64,000 bases of DNA from Macrostomum lignano. Lineage: Eukaryota. Below the pieces are notes generated by a model. The model ran no database searches, was not told the DNA's origin, and saw nothing but the letters and a program-made list of their open reading frames with translations. The stretch covers positions 190,134-254,133 of the forward strand of contig NIVC01001660.1 in assembly GCA_002269645.1 (NCBI GenBank), given 5' to 3'. Made by a program: the position numbers and the translations under genes. Positions 1 through 64,000 of the stretch are shown piece by piece (the stretch's first letter is position 1; the number at the start of each line of letters is the position of its first letter).

Positions 1-270
1 GCCAATAATTTTTTTTCTTTGCTCTACTTGGTAGCAAAAGCAACGCAGAGGAGACGAGTTTTTACTGTCTGGATTCACGGATCTCTGCTATACTGTAAAT
101 CCTTATTGAAAAATTGAATCCTTATTGCATCTCCTTGTTAGCAGTCCATCTTTAGACTTTAATTGAAAAAGATTCCAACCTGTTTCGGCATCGAGAATCC
201 AAACTCTTTAGCTATTTAATTGCACTTAATTCAGATGAGTGACTTCAAGAGTGGAAATATTTGGCCGATT

Positions 271-598
271 GCAGTACATGAGGGACACTTGCAGTACATG
301 AGGGACACTTGCAGTACATGAGGGACACTTGCAGTACATGAGGGACACTTGCAGTACATGAGGGACACTTGCAGTACATGAGGGACACTTGCAGTACATG
401 AGGGACACTTGCAGTACATGAGGGACACTTGCAGTACATGAGGGACACTTGCAGTACATGAGGGACACTTGCAGTACATGAGGGACACTTGCAGTACATG
501 AGGGACACTTGCAGTACATGAGGGACACTTGCAGTACATGAGGGACACTTGCAGTACATGAGGGACACTTGCAGTACATGAGGGACACTTGCAGTACA
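271..598. repeat. Perfect 20-bp minisatellite (GCAGTACATGAGGGACACTT), 16 full copies plus a partial copy
   Basis: Identical units read directly from 271 to 590, with no spacers. Confidence 0.97.
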
Positions 599-1108
599 GC
601 TCCCTCTATCCCACAATCCCTACAGCCCATCTATCCCACAGTCCCTACAGCTCCCTCTATCCCACAGTCCCTACAGCTCCCTCTATCCCACAGTCCCTAC
701 AGCTCCCTCTATCCCACAGTCCCTACAGCCCCCTCTATCCCACAGTCCCTACAGCCCCCCTCTATCCCACAGTCCCTACAGCTCCCTCTATCCCACAGTC
801 CCTACAGCTCCCTCTATCCCACAGTCCCTACAGCTCCCTCTATCCCACAGTCCCTACAGCTCCCTCTATCCCACAGTCCCTACAGCTCCCTCTATCCCAC
901 AGTCCCTACAGCTCTCTCTATCCCACAGTCCCTATAGCTCCCTCTATCCCACAGTCCCTACAGCTCTCTCTATCCCACAGTCCCTATAGCTCCCTCTATC
1001 CCACAGTCCCTACAGCCTCTCTATCCCACAGTCCCTACAGCCTCTCTATCCCATAGTCCCTACAGCCCATCTATCCCACAGTCCCTACAGCTCCCTCTAT
1101 CCAACAGT
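595..1108. repeat. About 26-bp minisatellite (CTACAGCTCCCTCTATCCCACAGTCC), about 20 slightly variable copies
   Basis: Tandem units visible directly; the array abuts the 20-bp array. The PTVPTAPSIPQSLQ ORFs are its translation. Confidence 0.95.
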
Positions 1109-2612
1109 CTCAGTGTAAACTTGATTTCTATCACATATTATGATGGCGGCGTTGGAGACACAATTCAATGATAGTTGAGTCCGAATTAAAATCAGAGATC
1201 CAGTCCAATAGCCGGATTGGTTATAACTTAGAGCTAAAGCATTTAAATTTCCCGATTTAAGTAAGCAAGAAAAAGCAACGCTTATTTTTCTGAAATTAAG
1301 GGTTTTTTGTGACAGTGACGTTTCTGCAAGTCTTTGTGTGCGTCAAGGTTTAAGTTTTTGTTCTCAGATGCTTCTGGTTCTGAAATCGCTCCTAAAAATC
1401 ATAAGACGAGACAAGCAAAACAACTTTCTTATTAGAATGCCCACCAAACTAAACAGGTAAACTAGCTTTTGATTAAATACTCGTAAATCATTACGGATGT
1501 TATGTTTAATGCCAGACAAAAAACTAAAACCATCCGTTAGGCTATTTACAGACAGCGGTACGTCACGACAACCTTGCATCCCGTTAGTACGAGCCAGAGT
1601 TGCCTCTGCTCACGCACTATACTAAATACCGTTGCTAAATTTAGCAACATGAATAAATAACAGACATCCTCTATACAGACTCCGACACTATAGTAGACTA
1701 TACTCTCTATATAAAGAACCAAGCAAGGCCCCGCAATGCTCTGCTTTCTTTAACTTGCATGAACTCGGTGCTTCTTAGATTTCTTAGAATTTTGTTTAAA
1801 TTTGTTTTATTTCAATCAACCCAGTTAAACAGTGGTGGTTTTTGGTGGACTAATGCTCCGGTAAGTATCTCAAAGAATAATGCGTGAATTATTTCCCCAA
1901 ATATACTTTTTATAGATTTCGAACTTCTTAAAATTTTCGCAAAGTATATACAACCTGTCTAAGAGAATATCGTGTGGCACTCAATCTTCTTTTCCGATGA
2001 ACTAGCGAACTGCTGCTTATCCAATCGGAATTTCTGGATAACCTAAGATCTTTGCCATAAATGTTTGTCTACAAAAAAATAAGCTTCCTGTTTAAAATGT
2101 GAGAAGACTCTCTCCACCTCTGCTCATTCTTTCTTCTGCTCACATAGTTAATCGGCCCCTCATAAGGTCCACAGCCTATTGTTAGTCACAACCCTCTGCC
2201 ATATTGAGGCTCAATCTGTTATAAGGGAACCTACTACGAGTAAATTAGCATAGAAAACGCAATATATCATCGGTTAGACTGCAAAATTGAATGGAGTTTT
2301 TTGAGGCAGCCGATAGAATATGAGCAGAGGCGGAGAAAGACAGACGGCAGAGGCACACTGATACTCATATAGAGCAGACAGAATAATTACAATGGCTGCT
2401 AAATTTAGTAACGGTTCAGAACGGTAAAGGATGAATATATGAATTTGATACGGTAGTGCAATACTCTCTTACATGTATAAAGTGGATTGAGCTCCAGCAA
2501 TGAGTTCATATTCCCGATAGTTTACCGTCAGGACGGAGGCCAAAATTCTAAGCTTCAACGCGCAGAATAAAGTTTTATTAAATAGACTAGTGACACTTCA
2601 CTATTAAACAAG

Positions 2613-4482
2613 ATGAGCCGTCATGTTTCAGCTATGCTCAGGTGAGATTTTTTTAACGTAATGTAACGCTTTCGGAGGTTAGGATCTGAAATTAGAACAC
2701 ACCAATAGCGCAACATATCTTTGGTTATCGTCAAGCACTACCGAATAACACTACTGCAAAATGAGCTGCAGCACACACAGGTATATTTATGACTAACCTC
2801 GCCTATAATGCATGCATGCATGCATTCTTACTTCGATTCAAAGAGCAGAGCTCCTTTTCAATCAACAAACACTACTTTAAATCTTATATCGCAGGTGGGC
2901 GGTGGTATTGTCTCTGCTGCTGAGCTGCTGTGAAGTCGAGTCACAGACGCACTGCTCAAATGGTGGAACCTTTGACTACGTCAGCTACCGGTGCATTTGT
3001 ACACCAGAGTTCTATGGACGGACCTGCGAGACCGCCTTTGCAAGCTCTGATCCGTGCAGCAATGCCAGCATACCGGAAATCACTGACTCCACAGCCTCTC
3101 ATGCACCTGGCAACACCCAGTCGTGTTCATCAACTGGTGGTTGCATCAACTTTTACAACATGGCGACTGGATGGTACCGACTGAGGTCTCCTGCTGGGGG
3201 CTTCCTAACCAGCACGTGTCCCAACACAACCGTCAGCTGCGGCAGCGCCGACCCTTATATCCTCACCGACATCGTCCAGGAAGCCAATGCGAACAGACAG
3301 CTTTTTTCCGCCAAACTCTTCAGAGCCAGTGGGCCAGGACCCGTCTGCTACAACTCGGCAGAGACTTCATATCCTGTCCGAATCCTCTACTGCGGATCAT
3401 TTAATCTTTACTATTTGGAACCCACCATGTCGAGCAGTCACCACTTCTGCATCGGAAACAGGAAGGCGTGCAGCGGCGGTCTCGTGTCAGCTGACGGCTC
3501 GGGCTACGAGCCCTGCGTCAACGCATCCGCGTGCTTGCCAAGGGTGAAGTCCGGAGCCGACGTGTTGCCAGTGCTTAGCCAAGCAAAGAGTGCTTCATCC
3601 GAGCCGCATTTTGATCGATTTAACTGTGCCATTCGTGACGCGTTTAGTACAAACTCTACGCTAGGACTCCTTTATAGGGTGAAATACCGAATCACATTTC
3701 ACAACTCAACGCAGGTCGTCATTCTAGGCTGCACAATTGATGATTTATCTGTGGTTCCAGGAAATCGAGTCATCGCGTCCTGCCCGTACGAAAAGATGCT
3801 AATGCCGCATTCGAACATCTACAGTGCAACACTGGAGTGCACCCTTCAGGCAAAGTGCAACTCATCGGCGGAAGACTACATTTCCCAGGAGCTGGTTTCT
3901 GCTTCTCACCGACTTCTCTTTCAGTTAGTAGAGCCCTCCTCGTTGGTGCTCACAACGTCTAATCCGATCCAACTTTGCATCAACATTTCCAAGGTTCCAA
4001 TCGTTGGCGAGGTCACTCTGAGAGTTTCAGCACGACAGACAGCGGCTGTGCCAAACGAAGCTCTGAAAGTAGAGATTAAAGCAGCTCAGTTTGGCCAATC
4101 GAAGTCGGGCATTGATGCTCTATCCGTCACTTTGAATGCAACGAATCGACACCCGGTCATCTGTTTAGAGTTGAGGTTGTTAATTTCGAATCAAGCAGCG
4201 GCGTTGACAGTGAATGGAACTCAAATTGAGGTGAGCGCCGGTTTCAACTCAACCGCTTCGAGCAGCGGTGTCTACACCGCAGGAAAATTGGTGACATTTA
4301 TGTCCCTAAAGTTGATGGCCGACGGCTCTGCGTTGAATATGAGGTCGACTACGACCACTATGTCGTCACGTTTCTTGACGATCACTTTGTCAAGCACGCC
4401 AGGATTGGTTTTGAAGCCCTACGAGAATTTGTCCATTGTTCTCGGCAGTGCTATTTTGCTGCGCCTTTGTCTGCGTACATGA
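2613..4482 (+). CDS. Secreted EGF-like + D8C (UMOD/GP2/OIT3/VWDE-type) domain protein, about 538 aa. Model: exon 1 2613-2641, exon 2 2895-4482
   Basis: ATG 2613 ...CTCAG|GTGAGA (phase 2) joins TATCGCAG|GTGGGCG, giving the signal-peptide-like MSRHVSAMLRWAVVLSLLLSCCEVES. EGF motif CSNGGTF..C.CTPEFYGRTCE follows. DPC...GWYRL...TC...CG..DP...C...ILYCGSFNLYYLEP...FC matches the D8C cysteine pattern. The rest is beta-rich and Ig-like. Further 3' exons cannot be excluded. Confidence 0.75.
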
Positions 4483-5299
4483 CTAGCATTAGAAACTGGA
4501 GTTTCACGGGTTTTTAAGGAGCTTTTCTTAAAGATTTGATTATTTTTACGGAACTGTGACGCTTGTTAACAAATATTTTGTAGACTTTCAGCACGTGGAC
4601 TAAATTGTAAAGTTGAAAGAAATGCTAACCAGGAGTGAATGAGTGTGACTATATGACGTAACGATTTCATGTATGAATTGTATTCATAGAGGCTAGATTT
4701 TTTGTTGTGGAAATTTCTATGCATCAGATAGTAAGGTACATATTACTAAAGTACAAAATTCTTGGTTTTTTGTACCCAACTGCTGATCCTATTACTTTGA
4801 GCTAATAGTAATTCAGTTTTATAATTCGCTCATGCCTAGAACGCAAAAGGATAGTTGTTTTTTATTTATCCAGGCACTGAGTGTAAACAAGAAAATCATT
4901 TGTAGGTAATAGGTACAGTTTTAGTTTTTAGAACTGAGCTAGAGTACCTTGTTTCCGTGATGTTGTTTGAAATTTAATATTAGCTTATTTTATTATGCTT
5001 ACCTATCAAAGTTTTTCTGCCCGAATATTTTTTTTTACAGCAGAAACACCAATTCCGTTTACTTTTACAATCCTAAGCAGTTGTGCACAAGCAACAAAAA
5101 TGTTTCAAATTCTGCAATGTAAGCAGCTGTGCTTAGAGAAATTATTGCTTTACAGTAGTTTGCTTTTACTAAAATTTCTGTGGAAAACTCTGTCTTAAAC
5201 AGAAAAAAACGTTTCTCCTTTAATCGGTAAATTGCGGCTAAAATATATTTGATTTGAAATCTGTCTTTTTAAGCGATTAAAGCAGATAATCTCCAGTCC

Positions 5300-5670
5300 T
5301 AACTGACTGATTCTGGAAAATTTCGGAATATACAGCTGTCTGTTCGGGTTGACTTCCTAAACGATGTTCGTGAGGATATTAGGGTATAGGCTCTGCCGCA
5401 GGCTAGGAAGTCTCCAACTGGAGACCTCAGTGAGTACCATCCGGTCAAAATCTTGTAGAATTTGAAGCAACCAGTTGATGAACACATCAGATGCGTTGAG
5501 AGGTGCGTGAGAGGCCGTGGAGTCTGTGATTTCCGGCATGCTGCGATTGCTGCAAGGATCAGCGTTTGCAAAGGCGGTCTCCCAAGGACCGTCCATATAG
5601 AACCTTGGTGTACAAATGCACCGGTAGCTGACGAAGTCAAAGGTTCCACCATTTAAGCAATGCGTCTGTT
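5300..5670 (-). pseudogene. Inverted, frameshifted partial copy of the EGF/D8C gene 5' region
   Basis: The reverse complement reads CAGACGCATTGCTTAAATGGTGGAACCTTTGACTTCGTCAGCTACCGGTGCATTTGTACACCA, matching about 2945-3005. Peptide remnants DPCSNRSMPEITDSTASHAP and GWYSLRSP lie in different frames. Confidence 0.85.
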
Positions 5671-8600
5671 AATAATCGTGCCCACAAAATATACGAGCGT
5701 ATGTATGTGCGCAACAGCAAGATCAGCCATTTACCAGTGACGCATTCTGCTGCCTTGCACAGCCATCAAACAGACAAATATCAATCTGGAACTCGTTCAT
5801 TGCTACCACTTCTTTCCCGGATGTGGAATCGAGTCTTTACCGCTTCAGCAGATCTTACGTTAATCGCCCGTGCCTTTGTTGATAATCCCCAGACTGCATC
5901 GGAAGGGGTCGTATAGCCTAAATTGGAATCTCGGCTTGGGTCTGAGCGGGCAATTAACGCTCTTGAGGGCCAACCCTGTTGTGATTGACAATGCTTGCGC
6001 AGTGAACTGACCACTGACAATTAACTATTGACCTTATTGAATGCGTGGGCGTATACTGTACCCAGACTAGAATGAGTAGGTGATTGCGTATCGATTTGGC
6101 AATGCAACGTGCAAGTAGGAGTTTCATCTCTATAAATATATTGTGAGCGAGATTTGTGTCTCGCCGAGAAAGCTTCAATCAAAGAAACTCTCTGTGTTAA
6201 TTAGAACACAACAAACTCAACGATAAATAAGATAGGGCCGCTGTACACTCCTATGTGAGCGCGTGCCTGCGCGTATGAATGCGTACGTACATGTATGCGT
6301 GTGTGTGTGGGGGGGGGGGGGGTGGGCGGAATGGGCAGTAATGCCTCTCGCTGGTTGTGTGACAATGTCGTTTTAAGTACACCAGGGTAGACACAGTTCC
6401 ATTCTTCTAATACCAAAATAGACTACAATACATGTACACCAGCCAGAAAGATAAGAATTCTCCGATTCTGTTTTCGCAATTGGTAGTTTTACGTTACATC
6501 TGGTCAGACAGACAAATCTTAGACAATTAGTATAGTTGGATACTACGAGTTTTGGATCGGTGCACTCGCTCTATTGTTGTGAAAGTGTCTTTTTACAAAA
6601 AAATACCGCACTATCACAGGATGCTGCTACACAGTTTTAAGTAACAAAACACGCGTTTCTAAATTTAATAAATTAAGCCAGTCTGCCTCATTTAGTGCAA
6701 GTTTATATCCTGTTTCTGTTTGTTGTTTTCATTAGCAAACCTTACGGATTTTGAAACCTAACGAAAGATATTTTATTCTGCTATTACAGGTTCATGCTGT
6801 GTGAAGCTGGGTAAAATGAGATTTAAGCTCTGCTGTTTAATCGTTACATGGTGGATGTGGATTGGTTATCTCGCTGGACAATGGACAATAAGCAGACAAA
6901 TGTAAATATACAAGAATGAAGGCTAGATCTTATATAGTTCGCATTTGTTGTGTCGGGTTGAATCTGCACTGCTTAGCATACACTTGGCAACATACTTAAA
7001 GTTTCCACCCGAAACCAGAGGTAAACTTTTCTCAGATCTCGGCTCCAGGTGACGCAACTCACACCACGCCCGCGATTCTCATCTTAACTGTGGATGATGT
7101 AATTGACTCTTAGAAGCTCTCACTGCCAGAATTCGAGGGAACCCGCCCCTGCCGCCGCCATCGCAGTTGTGTGAAGACAAGAGTGAGTTGCGTTTCTTTC
7201 TCACTTGCGGGACTGGCTGGGTCTGATTTGTGCTATAGGGACGGGCTTATCAAGTCTCCTGACGCGATCCCACGCCCAGAGTCCGAAGTCAGTCCGGCCA
7301 GTTGACTGACGCCATCTCCGGGCTCGTCCACTGAGATAGCTAGAGTTGCGATACGGCCTTTTCACAGCGCATCGGCATCAGATCAGGCCAATTTCTTGTG
7401 GTAACACACGGCTTGGGCATACCTGTACTCGTGTCGCTCTGTACTTTAATATTATTTGACGGTTAATTATCAGATAGAAGAGCAGAAATGGACAAGTTCA
7501 TGCCCAAAAGCTTAAGTGAATCGCCCACCAGCCACCCGTTTGAGCCATAGACTATAGAAAGCAGGTGCCATTGGGTGCTCATTTTTGCCAATGTGGATCT
7601 CAATTCAATTCCCAATACCTCAACGAGACGCAAAACGACACGAGGGCTCGAACATCTATTGTAGAGTGTTCTACTTCCCACAAAAATCATAAAAATTGTT
7701 AATTTACAGGTACAGGTTTATTCATAGAAATGCTACTGTAAGTAGAGCAACGCACGCATGCGCTGTAGCGGGTGCTACGACTAAGAACAAAATGCAGATA
7801 ATTGCAGTGGAATGAAGTGTAAAAACTAGCGGTGGGGAATGCCGCTCTGGCTTCTTAGCTTAGCGCTGTAGAACTGTATTTCACCTTTAACATCTGCCAT
7901 AGATAATAGAATCGTACTTACACGAGCGTATGATCAACGGCTGTGTAGTGTTGTAGTGTTATATCTACAACACATAGTGCTATAGCGCACCAAAATTTTA
8001 ACTATGAATCATATTACTATTTATAACTAAAATGAGTCATGCTACTTATATCTTGCGAAAATTGTGTATAAATACAAGAGGTCCGAAGCGGACCGGAGCC
8101 TTATATCCTTTAAGAGAGAAGAAGAGCTTCGAATAAGGAAGCCAGCAAGATCCTTCAGACCAAGTCAACCGAGACTCGGCTGAGTTCTTTGCGGTAAGCC
8201 TTACTCATTTGCGCTACACTTTTTGAGTTGACTCGAGAGTGTTGTTGTGACTGAGTCTATCTGAGACTCCATTGGTAGTAGTCTTGACTTGTGTAAAGTC
8301 AAAGTCATTACTGGAGCTATACCTAGAGTGGATTACTTCACTGCTAGAAGGAGTAGGCTTGTTTATACCGCAGCGCGGCGCAGGGATCCCCATTGTTGAT
8401 TCGAAGCTTCTTATTGGTTCGGACTACAGATACCGGACAGCGACATGCCCAAGGCAGTAAACTAGTATAGAAACTACCAGCATCAAGGCGTCTATACGAA
8501 CTGACGACGAGGAATTCCAGATCGACAAAGGGGTACTCATTACTGGTTACTGATTGCCTAGCAGTAGCTAGAAGTGATTTTCCTTGATTACTAAGAAAGT

Positions 8601-9344
8601 CTTAGTAAGGAACACATTAATATTTAAGGCTGACTAAGGCTATAAATTCGATTAAAAACGACTTCTGATCAGTGGATACCCATATTATTTAGTGAATTGA
8701 TAGCAGCTTTAAGAAAAAAAATAAATCAAAGCAACATCGACATTTTCTTGTGAAGTTATACACTACAGCAAAACATTATATTTTATATACTCATTTGAAA
8801 TATTATTTCATACTATTTAGAAATATGCAAACGCCTATACACAAATTTTAAATCCTCTCAATAGGGACACCAAACATGATGAACGGCAAACTATACTATC
8901 CCAGTAGCAACTACATGTAGCTCACCTTGTGATTGAAGTTTCTTGATTAGCACGGCTTGTATTGTAATGGTTTTGTATCTTCTCGACTTTTTAATAATAT
9001 TGATGACCTAAAGAAACAGCTGTCTAGAATATTATTTGCACCAGCTTGCTTTGTTGAAAATATTTGGTTTTGTTATACTTTCTGACTTCCAGAAAAAAAA
9101 TAATATTAATAATAATAATAATTGATTACGCCTGCCCTAATGGGCAGATGTGCAACCGACAGCTCAGCCGCAGCTATTGCGCGGCGCATCTGAAGGCTGT
9201 GTACGGCTGTTCAGTCCAAGGACTGGGGGGGAGGGTCACCACACACCCTCAATTACCCCAGCTAATGCTGGCACCCATTTTACAACTGGGTGAACTGAAG
9301 CAAAGCAGAGTTAAGCGTCTTGTGATTGTTGATAAGCTCGGTTA

Positions 9345-9800
9345 GAGTGATACTGAGGGGGAGTGATGCTAAGGGGAGTGACGCTGAGGGGGAGTGATGC
9401 TAAGGGGAGTGACGCTGAGGGGGAGTGATGCTAAGGGGAGTGACGCTGAGGGGGAGTGATGCTAAGGGGAGTGACGCTGAGGGGGAGTGATGCTGAGGTG
9501 AGTGACGCTGAGGGGGAGTGATGCTGAGGTGATCGTGACGCTGAGGGGAGTGATTCTGAGGGGAGTGACGCTGAGGTGAGTGACGCTGAGGGGGAGTGAT
9601 GCTGAGGTGAGTAATGCTGAGGGGAGTGATGCTGAGGGGAGTGACGCTGAGGGGGAGTGATGCTGAGGTGAGTGACGCTGAGGGGAGTGATGCTGAGGGG
9701 AGTGACGCTGAGGGGGAGTGATGCTGAGGTGAGTGATGCTGAGGGGGAGTGATGCTGAGGAGAGTGACGCTGAGGGGAATGATGCTGAGGGTGCTGATAC
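9345..9800. repeat. 15-16-bp GA-rich minisatellite (GCTGAGGGG(G)AGTGA(T/C))
   Basis: Tandem variable units visible directly; they explain the SPQHHSP ORFs. Confidence 0.92.
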
Positions 9801-10969
9801 TGATTGGGATGCTGATAGGGAATGAGGAAGTGACTTTGAGGGCAAATGAATTTGAATTGTAACGATAGTGAAAAGGGACAGATCCATGCACGTAATTTTT
9901 TCGTCACACTGCATTTAAATGAATGTTCGCACATCCTTGCAGAAACTTTTTGGGGAATTAAAAAACTGTCGCTAAATAGCTATAAAGTCATTTCGCTCAC
10001 TTGAGTGGAGTGAGTGGAGGTTAAAAGGCTGTTCTGAGTCGCAACAAAAAAACAAAAAATTACGAGTACCTCCCTCCACACCCTGATATAAGTACTCTAA
10101 GCATTCTGCTTTCAGATTAGAAATGCCCCCTATAGAAATCCATTTGGGGTTGGAGGGACTCTCATTACTAAGGCTCTAAAATAACTTCGATTGTCGATGT
10201 GCAGAGAGCCAAATGCGAACTGAGGCTGCAGATTCAACTCGATTTGCTTGAGTTGAGTTTTGCTATTAGGTTCTATTGTTCGGGCGATCTGATAGTTTAA
10301 TCTGTTGTGGGTGGATCGATTATTCTTAATTAAGGTTCAATGAATCAACCTGTCGAATCTAAATAGTTTGGCTAGATTTGTGTACTACGCTCGGATCTGT
10401 TCAAGTTAAGGATTAGCTAGGAGAAGAAACAAAAACTTCTTGCTTGGTTTTAATCTTGGCTTACATAGCAATTTCAGTCTTTAGCATTGGGGACTAATTT
10501 AGACTTTTAGATAGTACCAAAGACCTTTGATAAAACTCAAAGATCGTGTAAATTTTAGGAGGTCGATTTCCTGAAATAAATACACTGCGGAGATAGGAAA
10601 AATATTTTTTTATCACAAAATAAATGATTGCATCCTTAGAATGAGTGATCCTTGGATGGTACATGCCTACTTTTCATTGGTTGAGGCTGGGGTCGTGTCC
10701 TAAGCTTTTGCTTGTTGGAGCACATTGATTGGCTGGTAATACTGTAGCGGTTTATTCGTTCGTGTTCAGACGGCTAATTATATATTTAGTATAATGGATT
10801 TTATAGTATATTTATATAACAATTTGTTACTTTGACCAATCAGGAGGCGGGGCGAGACGGTCCGGGCGACGACGAGTACAAAATTGAATTCTACCCGCGG
10901 TTGAAATACTATACAGATTCTCGGAATCATACAGTAAAACAAAAGTAATAATCAATTGTACATATACAT

Positions 10970-11155
10970 GGGAGCACGAGAATTTCCCGCAGAAACTTCG
11001 ACGGGAAAAACTCTCGCGGGAAAGCCTCGCCGCGGAAAAATCTCGTCGGGAAAAGCTCGGCGCGAAAACACCCAGCGGGGAAACCTCGCTGCGGGCAAAA
11101 CTCGCGCGGGCAAACCTTGGCGGGAAAAATTCCTGCGGGAAATTCTCATAGACCC
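10970..11155. mobile_element. Mutator (MULE)-like MITE, 186 bp, with a 9-bp TSD
   Basis: CATATACAT at both 10961-10969 and 11156-11164. Ends are GGG...CCC. Inverted GAGAATTTCCCGCAG at 10978 and 11133-11147. Internal about 15-bp CGCGGGAAAA-type subrepeats. A 9-bp TSD is typical of MULEs. Confidence 0.75.
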
Positions 11156-14100
11156 CATATACATACCGAAATAGCAAAATTTAATACAACTAAAAATACA
11201 TAAAAATAAACACACAATACACTGCTTCTTAAAATAATTAAATCCACGTTACAGTACGTTCAAACTAGATGGGAATTTTCAGAGCCAAAAACTTCGAAGC
11301 AAATTAGCATAATAGCACAGACAGAAGTACAGATTAAGAGAGAGAGTGAGAAAGAGACTATTTCTTTTTTCTTTCTTTTCTTGATGGCGAACTATCCGTG
11401 GATAAAGTTGTGCGCTGCTGATGCTGAAGCCTTGATGATGCTGCAGACATTATATTCATACATGTAACAGGTCCCCAGCTGGATGGGACGCAAATGGTCG
11501 AAAAAGATCAGACGCTAATTTACGCCGGTCTAAAACTGGACCAAAATCTGTAGACGGCCGGCACCAATAGCGATCGCAGAGTAGACAATGAGGGTATTGC
11601 AGCAGGGAAGAGACATGTTGAGTGTAGCTACCACACCATATATATATACGTATATATGATCGAGTAGTGTCCCAGGGTCCTCTGGTTCTGGTCCTTCTCC
11701 AAGAAGCTACGAGTGAATCGTCACAGTATATCCATCCCCTAGAATTTAACTGTTACTTTAAGATTGAGTGGACTTTCACGTAAAGCACGGAATGTCCCAG
11801 TAGCGTACAGCGTTGCGGCAAGACACATGATGTTACTACTCTGATGGTCCTGAGTCCTGTAGCGGTGTTTCCACTGAATCGCGGTTGTCCGGTTTTTGTT
11901 ACCCCAACTCTCCGTTATATATTAGGATTGGCTATAAATTTCCATCTACGACTCGACACTGGCAAGTCTGATCAATTTTTAACAAGAATGTAAAAATATT
12001 TTCTCCCTGCAATTGGCGAATAAAGAATCTGTGACGTTGCTAGTTTAAGTGGTCCCGCAAAAGGGCCGTTGGACTATAGTTTCCCTTGCAATTTCTCATT
12101 TTAATTTCTCCAATAGTTTATTTTAACGTTTACTTATAGTAGCGTGCAAATAATCTGTATCAACTGCTAATTCACTGCGTATTTGGTAGGCCTTGCGCTC
12201 GTCTGTGAATTTTGGCACGATCGATAATTTCAAGTTCTCTCGCCAGCCAATGAAAACTCTCCGTGTTTTACGCTACCCCCTTTTGCGCTCTTTATTAACC
12301 CCCGCCTGGCGGCGGGCTGGGGGCCTCCTCACTTCGCGGCTCTTGTTTTCCTTCTCCTGCCCTCTGTCTCGAGCCTCCTTTATCTCTCGCCACGGCTCCT
12401 CTGTCTGGGCCAGCCTGTTTACACTGCCTGCCACGTCTGCCACGGCTAGCGCCAATCTCACCACTACGCATCTGCCTCTTCTGTGCTCATCGCCGTTACT
12501 CACCACGTTGCATCGCCTTGCATCACTCGCCTACCACTCGACTACAATTTCTAATTCAACTTCAATTCAAAACCATTGTTGCAGCCGCCAGTGTCCCAAA
12601 AGCACAATAAGTTCTGTATTAACATTAACCAAATTTGAATATTGATCTCAACAATAAAACAACTACGGCAGTTACCTGTCTTGTATGCCAAGTGCTCCGC
12701 TACACAATCCGCTTATCAAGACTTGTCTCGATTCATTTTGGGACTACGACTTACGACAACTCTCGTAAAACGGCCCTTCTAAGGGTCATAGCCTCTACGC
12801 CAATAACGTGACAAATCTTTCCTTCTCTGCTCTCCTCTCCGACAATTGGCTCCTTAGATTATTGGTCTGCACAAGCTGGTTCCTTCGTCCAGCCAATAAG
12901 CATTCGCTTCACAATTATAGCAGATAATCGAGAAAGAAACTTGGAATACACGCTCGTATTCGACCCTTTTCTGAGAGACTGCAGGGGCAGTTCACAAAGC
13001 GTTGTGGGCGCCAAACTTTTGGGCTATATTTAGCTACACTAGTCAAAAAAGAGGGTGAGGAGCAGAGTGTTAAAACAAATTGGCTTCTTATAAGGTACTC
13101 CGCGTATTTTGGCGGGAAATTTAACTGAAAGAGCCTCATCAGTTGCAAATAAAGGAAACGAACATTGAGAATAATGCAAGAGCAAGAGGAAAAGAGAGTA
13201 GAGAGTTATTTATCATACTAGAAAAAGGGGAAATCTTAAAGGCAGAGAATGACTTTCTGCCAAATCTGCTATAATTAGTAGCAATAAATAAAAATGAAAA
13301 CCCGCCAATAAAAGAGAAGATATTTAAAAGTAAGCTGTACATGTAGTTGGAAGGTGATGTACACAAATTTGCCATAGCAGACATATGCACATTATAGGCT
13401 CGTTTTTATGATAAAATTTATGTATTTTACTTTTCTACTAATCCAGAATGACAGATACTGGTAGGCAGCAGTAAACTTAAAAAATATACGGTGAAAAGGC
13501 TAAGGGGGTTCCGGTGTGACCTAGGGTTGACTTATTTGTGAATGTCATAGTTTTTACTGTCAGTAGACTAATACGTAAATTTATTCTTTCTTGTATAACT
13601 TCTGTGTATATTTTAGCATCGGCTTTTATATATCGGCAAGTAATAAGTTTCTAGTAGTCATAGTTTCTAATTGTCAATATTGCTTAGCGCCCACGTAACC
13701 TTCAACAAATCATAATTCGTTGCTAACATCCATAACGTTTTGATCCATTATTAATAACTTGTTTTTTCGTCGCTAGAATACTAAAAAATTTGGCCAACCC
13801 AGCATTAGCAAATTATGCTTAAAGCTAAATATTGTATATCGCTTTCTTGGACTACATACATGCTGTTCTGTTCGTTCTTGAGTGTCGCCCGTCTGTACGC
13901 TGCGCTAGATTTAATTCGTCACACTGAAAACAATAAACAATAAAATTTTTTAAGTGTCCTTCTACTTTAATTGTACCTTACTACCTAAAAATTCCAAATT
14001 ACAGAGACAAACACACATTTAATTACATGTAGTACTTTTGCGTAACATTCTCGAATAAATTGAAGAATAAGCTAATTATAGGTCATTTTTTATTTTTGAA

Positions 14101-15463
14101 ACAAAAAACTGTCGTATCAAATTAAATTACTTTGATTGGAAATGACAGCAAAAGTTTCAGTTGGCTCTATAATATTTGTAAAAACAAAATCACACACTAA
14201 AATTGTAACAGAAAATACCAATAAAAACTTTGGTACATATCAAACCTCTAAACCTCTAGAATATTTTTATTTCAAAGTTTATTTTAAAATATTTATATAA
14301 CGTTAACTATAACGTAAGACAAGTTTTGTCGCTTGGATAAACGTTATAGGAAAAGGTTAGGTTATAGGAATGGTTATAGGAAAAAGTGATATAGCTAGCT
14401 CAGATTTTCCATACAGAAAAGCGGGATTAAATATCTATATATAGCAATTTAAATCTAGATAATTTGCCACAAATCATATTGTATAACTGAACTTAATTCA
14501 GATGAAAAAATCTGCTGAGAGTTGGAAAAATAATGATATAATAATATCTCCTCTCTAAAAATTACGTAGGTCCTTAAATTGATTTTATTTAGTCACTTAT
14601 TAACAACAATTATCTTTAAACCAGAAATTTTTAATCATTCAAACAGAATGATTAAAACCATCGTAGGAAACAAATTAGATTATTTTTCGCCTAGTCACAT
14701 GATTTTTTCGGACTGAACTAATCTAACTTAACATTGAACGAACCAGACTGGATTAAAAATATTGGAAACAGAGCTTCAAAGTTAGCTGGTATTAAATTTT
14801 GAGTTAAAAATCAAAACGATGCCGCATGATAATGTATGTGAGCATCATTAACATAAAGTACGTTACAATGATTAGGAAGACATTATTAAGTTTAAAATTG
14901 TCAGAATCAAATAAAATTTAGCCGGTAAAGCTTGGCAAACACAATTTTATAAAAATCATTTATGTTTAATGGAAATTTTAAATTAGCTATTTAATTTAAT
15001 AGAAAATAGCTAATTATTTATCGACTGCAAATGTTTAGAACGAGTCATTTATCACTCCTGGCAGTTCTTTTAAAAGTTTGGATTAGTTGATTGCGAAATG
15101 TAGGAGTTTGTAAAACTGCACACACGTATTAGCTACTTCCAAACCACAATTTTTAGAATCTGCCAAGATGCATGATCTACTTTGTTTCGCTGTTTAAAAA
15201 TGAACTTCGGAATCTCAGAGTAGCTATATAGTCTTGCTACGTGATCGTTTAAGCATTCCTTCAATTTCATAAAATTTTCCTCCCTCATTTGTATAGCTTA
15301 ACTGATCCTTTGAGAAAATATAGATTTATAAAAGTTTTACTGTTCGGCATGCAGTAAAAGAACACACACACACACAGATTGTCAATCAGCATTAACTCCA
15401 ATCGATGTAGGTTGCGATTAAACACAGTTCATGCCTTCAGGTTCAACGCAAGTAACGAGCGAC

Positions 15464-18400
15464 TCAATCCAACAAGAAGCGCAGACTGTCGATCGCCTCC
15501 TTCTTGGAAACCAGAGCCCAGGTTGGAGGCAACTCTTTGATTCCTTTTCGATGCTTAACCAGCAGCTTATACTTAAATGTCCACGAGAACCAGTGCCAGA
15601 ACTTTGCCGAATCGTTTCCTGCGTCGGGATCAATCTCCCACTCTGGAAAGTACTTTTTGTACTCTTTGTAAGGGTGATACACTTCTTGTTCGCTGTCGGC
15701 ACCTTGACAGTTTGGCGTCTGCTTACCTTTTCGTTTGCAAAAACCACATGAAAATCTGTCACCGCTACTTGCGAGAAATTCACAATTTTTGAATGTTAAC
15801 TGGTCAATTCCAATATAATACACACCTTCAACTCCAGGTGGTCTGTGCTGAATGCAGCCATGTGGGCTGCCATCTTTTTCGTAGTGATTTTCCTGAGACT
15901 TGCAGCACGGCTCGCTACAGAAGGGGCAGTGTTCTTTGCAGCCCCAGAGGCTCTGAAGCACATCGGAGTAGAGAGTGGAGTCTCCATGCCATTTGACTGT
16001 TGACTCGTCCATACTAGCGAAGTGCTTTACCAGTGAGGACTTGAGGTCGCCCAGGCCGCCTAAAAGGTGCTTCAGCATATCTTCCACTTTTACAGTAGAT
16101 TCGAAAGTGCAAACATGCTGCAAATTTCTAGGAAGCACGGCGAGCTCTTTTTCGGCCTCCTTACAGAATTTATCGACCCAAACTTTCAGCGAGGTGCACC
16201 GAGTTGCCGCCACTCTTGCAGCTTTTTCAGTGACCGCAATTATCGGCGCAATGAGCGATGACTCGAGATGGCCTGAAAATACAGTATTGCCATCCGTTGT
16301 TCTCTGAAACAGCTGACGGTTAATGAACTGCGTCAGCCATTTCAGAGCAGTAGTATGGGAATCTCTCACGTATTCAAGGATCGATTCTGCGTCATCTTGC
16401 TGTGCCATGTCGGTTAGCATGCGAACAATGAGCTGGTATTTTCCCCTGCCGATCTCGTTCAGCATTACTCCTCTCAATTTACCTGCCATTCTTTCCTGGA
16501 AAGCCTGTTTCATCACCGAGTCCAGATGGTCACAAATGAAATCAGCCACAATCTTGGCTTCCGCCTGCTGTTGAACAATGTTTCTAAACAAATTCAACAT
16601 TTTTGTCTTCGTATCCGCCAGCTTTGTTTTGATGCTGTTGGCTTCGTGAAAATTCCGCGTAATCTGCTCAAATATTGGGTATGCAGTGCTGAGGGCGAGA
16701 ATCACTACCTTGATTTCGAATGCAGGTGTTGTGCGGATATGATTGCTTGATAGTCCGATAGAGGAGTTTATTGCATCACGCACGCATTTTTGTATCCGCT
16801 TAACATGGACCTTTGAAAATCCACTTGACTCCCCTTTCATATCCTCGCAAAGACTTTTAACGGCCTTGAGAATGTCAGATACAACGTCTACTACTAGATT
16901 ACGCTCTTCTTTTTCTAGCTGACTGGTAAAAATACTAATGAATTTGTCTTTCATTGATCGTTTTGATATAATAAGCGTAACAGTGTCTCCTTTGGGAAAC
17001 AGAATTTCAAGTAAGCTGTCACTTTGAACCGCTGATTGTCTCTTTAATGGAATTTGATCCAAAAATGAGCGTACTTTTTCTAACTCATTATAGTAGATCT
17101 CTCGCAGTTGATCCACCACTTGAATCTCAACAAGTCTCAAGTCAACCGTTCTCTCAGATGGCAGCTGCTGCGTGAACTCCTGCCACAGAGCTTCGAATTC
17201 CTGCAGAATTTTTTCCTTTGGACTGCTCCTTAGCGTGGGTGCAAGTTCGGTGGCCCGTCTTATGATCCTCGACTCCCACTCCACCGTCCGTGAACCTTGC
17301 TGAAGCTCAACTTTTTGCCCGTCGCACAAGACTTGGAGCTTCTGCCGAAGTGACTGCTCAAGACTTTTCACACAATCCCTTAAAGACACTAACTTTCGCT
17401 CCTTCCATTGTATCGTGTACTCACTGTACTGGTTTTCATCCAAAAATTGGTTTAAGGACTTTAGACCTTCCCGCTGCCAAGTTTCAAGCATAGCACGAAG
17501 CTCACTTATCGCCCTCTGCTGCACATCCGCGACAGCATCGACAGTTTCGCATTTCCTAACAGGAATCGCTGCTGATTTATGAAGCCAGTCTTCGCTCAAC
17601 TCTTCAATGTGATTTGTCACTTCGAGAAATTTATTCTCCAAAAGGTTATATGCCTTGAGCTCGACACTGCTTTTAAAGCTGAACACAAAGTCCTCAGACA
17701 GTATTGCCTTCCACAGATCATTTACTCGATGAGAAAAGTCGCTGAATCCCAGATAGCTCTTCTGTTCTTTATCAAAAATGTGTAAAAGGTGCTGTTTAAC
17801 GTCCTGAACACCCATCGAGTAGCCCGGATTTACTGGACCCATGGGTGGGTCGCTCTGTAGCAGATCTGACATGAAGAATATATCGGTGTCTCTGTTGAAC
17901 TGCAGAATGTCTCCTAAACGCTTCACATCATTGAGACCTTCTTCTTCTGCAGCTTCCTTCGTCATTTTGTCGAGTTTCTGTTGTATCTTGAATGTCGCTT
18001 GCTGCATCATCTCTTTTGCTCCAGCCGCTGCTACATTCTGGTGTATGAAGATGCAGTGTCTGTGCAGATCTCGATCTTTGTTTGCCATCTTCATCCTGAT
18101 GAAGGCGTGAATCGCGATCTGTAAAATCTCATTCATCTCCGCAGCGTTCTCTCCTTTGATGTTGATGATAGTCACGTCTCCAAGTCCGATGACCAATGTA
18201 GCTAGCTCGTTGTCATGGTGATGTTTGTCCAGACCCAGCTCCGGAGCTCTCAGACCCTCGGTGTCGAGCACAGCGACATAGTCGAACGGCATTCCTGACT
18301 CCACCGGAACCAGCTGCAGAAATGCGCCTCGAGTACAGCGGCCTGCGCTCACTGCGAACTTCAGTCCGAACATGGTGTTGAGCAGAGTGGACTTGCCTGA

Positions 18401-21400
18401 GCTCTGCAGACCGAGCACGGAGATTACGTAGATCTTCTTGTCGCCGACCAGCTCCTGGCAGCTCTTGAGGATAGCTGAGATCCAGGCAGACGGGATGTTT
18501 CCAGCGTCGCCGTCGAGAATCTCTAGAGGAACTCCGCACAGCAAGAGTTTGGCCATCACGTGTGGAAACAGATTGATGTCAAGCGCTCGGAAAGTCTTTG
18601 TACTTTCTGAAGAGGCAGCTAAAATGGCCTCGTAGACTTGGCCCGCCTCTCTGAATATGTTTTCGAGGCCAATTGAAGCAAGCAGTATTTTATGGTCAAG
18701 TTCGTTGAGCTGATCATCTATTGCGGTCTGGGATGATTCATCCGCAGTTTCTTTACGCTGCCGCAATTCCTGCTGCATTTTTCTAAGCCTTGGCAAATGC
18801 TCTCTGGAAGAATTGTCAAAGAAAGATCGAATGCACTGAAGCCAAAGCTTAACCAGAAGCTCATTGTCGGCTATCTTTGTCAGTGTGGTAAGAAACTCCT
18901 CCATAATGGGACTGAGTTGATGGCACTGAGCGATTTGCTGGCGTCTGGCATTGAGACGCTGATGCTGAGCTTCCAACTTGTCTTCATCTGTTGCCTTAGA
19001 AGAGTTTTCTCTTTTGTAGTGGCGACTGTAGTCCATCCATTTTTTTTGCAAAGGAAGATGCTTTTTATTTAAGTTCATGATTCCACATTTCGATACTTCT
19101 CCAAAGATAGAGCTGCAAAGCTGGCTTGCCTGAGAAACGAGACATCCGTCATCAATGTAAACTTTGATTTCTCCATTAGATTTCTGCTCTATACCAACCT
19201 TTGCCAATGACTCTGACAGTGTTTGTTGGATTTCGCCAACTATTTCACGCTCTGGTCTTCCTTTCTTTGTGTCAACGCAGGAAAATGATTTAAGGATGCT
19301 CATCGACTCGCTACTCAACGGATTTGTGAGTGTTTGAGATCTGTAGAGAACCACTATCACTTCTAATTCCTTCATTTTTGACATGCTTTGAAGCTGGCTA
19401 AAGCACTCGGGCTGTGAAAGGGTGCTGACTTCCACAAATACAACTACAACTTTGGAGGCCGAAGTTAAAACCTGAGATTTGTCTGGAAAATCTAGCAAGT
19501 CACCTCTGAGGTTTGTTGCCAAGAAGGCTCGAGTCAGTTTAATGCTTCTGGACGGCAGAAATACGGTGGCCTCAACGAGTCCGTTGCTGCAGACTCTGCG
19601 CGCGTGGCCGTTGGTGCAGTCTCTGTGGAAGAACGTCTCATGACTGCTGCCATTGAGTAGGGAGTTCAGCAATTTGGACTTGGACACAGGCAAATCTCCA
19701 ATCCTCACAAATGATACCACCGGAAAATGATAATCTGATAGCAGGCTGGTCTCTATGTACTGGCCATTTTCGTTCATGAACTGAACTACAATGTCTTTCA
19801 GACCCCAGCTGTTCATAACCAGCGGCTTTCCAACAGTTGAATAGATGAATGGGAAAGCCAGCTTGCAAGCAAACAGAACTTTGCAGAGCATCTGTTGCAC
19901 CTCTTTGTCACAGCAGAGGTAGCTCGCAAGTAAAATATCCATCGGGTTCAGCTCATTCTCAGAGCTGCCTTCATCATCGTCCTCGAGGTTTAAAAGCGAA
20001 ATTTTTTTCGGTAAAGCCGTTGCCGTCGTCTCTGGAACCAAATTTCTCCCCTGTGCGTCGCAGCTGATGAGTGCGCGGATGACTTGCCAGGCAACGGAGT
20101 TTTCCTTCAAATTTCTGCGCTCGTCTTGGCTTCTCCTGACGAAAAGAACGTCCTTGCGCGAGATTCTCTCTGGATAATAAGACTTCAGCCCGAGATGTTC
20201 AACAGTATCTTGAACTGATCCAAATTTCATTGGCTTTCTCGGTTCCGCAACTCGTGGGGTTGTTGGCTGCGGATTGATAGTTGGTCGATCTGGAATCGAG
20301 TCTTGCCTTTTTGGAGGTGTAGGAGGTGGCGCTGGTGTTTCAAGCGTTGACATTGGTCCTGGGGATAGCGGTAGCGATTGTTGAGTAGTCGACGACGGAT
20401 CCGAGTCTTTCTGCACTGGATCCGATGGCTTTACTGTGTTGAGTCGCCTCTTTGGATTTTGTTGCGTCATCGTCTCAAACATTTTCTTTCTGGATGCGAC
20501 AGAACTGGTTGGCCTAATAATTTTATGCAGCTTAGTAAAGAGATCCGTCAAGGCTTGGTTGCTTTCCTCATCTCCAGCGAGCTTCCTCACCAGTGCATAG
20601 TCGATAGCTTCTAATGAGTCCAAGGTAACAATGTTTTTCTCTCTAAAGTACAACTCTATGAGGTTCAGAAACTCAGTGGACGTATATTCGGGGTGCTTTT
20701 CCGCAAGCATTTCCTTGGCCTTCAATGCAGCACTCGATAGACGGACTTCTTCTGCATCTAAAATTGTCAAATGGAAACAACTACCTGGTATGCTGTATAA
20801 TATTTTATTTATGCACAATTTATACGCTCGTAGGCTCGTATATTCGCAGAAAAATTATTTACACTGTGATTTCTTAACTGACCTTCTTGAGGACATGTAG
20901 TTCTTGTGGGAATTTCAAGTAATATTTCAATATTTTACTTTCGACAGCTAATAGTCGCAAAGTCGCAAAGTCGCAATTTTTTCTCAGAAAGGAATTAATT
21001 ATAGCATAAATTTATAATAATACGAGCGTACAGAAGAGAATCATGTTTTGATGGCATAATCTACCGTCTTGAATGTCGAGCCTCTTAATGTCAGCCGAGG
21101 TTGTCCTCTGGAGTCCCATTTTGCCTCTAAATTTAGCGTTATAGCACTTGTCGCAGAAAATGTCGCCCTGCGCTACGAACAATTTAGTCACTTGAAGCTG
21201 CGCATTGCATTCTCCTGTGAATCATGCAGCACACAAATAGCGGTGTTACCCACAGTTCAAATAACAATAACAAATAACAAATAACAATAAACTTTTACAG
21301 ATTTAGACATTTATAACCAGCACTGTGTTGTAATATACGAGTACAGGTTTAAGTAAAAATGTGCGGCATTATTTGTTGTAATGCCAATTAGTTTTTGTAG

Positions 21401-21724
21401 TAACTGAGTCAGAGGCCGTGTTTGCTGTGTAGCCAAACTCTTACAAATCTCGCCGCGCTGGGCACGCGTCTATATATTATGGAGTTAGAATTGGGGTGGC
21501 GGCACCCACCCCACTCCGCAGCCAATCAGACTGCCCGGGCATACCATACTGTGCGTACGCACACTACAGTTTTGACAATTGAAAGCTTGGCAGTCAGGCT
21601 GCCATGAGCTGGTTCACTTACCGTTACCGCACCGCAGGCAGTTTTTGTGCCAGCTCTGGTTGGCTGCTTTCTGAGCCTCTATCAGAAACACCGGTTTGCT
21701 GCACCGGGGGCATATTTCATCCAT
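15464..21724 (-). CDS. LIM-domain-fused very large GTPase (VLIG/GVIN1-URGCP family), about 1848 aa. Exons 21724-21622, 21214-21065, 20757-15464
   Basis: Main exon: G1 GLQSSGKS, G2 GRCTRG, G3 DTEG, FIHQNV, a degenerate N-terminal VSFVRIG..SKSKLLN module and C-terminal CPFC..PC/H..C..HRP motif, all typical of the family. The two upstream exons have GT-AG boundaries in matching phase 1 and encode a LIM domain. Total 5547 nt, in frame. The family call is high confidence; the splice model is inferred. Confidence 0.85.
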
Positions 21725-23137
21725 GGATCTTGGATGCCCGTCCTCGATATGCCTGTTTTGACTTGTTTAAGGCTATGAAACAGCTGGAACTGTATGGGTT
21801 GTTGGGGCAATTTCGGTTAATGTTTCGGTTAATGAAAATTGATTAAAAACTTCTAGACAACGTTAGACAACGTCACCCAAATTTTTAAGGCGTCCTTATA
21901 CATAGCACATAAACTGCCTTTAAAAAAACTATATTAAATTTTTAAACTGTGCCTTACGAAACTTAAGGAATACAACGAAATAAATGAAACAAAATGAACG
22001 CAATAAAACACTCGAATAAGTATACTTCTTTTAAAGTTGGATGATAATTAGACACCAAATATTGTACTCGTAAACGCAAGCAAGCGGTTGTGCACATACA
22101 TGTACGAGCGTGCAAAAAGCTATCATTGGGTTGAAATTTTGTAGTATCACAGTTAGAGCAGGGCGCGGTCGATGGCTCGGCACAGAGCACAAGAGCGGGC
22201 GAAAGAAAATACACACATAATTGTATCTTCATATTACAAGTAATTAACAAATTCATTAATATTTGTATCGTTATAGATCATCAAAAATACGAATTAATTA
22301 GTTGAGAGCTTCTATCCATGTTAGAATTAATTAAATTTGCAGTTAGTTTACTACGAGTATGAACAGAGTTTCGCTTAATTTTGTTAAATATAACAATTGG
22401 TAAAATATATAGCCAGTAGGCAAGGACTACTAAAGTAGCATAAATTTTGGTTTAATTGTCCTTGCTACTAGGTGGAATGCTTCTGGTAGCTACTTACGTC
22501 ATTAAAATCAACAAGCTACTAAATGTGAGTAAGCAGTTAAAAGTGCAATTGGCTTAGGTGAATTTGCTTTTGTTTGCCTAAAAAGTATTTAAATAAGTTA
22601 TTAATTTGTTAAACCTACATGAAAGTAAAGAAATTTGTTCAATAGGTAGCATTAGAATTACACCTTAATATTTTTGACATAGCTACACTATTTAAACAAT
22701 GCGGGAATATTCAGTAAAAGGCAGAGCGTTACAACTATGCTAAATACTTGATATCGTTCAGTTTCGCTTTTATAGCCTAAAATCTAGTTACCGCCGACGG
22801 GCTGAAAAACAGCGAATAGAAAAAGAAATTCAGCACGAACCATAGCTGGAGTCCATTTTATAAGCTTGAAATTACAAGTGACAAATTTCAATATTACGCA
22901 ATCTTTTACACAACTTTTTGCTTTTTTGGTACTTTTGTATTTTTTGACAAGTAGCCCCGGGAACCTGTAGTTTTTGTATGCAGAGCGGAAAAAAAACTAA
23001 ATATTTTCAGCAAACTTACGGCTACGGCTTATTTAAGCAGTTATTTTACCGGCGGGGACAGGCGCGCACTATAAGCGTTTCGTCGAATGTCTCGACTATG
23101 ATGTTGCTTTTTTAAAGACTCCGACAGCGTATTTTGC

Positions 23138-23161
23138 TGTTGTTGTTGTTGTTGTTGTTGC

Positions 23162-23204
<43 letters not shown>

Positions 23205-23205
23205 A
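23138..23205. repeat. (GTT)n microsatellite
   Basis: Read directly from the sequence. Confidence 0.95.
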
Positions 23206-23510
23206 GCTTAAAGAACCTTATAGTAGGAGTCCTTACAAGTCTAGACCATTCGAATCGAATCATTAGCTTAAGTTTTTTTCGATACCCTGAAAGCGTCTCA
23301 GAAAATATTCATGAAACCAAGATGCTAATAATTTGGTAAGCCACTTGTGGAATTCTTATAAAATGGATCTCAGAATCATTTAAAACTCTTTACACGGCGC
23401 AAAAAAAGTTAGCTATTGATGTGAAAAGCAGCCTAATCTTTAAGAGCTTAAACTGAAACTACAAAATAAAATTGCGTGTTAGCTAGGGTTTTTTATGCCC
23501 AACGTTAAGT

Positions 23511-26500
23511 TCAAAAAAGACTCCGAAGACTTTCGATGGCAGCAGACTTTGAAACCGATCGCCATTCTTGCGGAATTCGATCCATCCTGATTCCTTTGGT
23601 TCGTTCCAGCTCCTCCTTGAAGCGCCACACGAACCATTTCCAAAACACTGCGTCCGTATTTCTCTCGTCTGGAAGGATATCCCAGTCTGGGAAGTACCTT
23701 CGGTAAGCAGAATAGCGGTGTTGGTCATTTGGGTCGAAATTGCGCTGGACGCAGTTCTCCGACGGTTTGGTGCTATATTGGCACGCTGAGCAGGAAAATG
23801 TGATTCCTCGAGGTCCAGTGTCAAGATGCAGCAAGGATCCGCAAGTATGAGCCATAAACTCCCCTGTTGCCACCCAGTGCCAGCCGGAGACTCCCTGTGG
23901 CCTGTGCTGCACGCAGTGATGCGGACTGCCATCAATGTCAAAATGGTGCAACAAAGACTTGCAGCACGGCTCTCTGCAGAATGGGCATTGCGCCTTGCAG
24001 CCCCAAATTTTGCTGAGCACAGATGAGCACAAATCTGTTTCACCGCAAACAACTTCTTTAACATTCCGGACATTTGAATAGTGTTGCATCAGACTACTTT
24101 TCAGATTGCTCATTTCAGAGACTACAGTGCGAACAACTTCCTCCAAATTTGCTGATTTGTAACTTTTCAGCTGAACCAGATCATTTGAACCGAACTGAAT
24201 ATCAGATGGCATGAGGGAAGGAAGCTTCTCTATCCACTCTTGAAAACTTTTCGATTGAGCTGCAGAATCTTGTATAGATCTTTTTGCACTTTCCAGCTGC
24301 GGGTCAATCAGTGACTCAGCTATTGCGATAAATTCACAGTCAGCCTGCCCACTATGTCCTAGAAATTTATGATTAATGTAGTGATCAAGCCAGCGGATAG
24401 CACTTTCATATGGTTCATCGATATACTTAGCCAATGAGCTGAAGTCCTCTCTATTCGCCATGTCTTTCAGCATGCACACAATCAGGTGATATTTTGTCCT
24501 CCCCAAATCATTCAAGATCCTGCTTCGTAGGTCAGCTCCGACTCTCAAATCAACCAACCGAATCACCAAAGCGCGCAGATGGCCCATGAAATACTCAGCC
24601 ACGATTTCACTGTTGCATTTTCCTTGGACTGTGCTTTCAAAGAGTCTCCACATTCGTTCTTTTGACTCTGCGAGTTTTGCTTTATCACCGCTTTTATTCG
24701 TATCAACAAACATTCTGTCCATTGCGACAAGGTGTGGAAAGGCGAATCTGAATGCAATGACTGTCAGTCTTATTTCCAACTCGTTAGTGAGTCCAATCCC
24801 CTGCTCCCTAAATTTCTCTAAGGCTAGTTTTTGCAAACCATCACGAATCATTTGATGAATATCTGGGATGTCCGAGACGTTGTTTGGAATATTTTTAAGA
24901 ACTGCTTTTGCTAATTTTTTGCTTTCAACAAGTACTGTGATGGACCTGTTCTTTTTTGCATCTGCTGCGTTTGATAACGGTTGGGTTCCGTATCTCGAGT
25001 CGCCTTCTATCGATGCGTAAAGGGTAGATCGATTTGGCACAAGACTATGTTCCACTACATTTTCGATTGACTCATCAGGCTTTGATGAAATTGACGATTC
25101 CCGAAGAACATCGTCGAGGGTGCGACCCTCGCTTGAGTAAAATTGCTTTAGGTGGTCTACCATCATCCTTTCTATTACAGGTCGTTTGTTTTTCGGTTCA
25201 GATGCAAACTGACTTTCTAAATGCTTCCAAAATTTTTCAAATTCCTCGCGGATTTTTTTAGCCGAAGCGTTCTTTTCTCTTTTAGCGAATTCCTTCCCTC
25301 TTGTCACAACCATCTGTTCCCATTTCTGCTGCTGAAAACCCTGCTCTAATCGCTCTCTCTGCTCGATGCACATCGCTTCCATTTTTCTGTGTGTCTCAAG
25401 TTCAAGGTTGCGCAAGCTGTGTTTTAGATTCTCCAACGTTTTTTCTTGAAAATGCAGCACGTACTCTCGGTAAGGGCTTTCATTGAAAAACCTTTTTAAA
25501 TTGTCCGACGTCTCCTTGCACTTTTTCTTGAGAAAATTCTTCAGATTCCCTTTGGATCTTTCTAAAGTCTCAGTGATTAACTTGCAAGTTGAACTCGCTC
25601 GAATGTCATTGGCTACTGTACTCTGCAGCCATTCCTCTACGCGGTCTTCAACACCTCCCATCGTTTCTAGGAATCTTTTTTCAAGTCTGATATATGCTTT
25701 CCGCTCGATGCTATTTCTAAAACTGAACACAAAGTCCTCAGACAGTATTGCCTTCCACAGATCATTTACTCGATTAGAAAAGTCGCTGAATCCCAGATAG
25801 CTTTTCTGTTCCTCATCAAAAATGTGCAAAAGATGCTGCTTAATGTCCTGAACACCCATCGAGTAGCCCGGATTCACTGGAGCCATGGGAGGGTCGCCTT
25901 GTAGCAGATCTGACATGAAGAATATATCGGTGTCTCTATTGAACTGCAGAATGTCTCCAAAACGCTTTACGTCATGGAGACCTTCTTCTTCTGCAGCTTC
26001 CTTCGTCATGTCGTCAAGGGTTTGCTGCATCTTGAATGTCGCTTCCTGCATCATCTCTTTTGCTCCAGCCGCTGCTACATTTTGGTGAACAAAAATGCAA
26101 CGCCGTTTTATATTGATCATTCTGTTCGCTATCTTCATCCTGATGAAGGCGTGAATCGCAATCTGTAGGATATCCTTCATCTCAGCAGCGTTTTCTCCTT
26201 TGATGTTGATGATAGTCACGTCTCCAAGTCCGATGACCAGTGTAGCCAGCTCGTTGTCATGGTGATGCTTGTCCAGACCCAGCTCGGGAGCTCTCAGACC
26301 CTCGGTGTCGAGCACAGCGACATAGTCGAACGGCATTCCCGACTCCACCGGAACCAGCTGCAGAAATGCGCCTCGAGTGCAGCGACCTGCGCTTACTGCG
26401 AACTTCAGTCCGAACATGGTGTTGAGCAGAGTGGACTTGCCTGAGCTCTGCAGACCGAGCACGGAGATCACGTAGATCTTCTTGTCGCCGACCAGCTCCT

Positions 26501-29080
26501 GGCAGCTCTTGAGGATAGCAGAGATCCAGGCAGACGGGATGTTTCCAGCGTCGCCGTCGAGAATCTCAAGAGGAACTCCTAGCATCAGAAGATTTGCAAA
26601 GCACTTTGGTAAGCTGCTTACCAAAGGCCTTTTATCGGTTAAAATGTCGATTTCGGCTTCTTCAAAGGCTTTAAAAAGTTGTCCTTCTTCTCGGAAAAGA
26701 TGTTCCAGTCCTACAGAGCTACTTCGCAATTTCTGTTCGAGCTTTTCAAGCTCCTGTTCAGTCATGTGTCTCTCTTTGTGCGCTTGCTTTGTGCAAAGTT
26801 TGTCTACCAGCTGTCTTTTGCGTTCTAACAAAGCAGGAAAGATTTTCCTTGACTTCTCATCAAGCTTCAGCTTTATGCATTGTACGTACAGCTTTGCTAC
26901 TAAACCATTGTCTTTGCAATCACTGGCTGCTTTCAATTTTTTTGCAAATGATAGCGCAAGTGTCTTTGATTCTTTCAGAATTTCGATCTGCTTATTTCGA
27001 ATACCGGCCCTTTTTGACGAGCTAATCTCAATTTCTTCTGGAGACTTGATATTGTACTCCTTTCGTAGTAGTTGACTGTATTCTAGCCACAGAGCCGTCA
27101 GGGGCAAACATTCTTGTGCCAAGTTTGTCTGGTCTGCCTCGTCAATTTTACTCAGCAGCGCGACGGCACTTTCCATAGTTCCACCTAGGAAACTATCGAA
27201 ATCGGTCTGCTGGAGTTGCTGCGCGAACGGAATTTCTGTATTTAAATCTTCATTGACCAGCTTTTGAGCCAGCTCGCGACTTAGGTCACTGAGAAGCTCC
27301 CGTTCCGCTTTTGGTCTCCTTCCACTAAAAGCTGTTACTGTTGGCAACGATGCAACAATTTCTTTTTCCTCTTCGGTGTATTCTTGAGACTTGCTTTTAG
27401 TAGATCTGACCATTTCTTTGAATACAACGAGAATGATCTCAGCTTTTTCTCTCAGATTCCGAAGACTTTGCAAGCACTCTTGCCCTCTAAGTATTTCCAA
27501 CCCGACAAAAACTACAATGACCTGGGAGACTTCGGCCAATAGGCGAGCTTGCTCATCGAACTCTAAAACGTTTCCTCGAAGATTCGCTGTCAAGAATGGC
27601 CGGACCATGGCGGCAGAAGCGCTTGTCTTCGACGGCAGAAACACTGTGGCCTCAACCAGACCGTTGCTGCAAAGCCTTCGAGCTTGTCCGCCGGAGCAGT
27701 CTCTGTGAAAGAATGTCTCATGACTGCTGCCGTTGATAAGAGAGTTCAGCAGCTTGGACTTGGACACAGGCAGCTCTCCGATCCTCACAAAGGACACCAC
27801 TGGAAGCGGGTAATCTGAAACTAGACTGGTCTCGACGTACTGACCGTTCGGATCTCGAAATTGGAGAATGATGTCTCTCAGGCTCCAGTTGCTCATCACT
27901 AATGAGTGCTTCTCATCTCGGTAGATAAGTGGAAAAGCCAACTTGCAGGCAAACAGAATTTTGCAAAGCATTTGCTGCACCTCCTGGTCGCAGCAGAGGT
28001 AGCAGCAGAGAAGAGCATCGATTGGGTTGATTCCTTCCTCCGAATTATCCTCTTCTTCCTCTTGCAAACTAATTTTTGATTGCAAAAGGATGCTGGAATC
28101 CGGCCTAACAGCTCGCCCGTTATAATTAAAAAGCTGTCTTAGTAGATACCAGGACGTTTGAGTTGGCTCCAGGCTCTCTGGTGCCTCATTGTTAGATGCT
28201 ACGACTTTAATTATTTGCGTGAAAGGTATGGACATTGGAAACCAGTCACTCATTCCTATTTTAGCCACCATCTCTCTCAAATTAGGAAAATCTTTAAGCG
28301 CACCCTTCAAATCCGATTTTTCCGTGTAAGTTTCTTGAGCTTGTCTCTCTTGCTCTGCTTCACTTTCGTGCGAGTCGACTTCAAGAGATTTATGAGTTGT
28401 TTCTTCATCTTCAGCCTCGCTTTCCGATTCCGAACTCTCAGAGAGCGTTTCATCATCATTGCTTGTTTCAGTTGTTAATCTAGATTTTGGCGAGTTCGAA
28501 GACTCGGCGAATTTCTTGTTTAAGTGTCCAGCTTGGTTTTCTTGGTTGTCGAGTTCATTGCACTGCACGGGAGCTCCCTTTTCGTCATCACTCTCTTGAT
28601 CCGAACAGTTGTTAGGAACTCTCACGCAGGCTTCGGGTTGAATCTGGACGTCTTCTAACTGCAGAGTCAACAGGTACTCCAAGAGAGCATTAATATCCAC
28701 TGAGCAGCATTTTTCCGGTTCATGGGCATGAGTCTTCTTTTCTAAGTTGGGTGCTAACTTTTGTTCAAGTTCTTTTCTAGCGCTTTCGTACTTTGACTGA
28801 TATTTTTTAACTTGCGCTATAGCATCTCTATTTTCTGCAAAAACAGATTTTATTTCATCCAGTTGTCTTAAAACACGGTCTGCCATTTCTTTCTCTTCTT
28901 GGCTGTCTTGTTGCTGAGCAAAACTCTCGTGGTCATTTTGAAAGCTCAGATGAAAAATGCTTGGCACGTTTTTCACGGACACGTACTTTTGAAGTTTGTC
29001 ATTCCACTTTTCCGCATCTTCCTGAGTCAGAAACTGACGAAGAGCGTCTTCAATGGCCCTGCTCACCGATGGCGACTCAC
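23511..29080 (-). CDS. Second very large GTPase (VLIG/GVIN1-URGCP family), main exon of about 1856 codons
   Basis: Same G1/G2/G3 motifs and C-terminal Cys/His module as the paralogue. A polypyrimidine acceptor TTTTTCATTCCAG| at 29081 suggests that the ORF start at 29294 is intronic. Confidence 0.9.
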
Positions 29081-29559
29081 CTGGAATGAAAAATGACAAA
29101 GCCAGTGGGCCAGTTGCTACTAATTGGCTAGGTCGCGTGACCAGATTTGGATAAAAATCTGGTGCAAAAAGTATTGAACATTGGTTTAGATTTCTACGAC
29201 TATAAAATTTAAGCCGGTGCCAATAGGAAATTGTTTTTGCTCGTATCAATTTCACCACCGTTTGCACAATTTTATACATCTGAAGGCTATTCACTGATAA
29301 GTTAAATATTTTAAGTCTCCTATCATCTGATCAAATCAATTGATGAAATTAATTTGAAGCACTGAAGCTTCCGAACTGGCACACCTGCGCTTGTGCCAAT
29401 GTGAAAGTTTATTTAACTTGAATTAAATAACTTGAATTAATTTAACTTGTGCTGGTGTGTGCCAATAAAACTGCTCCCTCGTGTTGCTTGTGTTTCTGGT
29501 TCTACATGTATGTGTCTATTTCTAAAGGAGTGTATCTATCGTTCTCTAAAGAGAATTTT

Positions 29560-30442
29560 CTTTAGAAAAAAGGCTTACAACATCTCACTTTGTAAGGCAT
29601 ACGTGAAAAATGCACTAAAACCATTTACGAAGGGTGAGAGTTCAAGGTCCAACGAACTATTGCCTCTGATTCACAGCGATCTGTGCTACTATCCAGGAGC
29701 AAAATACTTTATCACATTCATTGATGATAGCTCGCACTACTGTTCGATTTACTGTCTGAAAAACAATTCGGAAATTTTGGACTGATTTAAGAATTTTCAA
29801 GCCCTAGTCAGAAACCAAGCAGGCAGATCTATCAAGGCTATTTAAACTTTTAATGGTTGAGAGCATATATCAGACAATTTTAAAGCTTTTAGTGCCCGGA
29901 ACGGAATCATTCACCAAACGACTTTGCCATATTTTCCAGAACACAAGAACTCAGTGGAGGCAGCTGGGTCAATGATTGTGCATGCCGGCCTTGGCAAGGA
30001 ATTTTGAGCAGAGGCTATCTTTCTGGGCAGAGCTAGTTTACCTTTGCAGCCATTCAATGAACAGTACAGTCAGCAGCGACACCATTTCAGATATGGGGCT
30101 GGCAAAAAGCCAAACGTGCAACATTTGAGAGTATTCGGATATGTTTCCATGCACTGCGCACACATGCCAGCAGAAAAACGTCACAAATTCAATTCAAAAT
30201 TTATAAGATTTATTGGATACTCGGAAACTAGCAAAGGCTATTGCTGTTTAGACTACAAAACGCGCTCAGTATTTATTAGTCGAAATGTAACTTTTCAAGA
30301 GTCGTGCTTTAAGGAGCAAGAATTGGATCGCCAGGACACACTTCAGTTACAGACGGACGCAGAACCAATGGTGAACGAATCGGAATGTGGTTCGAATATC
30401 AGTGACAACCAGGAAGTCCGGAGGTCAACTCAAGAGAATTAA
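29560..30442 (+). mobile_element. Ty1/Copia LTR retrotransposon remnant (integrase and SH3-like C-terminal region), inactivated
   Basis: LIHSDLC, YFITFIDDSSHY, GIIHQTT.PY.PE and HLRVFG...FIGYSETSKGY...VFISRNVTFQE. In-frame stops are present; no RT seen. Confidence 0.9.
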
Positions 30443-30490
30443 CCTGCCAACAAATACGTAGCATCAATTGCAACATATTTTGAAGAGTAT

Positions 30491-30838
30491 GAGTGAAACG
30501 TGGAGTGAAACGTGGAGTGAAACGTGGAGTGAAACGTGGAGTGAAACGTGGAGTGAAACGTGGAGTGAAACGTGGAGTGAAACGTGGAGTGAAACGTGGA
30601 GTGAAACGTGGAGTGAAACGTGGAGTGAAACGTGGAGTGAAACGTGGAGTGAAACGTGGAGTGAAACGTGGAGTGAAACGTGGAGTGAAACGTGGAGTGA
30701 AACGTGGAGTGAAACGTGGAGTGAAACGTGGAGTGAAACGTGGAGTGAAACGTGGAGTGAAACGTGGAGTGAAACGTGGAGTGAAACGTGGAGTGAAACG
30801 TGGAGTGAAACGTGGAGTGAAACGTGGAGTGAAACGTG
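30491..30838. repeat. Perfect 12-bp minisatellite (GAGTGAAACGTG) x29
   Basis: 348 bp of identical units. Confidence 0.97.
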
Positions 30839-31439
30839 TACTCTGATACTTAAAAGGATAATGTGATAAGCTACATTCATATACTACGGTTTCTTAACTT
30901 CAAAATTTTCAACTTAATAATTCGTGACAATCACACTTGTAGACTTTATAACTATACACTGGAACATTTATTTATTTTGTTTCTCTAAAACCTGATGATA
31001 AATTTGTATGGAATGCTCCTTACTTTCGTACAATAATTGTTTGTGCTTGAATACCTGCGGTTAGTCTTATCGAGTAAGAGCAACTTAATCTGCAATATGC
31101 CTGTCAATTATTTTGTTTTTCGAATTGATCCAAATAAACTCTTGTGTTATAAAATAAAAATCGGCTTATCTTAATTGTTTCTAGCCTTGTTTTCAACCCT
31201 AAAATGTCTCTTTTCTCTAAGGACTACGCAATTAGAACAGAAAAATACAAGCATACATTTTGTAATTTAATTAATTTTATTGATTAATGTTAATTTTAGA
31301 TCCTAGGTACATACCCTGTGCCTAAAAATCATAAAATTGGCACAACTCGACTAATTGGTTTTATTCATCTACAAACTGTTAAAACCCGCGGATTTTGAAA
31401 CGGATTTTGGAGGTGACAATATGGCGCAAATTCATGAGG

Positions 31440-32215
31440 GATCAGTGGGTTCAACTTCAAATTCATTCATAAGGGAGAGAAGCAAATGGACGAGTACAGA
31501 AAGGGAATCAAGAAAGTGCGAAGACAACTGAGACAATCAAAAGAAGAATGGGTAGAGGAACAAACCAATGCTGTTGGAAAGCGACTTTGAGGGGAACAAC
31601 ACGAGAGAAGCCTATAAAATAGCTCGTAATAATAAGCTGACAGAATGACGCAAAAAATAAATGGATGATGGAGAAGAGCGGGAAGGAAATACCTGAACCT
31701 AAAGCCAAGAGGTGGTTTAAAGAAAGAAAGAATACTGTAGCTCTAACTGTAGGCTCGTATTATCACAAAACAAACGTAGACAAAAGCGTTCTGGGCGGAG
31801 AAATTGATAGAAATGGGAGGAATAAAACCTAGAATATCTAGTGACTGGTTCAGGGCAACGGTGGGAATGAGACAAGGATGTATCCTATCACCCACTCTCC
31901 TTAATATGTTCCTGGAAAGGATAATGGCAGAAACGGTAGAGAAACTGGATGAGGTGCGGAGGCATAAATATTAACAACTTGCGTTTTGCAGACGACATTG
32001 ATTTGATTGTCAAAGATGAGGAGCTGAATAAAACCGACTACGAAACTGGACAGAGCTTCAAGAAAGTTTGGCATGAAAGTTACCAAGAAAAGAGCGAGAC
32101 AATGGTGGCAGGGAATGGTGAAGACAAAGCAGGAAGGAATTGTGATTGATGGAGAATTTTAAATATCTGGGGGCAACCACCGTGCAGAATGGGGCCTCGG
32201 AGGAAGAGACCAGTC
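31440..32215 (+). mobile_element. RTE-clade non-LTR retrotransposon reverse-transcriptase remnant
   Basis: WFRATVGMRQGCILSPTLLNMFLERIM, GININNLRFADDIDLI and FKYLGA in broken frames. Confidence 0.85.
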
Positions 32216-33277
32216 GTCAGAAGTTGTCAAGAAACTTTGCGACTCGAACTTTTGCAGGATTGTGTCAAAATAGTTAAAGATTGATTGTTAAATGTTGGAA
32301 TCAAAAATTAAATTAGGATTGGTAAAATTGAAGCAACGCTATGGAGGATTTAGTGAAAAAATGCGCTTTTTTGCAGTTTTTTGCACTTTTAGTTAGAAAA
32401 AATTCGAATTTAGGAATTTCAAGATACTCAAGACATTCTCGGTAGTGATTTTTAGGGTGGGTGCAAAATTGGGTGTCATTTGGTTGAGCGGTTGACTTGT
32501 ACTCTGTCTGAGTACAAGTCAACCAATTTGTACTCAGACAGACACATAGAGTTTGATAACATCTTTGATAACATATTTACATGTATTCTCAGCTGACTGT
32601 GTAACAAAATACACGATAAAAATGTGCAACTATAATGCGATGTGAATAATGAATTCCGTTTTACATTTCCGGAGTCGTTAAAGAAAAGCTCCAGAGTCAC
32701 TTGCATCGCCCATGTAGAATCGCTTCGGAGTCGCAGAAAATAAAATTGGGTTTAGGGTGACTCTTTGTCGACTTTTGGAGTCGTTTTAAAGTCGTCTACG
32801 AGCTTAAGTTACGCCTTTTCTACGAGTGTTTACCTGTGTTACCTGCAAAAACTCTGAAACAACTCTGGGGCGACGCAAGTAGCTCTGAGACGCTTCTTGG
32901 CCTAGCTACCTAAGTACCTTCAAAGAAATTGTGTATCTTTTATTTCTCTAGCTAGCCCTTCTCCTGCCTACGAGCTAAGTATGCAAAATTTTCACAGCGC
33001 TCCTTTAAATTCTCCTACAACGGAAATATTTCTAAATCGAGGTAGATAGCTCGTTGGTCCAATAATTCCTACAAAGGAAATCCTGGGCTGCATATGCATT
33101 TACGAAAACATTAAGCAATACTCGTAACCCGTCATTTCTTTAGACCGCGCCTTTCCCTACAATATCGCCATAAAGCAACATGAATTAGCTGCATGGCATC
33201 GAAACGTGAATTTAAAAGATATATTACATAAATCTTATTTGGAAATACACCCCTACATAATCGCCAAGCAAGCTCAC

Positions 33278-33299
33278 CTTCGCCACGCCCCTCGGCCAT
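33278..33299 (-). CDS. Candidate first coding exon of VLIG-2 (MAEGRGE-G)
   Basis: AAAATGG start context, a strong donor AAG|GTGAGC, and phase 1 matching the acceptor at 29081. The joined CDS is 5592 nt (1863 aa). Alternative upstream exons exist. Confidence 0.5.
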
Positions 33300-33424
33300 T
33301 TTGCTGCTCTCTCAGCCAGTAATAAAACGAAATCCGCCTTCTGCGCCTTCAATGCCTGTACAAAAATAAAACGATTTCGTGTGTACTCAGATGATACTTC
33401 ATACAAAAGTGATTAACTATTTCA

Positions 33425-33505
33425 TTAATCAATCCATCAATCAGTCAATCAATCAATCAATCAATCATACATCGACCAATCAATTAGTCCCTCAATCAAT
33501 TAATT

Positions 33506-33539
<34 letters not shown>

Positions 33540-35694
33540 GCATCGACCAATTAATTAGTCCCTCAATAAATCAATCAATTAATCAATTAATCAATCAATC
33601 AATCAATTCATCAATCAATCCATAAATAAATCAATCAATCCCACAATCAATCAATCCATAAATTAATCAATCAACCAACCAATCAATCAATCAATATATC
33701 AATATATCAATTAACTATACATCCACCAATCAATAATAAGTCACTAAATCAATTAATCAAGCAACAATCAATCAGTATATCAATTGTAGAGAGTTATTAA
33801 AAAATTCTGCACTACTTAAAGTAATACTCTATGAAAGCCTGTTTTAAACTGCAACCTAGAATCACGCGCAAATAGAGTGACTTAGAACCCTACGTAGGAC
33901 CTAAGTCTGTTTGGTCAAAGAAACGGATTCCAACAGCTGTATTTGCTCAATCCCATATATGGCAGTGCTCAAACATGCATAATCGCTTAATAAAACATGA
34001 ATGACTTAAGTAAACATCCGATCTTAAACCAGTTTTTCTCCAAATTTTGTTATAAATATAAGTAAAATTCCGAATAAAAAATTCAGACTCAGAGCGGTCT
34101 CTAAGAAGACTCTGAAGGAACAATAAAGAAGACTAATCTCCTAGGGACCACACTTGTCCAATTGGTAAGCGTTTACCGGATTCAGTTTTTTTATTGTTGG
34201 CGTTAATTAGTTGATTAATTGAATTTACGAGAGCCATTTATTGTCGATACATTCGAGAATACATTCGCCTCCTTGCTTCGTAGGAAGGAGGAAGGAATCC
34301 CCTAGGATAAGGATATAATATAATAGGATGTAATTATTTTATTCCTAGGGGGATTATTGATTTGATTTGAGTTATCTGTTACGTTTCGCAATTCTTAATT
34401 AACGTAATTAACGTAACGTGACGTAACGTCAAGAAATTCTGATTCGCTCTCTCGTTTTGGTCGACCCACAGATAAAGTCAACGACCTATTCACTTGTTCC
34501 CCAGTGTCTATCGATCTATCTATTCTATCTATCTATCCATCAGTCAATCAATCAGCTAATCAATATATCAATCGATCGATTCATCAATCAATAAATCAAT
34601 CTTTCTATCTACCTATCCATATATCTATCTATCTATCTATCTATCAATTTATTAATCAACAATCAATAAATCAGTATATCAATCGGTCAATCTATCTATC
34701 TTTCAATCGATCTGTTAATCAATAAATCAATCAATAAATTAAGCTATGTACGAGCGTATTTATACATCAATCAATCAATTAATCAGTCAGTTAATCAATC
34801 AATTAATTAATCACTTATTCTATTACAAACATGCGCAAACTGGGGAATCACCCAGCCGTTTCTATTAGCAACACACACATGTGAGTCCCTATTGGCTGAG
34901 ATCAGTCACGTGATTACTATTCTGTCCAATAGCGACTTACATGTGTGCGTTGCCAATAGAAACGGCCGAGTGAATCCCTAGGTTGCGCCCAAGCATGATC
35001 TACTAGTCAACAAATCAATCGATTCATCAATCTATCTATCTATCCATCTACGAATCTATTTATGTATCTATCTGTCTATCTGTCTATCTATTTTTCTTTC
35101 AATGAGTCAATCAACCAATCAATCAGTATATAAATCATTCAATTCATCAATAAATCAATTAATTTACCTATCAACCAATCTGTCAATTAAAAATCAATCA
35201 ACAAAGTAATATATGTATATATACATCAATCAATCAATCATTCAATCAATCAATCAATTTTTTGTCTATTTATCTATCTATCTATCTTTCAATCAGTCAA
35301 TATATTATATTATCAGTCAATCAATCAATCAGCATATCAGTATATCAATCAATTCATCACCCAAACAATCAATCAACCATTATTTTCAGCTATCTATCTT
35401 TCAAAAAATCAATTAATCAATCTGTCAATTTAGCATTTAAACAATAAATTAATCTATCGATCGATATTCAGCAATCAAACAATCAATCAATTAATTACTT
35501 TATCAATCAATCAATACACCAATCAATCAATCAATCAATCTTTCTATCAATCAATCAGTTACTCTTTATGTCCATCAATAAATCAATAAATCAATAAATC
35601 AATTAACCAGTATATCAATCAATTAATCAATCACTATATCAATCAGTCAGTATATTAATCAATTAATAAATAAATCAATTTATCTATCTTTCTT

Positions 35695-35732
<38 letters not shown>

Positions 35733-36414
35733 CATCAGTCAATCAGTATATCAATCAATCTTTCAATCTTTCTATCTATCTGTATATCCATCTATCTATC
35801 TATCAATATAACAATCAATCTTTTCAGTCAATATAATAATTGATTTCAGTCAATACAATAATCAATTAATATTGATTGTTATCAATATAACAGTCAATCT
35901 TTTCAGTCAATACAATAATTAATCAATCAGTATATCAATCCGTTAATCTATCTATCTTTTAATCAATCTGTTAATCAATAAATCAATCAATAAATAACCT
36001 ATGTATATATGCATCAATCAATCAATCAATCATTCAATACAATCTATCAATCAATGAATTAATCAGTCAGTTAATAAATCAACTATCAATAATTAATCAA
36101 TATCAATCAATATCAATCCAAATTCAATCAAATCAATCAAATAATCAATAAATCTTTCTATCTATCAATCAATTTATCAGTCTGTCAATCTTTATATCTA
36201 TTTTTTCTTTTAATCAGTCAAATATTTAATCAATCAATCAATTCATCTATCAAATTATCTGTGAATCAAAAATCAATCAATAAAGCAATCTATGTATATT
36301 TACACCAATGAATGAATCAATCAATCAGTCGATCAATCAATCAATGAGTCAATCGATCAATCAATTAATCTACCAATCAATCAATTAATCAGTCAATGAG
36401 TCAATAAATAAATT

Positions 36415-36452
<38 letters not shown>

Positions 36453-36470
36453 GCAATCTATCTATCTATT
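33425..36470. repeat. Degenerate (ATCA)n/(ATCT)n microsatellite blocks (33425-33785, 34505-34815, 35005-36470)
   Basis: Low-complexity tetranucleotide runs visible directly. Confidence 0.92.
34833..34988. mobile_element. Foldback/hairpin MITE-like element, about 156 bp
   Basis: The left arm GCGCAAACTGGGGAATCACCCAGCCGTTTCTATTAGCAACACACACATGTGAGTCCCTATTGG pairs with the reverse complement of the right arm over about 63 bp, with scattered mismatches. Confidence 0.7.
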
Positions 36471-36487
36471 TGGAAAGTCAACCCGGC

Positions 36488-36600
36488 GATGCATCCGATA
36501 TCTGAGCGGTTGTGCAGAGTGCCGCCGCTCTAAGCGATTCGATGCAAAAGGAGATCGATTAACTGCTGCAACAAGGCATTATCGAGGAATTCAAGGCCTC
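36488..36600 (+). mobile_element. Short Ty3/Gypsy-like pol fragment (RT N-terminal region)
   Basis: PISERLCRVPP...MQKEID*LLQQGIIEE resembles the P..YR.P....E+..LL..GII motif preceding Gypsy RT. Confidence 0.5.
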
Positions 36601-37896
36601 TGACTAAATGTGACAAGCTACGAGTAGTCGTTGTACCAATTAGACTAGACTCTATACTAACAAAATGGAACAATTCTTTTTGTACATCAACCGCCAAAAA
36701 AAGCTTTCGTGTATATCTCTAATTCTCTAATACCTCTAATTCACTAGTTAGAGTAGTATGCTCAGATAAAAACAATTCCTAGAAGTGCAACACAACAGCA
36801 ACGAGATTTAGATACGCTCCGTTCTTATAACTCAATTTTGAACTAAAACAAATGCCAGCCACTTACCGGCTTATTCCGATTTGTCTTTTGATTTTTTTGC
36901 GGGTTTACAGCGACCTGGAAAAGTAAATATATAGGTAGTTAACTTTGGCTCTAGTACTCTGATTCGGTGATGGTAACTCCTGGACTATAACTAATTAATA
37001 ATAATATAGTAATTAACTAAAAATTGCCTTACCACTGGCTATAATACGATTTCACGGAAGGCGTTACGCGAGGGTGCCCGCAACCCTTCTGCAATTATTA
37101 TTGTTATCATTATTATTATTAGTATTAATATTATTTTTATTGCTATTATTATTATTACTATTATTATTACTATTATTATGACTTTTTAGTGTGTTAACTT
37201 GTGTTAAGACATTGCATATTACTCTGATATGTTCTATTTATGTTATATTTTAATAGGTCAATCCCTATTCCTTTCTAGAATTTTCTAGAATGCTTCTTAA
37301 TTTCGTACAGCAATTGTCTGAATTCCCCTAAGTTAGTTGGTTAAGAGCAATACATGCATGTTGACGGCTTTTTTCGTGACCAATGAGGTCCGACCCCTCC
37401 CCCCCCCCGAAGGCACAGAGTGTACATGCCTGACGACTAGAAAGTCGATTAATTTGCTGCCGAAAAAAGCCGTCCACATTTTTATTGTTCCCTTCTGTCT
37501 ATGGTTGGGATAGCTCAATCTGTATAAAGTATTGCTCTTTTCTGTCTATAGTTGAATGCAAGACTTTCATTAAGCCAATGGATAAATATGCATTTATTTA
37601 ATTCTTTAAATAAAGAAATAAGTCTGGGAGCACTTATTTCGCGCATTTCCTTCCCTGATTTCCTTCCCCGTCAGCAGTGACAAAGCTGGCGGCGCTACTT
37701 TCCGAGTCAATCATTCTTGCTTATTAACGGCTTTTAAAACAAATACGCGAAATAGGTGCTCCCAGGATTAAATTGAATGGAACGAAACAGCATATTTGGC
37801 CATAGACATATCTCTAGTGTCGGCAGAATGAATTGGAATTCTCTATTGCGGATTAAATTAAGTGATTCTAGGACCAAATTGACAGGGAAATGCTAT

Positions 37897-37991
37897 AATC
37901 AGCGGTCCCAGTGCGTGACAACGATTGTCTGGCGAGCTCCGGTAGGCGCGAGCCATAGACAAATCGTTGTTACGTGCTGCGACCGCTGATT
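37897..37991. mobile_element. Small hairpin MITE-like element, about 95 bp
   Basis: AATCAGCGGTCCCAGTGCGTGACAACGATTGTCT pairs with AGACAAATCGTTGTTACGTGCTGCGACCGCTGATT. Confidence 0.55.
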
Positions 37992-39584
37992 CTTTGCATT
38001 GTTTTTTCTGTTTGACGATCCTACAGACAATGCATTGTTTGTAGTAATGGATTGTTCTGCATTAAAAATGTGAATATTGATCGTCAAATTGCTAAACAAT
38101 GTTATAAGCTTAAAGTCAAATGCAACGACCGGTTAATATTAACAACCAAACAATAAAACTGCTGCCTTTAGTTTAGTTTGCAAGAGTAAACTCTTTTTTA
38201 AAATCTACTTAGGTAAACAATTTTGCTAATAATTGAAAAACCCAACTTATTCTAATAACATGTGCGTACTGGGCATCTCTTATATTCATTACACACTCTG
38301 ATCTTTTCCACTTGCGATATGATATGCTGTAGTACAGGACTCAGTTGCAGATCACAGCTTGAGCAATTATTTATCAAACACCGCGCCCTCTGATTTTCTA
38401 CTATAACGTGTAACTGCTGTTTAAAACAAAAACTACAATAACAAGCCCAGAAGTCAATAATCTTTGCGATTATACAGCAAAACCAAATCCTCTTCCAAGT
38501 TAGAACTTTTTTTCCTACGTCAATAATGTTTTTAATATGTCTAACTTTGTTAAAATATAAACCATTGTATATTATAAATAATATAATAGATAAAACCAAA
38601 CAAAACAGTCAAATTTTCAAAAGTTTCACCTACCTTCTCTGCTGTTGGAAGCGAGTAGCAGAAAGCAGCGCAGCAGTGTTGAGCAGTACGCTTCAACAGT
38701 TTTTTAACCCGGTTTCAAAGCAGCGCATTTCTGCTCTCAACTCTATCCTATTTATACACAAATTGTGCCCGCACTTATCTCGCATCGCCTTTTTTGTATC
38801 CGCATCGGACCACTTTTTTATTCCATTGAAATTGAAGGGGCTGCAAATTCTAAACGGAAAATTCTCAGAAGATGCTCAGAAAATTCTCAAGTTCGCGCAA
38901 AATTTCCACTGTGCCCCCCTCTTTCTCTCATTGTCTCTGTCTGTAATGGTACTTTAATGGCAGGCTCATAAATGCTTATAAAAGTCCGACTCTTGCACTC
39001 AGGCACCCAGGTTCGACCTCAGGCCGCACGCGGCCACAATAATTTGTGGGCCTCGTGCACGAAATTCGTCCCGGGGCTTGTCGCACAATATCATTCCATG
39101 ATGGTCAACCCCCGAGGCACAGAGTGTGCACTACCCGACGATGGGAGAGTTAGGACCGCTGTACGCCCCGCTTGAATGCGTGCCTTAAATCCGTGTTCTC
39201 AAAGCTAGCGGAGTTGGCATTTTATTTTCCACCTCGCTAGCTGCGGGCCCCGGTAAGCTAACTGACACACAATGGTAAGGTTAGCAAGAAACAGCCCTGT
39301 TTTAAAGTGCTTTGCGAATTTTGTTTCTTTAAGCAACCAACTAGTTGCTCGCACAATTGAAGCTGCTGCCCCCCCCCTGGATAATACCAAAAAAGCCTGT
39401 TCAGTAGAGCTTCGGATCATCTTTGGGGCGAATTTAATAGGTCTTACGAGTTAGCAATGCATCTCTGGAGCCTATATCGCTCGTAAAAGTAATGTCCTGC
39501 GAGCTAGGCCCAAGAAAAAAAAATAATATAGCTGCTAGCATATCGCTGGACCGAGCGATAGAATTTGGTCGCACTATTGTGTAT

Positions 39585-39852
39585 TGTGGGCTGGCAGGAG
39601 TGGCTATTGTGCCATTGCTTCAGTGTAGACTCGCTCAGCTCTTTAAAAATGGGAGGGTTGGCGTTTTGGAAAAAATCGGTAAAAGACAGAGACAAAAAAA
39701 TTATTTAAACGTTTCTGTATTGTGTGGGCTGGCACGAGTGGCTATTGTGCCATTGCTTCAGTGTAGACTCACTCAGCTCTTTGAAAACTTGAATTTTGGC
39801 GTCTTGAAAAATATTCGGCAAGAAACAGAGACAAAAGAAATATTTAAACGTT
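39585..39852. repeat. Tandem duplication of about 135 bp, two diverged copies
   Basis: TGTGGGCTGGCA.GAGTGGCTATTGTGCCATTGCTTCAGTGTAGACTC at about 39585 and about 39723. Confidence 0.85.
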
Positions 39853-39959
39853 TTTATCTTTCGACGGCAGTCATGGCAGGCAACCCGGTGGAGCTCTATT
39901 TATCTTTCTAGTGCCAGCTGGCTAGAGCAGAATTTTTTGATGCGGATATAGCGAAAAAA

Positions 39960-42900
39960 ATATTTTAACAGTCTTTTTTAGCTATCTATAGGTGCCGAAA
40001 AAAATTCCGAGACATATCCTTGTGTCTAGCTAATTCTCTAGAAGACAAAATAATTAAGGGGAATTTGCACGTTTTGGCGTTGTGAGCTGAAAAATATTGT
40101 AGAAAATAATGAACTGTAATGAGGTAGACTCTAATGGATATTGCATTTGGCTTCAATAAGTATCGAGGAAGCAAAGCTCGTTTGTCCACACCGACATCTT
40201 ATGTGACTGGTTTTAGCGTGATGGCACAGCTAGTTAGCTGGTCCATACCTTTCGTTGCTTTTACATCAGTCGTGTGGATTAAAGACTCAATTGATGGCGG
40301 TGGCGTGAACGAGCCTTCAATGCTCCCTCTATGTGCGTTAGCTGCCATACAGAGCGACCTCGATAAAGATAAGCTAGTTTCCCCAGCCTGAAATTTTTTG
40401 CTACTTTTACATTCGTGAACTTATCCACTTGTTTGCCAAGTAAGTGAGGCAAGTGGCACCATTTTCAACCGAAAAGCTGAGTGTGGTAAGACGCACAAGT
40501 ACGAGTTGGATTGTGCTACGAGCTATTCTAGAGCTTCTAGGGATTCTTTCGTCTTAACTGTTAGAGTCAGTACAGAGATGAGCACTGTTGCATCCAAAAC
40601 CCTTAGCAGATAGAACACTTAGAGTGTACAAACGTACATTTGCTTTGATGAAAATCAAAGACAGTGTAAGATATGGCAAGAATTCTATAGAGAGCTTTAG
40701 CATCTCGGCTGTCATGGACCTTGGGGAGGGGTTGTTCATTTGCTCGTTGCTTGATGAGGGTGAGGGAGATAAGATGGCTGAAACGCCCACAATGACGCCA
40801 TCTCATCATCCAAACTGGAAAGAGAATTACTGGCTCGAATAAAAGAACTCTTTTCCATGCTGCAGATCTTTCGGCTTATTTCAAGGTACTAAAATGGGTG
40901 TCATTTGCTGTATACAGTATATATCTGATAGCTAGCTTCGTTTTTTTGCCAATTTGAAATCACTCTTAGTCTGAGCGGTTATTCGTCCAGTAACAAATTA
41001 GCAAAGTAAGTGAGCGACTGTTTTGTATACAAATTCTTTTATAAATTCACTCAGTACGAGCTGGCTGGCAAAACACCTGTATTCTGTGTTTTGACTTAAA
41101 TGTATCAAATTTTCAAACCAGTGATTATGCACTGCTACATAAGGCACCGTTTAGCTAGACCTCCTTGAACTGTATTTTAAAGAAGGCGTTAACTCAGAAC
41201 CCTTTGAAATGTATACGAGTAGGCAAGGCGCTAAAATATTTGTAAGAACACACAGGTATGCAAATTATTGCGCCAAGAGGATGGGTTCAGCCCCTTACAC
41301 TTAACGCCTAAGTGAACCGTTTTATTGTTTATCCCAAAATGGACGTTTTTGTACGCGTACTTGTATTTGACATATTCTAAACAGAACCTAGAGTGAACCA
41401 ACATATGCGCTGACGAGAGCACTAGACCACAATTATTGCCTTGTAACTTGAAACAATAGGTTAGGCTTGTAGCTTGCATCTTCGCTCGTTAAGTGCGAAT
41501 TGTTAGTCCTGCATAAATATGATTAATGCATATATAAAAAGGATGTACGAGCTACATGTAGTATTTAAGGCAGTCAAATTTCCGCCGTCTTTTTCTCAGC
41601 AGTCAAATTGCTCGGCGGTCATTTTGTCCGCAGTCATTTTGCTGGCAGTCAAATTGCTGCAGTCATATTGTCGGCAGTCATATTGCCGCAGTCATTTTGT
41701 CAGCAGTCATTTTGCTGGCAGTCATTTTGTCGGCAGTCAAATTGTCGGCAGTCAAATTGTGGCAGTCAATTGTCGTAGACCCGATTTTTTCGTTGCAGAA
41801 GCTCGAATGGATCGCACACCGTATCAAATGGCAGAGTGGGACGGTAAAATTCAACCTCCCCATTGTGTATACACTTGCGAGCAATTGAAAGCCTATATTA
41901 GTGTTGATGAAGAAACTAGTTCATTTTTGCACTTTTCCCTTCAAAGTTATGCACATCTTACTAATTTTTTGTTTTAATTAAAAAACCCAGGTTACAGCTT
42001 GCCTAAGTCTAACAGGGACGCACCACGAAGGGGGAGAGTTCTGAATCCAAGGACAGAAATGCGAGTAAGCGCCTTGGATAGACTCGCGGTTATCACTCAG
42101 CCGATTCGCGTCAAAAAAACAGTTTCGCTTGTATTTTCAGCCGTGAAGGCAGTTAACGCAGAGGCATTTTGTGGCAGCAGTTTGGCGATTAGACAACTAA
42201 CGTTGCACACAGGTACATGAAGAGCGGAGAGTAAGAAGCCGTCAGACAAAATTGACTAAGGGTGGGGGCTAGAGCTGATATAGCCTACGGCCCTCTGAGC
42301 GCAAAGCGAACTAAAGCCTGCACCTGCACTTTTCGTGCGAATGACGCTATTATTTACCCGGCTCAACAAGTTCGAGCGCTGCTTAGCAACATCCATGGCT
42401 GAGCCCTACGCCAGCTTGCCGCGGACCTTTTTACAACGCAGAAAACTTACTGTAACAAGAGCCATGCAGTAGTTTTCGGCGTTGTGAAATTTTGAGTTTG
42501 TGAAAATCCTTGCGCAAGTGCTCGCTCTCACCCTATCCTTCGCAAATTACAACCCTTATCTCTCCCCTGGGCCTATAGATTGCTGTGGTGCTGCGCCATA
42601 TCCTTTATCATTGCCGCCTATCTCCCCAGTGCAAGTGCGTCCGTGTTGAACCAACCCATACTACAATCTGTATATAAATAGGATACAATTTGAGAATAGA
42701 AATACGCTGCTTTAAAACCGGTTTGAAAACTGGTTAGTCTAGCGGACTGCACACTACCGACAGAGAAGGTAAGTGAAGGTAGTCTGACTATTTTTTGGAT
42801 ATTCTAATTTCGGAATGGCTTTGATCACTTTATGTCAGTTTATATTTAACAAATTCAGACTTGTCGAATAGTACTTCAGTACATGTATAATTCATGTAGG

Positions 42901-43450
42901 ACAAAAAGGAGTTCGAAGTTAATTAAAAAGTGGGAAGATAATTTGATTTTGCTGTGTAAGTGCAGAACTTTTTGACATGCCGGTAAAATCAGTCAAATAA
43001 GATGTCGGTGTGAACAAACGAGCTTTGCTTCGCCTTCCTCTATACGAGCTATAAGAAATAATTATTGAAGACAATTGCAGTATCCATCAGAGAGTCTATC
43101 TCATTGCAGTTCATTATTTTCTACAATATTTTCAGCTCACAACGCCAAAACGTGCATATGCTCCTGAATTCTTTCGTCTTCTTTAGAGTATAGCTAGACA
43201 CAAGGATATGTCTTGGAATTTTTTCTTGGTAATTATGGATACAAAAATATAGTTAAAATATTTTTTAGTTAAAATAAGTTTACCACCTAGTGAAGCTCAA
43301 AGTACTACTTTTATTCTTTATCCCAAACATGGACGTTTTTGTACTTATATTTGGCATATATTCTTGAACAGGACCTAGGGTGGACCAAAATATACGCTGA
43401 CGGGAACACTAAACCTCTTAATACCTTGTGACTTGAAACAACAGGTGAAG
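39960..43450. repeat. Dispersed repeat copies: 39960-40215 inverted relative to 42985-43260; 41320-41470 direct relative to 43310-43450
   Basis: GACATATCCTTGTGTCTAGCTA and AAAGCTCGTTTGT.CACACCGACATCTTAT occur in opposite orientation. TTTATCCCAAA..TGGACGTTTTTGTAC...CTTGAAACAA occurs twice in the same orientation. Confidence 0.75.
41569..41782. mobile_element. MITE-like element built of about 15-bp GCAGTCA(A/T)TTTGTCG subrepeats, ending TAGACCC
   Basis: Same terminal TAGACCC and subrepeat architecture as the 10970 element; no TSD or left terminus found. Confidence 0.5.
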
Positions 43451-44207
43451 GCTTCTACTGATGAAGTGTTGCAATTTTTACCGTTGCTAAGCATATATTG
43501 AGTAATATTTCATCCAAAGTCGTGCCAAAACGTGCTTTTGATCCATTGATCCAAACGTATGTGAAATTGAGCCATATAACTGGGTAAGACGCATTCTGCC
43601 TTTTAAGGAAACTAACCTTAAGTTTAATGCATTAATTGAAATACGTAACACACACTCTCATTGACTCGGAAATCCAACTGCTCTACAGCAACAAATTGTG
43701 CAGCCGGTTATTTACCCAATAAATATAATCGGCAAATTGCTTATCATCTTTGAATTGAATTGTTTACCACCAATCAAGAGTGGTAATGTACAAGACAGTG
43801 TTACTGTCGAAAGAAACCAGTCAAATTTCTTGTTGTCCTTTATTTGAATCCAAAATAAGAAAACGTTTAAAAACGATTTACTGCTCACTATAAATATCAG
43901 ACAAGATTGCTAGTAACCTTTGCATATTTAGCTATTATTATTATCGAGCATACTTGTAGCTTATAATCTAGAACAAGTTTGCTTTTAAACCTGCATTTTA
44001 TCCCACTGGTTTCTGCAGAAGCGCATCCCGATATTTATCGGTCTTGCCACATTACGAATCGGAGTGGCCCAGGCGGCCATCGAACACTGGAACACTGTGA
44101 TTCGTCGCTCGGTGACATGTGAGTACGATTGTAGTATTTTTTTCCTCATCAATAACCTCAACTGAAAAAGTAGAAGGCATGAGGGGGCTTCTGGGACAAA
44201 ATTTTTC

Positions 44208-44425
44208 ACGTCCTCCATAATCCCATTAAATCCATCCATATTATCCCTGACAGAATCAGAAAAAAGGGGGGTCGCACTCGCTCACAAAACGTCCTCCATA
44301 ATCCCATTAAATCCATCCATATTATCCCTGACAGAATCATGAAAAAGTGGAGGGGTCGCACTTGCTCCGAAAACTTCGAACATAATCGTATTAAATCCAT
44401 CCATATTATCCCTGACAGAATCAGT
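44208..44425. repeat. Three copies of an about 85-100-bp unit with core ATTAAATCCATCCATATTATCCCTGACAGAATCA
   Basis: Core repeated at about 44226, 44306 and 44390. Confidence 0.85.
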
Positions 44426-44450
44426 GCATAACAGATGTCCACTAACACCT

Positions 44451-47171
44451 CAAGGACCACTAGAAGTTACCGTTGTATCAGGACGCAACACTCGTAAATA
44501 TTGCAAATTTATTTGAAGGCCCGCTTGTTTGCATTGCAGCTGAACTTTAAATGCTCATAACTCCGGACTGGTTGCACTTAAAAAGATATTTTTTTTCGCC
44601 AGGTTGCTCAAAATTTTATTTTCTTTAACATGATGCAAAGTTTGGCGCTATATCTACATGTAGGAGCGGCGGGCGTACAGTAAAGTAACGGCAATACACA
44701 ATATTTCATTGCATACAGAATGAATAAAGTTTCAGTTACTTCAATCATTGCCTCCTAGTCTCGATAAAGTAGCAGACCATACTTTATATCCTCCAGTTTG
44801 GAAGCTTTATAAAGCAGATAATCTGTACAGAGTTGAGTAGGCTGCAAAGGCATTATATACACTTCACTATCAAAAACCAGTATAATCAAAATCAGGAAGG
44901 CATAATATTTCCGAAATCTTGGCACACCTGCCCAACAAGGACTCCAACATTCAAAATCTTTCTTTTGTTGTTGAAATGAACAGTAGGAGTCAAATAAAAC
45001 TTGTACAGTATCACAACTTTATTTTTATTCAAGTTCACATTCGATATAAGAATATCTAGTTTCAGAAAAATGCATGCGAAATTAGAAAACAAAGTTAAAA
45101 ACTAACAGTAAGCCAATGTATTTTAAACAATTGAACCTTCATATCAATCAACAATCAAGTCACATTGTCAAAAAGTCTCTTAAAATCACAAAACATAATT
45201 AATTACAGTACTTCACTATGGTAGCTCAGCAGACATTGATGGATGAACATCTAGATTGGATGACTCAGCACAACTGAAATGAAACCAATGTGGGATTAAT
45301 AAATACATGCTTTGCAATGAACAACAAAATAAAAGCCTTGTTTCTAGTTAATGAATATATTTTCTCTATAATCCAACATGTATGAAACAAAGTTTAGAAT
45401 ATCAAAATCATAGCTGGTTTAACTAACATGAAACTGACAAAATTAAGGTATATTGAATATAGATATAAAGGTGAATAGACAAGATATGAGAGATAAGAGA
45501 AGAGGAAGATGAGAGAGCAGAGAGGAAAGATGGAAAAGTAGAGAACAGAGGAAAGAGAAAAGACAAAGAGGAGAGGAAAGATAAGATAACAATGGAGAGA
45601 GAAGAGAGGAGAGGGAAAGAAGAGTAGAGAGCAGAGAATAGGCCTAGAAATAAGAGTTAAGATAAAAGAGGAGGGATAAGAGAGGAGAGAAGGGAGAGAT
45701 GGCAAGATGATTTAGATGAAATGAAAAAACAAGAGAGAGAAAAGAGAAGTCTCAAAGAACCAGAGGGATTAAGAGAGGAAAAACATTTTTTTGCATATTG
45801 AAGGTACTAACTAACATAAGAATGTCATGTAAGTAATGAATATATATATGCCTATATAATTAATTATAAATAGAACCCTATATCTAACAAAATTTTCAAC
45901 AAATTATCAAACCAATAGTGAAATATAGGAATAAAAATAAATAATAATAAATAATAATAATAATATATATAAAGATTAAAGATAGGCCCCTAACTGAAAG
46001 CCAAAAGGTTTTTTGCAAATAAATAATTCTGTATTATTTTAATACAAAGAATTGCAAGCAAACAGAAACTGCCAACTGGTAATAAAAGAAAACTAAAGAA
46101 AAAAGTTGCAGCAATATAACTTCTAAAAATAGGCCTAGGACTAGGTGCTATAAATATCCATATCTTTAAGATAGTATGTAGTACATTATAGTATTATTGT
46201 TAAAAGTAGAAAAAAGTATTTTAGTAAAAAATACATTCAGAAATTAAAAAAAAGCCAATATAATAAACTTTAGCCTTGTTGTTCCTAGGCCTATGTGAAA
46301 ACAACTTCAATAGGCCCTATGCTAAATTATATACTCAATACAAATTAAAGCATAGGTTAAGGGTTAACTATAGCAATATCTTATTGGTTGGATAGATTAA
46401 AAACAAATAGTAAACTATCATTTGACTTGTCTGACACTAACATGTCATTAGGCCTAAGCATGAGTAGGTCCTATATGAGATTAGTCTTCAAGTCTTCCAA
46501 TAATTGAATTTGGCATGATATATTAAATATATATAGGGAAATTATTGATTTGACAATTTTTACCTTAAAATAACTAGATCTAAGTTAACAAGCTAGGCCT
46601 ATTTTAAAACAATAATAGAATATAATAAATCATGGTAGGCCTAGGCATAGTAGCTATAGGCCTAGCTGTTGTTAGGCCTACGCCTACTAGCTTTAGTGTG
46701 ATAATGACAACTGCCATGACAGCAAAAAGCCAAAAGGCTAAGGTTAGGCCTATAAAGTTAGCATAATAATATACTTGTTAAACTACTTTTTTGTTGATAG
46801 TTAATTAGTTAGAAGCCCATCTGATCCTTTTCTCAAGCTTTGTCGAATTAGTAGTTCTAGCACTTAGCAGTATATGTCAACTGTCTGCATAAAACCTTGG
46901 CTTAGGAAATTCTAAAACGAGTTTCATATAGTGATATAATTACTTAAAATATCTAGATTTAACAGATTAAAGCCTAAATAAAGTATAAATACACCTATTT
47001 ATGGAGCTTCTGAGGCTCAAATGTAGTGCATGCTTCTTTAAAACAGTCAAGTAGAATACTTTTTTGAAGGCAAGTACCGATAAATACACGTAAACAAGCG
47101 GGCCTTCAAATAATTTTGCAATATTTACGAGTGTTGCGTCCTGATACAACGGTAACTTCTAGTGGTCCTTG
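44451..47171. mobile_element. Non-autonomous DNA transposon (P or hAT superfamily), 2721 bp
   Basis: 80-bp TIRs (44451-44530 and 47092-47171, one mismatch) start CAAGG. The 8-bp TSD TAACACCT is at 44443-44450 and 47172-47179. The AT-rich interior has no transposase ORF. Confidence 0.88.
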
Positions 47172-47367
47172 TAACACCTGTTATGTTCATTGACACCAAC
47201 ATCCACCCATAGCATCTTCGAAACAATCAGAAAACAATCTGCATTCTTATCCCCACATTCAATTCGCAACATGAAACCAGATCCCTAAGACTTTAAATCA
47301 TCAGCGCAGGGTCCTTACCCTTTGAAAAAATCTAAATTTTCTCTGAATCTTGATTGTCTTTTATATG

Positions 47368-48050
47368 TTTACGAAGCTTCGTAAATTGAATTTTTCTGTC
47401 GCTAAAGATATTCACTCTAAACTACTACTTCTATTAGCAGTGGGTTAAAAATATATTTTAGCATTTTATGCTTTTTCATTAAAGAGTTTACAAAGCTTCG
47501 TAAATTGAAATTTTCTTTCGCTTAAAATTTTCACTCTGAACTACTACTTCTATTAGCAGTGGGTTAAAAATATATTTTAGCATTTTATGCTTTTTCATTA
47601 AAGAGTTTACAAAGCTTCGTAAATTGAAATTTTCTTTCGCTTAAAATTTTCACTCTGAACTACTACTTCTATTAGCAGTGGGTTAAAAATATATTTTAGC
47701 ATCTTACGCTTTTTTCATTAAAGAGTTTACAATGCTCCATAAATTGAAATTTTCTGTCGCTTAAAATTTTCACTCTGAACTACTACTTCTACTAGTAGTA
47801 GGTTAAAAATATACTTTAGCATTTTATGCTTTTCACTCTGAACTACTACTTCTATTAGCAGTAGGTTAAATATATATTTTTGCATTTTCTGCTTTCTTAT
47901 TAAAGAGTTTACGAAGCTTCGTAAGTTGAAATTTTCTGTCGCTTAGAATTTTCACTCTGAACTACTACTTTTACTAGCATTAGGTTAAAAATATATTTTA
48001 GCATTTTCTGCTTTTTCATTAAAGAGTTTACGAAGCTTCGTCAATTGGCA
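47368..48050. repeat. About 120-bp AT-rich satellite, about 6 units
   Basis: TTAC(G/A)AAGCTTCGTAAATTGAA...CACTCTGAACTACTACTTCTATTAGCAGT recurs at about 120-bp spacing. Confidence 0.9.
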
Positions 48051-48222
48051 AAAAAACCGGAATATGTTGATTCAGTTATCATTTATTTTAATAAGCAGGC
48101 TTTGAAGTTAGAAGAGGCTTAAAAATTACAACCATAGTGTATTTAGATTAGCGACTTTAAGTCCATAATATCAATGCTAAGTTGTTCAAAAGAGCTCAGT
48201 CATCCATAGCTGCTTGACTAAT

Positions 48223-50583
48223 TAACTAATTAACTATCAACAAAAAAGTAGTTTAACAAGTATATTATTATGCTAACTTTATAGGCCTAACCTTAGCCTT
48301 TCGGCTTTTTGCTGTCATGGCAGTTGTCATTATCACACTAAAGCTAGTAGGCGTAGGCCTAACAACAGCTAGGCCTATAGCTACTATGCCTAGGCCTACC
48401 ATGATTTATTATATTCTATTATTGTTTTAAAATAGGCCTAGCTTGTTAACTTAGATCTAGTTATTTTAAGGTAAAAATTGTCAAATCAATAATTTCCCTA
48501 TATATATTTAATATATCATGCCAAATTCAATTATTGGAAGACTTGAAGACTAATCTCATATAGGACCTACTCATGCTTAGGCCTAATGACATGTTAGTGT
48601 CAGACAAGTCAAATGATAGTTTACTATTTGTTTTTAATCTATCCAACCAATAAGATATTGCTATAGTTAACCCTTAACCTATGCTTTAATTTGTATTGAG
48701 TATATAATTTAGCATAGGGCCTATTGAAGTTGTTTTCACATAGGCCTAGGAACAACAAGGCTAAAGTTTATTATATTGGCTTTTTTTTAATTTCTGAATG
48801 TATTTTTTACTAAAATACTTTTTTCTACTTTTAACAATAATACTATAATGTACTACATACTATCTTAAAGATATGGATATTTATAGCACCTAGTCCTAGG
48901 CCTATTTTTAGAAGTTATATTGCTGCAACTTTTTTCTTTAGTTTTCTTTTATTACCAGTTGGCAGTTTCTGTTTGCTTGCAATTCTTTGTATTAAAATAA
49001 TACAGAATTATTTATTTGCAAAAAACCTTTTGGCTTTCAGTTAGGGGCCTATCTTTAATCTTTATATATATTATTATTATTATTTATTATTATTTATTTT
49101 TATTCCTATATTTCACTATTGGTTTGATAATTTGTTGAAAATTTTGTTAGATATAGGGTTCTATTTATAATTAATTATATAGGCATATATATATTCATTA
49201 CTTACATGACATTCTTATGTTAGTTAGTACCTTCAATATGCAAAAAAATGTTTTTCCTCTCTTAATCCCTCTGGTTCTTTGAGACTTCTCTTTTCTCTCT
49301 CTTGTTTTTTCATTTCATCTAAATCATCTTGCCATCTCTCCCTTCTCTCCTCTCTTATCCCTCCTCTTTTATCTTAACTCTTATTTCTAGGCCTATTCTC
49401 TGCTCTCTACTCTTCTTTCCCTCTCCTCTCTTCTCTCTCCATTGTTATCTTATCTTTCCTCTCCTCTTTGTCTTTTCTCTTTCCTCTGTTCTCTACTTTT
49501 CCATCTTTCCTCTCTGCTCTCTCATCTTCCTCTTCTCTTATCTCTCATATCTTGTCTATTCACCTTTATATCTATATTCAATATACCTTAATTTTGTCAG
49601 TTTCATGTTAGTTAAACCAGCTATGATTTTGATATTCTAAACTTTGTTTCATACATGTTGGATTATAGAGAAAATATATTCATTAACTAGAAACAAGGCT
49701 TTTATTTTGTTGTTCATTGCAAAGCATGTATTTATTAATCCCACATTGGTTTCATTTCAGTTGTGCTGAGTCATCCAATCTAGATGTTCATCCATCAATG
49801 TCTGCTGAGCTACCATAGTGAAGTACTGTAATTAATTATGTTTTGTGATTTTAAGAGACTTTTTGACAATGTGACTTGATTGTTGATTGATATGAAGGTT
49901 CAATTGTTTAAAATACATTGGCTTACTGTTAGTTTTTAACTTTGTTTTCTAATTTCGCATGCATTTTTCTGAAACTAGATATTCTTATATCGAATGTGAA
50001 CTTGAATAAAAATAAAGTTGTGATACTGTACAAGTTTTATTTGACTCCTACTGTTCATTTCAACAACAAAAGAAAGATTTTGAATGTTGGAGTCCTTGTT
50101 GGGCAGGTGTGCCAAGATTTCGGAAATATTATGCCTTCCTGATTTTGATTATACTGGTTTTTGATAGTGAAGTGTATATAATGCCTTTGCAGCCTACTCA
50201 ACTCTGTACAGATTATCTGCTTTATAAAGCTTCCAAACTGGAGGATATAAAGTATGGTCTGCTACTTTATCGAGACTAGGAGGCAATGATTGAAGTAACT
50301 GAAACTTTATTCATTCTGTATGCAATGAAATATTGTGTATTGCCGTTACTTTACTGTACGCCCGCCGCTCCTACATGTAGATATAGCGCCAAACTTTGCA
50401 TCATGTTAAAGAAAATAAAATTTTGAGCAACCTGGCGAAAAAAAATATCTTTTTAAGTGCAACCAGTCCGGAGTTATGAGCATTTAAAGTTCAGCTGCAA
50501 TGCAAACAAGCGGGCCTTCAAATAAATTTGCAATATTTACGAGTGTTGCGTCCTGATACAACGGTAACTTCTAGTGGTCCTTG
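48223..50583. mobile_element. Inverted, one-ended copy of the 44451 transposon (2361 bp)
   Basis: Reverse complement of 44451-46811. It has one TIR ending at 50583; I found no second TIR or matching TSD. Confidence 0.88.
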
Positions 50584-50650
50584 GTTCCACATTCCACACT
50601 GTCGCGTGCTTTTTTACACAGCAAGCTCTGGCTATTTTTAGCACAAGACA

Positions 50651-50890
50651 CACATATTGGGTGGGCCAATAATACACACGGTTTTTTCCTTCATTTCACA
50701 CAAATTGGGTGGGCCAATAATACACACGGTTTTTTCCTTCATTTCACACATATTGGGTGGGCCAATAATACACACGGTTTTTTCCTTCATTTCACACATA
50801 TTGGGTGGGCCAATAATACACACGGTTTTTTCCTTCATTTCACACATATTGGGTGGGCCAATAATACACACGTTTTTTCCTTCATTTCAC
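50651..50890. repeat. Five tandem 48-bp repeats at the Polinton end (probable subterminal/TIR repeats)
   Basis: CACATATTGGGTGGGCCAATAATACACACGGTTTTTTCCTTCATTTCA x5, near identical. Confidence 0.9.
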
Positions 50891-51609
50891 ACAGATAACT
50901 CACAGTAAGCATCGAGAAGGCCCTGAAGTTCAGCCGCCGATGGAGGTCTTGTTGGGGGAGTCGGATCTAGCCAATCTGCTGCATCCGTTTGCCACCACCT
51001 TTCGCTCCGAATCGTCCTAGAGTTGTCATGCAGGAATGTAGCCGAAACAGAGCAAAAGCGGAGCCGTGGAAGCTCGGTCACCAGAGTATAGATGTTATGG
51101 CGGGATTGCACGTGGTAGTAACTCACGCTGAACAGTTCCGCCAGGCTTGTTAATGTCTGCTGATGCCTCGTAATAAATTGGTCATACACTTTTCCAAGAA
51201 AAAATGCTGCCACCCAAGTTCGCCGGTTGTAAATTTGGCCCTGCTTAACCAGGTTTTCATGCAGTTCCGGCACCCCATTGTCAACAGGACCTCGGTTTGT
51301 GATGTCGTTGCAGATGGCTTCTAACTCCCCCTCACTAATTACCTCTGCCTGAGCCGCTTGCTCGTTCTCATATTGAAGCGAACTTCGAAGTTTATGGAAT
51401 ACATCCGTGGCTCTTTCCTTCATCTTCCGTATTTTCATTTCTTCACTGACTCGCAGATGCCTTTCTTCATCTTCAGATAATCTTTCCCAGAGTTCTCGAA
51501 CCATGTCTTTAACGTCATCCTTATGCTCCTCAACAATAAATTGATCGATGGAATCGATAAAACCTGTGAGATCTTGCATGGTGATTCTGGCTGTAGTTGC
51601 ATTAAACAT
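50887..51609 (-). CDS. Polinton accessory protein of unknown function, 240 aa, predicted helical
   Basis: Intact ORF with AAAATG start, between the penton gene and the terminal repeats. No family recognised. Confidence 0.7.
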   Translation of the reverse strand: MFNATTARITMQDLTGFIDSIDQFIVEEHKDDVKDMVRELWERLSEDEERHLRVSEEMKIRKMKERATDVFHKLRSSLQYENEQAAQAEVISEGELEAICNDITNRGPVDNGVPELHENLVKQGQIYNRRTWVAAFFLGKVYDQFITRHQQTLTSLAELFSVSYYHVQSRHNIYTLVTELPRLRFCSVSATFLHDNSRTIRSERWWQTDAADWLDPTPPTRPPSAAELQGLLDAYCELSV

Positions 51610-52140
51610 TTTGTCTACAAATATATAAGTAGAGTGTTTTAAATAGTTTAGAATTAAAAAAGCAACTGAAAGTTACAGAAAATGGTTTAAAGTAAGTCAG
51701 GATTTACTTACGAAGATACGATGCGAGTTCGAGCGTCCGCTAGAAACAAATTTCTCCTATTTCTTTCAGCAGTCTGCCTATTTCTTTATTAGAAGCATAT
51801 AATACAAACCCCCCCACCACCCCCCCCAAGGAGAAGCATGGTGGAAAGAGAGATTGTAACCGAAACCAGTGTGCTCAAGACTGTACACTTGTGTGGAGAG
51901 AAGAGAAGCGAAGGCCAATATCAATCAAGGAAATTCTTCCTCGGCTGGGCTCAGTTAAAGTGAAAATCTCTCTCCCCCACGCACGCTGCACCCACACACA
52001 TACACTCCCCTCTCCCCCACACACGAGACGGCCGCGCCCACAAACTGTCAGAATGGGGTAAGAGATTTTGAGTACACATGCGCGCATTTTTTCATACCAC
52101 TCTATTCTCGGCAAGCATACTTAAAAGGGAACGCATTTTC

Positions 52141-53004
52141 TCACATTCTCTCAATGATCAACGTCAATACAAACTCTTCCCCATTAAAATCAACACCTAC
52201 CCCATCTTCAGTCTCAAACTGTAGCACAATCTCGTGAATCTCCTTATTACTCAATACAACTCTTTTCACTGGATTTGGTTTCTCTACCACCATCTGTCCT
52301 CCAGCTACAGAGTTGGAGATATTGTACAAAATATTCGTTCGCTTTCCCTTAAATACCCAATCAAGACTGAGATTGCTTCTGATTAGAATATTCAAACCCT
52401 TTACAATGTCTGCAATATTGGGTGCTAAGAACAAACCGCTTACATTTTCCCGGGCCATTTTAACGGTCCCCGATGCTTGAGTGGCGGTCCGCGCCGCGGA
52501 TTCTGCCTTATAAACTTTCTTCTCGAATCCCAGTTCCCTATACCAAGTGTCATCTTTAAACTCAACCTCCGCATCTTTGTGAACTTGCATGACCACTCTC
52601 ATTACAGTGAGATCATAGGTTAGTTTGACAGGGAACAGTTTCTTTTCTGGCTTACTCGCATCAGGTGTCTCAAAATGGCCTCTCTTAGTAAAGACATTTT
52701 CTAGAAAGTTATTGTAGGTATCCACACTTTGCGTGCTCACATGGAATACCACAGGGTCTGCTGCTGCGCCTTTCCATTTGTAATAAAACTTATTATTTGC
52801 TGCCATCACATTGGGAACGTTTGACCAACCAGTGAAGTCGTTAAGATAGACATGGTAATTAGCGCCTGGATCCAAGCGAATCGCCTGCTCTAATTTTTCA
52901 ACAAACATCCCGTTTGAGTCATTAATTCGCCCAGTTATTGTAATAGGAATGCTCTCCTTAGAGTGTGAAACAATGTTATTTAGTCTTTCGGCTATAGCTT
53001 CCAT
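52141..53004 (-). CDS. Minor capsid protein (penton, single jelly roll), 287 aa
   Basis: IRLDP...Y.VYL..F..W.NVPNV...NNKFYY, LGF, NILY and I.LQF....G..VDFNGE...L.L.I match Polinton pentons. It follows the MCP gene. Confidence 0.88.
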   Translation of the reverse strand: MEAIAERLNNIVSHSKESIPITITGRINDSNGMFVEKLEQAIRLDPGANYHVYLNDFTGWSNVPNVMAANNKFYYKWKGAAADPVVFHVSTQSVDTYNNFLENVFTKRGHFETPDASKPEKKLFPVKLTYDLTVMRVVMQVHKDAEVEFKDDTWYRELGFEKKVYKAESAARTATQASGTVKMARENVSGLFLAPNIADIVKGLNILIRSNLSLDWVFKGKRTNILYNISNSVAGGQMVVEKPNPVKRVVLSNKEIHEIVLQFETEDGVGVDFNGEEFVLTLIIERM

Positions 53005-53024
53005 TTTTTGTCCTAAAAAAATAT

Positions 53025-54311
53025 TTAAACTTTACTGGATGAATTGTTGATCATGTTAAGCTTCACCTTCCTCTCAAATGCATAGACAATGTACAGGTCC
53101 ACGGGTGTTGCGGCAGTCCTTTCAATGTTAGTCACGATATTCACAGGGCTGTTATCAGTAGGCATTTGTCTGGCAGACACATCAGCGCCAAACATCGGAT
53201 ATAGAGTTCCATATTGGAGAGCAGTGATAGCAATTCCATTGTTCTCTTTCACAGCCAAGTCGACCAACTCGCTGTAAAATTTGCTAATCTTGTTCTGACT
53301 GAAATCTCCATTTTGTGGCAGTGCAGGGTAAAGATTATCACTGATTTCATGCTGAATGGACCGCACGTCTCCATGCATGTAGCGTATAATGCTATTTGGG
53401 TTTCTCATATTAATAATGATATACCTTGGATTGCTGCATGATCCCTCTTTGATGCAGATGTTTGTTCTAGTTTCGTTTCGCTCATCTCGACACATGTAGG
53501 CCGTGTATGCAACATCAATGTCCTTCTCTATTGCCTTGAGATAATCCGCTTTTAGTGCAGTCTTTGGCTCAATGACTTCCAAATACAGCTCGATTCCAGT
53601 TAGCTTCACCTCCATCCTTGTGTGGTCCGCCCCAGTCCACAACACTCTACTGCGATCATCTCTAGTCATCTTAAAGGTGTAGCTAAAGTTACTAGTCAGT
53701 CGATTAAATGTATTACAGAATCCACTCATGAATCTCAATGGTACAAATACATCAACAGACCGATACAGCGGGTTCTTAGCAGCATCATCAGCACCTTGCA
53801 ATGCATAGTTGTATCTCTTCTTCCTCTTTTTATAGCCACTGTCATTGATATCTCCTTCTTTTTCATCTGCAATAAAACCCGCACCACTTCCCAATTGAAT
53901 AAAATCAGGATTCTCGATCAAACAATGAGCGTCATAGACAATTCCAAAGTTGGCGATTCGCTCCAACTCAGTGCTCCCATTCGATACACTAAACTCCTTG
54001 AACATGTACGCCCAAAAGTTACTGATCAGAGCCACATCCGCATCATGCTTGTCAACGTTAGCACGAGCCGCATCCGCACCACCCTTTGTCTTGAATTGAA
54101 ATGTCATATGGAAGCCGCTCTTAAGACTGTGCACACTAACCAAAGACGAACATCCATTGTATGTAAATGTCAGTGTTTGACCAGGACCAAGATTAGTTTC
54201 ATTCTGATTTTCCTGACTGGGAACTCTTACCTGAGTCGCTTTGATTGTGCTATTATCACTCAAAATAGGCTTGTTAATTTTGTAGAAAACTGGTGTCAGT
54301 GGGTCGTTCAT
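53025..54311 (-). CDS. Major capsid protein (double jelly roll, hexon-like), 428 aa
   Basis: Beta-rich. Motifs NFWAYMFKE, GY.KRK, FVPLRFMSGFC, LTGIELYL, PRYIII and YPMFG.DVS resemble Polinton MCPs in pattern and size. Confidence 0.88.
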   Translation of the reverse strand: MNDPLTPVFYKINKPILSDNSTIKATQVRVPSQENQNETNLGPGQTLTFTYNGCSSLVSVHSLKSGFHMTFQFKTKGGADAARANVDKHDADVALISNFWAYMFKEFSVSNGSTELERIANFGIVYDAHCLIENPDFIQLGSGAGFIADEKEGDINDSGYKKRKKRYNYALQGADDAAKNPLYRSVDVFVPLRFMSGFCNTFNRLTSNFSYTFKMTRDDRSRVLWTGADHTRMEVKLTGIELYLEVIEPKTALKADYLKAIEKDIDVAYTAYMCRDERNETRTNICIKEGSCSNPRYIIINMRNPNSIIRYMHGDVRSIQHEISDNLYPALPQNGDFSQNKISKFYSELVDLAVKENNGIAITALQYGTLYPMFGADVSARQMPTDNSPVNIVTNIERTAATPVDLYIVYAFERKVKLNMINNSSSKV

Positions 54312-54341
54312 TTTTTAACTAAAAATAAAATAAAATAAGAA

Positions 54342-55537
54342 ATGAAGCGGAAAAGTACACAGCAGATATCTGAATTGGAGAAGCTAGCACAAGCAGAGAA
54401 ACGAGTTACCGGGCTAATAAATAAGGAGCAACAATCCTACAATGAGTTTGTCCAAGCAGCCACAGAGTTTCATAAACCCGGGTATGGAGAAGCTAAGAAA
54501 AATATTGATCAGGTCAAAGAAACTATCGACGACATACAGGAAACCCAAGTGCAAAAGATTTTGGGCAAAATTCCAGAAGCACCACAGATACAGCCGCAAC
54601 CACAACAACCACAACCACATCAATCACAACTAAAAGTGACAGATAACATTTTTGGACCAGTAGAGCGTGTCGAACATGATGGGAAATATGTATTTGGAAT
54701 AAGTATGTGGAGAAAAAACATTTATAATGAACCAGTGGAATATTATATCGACATAAATAAGAAACATATTTCTGTTGTCAAAGGCTCGGAAACTAAGAGC
54801 ATTCCTTTCACAGAAACCTTACTGACTTTTATGACCAAGAACCAAGAGAGAATCTCGGACAAACAGCTAAAGAACTATAGAGATCTAGTGACTTTTGCTC
54901 TTGCTAGAGATATAGAAATACTAAAGGCCCCAGAAGTCCTGAGACTTATGTATGATAACGGTGTCAACCTGACTAGATTCAAAAAGTACAAACACTTTAA
55001 ACAATGGTTCGATTTGCCAGATCAGGCGGAAGTCATAAAATATCTAGAACAACAACAACAACAGCAACAACAACCACAACCACAGCAGCAGCAACATTTC
55101 ACAGAAGTACTCAGGCAACTGGAAAATGCAGATCCGACTCAAGTAGCTGAATATAAGAAACAAAACCCAACAGATTGGCAACAACTAGAAAATATCTCCC
55201 CAGATCGAATGAATAGAATCAATCAAAGAGTTTTCACACCTCAACAAAGACAGGCGCCACATGACAGTTCCATCTCTGAAAGTGAGCAGTCTTTTGGATC
55301 ACCTCCCCAGCAGCCACAAGCCCAACCAACTCCACAACCCAAGACCAACCACCCAAATCTGGAAAAGGAATAGCTGAAATCTACAAGCGAGTAGCGGTTC
55401 TTCTAGGAGCGGCAAAGACCGGAATGAAAGACGAGAATAGAAAAGAATTTGTCAACATTCTGAACAAAATGCTTGAGAGAAAATACATCGATAAGAGGGC
55501 GAGAGAGCTTCTGCTTTCGCGGTTCAACAAAAAATAA
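54342..55537 (+). CDS. Gln-rich Polinton protein; 343-aa ORF probably continuing through a frameshift at about 55350 to a stop at 55537
   Basis: PolyQ/P tract. The alternative frame continues KSGKGIAEIYKRVAVLLGAAKTG...EFVNILNKMLERKYI, resembling the G.G...RL.LL.....G...E...I...L motif of Polinton structural proteins. Confidence 0.6.
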
Positions 55538-55553
55538 TTTATTTCAAGTAAAA

Positions 55554-55940
55554 ATGCCAATTATTTTGAGAAAGACATTGACAAATACTATGACAAAGAG
55601 GAACTTAATCTTATTAAACGCGGATCTGGACTTTTCCCTGCAGGCCACTATCCAAGAAAAGAACGCTCTGGAATGGCCTTGCCGATTTGATCGCTCAGGG
55701 GCCAAGATTTTTAAGGTCATTGGAGAGAACAAAGAGAACATCAAGAACGTTGCCGAAGCGGCTGGCAGTGTAGCCACAGCAGCCAAAAAGATAAAGGATA
55801 CTGTAACACCTAAACAAGAGATTCAGCCTCCACTGGCCCCGCTGGCTCCATTGGCCCCAAATCCAGACAGTGTGGACCCTGCAGTCTATGAGAAGATGAG
55901 AGCTAGCATTAAAAAAGGAAGTGGTTTCAAATTTGACTAA
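55554..55940 (+). CDS. Small basic core-like virion protein (frameshifted in this sequence)
   Basis: AAAAATG start. The repaired reading is MPIILRK..DKYYDKEELNLIKRGSGLF...AQGAKIFKVIGENKENIKNVAEAAGSVATA...IKKGSGFKFD. Confidence 0.55.
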   Translation: MPIILRKTLTNTMTKRNLILLNADLDFSLQATIQEKNALEWPCRFDRSGAKIFKVIGENKENIKNVAEAAGSVATAAKKIKDTVTPKQEIQPPLAPLAPLAPNPDSVDPAVYEKMRASIKKGSGFKFD

Positions 55941-55967
55941 AGGGTACTTTCCGAGGGTACAAGACTA

Positions 55968-56030
55968 GTCCCAAAATGACACATCTAAGTCCCGAAATGA
56001 CACATCTAAGTCCCAAAATGACACATCTAA
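55968..56030. repeat. 21-bp tandem repeat x3 (GTCCC(A/G)AAATGACACATCTAA) upstream of the ATPase
   Basis: Read directly from the sequence. Confidence 0.9.
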
Positions 56031-56069
56031 ATTATTTATTATTTAAATTTTTTTTTCATCATAGAAAAA

Positions 56070-56867
56070 ATGGACTTTTCAAACGACTTCAATCCTCACT
56101 GGACGCGTAATCAGATTAAGTTTTCTCATCACGAGTCAATTCCGAGTCACTTCAGATGCATTGTTGTTGGTTCATCAGGTTCAGGTAAAACATTCAGAGA
56201 CTTTAACATGCTTCTTAGACCTGGCTTTATCGACTATGACACTCTGCACATCTACTCTCCCACACTGTATCAAGATGAGTATAAAATGTTGATTTCTGGA
56301 TTGCAAAACAAACTGCACAAAGAGGACATTATTGCATGTTTTAATAACCAAATGAGCCTTCCCAGTAACCCTGAAATTGTAGCTGCTGAATATGCAAAGC
56401 ACCTCAAAGACAATGAAAAATGGCAGAACATTAAAGTGTTCACCTATGGAGATCCACAGGCTGATCCAAAGACCAAACTTCTACCCAACCAGATGAGCTA
56501 GAAAAGGGGAGAAAGCATTTGATCGTCTTTGATGATTGTATGACAGGCCCACAGAAGCAGATAGAAAACTATTTTACAAGAGGGCGACATAACAATTGCA
56601 ATGTAATTTACATTGCACAGAATTGGTTCGAGCTCCGAACAAAACAATTCGTGGGAACTGCAATCTGATTCTCCTGTTTCCAACCATTCCACAGGACAGG
56701 CTAAAAAGATTTTACAATGAGGTCATTGCGCCTGCCTATTTCATAAATCCAACAAAAAACTCAAGCAGAAAGATTCACAAGAGGAATTCGTTAATCTTTG
56801 CTATGACAAGTGGAATCAGCCTTACCAGTTTGTGATTATCAGCAAAGAAAAAAGAACTGTAATTTAA
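56070..56867 (+). CDS. A32/FtsK-like DNA packaging ATPase, split by three frameshifts
   Basis: Walker A GSSGSGKT, Walker B LIVFDD, RGRHNNC..IYIAQN and TIRGNC in successive frames. Confidence 0.9.
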
Positions 56868-56883
56868 AATTTGCTATTAAAAG

Positions 56884-57615
56884 ATGTCGATAAACTTTGC
56901 AGGTGAATCCATTTCTGGCAACAGCGCTCTTACATCAGCTCAGATATCCATCCTTGACAGGCGATATATCAACAGCGACGAAAAGATCCCAGAGATCAAA
57001 CTGAATAAAAACAGACTGAAACAATTAGAGCGCTCCATGCACCAGTTGCAAATAAACATGGAAGATCTCAGGCTTAAAGTAGCTAGGCAGAAGTTTGAAA
57101 GTGATAAGCTTTATGTGCCGTTGTTAAACGCAACTAATGAACTAAGGTCAGAAATAACTTCGATAGTCTCGCTAATCAACGGCTTGAGATCGACAGTTAA
57201 TCTTCTGAGAAACTCCATTGATAGGCGGATGCGCATTCTTGAAGAAGGAGTTTTCACAAACACAGTTAAAGTGAGGAATTTAGAAGAGTTCATGAACCAG
57301 TCAACAGCATTGCATGATAGAATTAGAGAAAACGTAGCAACCAACACAGGTAAAGTGAGGAATTTAGAAGAGTTCATGACTCAGTCAACAGCGTTGCATG
57401 ATCAAATCAAAGTAAGAATTACTGCAAATAAAGTCTTTGTAGATTTAGTTTTTACCGAATGGCAGAAATCGGTGAGAAGAATCGGTCGTCTTGAACGCTT
57501 GCATAATCTCAAAAACATTGACGCTGAAGAGGCACCACAGACCACAAGGGAAACAAGTGATCCAACCGACTTGTTTGAGATCATGCGTAGAATGGAGCTC
57601 ACAGATAATGAATAG
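56884..57615 (+). CDS. Coiled-coil protein with a 28-aa internal tandem duplication, 243 aa (possible fibre/spike)
   Basis: Intact ORF; TNT(V/G)KVRNLEEFM(N/T)QSTALHD is repeated at 84-bp spacing. Confidence 0.7.
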   Translation: MSINFAGESISGNSALTSAQISILDRRYINSDEKIPEIKLNKNRLKQLERSMHQLQINMEDLRLKVARQKFESDKLYVPLLNATNELRSEITSIVSLINGLRSTVNLLRNSIDRRMRILEEGVFTNTVKVRNLEEFMNQSTALHDRIRENVATNTGKVRNLEEFMTQSTALHDQIKVRITANKVFVDLVFTEWQKSVRRIGRLERLHNLKNIDAEEAPQTTRETSDPTDLFEIMRRMELTDNE

Positions 57616-57723
57616 GCAGATTCAGAGACCTGTTGCCGTCACTGCAGACGAAGCAATCAACCGTAAAACAAATCTAACCACCACCAACTAGTTGCCGATT
57701 TTTTTTAAAAAATTCCCTAAAAA

Positions 57724-58390
57724 ATGGATGCTCAAAACTCTCTTTATGATCCGAACGCTCCCACAACACCTAGTGCACCTCAATATGAGCAACAAAAACT
57801 CTACCCCGTCATTACTTGTAACTCTCAACAGTTTCGACTGGTGGAGATTCAAAAAATGCGAGATGATCTTGAAAAAAATATTTTCCACAACACAAAGAAA
57901 ATTAAGCGCTATGACAACCACTGTAAATTTTTCGACTACAGCAATATGATTCTAGGATCTGTGTCTGTTCTATCTGGATCTGCTGCAGCTGTCTCAGTGT
58001 TGCCAGCCATCACAGCCCCAATCGCAATCCCGCTCGGCTCTGTGGGTGCTGCATGTGGACTTATTTCAGCAATTACTGGAGCAGTAGCGCGAAACAGGCG
58101 AAAAAAACTAAAGCAGCTACAGGAGAAGCAAGTAAAAGAGAAAGGGTGCACACTTCAATCATAGGTACATTTCAAGGGCAATCGAGGATAAGTTCATTTC
58201 AGAGGATGAGTTCAAAACCATTCAGGATCTTTATGAACAATCAATTCGAATGAACTTGAACATGGTCGGTACTGATGACATGAGTCAGCTGAAAAATGAA
58301 CTCGAGAAAGTTTTTCAACATTATGTGGAAAGAAAGTCGGCAAGAAATTCGGCAAGAAGGACGACGAAAATGCACAATGAACCCCTATGA
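57724..58390 (+). CDS. GasderminX-like membrane-active protein of adintoviruses (frameshift near 58145)
   Basis: FRL.EI...L...KKY-like N-terminus, a Gly/Ala-rich hydrophobic hairpin (ILGSVSVLSGSAAAV...IAIPLGSVGAACGLISAITG), then YISRAIEDKFISEDEF in the +1 frame. Confidence 0.7.
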
Positions 58391-58796
58391 AACACAGCCA
58401 AGAATAATTTCCTTGTAGGTCTTTCGTGTTTTGGTCATTGCATACAAAACAGTCATGCACAGCTCACCGCAAATATCACTGCTAAGACCTTGGAGAATAA
58501 AGTCTGAGCGATAATTTTTTTTATTATTTTTCCCCTTCATATAATTTCTTAGCTCTTCTGGTACTGCCGTCCCATAGCTATCGAAGTAATAACACTTGTG
58601 CTTGCGATCGGGATCAATCACCCAGCAAACCCAATGAGATCCTGGCTTATCGGTGGTGTCAAAGTTCATGATGCCGCATTCCTTTCTTAGAGGAAAATCA
58701 GGCAGAGTGTCCCTCATAAATATTCCTCTAAAGTTTGGGATTTCCAGTTCGTTAGCCAAATCTTCAAGAAAGTTATTTGTCGTATTTTTATGTCAT
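58385..58796 (-). CDS. Adenain-like cysteine protease (start codon out of frame)
   Basis: GSHWV (His), YYFDSYG (Asp) and LQ....ICGELC (Gln/Cys). Confidence 0.92.
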
Positions 58797-58889
58797 TTTT
58801 TATGAGGTTTATTAAACTTTCTCTTAAATCTAAACCCAACCTCCTAATCTCCTAATCTACAGTCCGAATCTAACTTCCACCTCCTAAAC

Positions 58890-61800
58890 CTAATCTCCAG
58901 TGCCCGAACGGTAGACTGTTAATGTATTGTCATCAAAAATGAATCTCTTGTTATCTGCACCTGACAGTCCAATCTTCTTTTGCTGAATTGTGTGAATAAT
59001 ATGGTTTTTAGATTGTAGCTTTGAGAACTCATGTGATGTCTTTTTGTTGCAATTCAAGGCGTCTCTGTATTCAGCTTCATTAATTTCCTTCCTAACCACA
59101 CGTTTCGGAATTCCCTTTGATTTTTTAATTGGGTCTGACGACTCACATTTTACAAAATAGGACTTTGCTCTCAACCCAATGAATTCAGTGATTATGTCAC
59201 CAGCAATCTCGTCCTTCATTTTCCCAATCACTTTCTTGTTAGTGGCGTCAAACACTTGATCGCCATTCTGTGTCCTGAAAGATTCATCATACTCAGACAA
59301 GTCAAACAAATCTTTTTGCTGCAGCATGTCCTGATAAATGTCTTCTGTTTGAATGTCCATAATAAAACTGTCTGTGTCAGTGTACAAGAGTTTCATTTTA
59401 TCCTTGTACTGCTGCTTCATGCCATAGAAGAACTGGTACATCAGACGTTTTGATTCGTCGAGAACAGTGACACCTGTATAGATCGGCTTGCGCAGCGTCA
59501 CCTTGGTTTTGTAAAATATGATCACACCTAAGTAGCTATTAAAGATATGGAGTTCTTTGAATGTTGGCTTTGACATATTTGCCTGAATAACAGCAGGCTC
59601 TGATGAGGTAACAAGTTTCAGGTTTGTTCTTTTCCGCTCATTCTCAAGAGTCTTGCCATAGACAGAGTTGTTGGCCAACTTAAAGAGGTTCTTGTCAAAG
59701 TCGTTGGTTGCTTTGGTCCTAAACTGGGTGTTCTTATCAATGTAGGGTTTCATCCACGCTTCCTCTGTAAATGTAAGAGCCCTGTGAACTTGGTGACCCT
59801 GCAACCAAGTGAGATAAAATACTGAAGCAGTTTGTAATGGATTTTGTAACGTGTCTTGTTGTTTAGATTCTGTGTTAGTTTCTCTGTATGTTCTTTTTCT
59901 GTTCCTGACAGGTGCCAAGTTCCATTATTATCATTGGGAGTTTCGATTATTTTCGGGCACTTGATGTTCTCTGGGAAGGGTGGAAAGTCAGAGAAATAGT
60001 CGTGAAGCTCTGGTGGAATGTAAACATCAACTTCATAAATGGCAGCCAATGAAAAGTCCTTTGAATTCTGATGAGGGTAGCCATCGAAAATCTCTAACTG
60101 GAAGATCTTGACTCATCGCCCACCCGTAGAGATTATTAGCGTCCAAGTAAGTAATGTAGTTTGAGGGCTGCTCCTTATTGTAAGATTCAATGTAGGGATT
60201 GTTTGCTTTTGCATATCTATGTGCAAATTGAGATTCCCCCTCGCTTTGACGATTCGACAAAATTGTACATGTCAATGTCTGTAAGAAGTTCAATGTACCA
60301 ATCTGGATCTTGATCCCATTTCATTTTAAGCAAAGATTCCCAGCTAGTGGCAGGCAGAGACACATAATGTGCTGGATCGAGGCCATATGCTGTGTACCAG
60401 GTGTATCTGAAGGTTTCAAACACATCGGCCAGCAGAAACACATCTGTGAAGAGGTAAAGCAGGTGATACTGGAAGAAGTTTTGACAATTAAAGTAATTAT
60501 AGACATGCTTCGCGTGCTCATAGTCTTTGTCAGAGATTCCAGAGTCTGTTAGCTTTGAAAAGAACTTCTCCTGTGGTGGTAAACCTTCTTCAAATACGTG
60601 ATACCCAGTAATATTTTCATAGGGGTAGAAGCCTTTGGTTCTCAGGAGTTTAAATGATTCATCACTGTTGTTAATTTTACTTGCAAACATCTTTGTATAT
60701 GTACATTGTTCATCTTTTAGATTCTTGCTTAGTTCGTCTAGACTGGCAGCTAGAAATTGATATGAATCCTTCAGTCTTATTTTACCTGTACCCGAATTAT
60801 CCTGTTTAATATCAACACACTTAAACTTCTCCTTGTTCTCTGCGATGCAATCAAGGTGTATGTCTGGAATCATGCCGATTTTTTCAACTATTAAATGCAT
60901 GTCATAGTTCTTTGCGTTGTGACAAAATATCGTTAGATCATGAATGTTCGATTTTAGCTTTAGATTACAGGTGTTATGCGCTGCACCTCTAAATTTCCCA
61001 GTAAAGTGGCAGTGGTCCCTAACGGTGGGGTTTTTAATATCAGTGCAAGTTAAATGTTTCCTGCAGATGTGGCAATGAGTTGCTGATAGGAAATTGCTTT
61101 CATCCTCCTCAGTCATCATTATTGGAACAGGTTGAAGGGTGCTAATCACTTTTGCAACTCTAACATTCTGGCAATAAACTGCTCCACACACTGCTCTCCA
61201 AAGAAATAATTATACTCAACAAGTCCTTTTGTATTAATAAAGGCATATGCTACTGAATTGGGGACATGTTTTTGAGTTTGGAGTTTGTTTTTGAGTTTCC
61301 GGCATGATTGAGCATTCGAAATCAGCATATACAACAAATGGGAGCTTCTCCATCTTGTGATAGTTCTTAAACCGGAGATACTTCTCTTCAGCTGAAGGAA
61401 GAGAGCAGTTGTGTCGGGTGATCCTCGCATGATAATTCATGCTCTTAGTTTTTCAAAGCGTTCAGGTCCACTGTAATGCTTAAGGCACAAGCGGCAGATG
61501 GCAACAGCCTCGTGATGATTATTCAACTGCTTGTGAATGAGTCTTGAAAGATCTTTAATCCAAACATAGTGAGCCTCCTCTAGTAAATTACCAATCACTA
61601 GAAGATCCACTTCAGTCCGCCTTTTCCCCTCAGGATCTAAAACGTCTTTGCTACATCTGACCGGTTGAACTTTCTCAGTTTTTTCACTCCACTCAAAGAC
61701 TGTGATTCTAATTTTGTTATTAAACACTTCTTCTAGCTTTGGGATCTGAGAGATCGCCAAGCCTCCTTTGTCAAACCTGATTCCCTTCTTTTCGCATTCG

Positions 61801-62700
61801 ATGAGATAGTAGTTGAAATAATTTTGATAATTTGAGGTTCTTTCGGGGTGGTGAGGGACACTATCATGAAGAAGTGCAGAAAGAACTGCCCATAGAGCAC
61901 AGCAATTGTCTTTATTTTTAACATTTATGCAAGCTTTTTTGCCGGCTAGCTTATGCGGGAGCTCTATATAAGAGGAGGCTTTAAGTGGGTCATATTTCAT
62001 GACCATGACAGTCGCTCTTTGAATCCCTCCCACGACCCATCCGGAACCTCTGGATGTAAACGCTTCAATTTTCTTAGTGACATCTTGAAGGAAAGGATCC
62101 AGTGTGTCTGTTGGGGTGAATGGCTTTGCCTTTGTTGTCATGTAATACTCGAGATGCTCAGTGGGTTTGCAGGCATATAAAACGCAATCTTGAATGATAT
62201 CTGTAGTTTAAAGGTCTTGCGTGTTTTGAGTGTGTGATCAACAACTGATTGGATGCTGTCTTTATAGTCGTAGATGTTTGCGGTGGTATCCTTAATTGGG
62301 ATTGTGTACTCTATGTAATGTTCTGTAAACTTCCTCTGTGCAAAATTAATCTCTTCAATGGCAAGCTCCGACTCTTTTAAATGGATTAATTGCTCTAATT
62401 TCTCTTGTTCCTGCTTATTTTGTGGGTACTTTGCTTTTTCACCAGTGAGAGTTTCGTATTTGTTAACTAAGTTGCGACTCCTCTCTTGGTGTTCCTTTGC
62501 AGGATTTTTTATAGGCGCATACTGGTTGGATTCTAATTGATTGATGATTTCCAACTGTTTTTCATAGCTTCCCAGGTGACCAGGGTCGGTGTTAAACTTT
62601 GTTTACATGCTTCTCTTAGTAAATTACTTTTGTCTTGAAATGAGACGCCTTTTGAAAAATATTTGTTGACTAAATCTTTTGCTGGATTAGCTTTTGGCAT
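58890..62700 (-). CDS. polB: Protein-primed family B DNA polymerase with N-terminal extension and endonuclease-VII-like Zn module, about 1270 codons, multiple frameshifts
   Basis: SGW, CINVKN.DN.C, YADFEC, VRDHCHFTGKFRGAAHNTCNL, HNAKNYDMHLI, KGFYPYE, YLDANNLYGWAM, KLANNSVYGKT and LYTDTDS in order across the ORF fragments. AAAAAAATG start at 62700. Confidence 0.93.
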
Positions 62701-62824
62701 TTTTTTCTATAAAATAAAAAAAAATTTTGAGGGTGACCACCCTGATAGAAAAGTTGAACTGTTTCTACATCCTATCAGTAGCGTTAGGTTTATGAAGCTG
62801 GATAAAGTGGGGTTTTAAACCTCA

Positions 62825-63265
62825 TCACATCCGCATTATTGTAAACCCAGCATTGTGCAGTGTCATGATGGCTTTGACAATGTCAGACTTGCTTACAGAA
62901 TTTTCATGCTCACAATCATCACGATCGGGGCAGCCCTCTCCTGCCTTAATTGTTATACCTTTGTCTCTTGCAATCTTTTGCAATTCTAGCTGGGCTCTAT
63001 CATTCCCAGCTTTAACAGCAGTTGCTACACCTCCAGCTACACCACCTGCGGCACTTACAGCGCCTGCAATGATGGGATAAGAGCTGCTAATGGTAGGATT
63101 CCTCCTGACTTTTCATCTGTGATGCTGTCTTTGCTCATTACACTGAACTATTTGCTGCGTGGGATCGATTTTTACTTTGGCACCTTTAATTGATATAAGA
63201 CCTGGTTTCTTTGATTCAATGATTTTATTGAGTTTATTGATGGTTCTGGTTTCAATCTTTGTCAT
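62825..63265 (-). CDS. pX (adenovirus mu-precursor)-like core protein, frameshifted
   Basis: The repaired reading KSGG-ILPLAALIPIIAGAVSAAGGVAGGVATAV closely parallels adenovirus pX GG-ILPLLIPLIAAAIGAVPGIA. Confidence 0.75.
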
Positions 63266-63281
63266 TTTTTATTTTAATATT

Positions 63282-64000
63282 TTAATTAATTTCTGTGTCA
63301 GCTGGTATCACTAGGAGTTCAGCTCTAGTGAATGACCGCGTGGGGGATTTAGGGTTAAAGGCCTGAGATAAAAAGTAATAGTCACCGGAGTCGGAGGTAA
63401 AATGTCTGTCTATTTTATGTACATCAAGGCTGAAGTATGGATCTGTAGCTCTTCTTTTGGTGTCCTTCTCTAGCTCTCCAGGTAGATATAAAAAGCGTAG
63501 AAACTCAGAGTTTGTCAGTATGTATGGTGATTCAACTCCTGGAAGCTTAGGGTAGTTCGAGGTGTGTTTTGTGTTGTGTGTGTTTGTGGGTTGTCGTGTT
63601 GTTGTCTGTTCTATGAGATGCCTTAAGTTCGACAGTGTCTTGTTTAATTGCATGGGACGGTTTCAATCCAGTCATGCGTGTGACTTCATTGTTCAGTTGC
63701 TCTATAACAGTGGGGAGTCTTCTGTCCACTTGGTATAGTACTGCCCCCACTCAGTTTGAGTTCTTCAGCTGTCTGCTTAGTGAATAGCCTCTTGGCTAGA
63801 GTTAGATTGAATCTTTCACAAAAGCCTGGTCTCTGTGCAAGTTTGTTCTGCCATAGCGAATCTCTGTGTTTCTTTTCCATAAGGATTTCACTCACCCATG
63901 AATTCCTTACCGGTCGGTCATAAAGATTTGGGGTATGTGAGCGGAGAGTTTTATAAATATCTTGCAGTGCGCTGGCAACAACCTCTGACTTCTTCGTCTT
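63282..64000 (-). CDS. Retroviral-type (rve, DDE) integrase, C-terminal two-thirds, frameshifted; start lies outside the window
   Basis: Remnants TD.GKEFMG, QAFVERFNLTLAKRLF, LNNEVTRMTGLKP and GELEKDTKRRATDP...RSFTRAELL. Confidence 0.88.

What the first reader, a model, noticed from the sequence alone, without database searches (positions are those of the whole stretch)
20757..21724. Hidden LIM domain spliced onto a very large immune GTPase (LIM-VLIG fusion)
Seen: two small minus-strand exons missed by the ORF track, 21724-21622 (donor G|GTAAGT) and 21214-21065 (acceptor TTCACAG|, donor G|GTAGAT). They read MDEICPRCSKPVFLIEAQKAANQSWHKNCLRCGNGECNAQLQVTKLFVAQGDIFCDKCYNAKFRGKMGLQRTTSADIKRLDIQD, i.e. 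C-x2-C-x17-H-x2-C-x2-C-x4-C-x17-C-x2-C. Both introns are phase 1, and the second lands on TTTTAG|AT at 20758, in frame with the 5.3-kb GTPase exon. An in-frame stop precedes the ATG. Established: this is a CRIP/CSRP-type LIM pattern (x4 variant as in plant LIM2), LIM domains often bind actin, and VLIG/GVIN1 proteins are immune-associated GTPases. I do not know of a VLIG carrying a LIM domain. Inference: an integrated sensor or targeting domain analogous to the LIM in the plant NLR CHS3/DAR4, possibly coupling the GTPase to actin or acting as a decoy.
Basis: partly seen in the sequence, partly recalled or inferred. Interest (0 to 1): 0.88.

Follow-up and report, generated by a model that had tools for sequence, protein, structure and literature searches.

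The report
LIM domain fused to flatworm giant GTPase
Two small exons really do place a zinc-binding LIM domain in frame at the front of a very large immune-type GTPase gene of the flatworm Macrostomum lignano; the architecture is rare and undescribed, though it already sits unremarked in two public database entries, and what the LIM does is untested.

Summary
Minus-strand exons 21724-21622 and 21214-21065 encode a complete LIM domain (Pfam 41.6 bits, cut-off 22.9; nearest solved relatives are CRP1/CRP2/MLP). Both introns are phase 1, and splicing onto the 5.3-kb exon at 20757 gives an uninterrupted 1848-aa protein with URGCP and URGCP-GTPase (VLIG) domains.

The window is Macrostomum lignano. 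A syntenic copy in GenBank, BOX15_Mlig019641g2, is about 90% identical in coding DNA. Its transcript-derived annotation has the same three exons, the same splice sites and the same LIM+VLIG protein. An older merged public model of this very locus (UniParc UPI0007A154EE) also contains the LIM exons. So the fusion is very probably real, and it is not new to databases.

It is unremarked in the searchable literature and rare. Among the 150 closest of 2553 VLIG cluster representatives, only these Macrostomum entries carry a LIM. A third copy has lost it: one zinc-ligand Cys is now Arg and exon 2 is gone.

The LIM core is under moderate purifying selection (dN/dS about 0.35), with all eight zinc ligands kept. 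Actin coupling and a decoy role remain inference. The exact junctions are uncertain by 6 nt. A LIM-less isoform starting at Met101 cannot be excluded.

The parts
21622..21724 (-). Exon 1. It holds the start codon and the first zinc finger of the LIM domain (MDEICPRC...WHKNCLRCGNG). The donor is AACG|GTAAGT and the intron after it is phase 1.
   Evidence: sequence and translation. LIM profile positions 1-30, 54 bits. The same exon and donor are in L001 and are annotated in GenBank.
21215..21621 (-). Intron 1 (407 nt), GT...AG, splitting the LIM between its two zinc fingers.
   Evidence: The homologous intron in L001 is 206 nt and full of indels, while the flanking exons have no indels.
21065..21214 (-). 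Exon 2. It holds the second zinc finger of the LIM (ECNAQL...FCDKCYNAKF) and a 21-aa linker tail. The acceptor is TTCACAG| and the donor is GACG|GTAGAT, phase 1.
   Evidence: LIM profile positions 29-57, 44 bits. Homologous exon in L001 at 10364-10513.
20758..21064 (-). Intron 2 (307 nt, or 313 nt if the CAG acceptor at 20754-20752 is used). Read-through from exon 2 stops after 17 codons.
   Evidence: The L001 intron is 1795 nt, but the 11 nt at the donor and about 25 nt at the acceptor are conserved.
15464..20757 (-). Exon 3 (5294 nt including the TGA). It encodes the whole VLIG/URGCP-type GTPase body. The first in-frame Met inside it is at 20710-20708, which is Met101 of the fusion.
19199..19951 (-). 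URGCP domain (PF25496).
   Evidence: 163.6 bits against a cut-off of 27. Coordinates.
17816..19009 (-). URGCP-like (VLIG-type) GTPase domain (PF25683). The P-loop GLQSSGKS is at 18412-18389 and DTEG at 18265-18254.
   Evidence: 373 bits against a cut-off of 55. for the motifs.
15839..15940 (-). C-terminal Cys/His-rich motif CKEHCPFCSEPCCKSQENHYEKDGSPHGCIQHRP, shared with the other Macrostomum VLIGs.
   Evidence: The database's precomputed Pfam hits list PF26772 for the copy P0002, named GVIN1_C.
23511..29294 (-). Context: the upstream tandem VLIG paralogue without a LIM. It is the orthologue-type of Mlig019641g1 (P0004). Its 5' exon or exons were not mapped.

Best explanation
This is a three-exon Macrostomum lignano gene for a roughly 1846-1848-aa VLIG/GVIN-family dynamin-like GTPase. 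A single CRP-class LIM zinc-finger domain, carried on two small 5' exons, has been added to its N-terminus.

Shown:
- The exons, the reading frame and the domain identities.
- Conservation of exon structure and splice sites in a diverged syntenic copy whose transcript-derived GenBank model is LIM+VLIG.
- Retention of all eight zinc ligands.

Inferred history: the LIM exons were captured at the DNA level. The intron between the two zinc fingers is retained, which argues against retroposition. The capture came after this subfamily split from its tandem LIM-less neighbour and before the window, L001 and L002 copies diverged.

Inferred mechanism: the LIM is an N-terminal protein-interaction or targeting module. 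It would dock the oligomerising GTPase to a partner, with F-actin or an actin-associated protein as the leading candidate because CRP-class LIMs bind these. A roughly 20-aa fast-evolving linker and a helical, Pro-rich N-terminal region would leave the LIM flexibly tethered to the GTPase body. A LIM-less isoform from Met101 may coexist.
For: Gene structure and domains:
- The spliced ORF is intact at 1848 aa.
- LIM, URGCP and URGCP_GTPase all score above Pfam cut-offs. P-loop and DTEG motifs are present.

Support from the syntenic copy L001 (GCA_002269645.1, NIVC01002061.1):
- It has the same order: LIM-less VLIG, then LIM-VLIG.
- Its donor 1, acceptor 2, donor 2 and acceptor 3 match the window.
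- Its GenBank CDS (P0002) reads ...RCGNGECNAQ... and ...VNFQADVEEV... across both junctions.
- That annotation is purely transcript-based: StringTie/TACO plus a de novo assembly, TBONE and TransDecoder (PMC5730564).

Coding signature:
- The LIM exons have no indels over 241 nt, while introns differ 407 against 206 nt and 307 against 1795 nt.
- dN/dS is 0.35 for the LIM core and 1.08 for the linker tail.
- Read-through tails beyond the exon-2 donor are not conserved.

Other:
- An independent public model of this locus (P0024) also splices the LIM exons to the GTPase.
- The nearest solved relatives are CRP1 LIM2, CRP2, MLP and CRIP.
- Human GVIN1 acts at the interface of bacteria and host actin (10.1101/2025.03.24.645074). 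This makes an actin-related adaptor plausible but does not show it.
Against: - There is no RNA evidence for this exact locus. The transcript support comes from a copy that is 85% identical at the protein level.
- Donor 2 (GTAGAT) and acceptor 3 (TAG) depart from the M. lignano motifs GT[GA]AG and CAG (PMC8629364).
- The third copy (L002, P0003) has a broken LIM: exon 1 carries Cys to Arg and exon 2 is undetectable. Its annotated CDS starts exactly at the exon-3 acceptor. The GTPase can therefore be expressed without the LIM, and the acceptor may also serve for SL trans-splicing.
- Exon 3 has its own in-frame Met only 16 codons in.
- A single LIM domain is a generic interaction module. The glycine-rich segment that follows CRP LIMs is absent. 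Actin binding is untested.
- The dN/dS values rest on few substitutions (16 non-synonymous and 10 synonymous in the core).
Confidence: 0.7

Rival explanations
1. The locus mainly makes two separate products. One is a small LIM-only protein of about 101 aa, made by retention of or polyadenylation in intron 2, and resembling CRIP. The other is a LIM-less GTPase translated from Met101, for instance after spliced-leader trans-splicing at the exon-3 acceptor. On this view the fusion is a minor or artefactual isoform.
For: - Weak donor 2 and acceptor 3 relative to the species motifs.
- AATAAA-like strings near the 3' end of intron 2 in both the window and L001.
- The L002 copy's CDS begins exactly at the acceptor, 5'-partial.
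- 30% of M. lignano genes are SL trans-spliced (PMC8629364).
- Exon 3 has an in-frame Met 16 codons in.
Against: - The transcript-derived GenBank model of the L001 copy joins all three exons.
- Phase compatibility and all four splice sites are conserved between copies that diverged at dS of about 0.3.
- The read-through tail after exon 2 is not conserved.
- The ATG at the end of the SL would be out of frame with the GTPase.
Confidence: 0.2
2. The LIM is a recently captured and now functionally neutral appendage. The fusion protein is made, but the LIM contributes nothing and is being lost.
For: - One of the three copies has already lost it.
- The LIM region is more diverged than the body: 74% aa identity against about 85-86%.
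- The linker dN/dS is about 1.
Against: - All eight zinc ligands, the ORF, both intron phases and four splice sites are intact in two copies. In contrast, neighbouring non-coding DNA is about 70% identical and full of indels.
- The LIM core dN/dS is 0.35.
Confidence: 0.15
3. The LIM is an integrated decoy or sensor. It would mimic a host CRP-like cytoskeletal protein targeted by pathogens, so that effector binding to the LIM activates GTPase assembly. This is analogous to integrated domains of plant NLRs such as CHS3/DAR4.
For: - The VLIG family is immune-associated in vertebrates.
- The family carries other lineage-specific N-terminal additions, for example SNTX-MACPF/fn3 in P0034.
- The LIM evolves faster than the GTPase body.
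- A LIM-less paralogue sits next to it in tandem.
Against: - There is no evidence of positive selection on the LIM core (dN/dS 0.35).
- The CHS3/DAR4 integrated domain is a LIM-peptidase of the DA1 family on a TIR-NLR. None of those modules is here.
- Nothing is known about flatworm pathogens targeting CRP proteins.
Confidence: 0.08

Closest known systems
Macrostomum lignano BOX15_Mlig019641g2 (P0002; GenBank 'hypothetical protein, partial', contig NIVC01002061.1)
   Same: - Same three-exon structure, splice sites and LIM+URGCP+URGCP_GTPase architecture.
- Same tandem neighbour.
- 85% aa and about 90% coding nt identity.
   Different: - A distinct, diverged copy: LIM region 74% identical, different Met position, intron 2 of 1.8 kb against 0.3 kb.
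- Never characterised or discussed in any searchable paper.
Vertebrate GVIN1/VLIG-1 and URGCP (interferon-induced very large GTPases)
   Same: - URGCP and VLIG-type G domains, the P-loop and the C-terminal Cys/His-rich region.
- 27-29% identity over about 85% of the length.
- Human GVIN1 forms coats on cytosolic bacteria and blocks actin-tail formation.
   Different: - Vertebrate proteins have no LIM. Their long N-terminal regions belong to other families (PF26773 and PF26771, as precomputed).
- Flatworms have no interferon system (general knowledge), so regulation must differ.
CRP/CSRP-MLP and CRIP class LIM proteins
   Same: - Best sequence matches of the LIM: CRP1 LIM2 at 44 bits, then CRP2, MLP and CRIP.
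- A CY-x-x-KF motif follows the last ligand.
   Different: - The second finger has C-x4-C instead of C-x2-C. The two extra residues sit exactly at the exon junction.
- No glycine-rich repeat follows the LIM.
- It is not a small LIM-only protein but the N-terminus of a 1848-aa GTPase.
Arabidopsis CHS3/DAR4 NLR with an integrated LIM-peptidase domain
   Same: An immune-type NTPase carrying a LIM-containing accessory domain that is absent from close paralogues. This is a conceptual analogy only.
   Different: - In CHS3/DAR4 the domain is C-terminal, of the DA1 LIM-peptidase type, on a TIR-NB-LRR, working with a head-to-head partner, CSA1.
- Here the domain is an N-terminal CRP-type LIM alone on a dynamin-like GTPase with a head-to-tail neighbour.

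Membership tests
VLIG / GVIN / URGCP very large GTPases | URGCP-like (VLIG-type) GTPase domain above the Pfam gathering score | tested here: met
   PF25683, 373.1 bits against a cut-off of 55, profile positions 9-396 of 396.
VLIG / GVIN / URGCP very large GTPases | URGCP domain N-terminal to the G domain | tested here: met
   PF25496, 163.6 bits against a cut-off of 27.
VLIG / GVIN / URGCP very large GTPases | Intact nucleotide-binding motifs (G1 GxxxxGKS, G3 DxxG) | tested here: met
   GLQSSGKS at 18412-18389 and DTEG at 18265-18254.
VLIG / GVIN / URGCP very large GTPases | Full-length similarity to named GVIN1 proteins | tested here: met
   E-values of 1e-144 to 1e-159, at 27-29% identity over 85-88% of the query, to bird, turtle, crocodile and fish 'interferon-induced very large GTPase 1'.
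VLIG / GVIN / URGCP very large GTPases | Pathogen- or cytokine-induced expression and a cell-autonomous defence function | not testable with these tools
   No expression or infection data could be reached. No paper on Macrostomum VLIGs was found.
LIM domain (PF00412) | Match above the Pfam gathering score over the full profile | tested here: met
   41.6 bits against a cut-off of 22.9, profile positions 1-58 of 58. The P0002 LIM scores 34.3 bits.
LIM domain (PF00412) | Eight zinc ligands in the order C-C-H-C / C-C-C-C(H/D) with standard spacing | tested here: met
   C5, C8, H26, C29, C32, C37, C55 and C58 are all present in the window and in L001. The spacing is standard except C32-x4-C37, where x2 is usual. 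An alternative donor 6 nt upstream would restore x2.
LIM domain (PF00412) | Binds two zinc ions and folds as a double zinc finger | not testable with these tools
   The single-sequence AlphaFold2 model was unusable (pLDDT 39). No biochemistry is available.
CRP/CSRP-CRIP class of LIM proteins | LIM most similar to CRP-class LIMs | tested here: met
   The top PDB matches are CRP1, CRP2, MLP and CRIP.
CRP/CSRP-CRIP class of LIM proteins | Glycine-rich repeat directly after the LIM, in a small LIM-only architecture | tested here: not met
   The tail is KFRGKMGLQRTTSADIKRLDIQD, with no G-rich repeat. The domain is fused to a 1764-aa GTPase body. It is CRP-like in origin but not a CRP family member.
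CRP/CSRP-CRIP class of LIM proteins | Binding to F-actin, alpha-actinin or zyxin | not testable with these tools
   This rests on general knowledge of CRPs only and was not tested.
Integrated-decoy immune receptors (CHS3/DAR4 type) | NLR (NB-ARC/LRR) chassis with a DA1-type LIM-peptidase integrated domain | tested here: not met
   Pfam finds no NB-ARC, TIR, LRR or peptidase domain. The definition of CHS3/DAR4 is taken from 10.1101/2022.06.21.497003.

The most novel reading that the evidence does not exclude
The LIM is a true integrated sensor or decoy on an animal dynamin-like immune GTPase. It would mimic a host CRP-like actin regulator, so that pathogen interference with that regulator, or actin structures built by a pathogen, recruit and trigger assembly of the giant GTPase. 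This would be the first 'integrated domain' logic described for the VLIG/GBP-type defence GTPases. It would also provide a direct molecular link between a VLIG and actin, which human GVIN1 antagonises only indirectly.
Probability: 0.08. Interest if true: 0.8.

Novelty: new variant of a known kind. Interest (0 to 1): 0.45.

Why it matters
VLIG/GVIN proteins are the least understood of the large immune GTPases. The first mechanism, human GVIN1 coating cytosolic bacteria and blocking actin tails, was reported only in 2025. How these proteins find their targets is unknown.

A natural variant with a defined, small, CRP-type interaction domain on its N-terminus gives a handle on targeting. LIM-less and LIM-decayed copies in the same transgenesis-capable animal serve as built-in controls. 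Swapping or deleting the LIM and asking where the GTPase goes is a direct experiment.

The locus also shows that this family gains N-terminal modules by exon capture in invertebrates. It illustrates too that short 5' exons are missed by ORF-based views and garbled by automated gene models.

Tried and rejected
- **Short N-terminal protein searches.** The search for homologous proteins with N-terminal queries of 324 aa and 170 aa returned one fungal LIM protein and nothing, respectively. Neither recovered the 85%-identical P0002. This reflects the word index, not absence, so I drew no conclusion. It used two of the three searches.
- **Exact-product look-ups.** The exon-3 ORFs from TTG 20818 and from Met101 are not on record. 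No transcript contig for this exact locus was obtained.
- **Structure prediction.** AlphaFold2 on residues 1-184 without an alignment gave pLDDT 39. I ran no fold search on it.
- **Literature.** Nothing was found for 'LIM domain'+'VLIG', for 'Macrostomum'+'very large GTPase', or for the Mlig gene identifiers.
- **Promoter/terminator scan.** The bacterial-type scan is not applicable to a eukaryotic locus and I ignored it.
- **Chance ORF.** Rejected on the Pfam and PDB scores and on conservation in L001.
- **LIM exons as part of a separate neighbouring CRP gene.** Rejected as the sole explanation, because the transcript-derived model joins them to the GTPase and the read-through tail is not conserved.
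- **Membership in the CRP family or the CHS3 type.** Rejected because defining features are not met.
Full report
**1. Observation**

On the minus strand the sequence shows an ATG at 21724, preceded by in-frame stops 15 and 17 codons upstream. The exon structure is:
- Exon 1: 21724-21622, donor AACG|GTAAGT.
- Exon 2: 21214-21065, acceptor TTCACAG|GA, donor GACG|GTAGAT.
- Exon 3: acceptor TTTTAG|AT opening the long exon at 20757.

Exon lengths of 103 and 150 nt make both introns phase 1. The concatenated CDS is 5547 nt, giving 1848 aa with a single terminal stop.

The 84-aa N-terminal peptide matches Pfam LIM over the whole profile at 41.6 bits (cut-off 22.9). Exon 3 carries URGCP at 163.6 bits and URGCP_GTPase at 373 bits. 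The nearest solved proteins to the LIM are chicken CRP1 (second LIM, 44 bits), CRP2, MLP and CRIP. A six-frame scan with a small LIM profile found only these two half-domains in the 64-kb window.

**2. Source and relatives**

The full fusion hits Macrostomum lignano proteins first:
- P0002 (BOX15_Mlig019641g2, partial, 1826 aa): 85% identity, 100% coverage, precomputed Pfam list including LIM and URGCP_GTPase.
- P0003 (Mlig027448g1): 86% identity, no LIM.
- P0004 (Mlig019641g1): 44% identity.

The P0002 sequence reads through both junctions, as ...LRCGNGECNAQ... and ...VNFQADVEEVGLSS....

Its contig (L001, GCA_002269645.1 NIVC01002061.1) is collinear with the window: a LIM-less VLIG, then the LIM-VLIG. 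Coding DNA is about 90% identical and intergenic DNA about 68-75%. In L001 the four splice sites are the same strings as in the window: AACG|GTAAGTGAACC, TTTCACAG|GAGAATG, G|GTAGATTATG and CCATTTGACAATTTTAG|ATG.

The GenBank annotation of that assembly was built only from transcript evidence. It used StringTie and TACO on RNA-seq plus a de novo transcriptome, then TBONE cutting at SL and poly(A) sites, then TransDecoder (PMC5730564). The three-exon LIM+VLIG model of the copy therefore rests on spliced RNA. This is the strongest support for the fusion, but it is evidence from a copy, not from this locus.

**3. A public model of this very locus**

The exhaustive HMMER search found 2553 VLIG-like cluster representatives. 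Its top hit, P0024 (UniParc UPI0007A154EE, 3625 aa), maps back to the window at 95-100% identity from 28655 down to 3955. It is a chimeric automated model that merges the upstream VLIG, the LIM exons, the GTPase exon and downstream genes.

It uses the same exon 1/exon 2 junction. For exon 3 it uses the acceptor 6 nt further on (ATGCAG|AA, exon start 20751), giving ...LDIQDEEVRL. This identifies the window as M. lignano. It also shows that the 'hidden' exons were already picked up by a gene predictor, though in a garbled model.

**4. How common the architecture is**

I scanned the 150 best representatives, together with all other proteins fetched, using a LIM regular expression and a local LIM HMM. 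Only P0024 and P0002 contain a LIM.

The nearest non-Macrostomum relatives have none. These come from the nemertean Lineus, the octocoral Dendronephthya, the sea urchin Lytechinus, frogs and unnamed ENA contigs. Other M. lignano VLIG subfamilies (Mlig023000, Mlig002402, Mlig017367) also lack it.

No searchable paper links LIM with VLIG, discusses Macrostomum VLIGs or names these genes. About 2400 weaker representatives were not screened.

**5. Constraint on the LIM**

Between the window and L001:
- The LIM exons have no indels over 241 nt.
- Intron 1 differs 407 against 206 nt, and intron 2 differs 307 against 1795 nt.
- Nei-Gojobori dN/dS is 0.35 for the 59-codon LIM core (16 non-synonymous and 10 synonymous differences).
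- dN/dS is 1.08 for the 21-codon tail.
- dN/dS is 0.25 for the first 81 codons of exon 3.
- All eight zinc ligands are kept in both copies.

The read-through peptide beyond the exon-2 donor differs completely after four residues. This argues that the donor, not the downstream frame, is what is conserved.

The third copy (L002, NIVC01001902.1) has an exon-1 remnant in which ligand Cys32 is Arg (LRRGNG). It has no detectable exon 2 and carries unrelated inserted sequence. Its annotated CDS is 5'-partial and starts exactly at the exon-3 acceptor. So the LIM is dispensable for expressing the GTPase in at least one copy.

**6. Open points on the gene model**

- Donor 2 (GTAGAT) and acceptor 3 (TAG) are weaker than the species motifs GT[GA]AG and CAG (PMC8629364).
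- Both junctions have in-frame alternatives 6 nt away. The upstream donor would produce the canonical CLRC-GE-C spacing. However, it is GTAAC, and the transcript-based copy uses GTAAGT.
- Exon 3 has no in-frame ATG upstream of the acceptor, and its first Met is 16 codons in.
- The M. lignano spliced leader ends in ATG, which would be out of frame here. A trans-spliced LIM-less mRNA would therefore start at Met101.
- I could not obtain any RNA for this exact locus.

**7. Mechanism**

Shown: an intact GTPase with P-loop and DTEG motifs, preceded by a complete CRP-class LIM on a fast-evolving linker.

Inferred: the LIM acts as an N-terminal docking module for the GTPase. CRP-class LIMs bind actin and actin-associated proteins (general knowledge). 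Human GVIN1 coats bacteria and blocks their actin tails. An actin-related partner is therefore the leading guess, but nothing here tests it.

The decoy reading is not excluded. It has no positive support: the core dN/dS is below 1. The CHS3/DAR4 comparison fails every membership feature.

**8. Verdict**

This is a real and rare domain architecture that already sits unremarked in GenBank and UniParc. It is a new variant of the VLIG family rather than a new kind of system. It is of moderate interest, mainly as an experimental handle on how giant GTPases are targeted.

Noticed in passing
window 26579-25691 and 18535-17647 (both minus strand): The two tandem VLIG genes are only 15-35% identical in protein over most of their length. 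They nevertheless share an 891-nt G-domain block at 91.6% nucleotide identity (84-89 of every 100 aligned residues). The same block is shared across copies in L001 and L002. This looks like gene conversion of the GTPase core between otherwise divergent neighbours.
   Followed up: partly
window about 50.8-62.2 kb: A cluster of ORFs on both strands. It includes a protein-primed type-B DNA polymerase fragment with an Endonuclease VII motif (60220-61191, PF03175, 39.7 bits). It also includes a weak double-jelly-roll-like match (53028-54311, PF21738, 23 bits, below the cut-off). This suggests a Polinton/Maverick-type element.
   Followed up: no
L002 7697-7792 and 7800-9990: The paralogue Mlig027448g1 keeps a LIM exon-1 remnant in which a zinc-ligand Cys has become Arg. 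It lacks exon 2, and about 1.9 kb of unrelated sequence lies in its place. Its CDS begins at the conserved exon-3 acceptor. It is a natural LIM-loss allele of the same subfamily.
   Followed up: partly
window 21628/21622 and 20757/20751: Both LIM-VLIG junctions have tandem in-frame alternative splice sites 6 nt apart (GTAACG/GTAAGT donors and TAG/CAG acceptors). The upstream donor would restore the canonical C-x2-C LIM spacing. The public model P0024 uses the downstream acceptor.
   Followed up: partly
window 28655-3955 (minus strand), protein P0024: UniParc UPI0007A154EE is a 3625-aa chimeric automated model. It fuses the upstream VLIG, the LIM-VLIG and downstream genes, the last with an EGF-like and transmembrane C-terminus. 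It also skips parts of the GTPase exon, so it is a misleading public entry for this locus.
   Followed up: partly
protein P0034 (ENA contig, 2746 aa): A VLIG relative is modelled with an N-terminal stonustoxin-type MACPF, a helical domain, a thioredoxin-like domain and an fn3 domain before the URGCP and GTPase domains. This is either another lineage-specific N-terminal fusion or a merged gene model. The source organism is unknown.
   Followed up: no
window about 282-578 (plus strand): Six-frame ORF fragments recur every 20 nt, which indicates a tandem repeat of roughly 20 bp and about 300 bp in total length (seen in the output).
   Followed up: no
window 29294-29403 and upstream: The upstream VLIG ORF has no Met at the position where P0004 starts (MAEGRDEDEPPSMNRAIE...). 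Alignment to L001 also continues beyond the ORF. Its true 5' exon or exons therefore lie further upstream and were not mapped.
   Followed up: no
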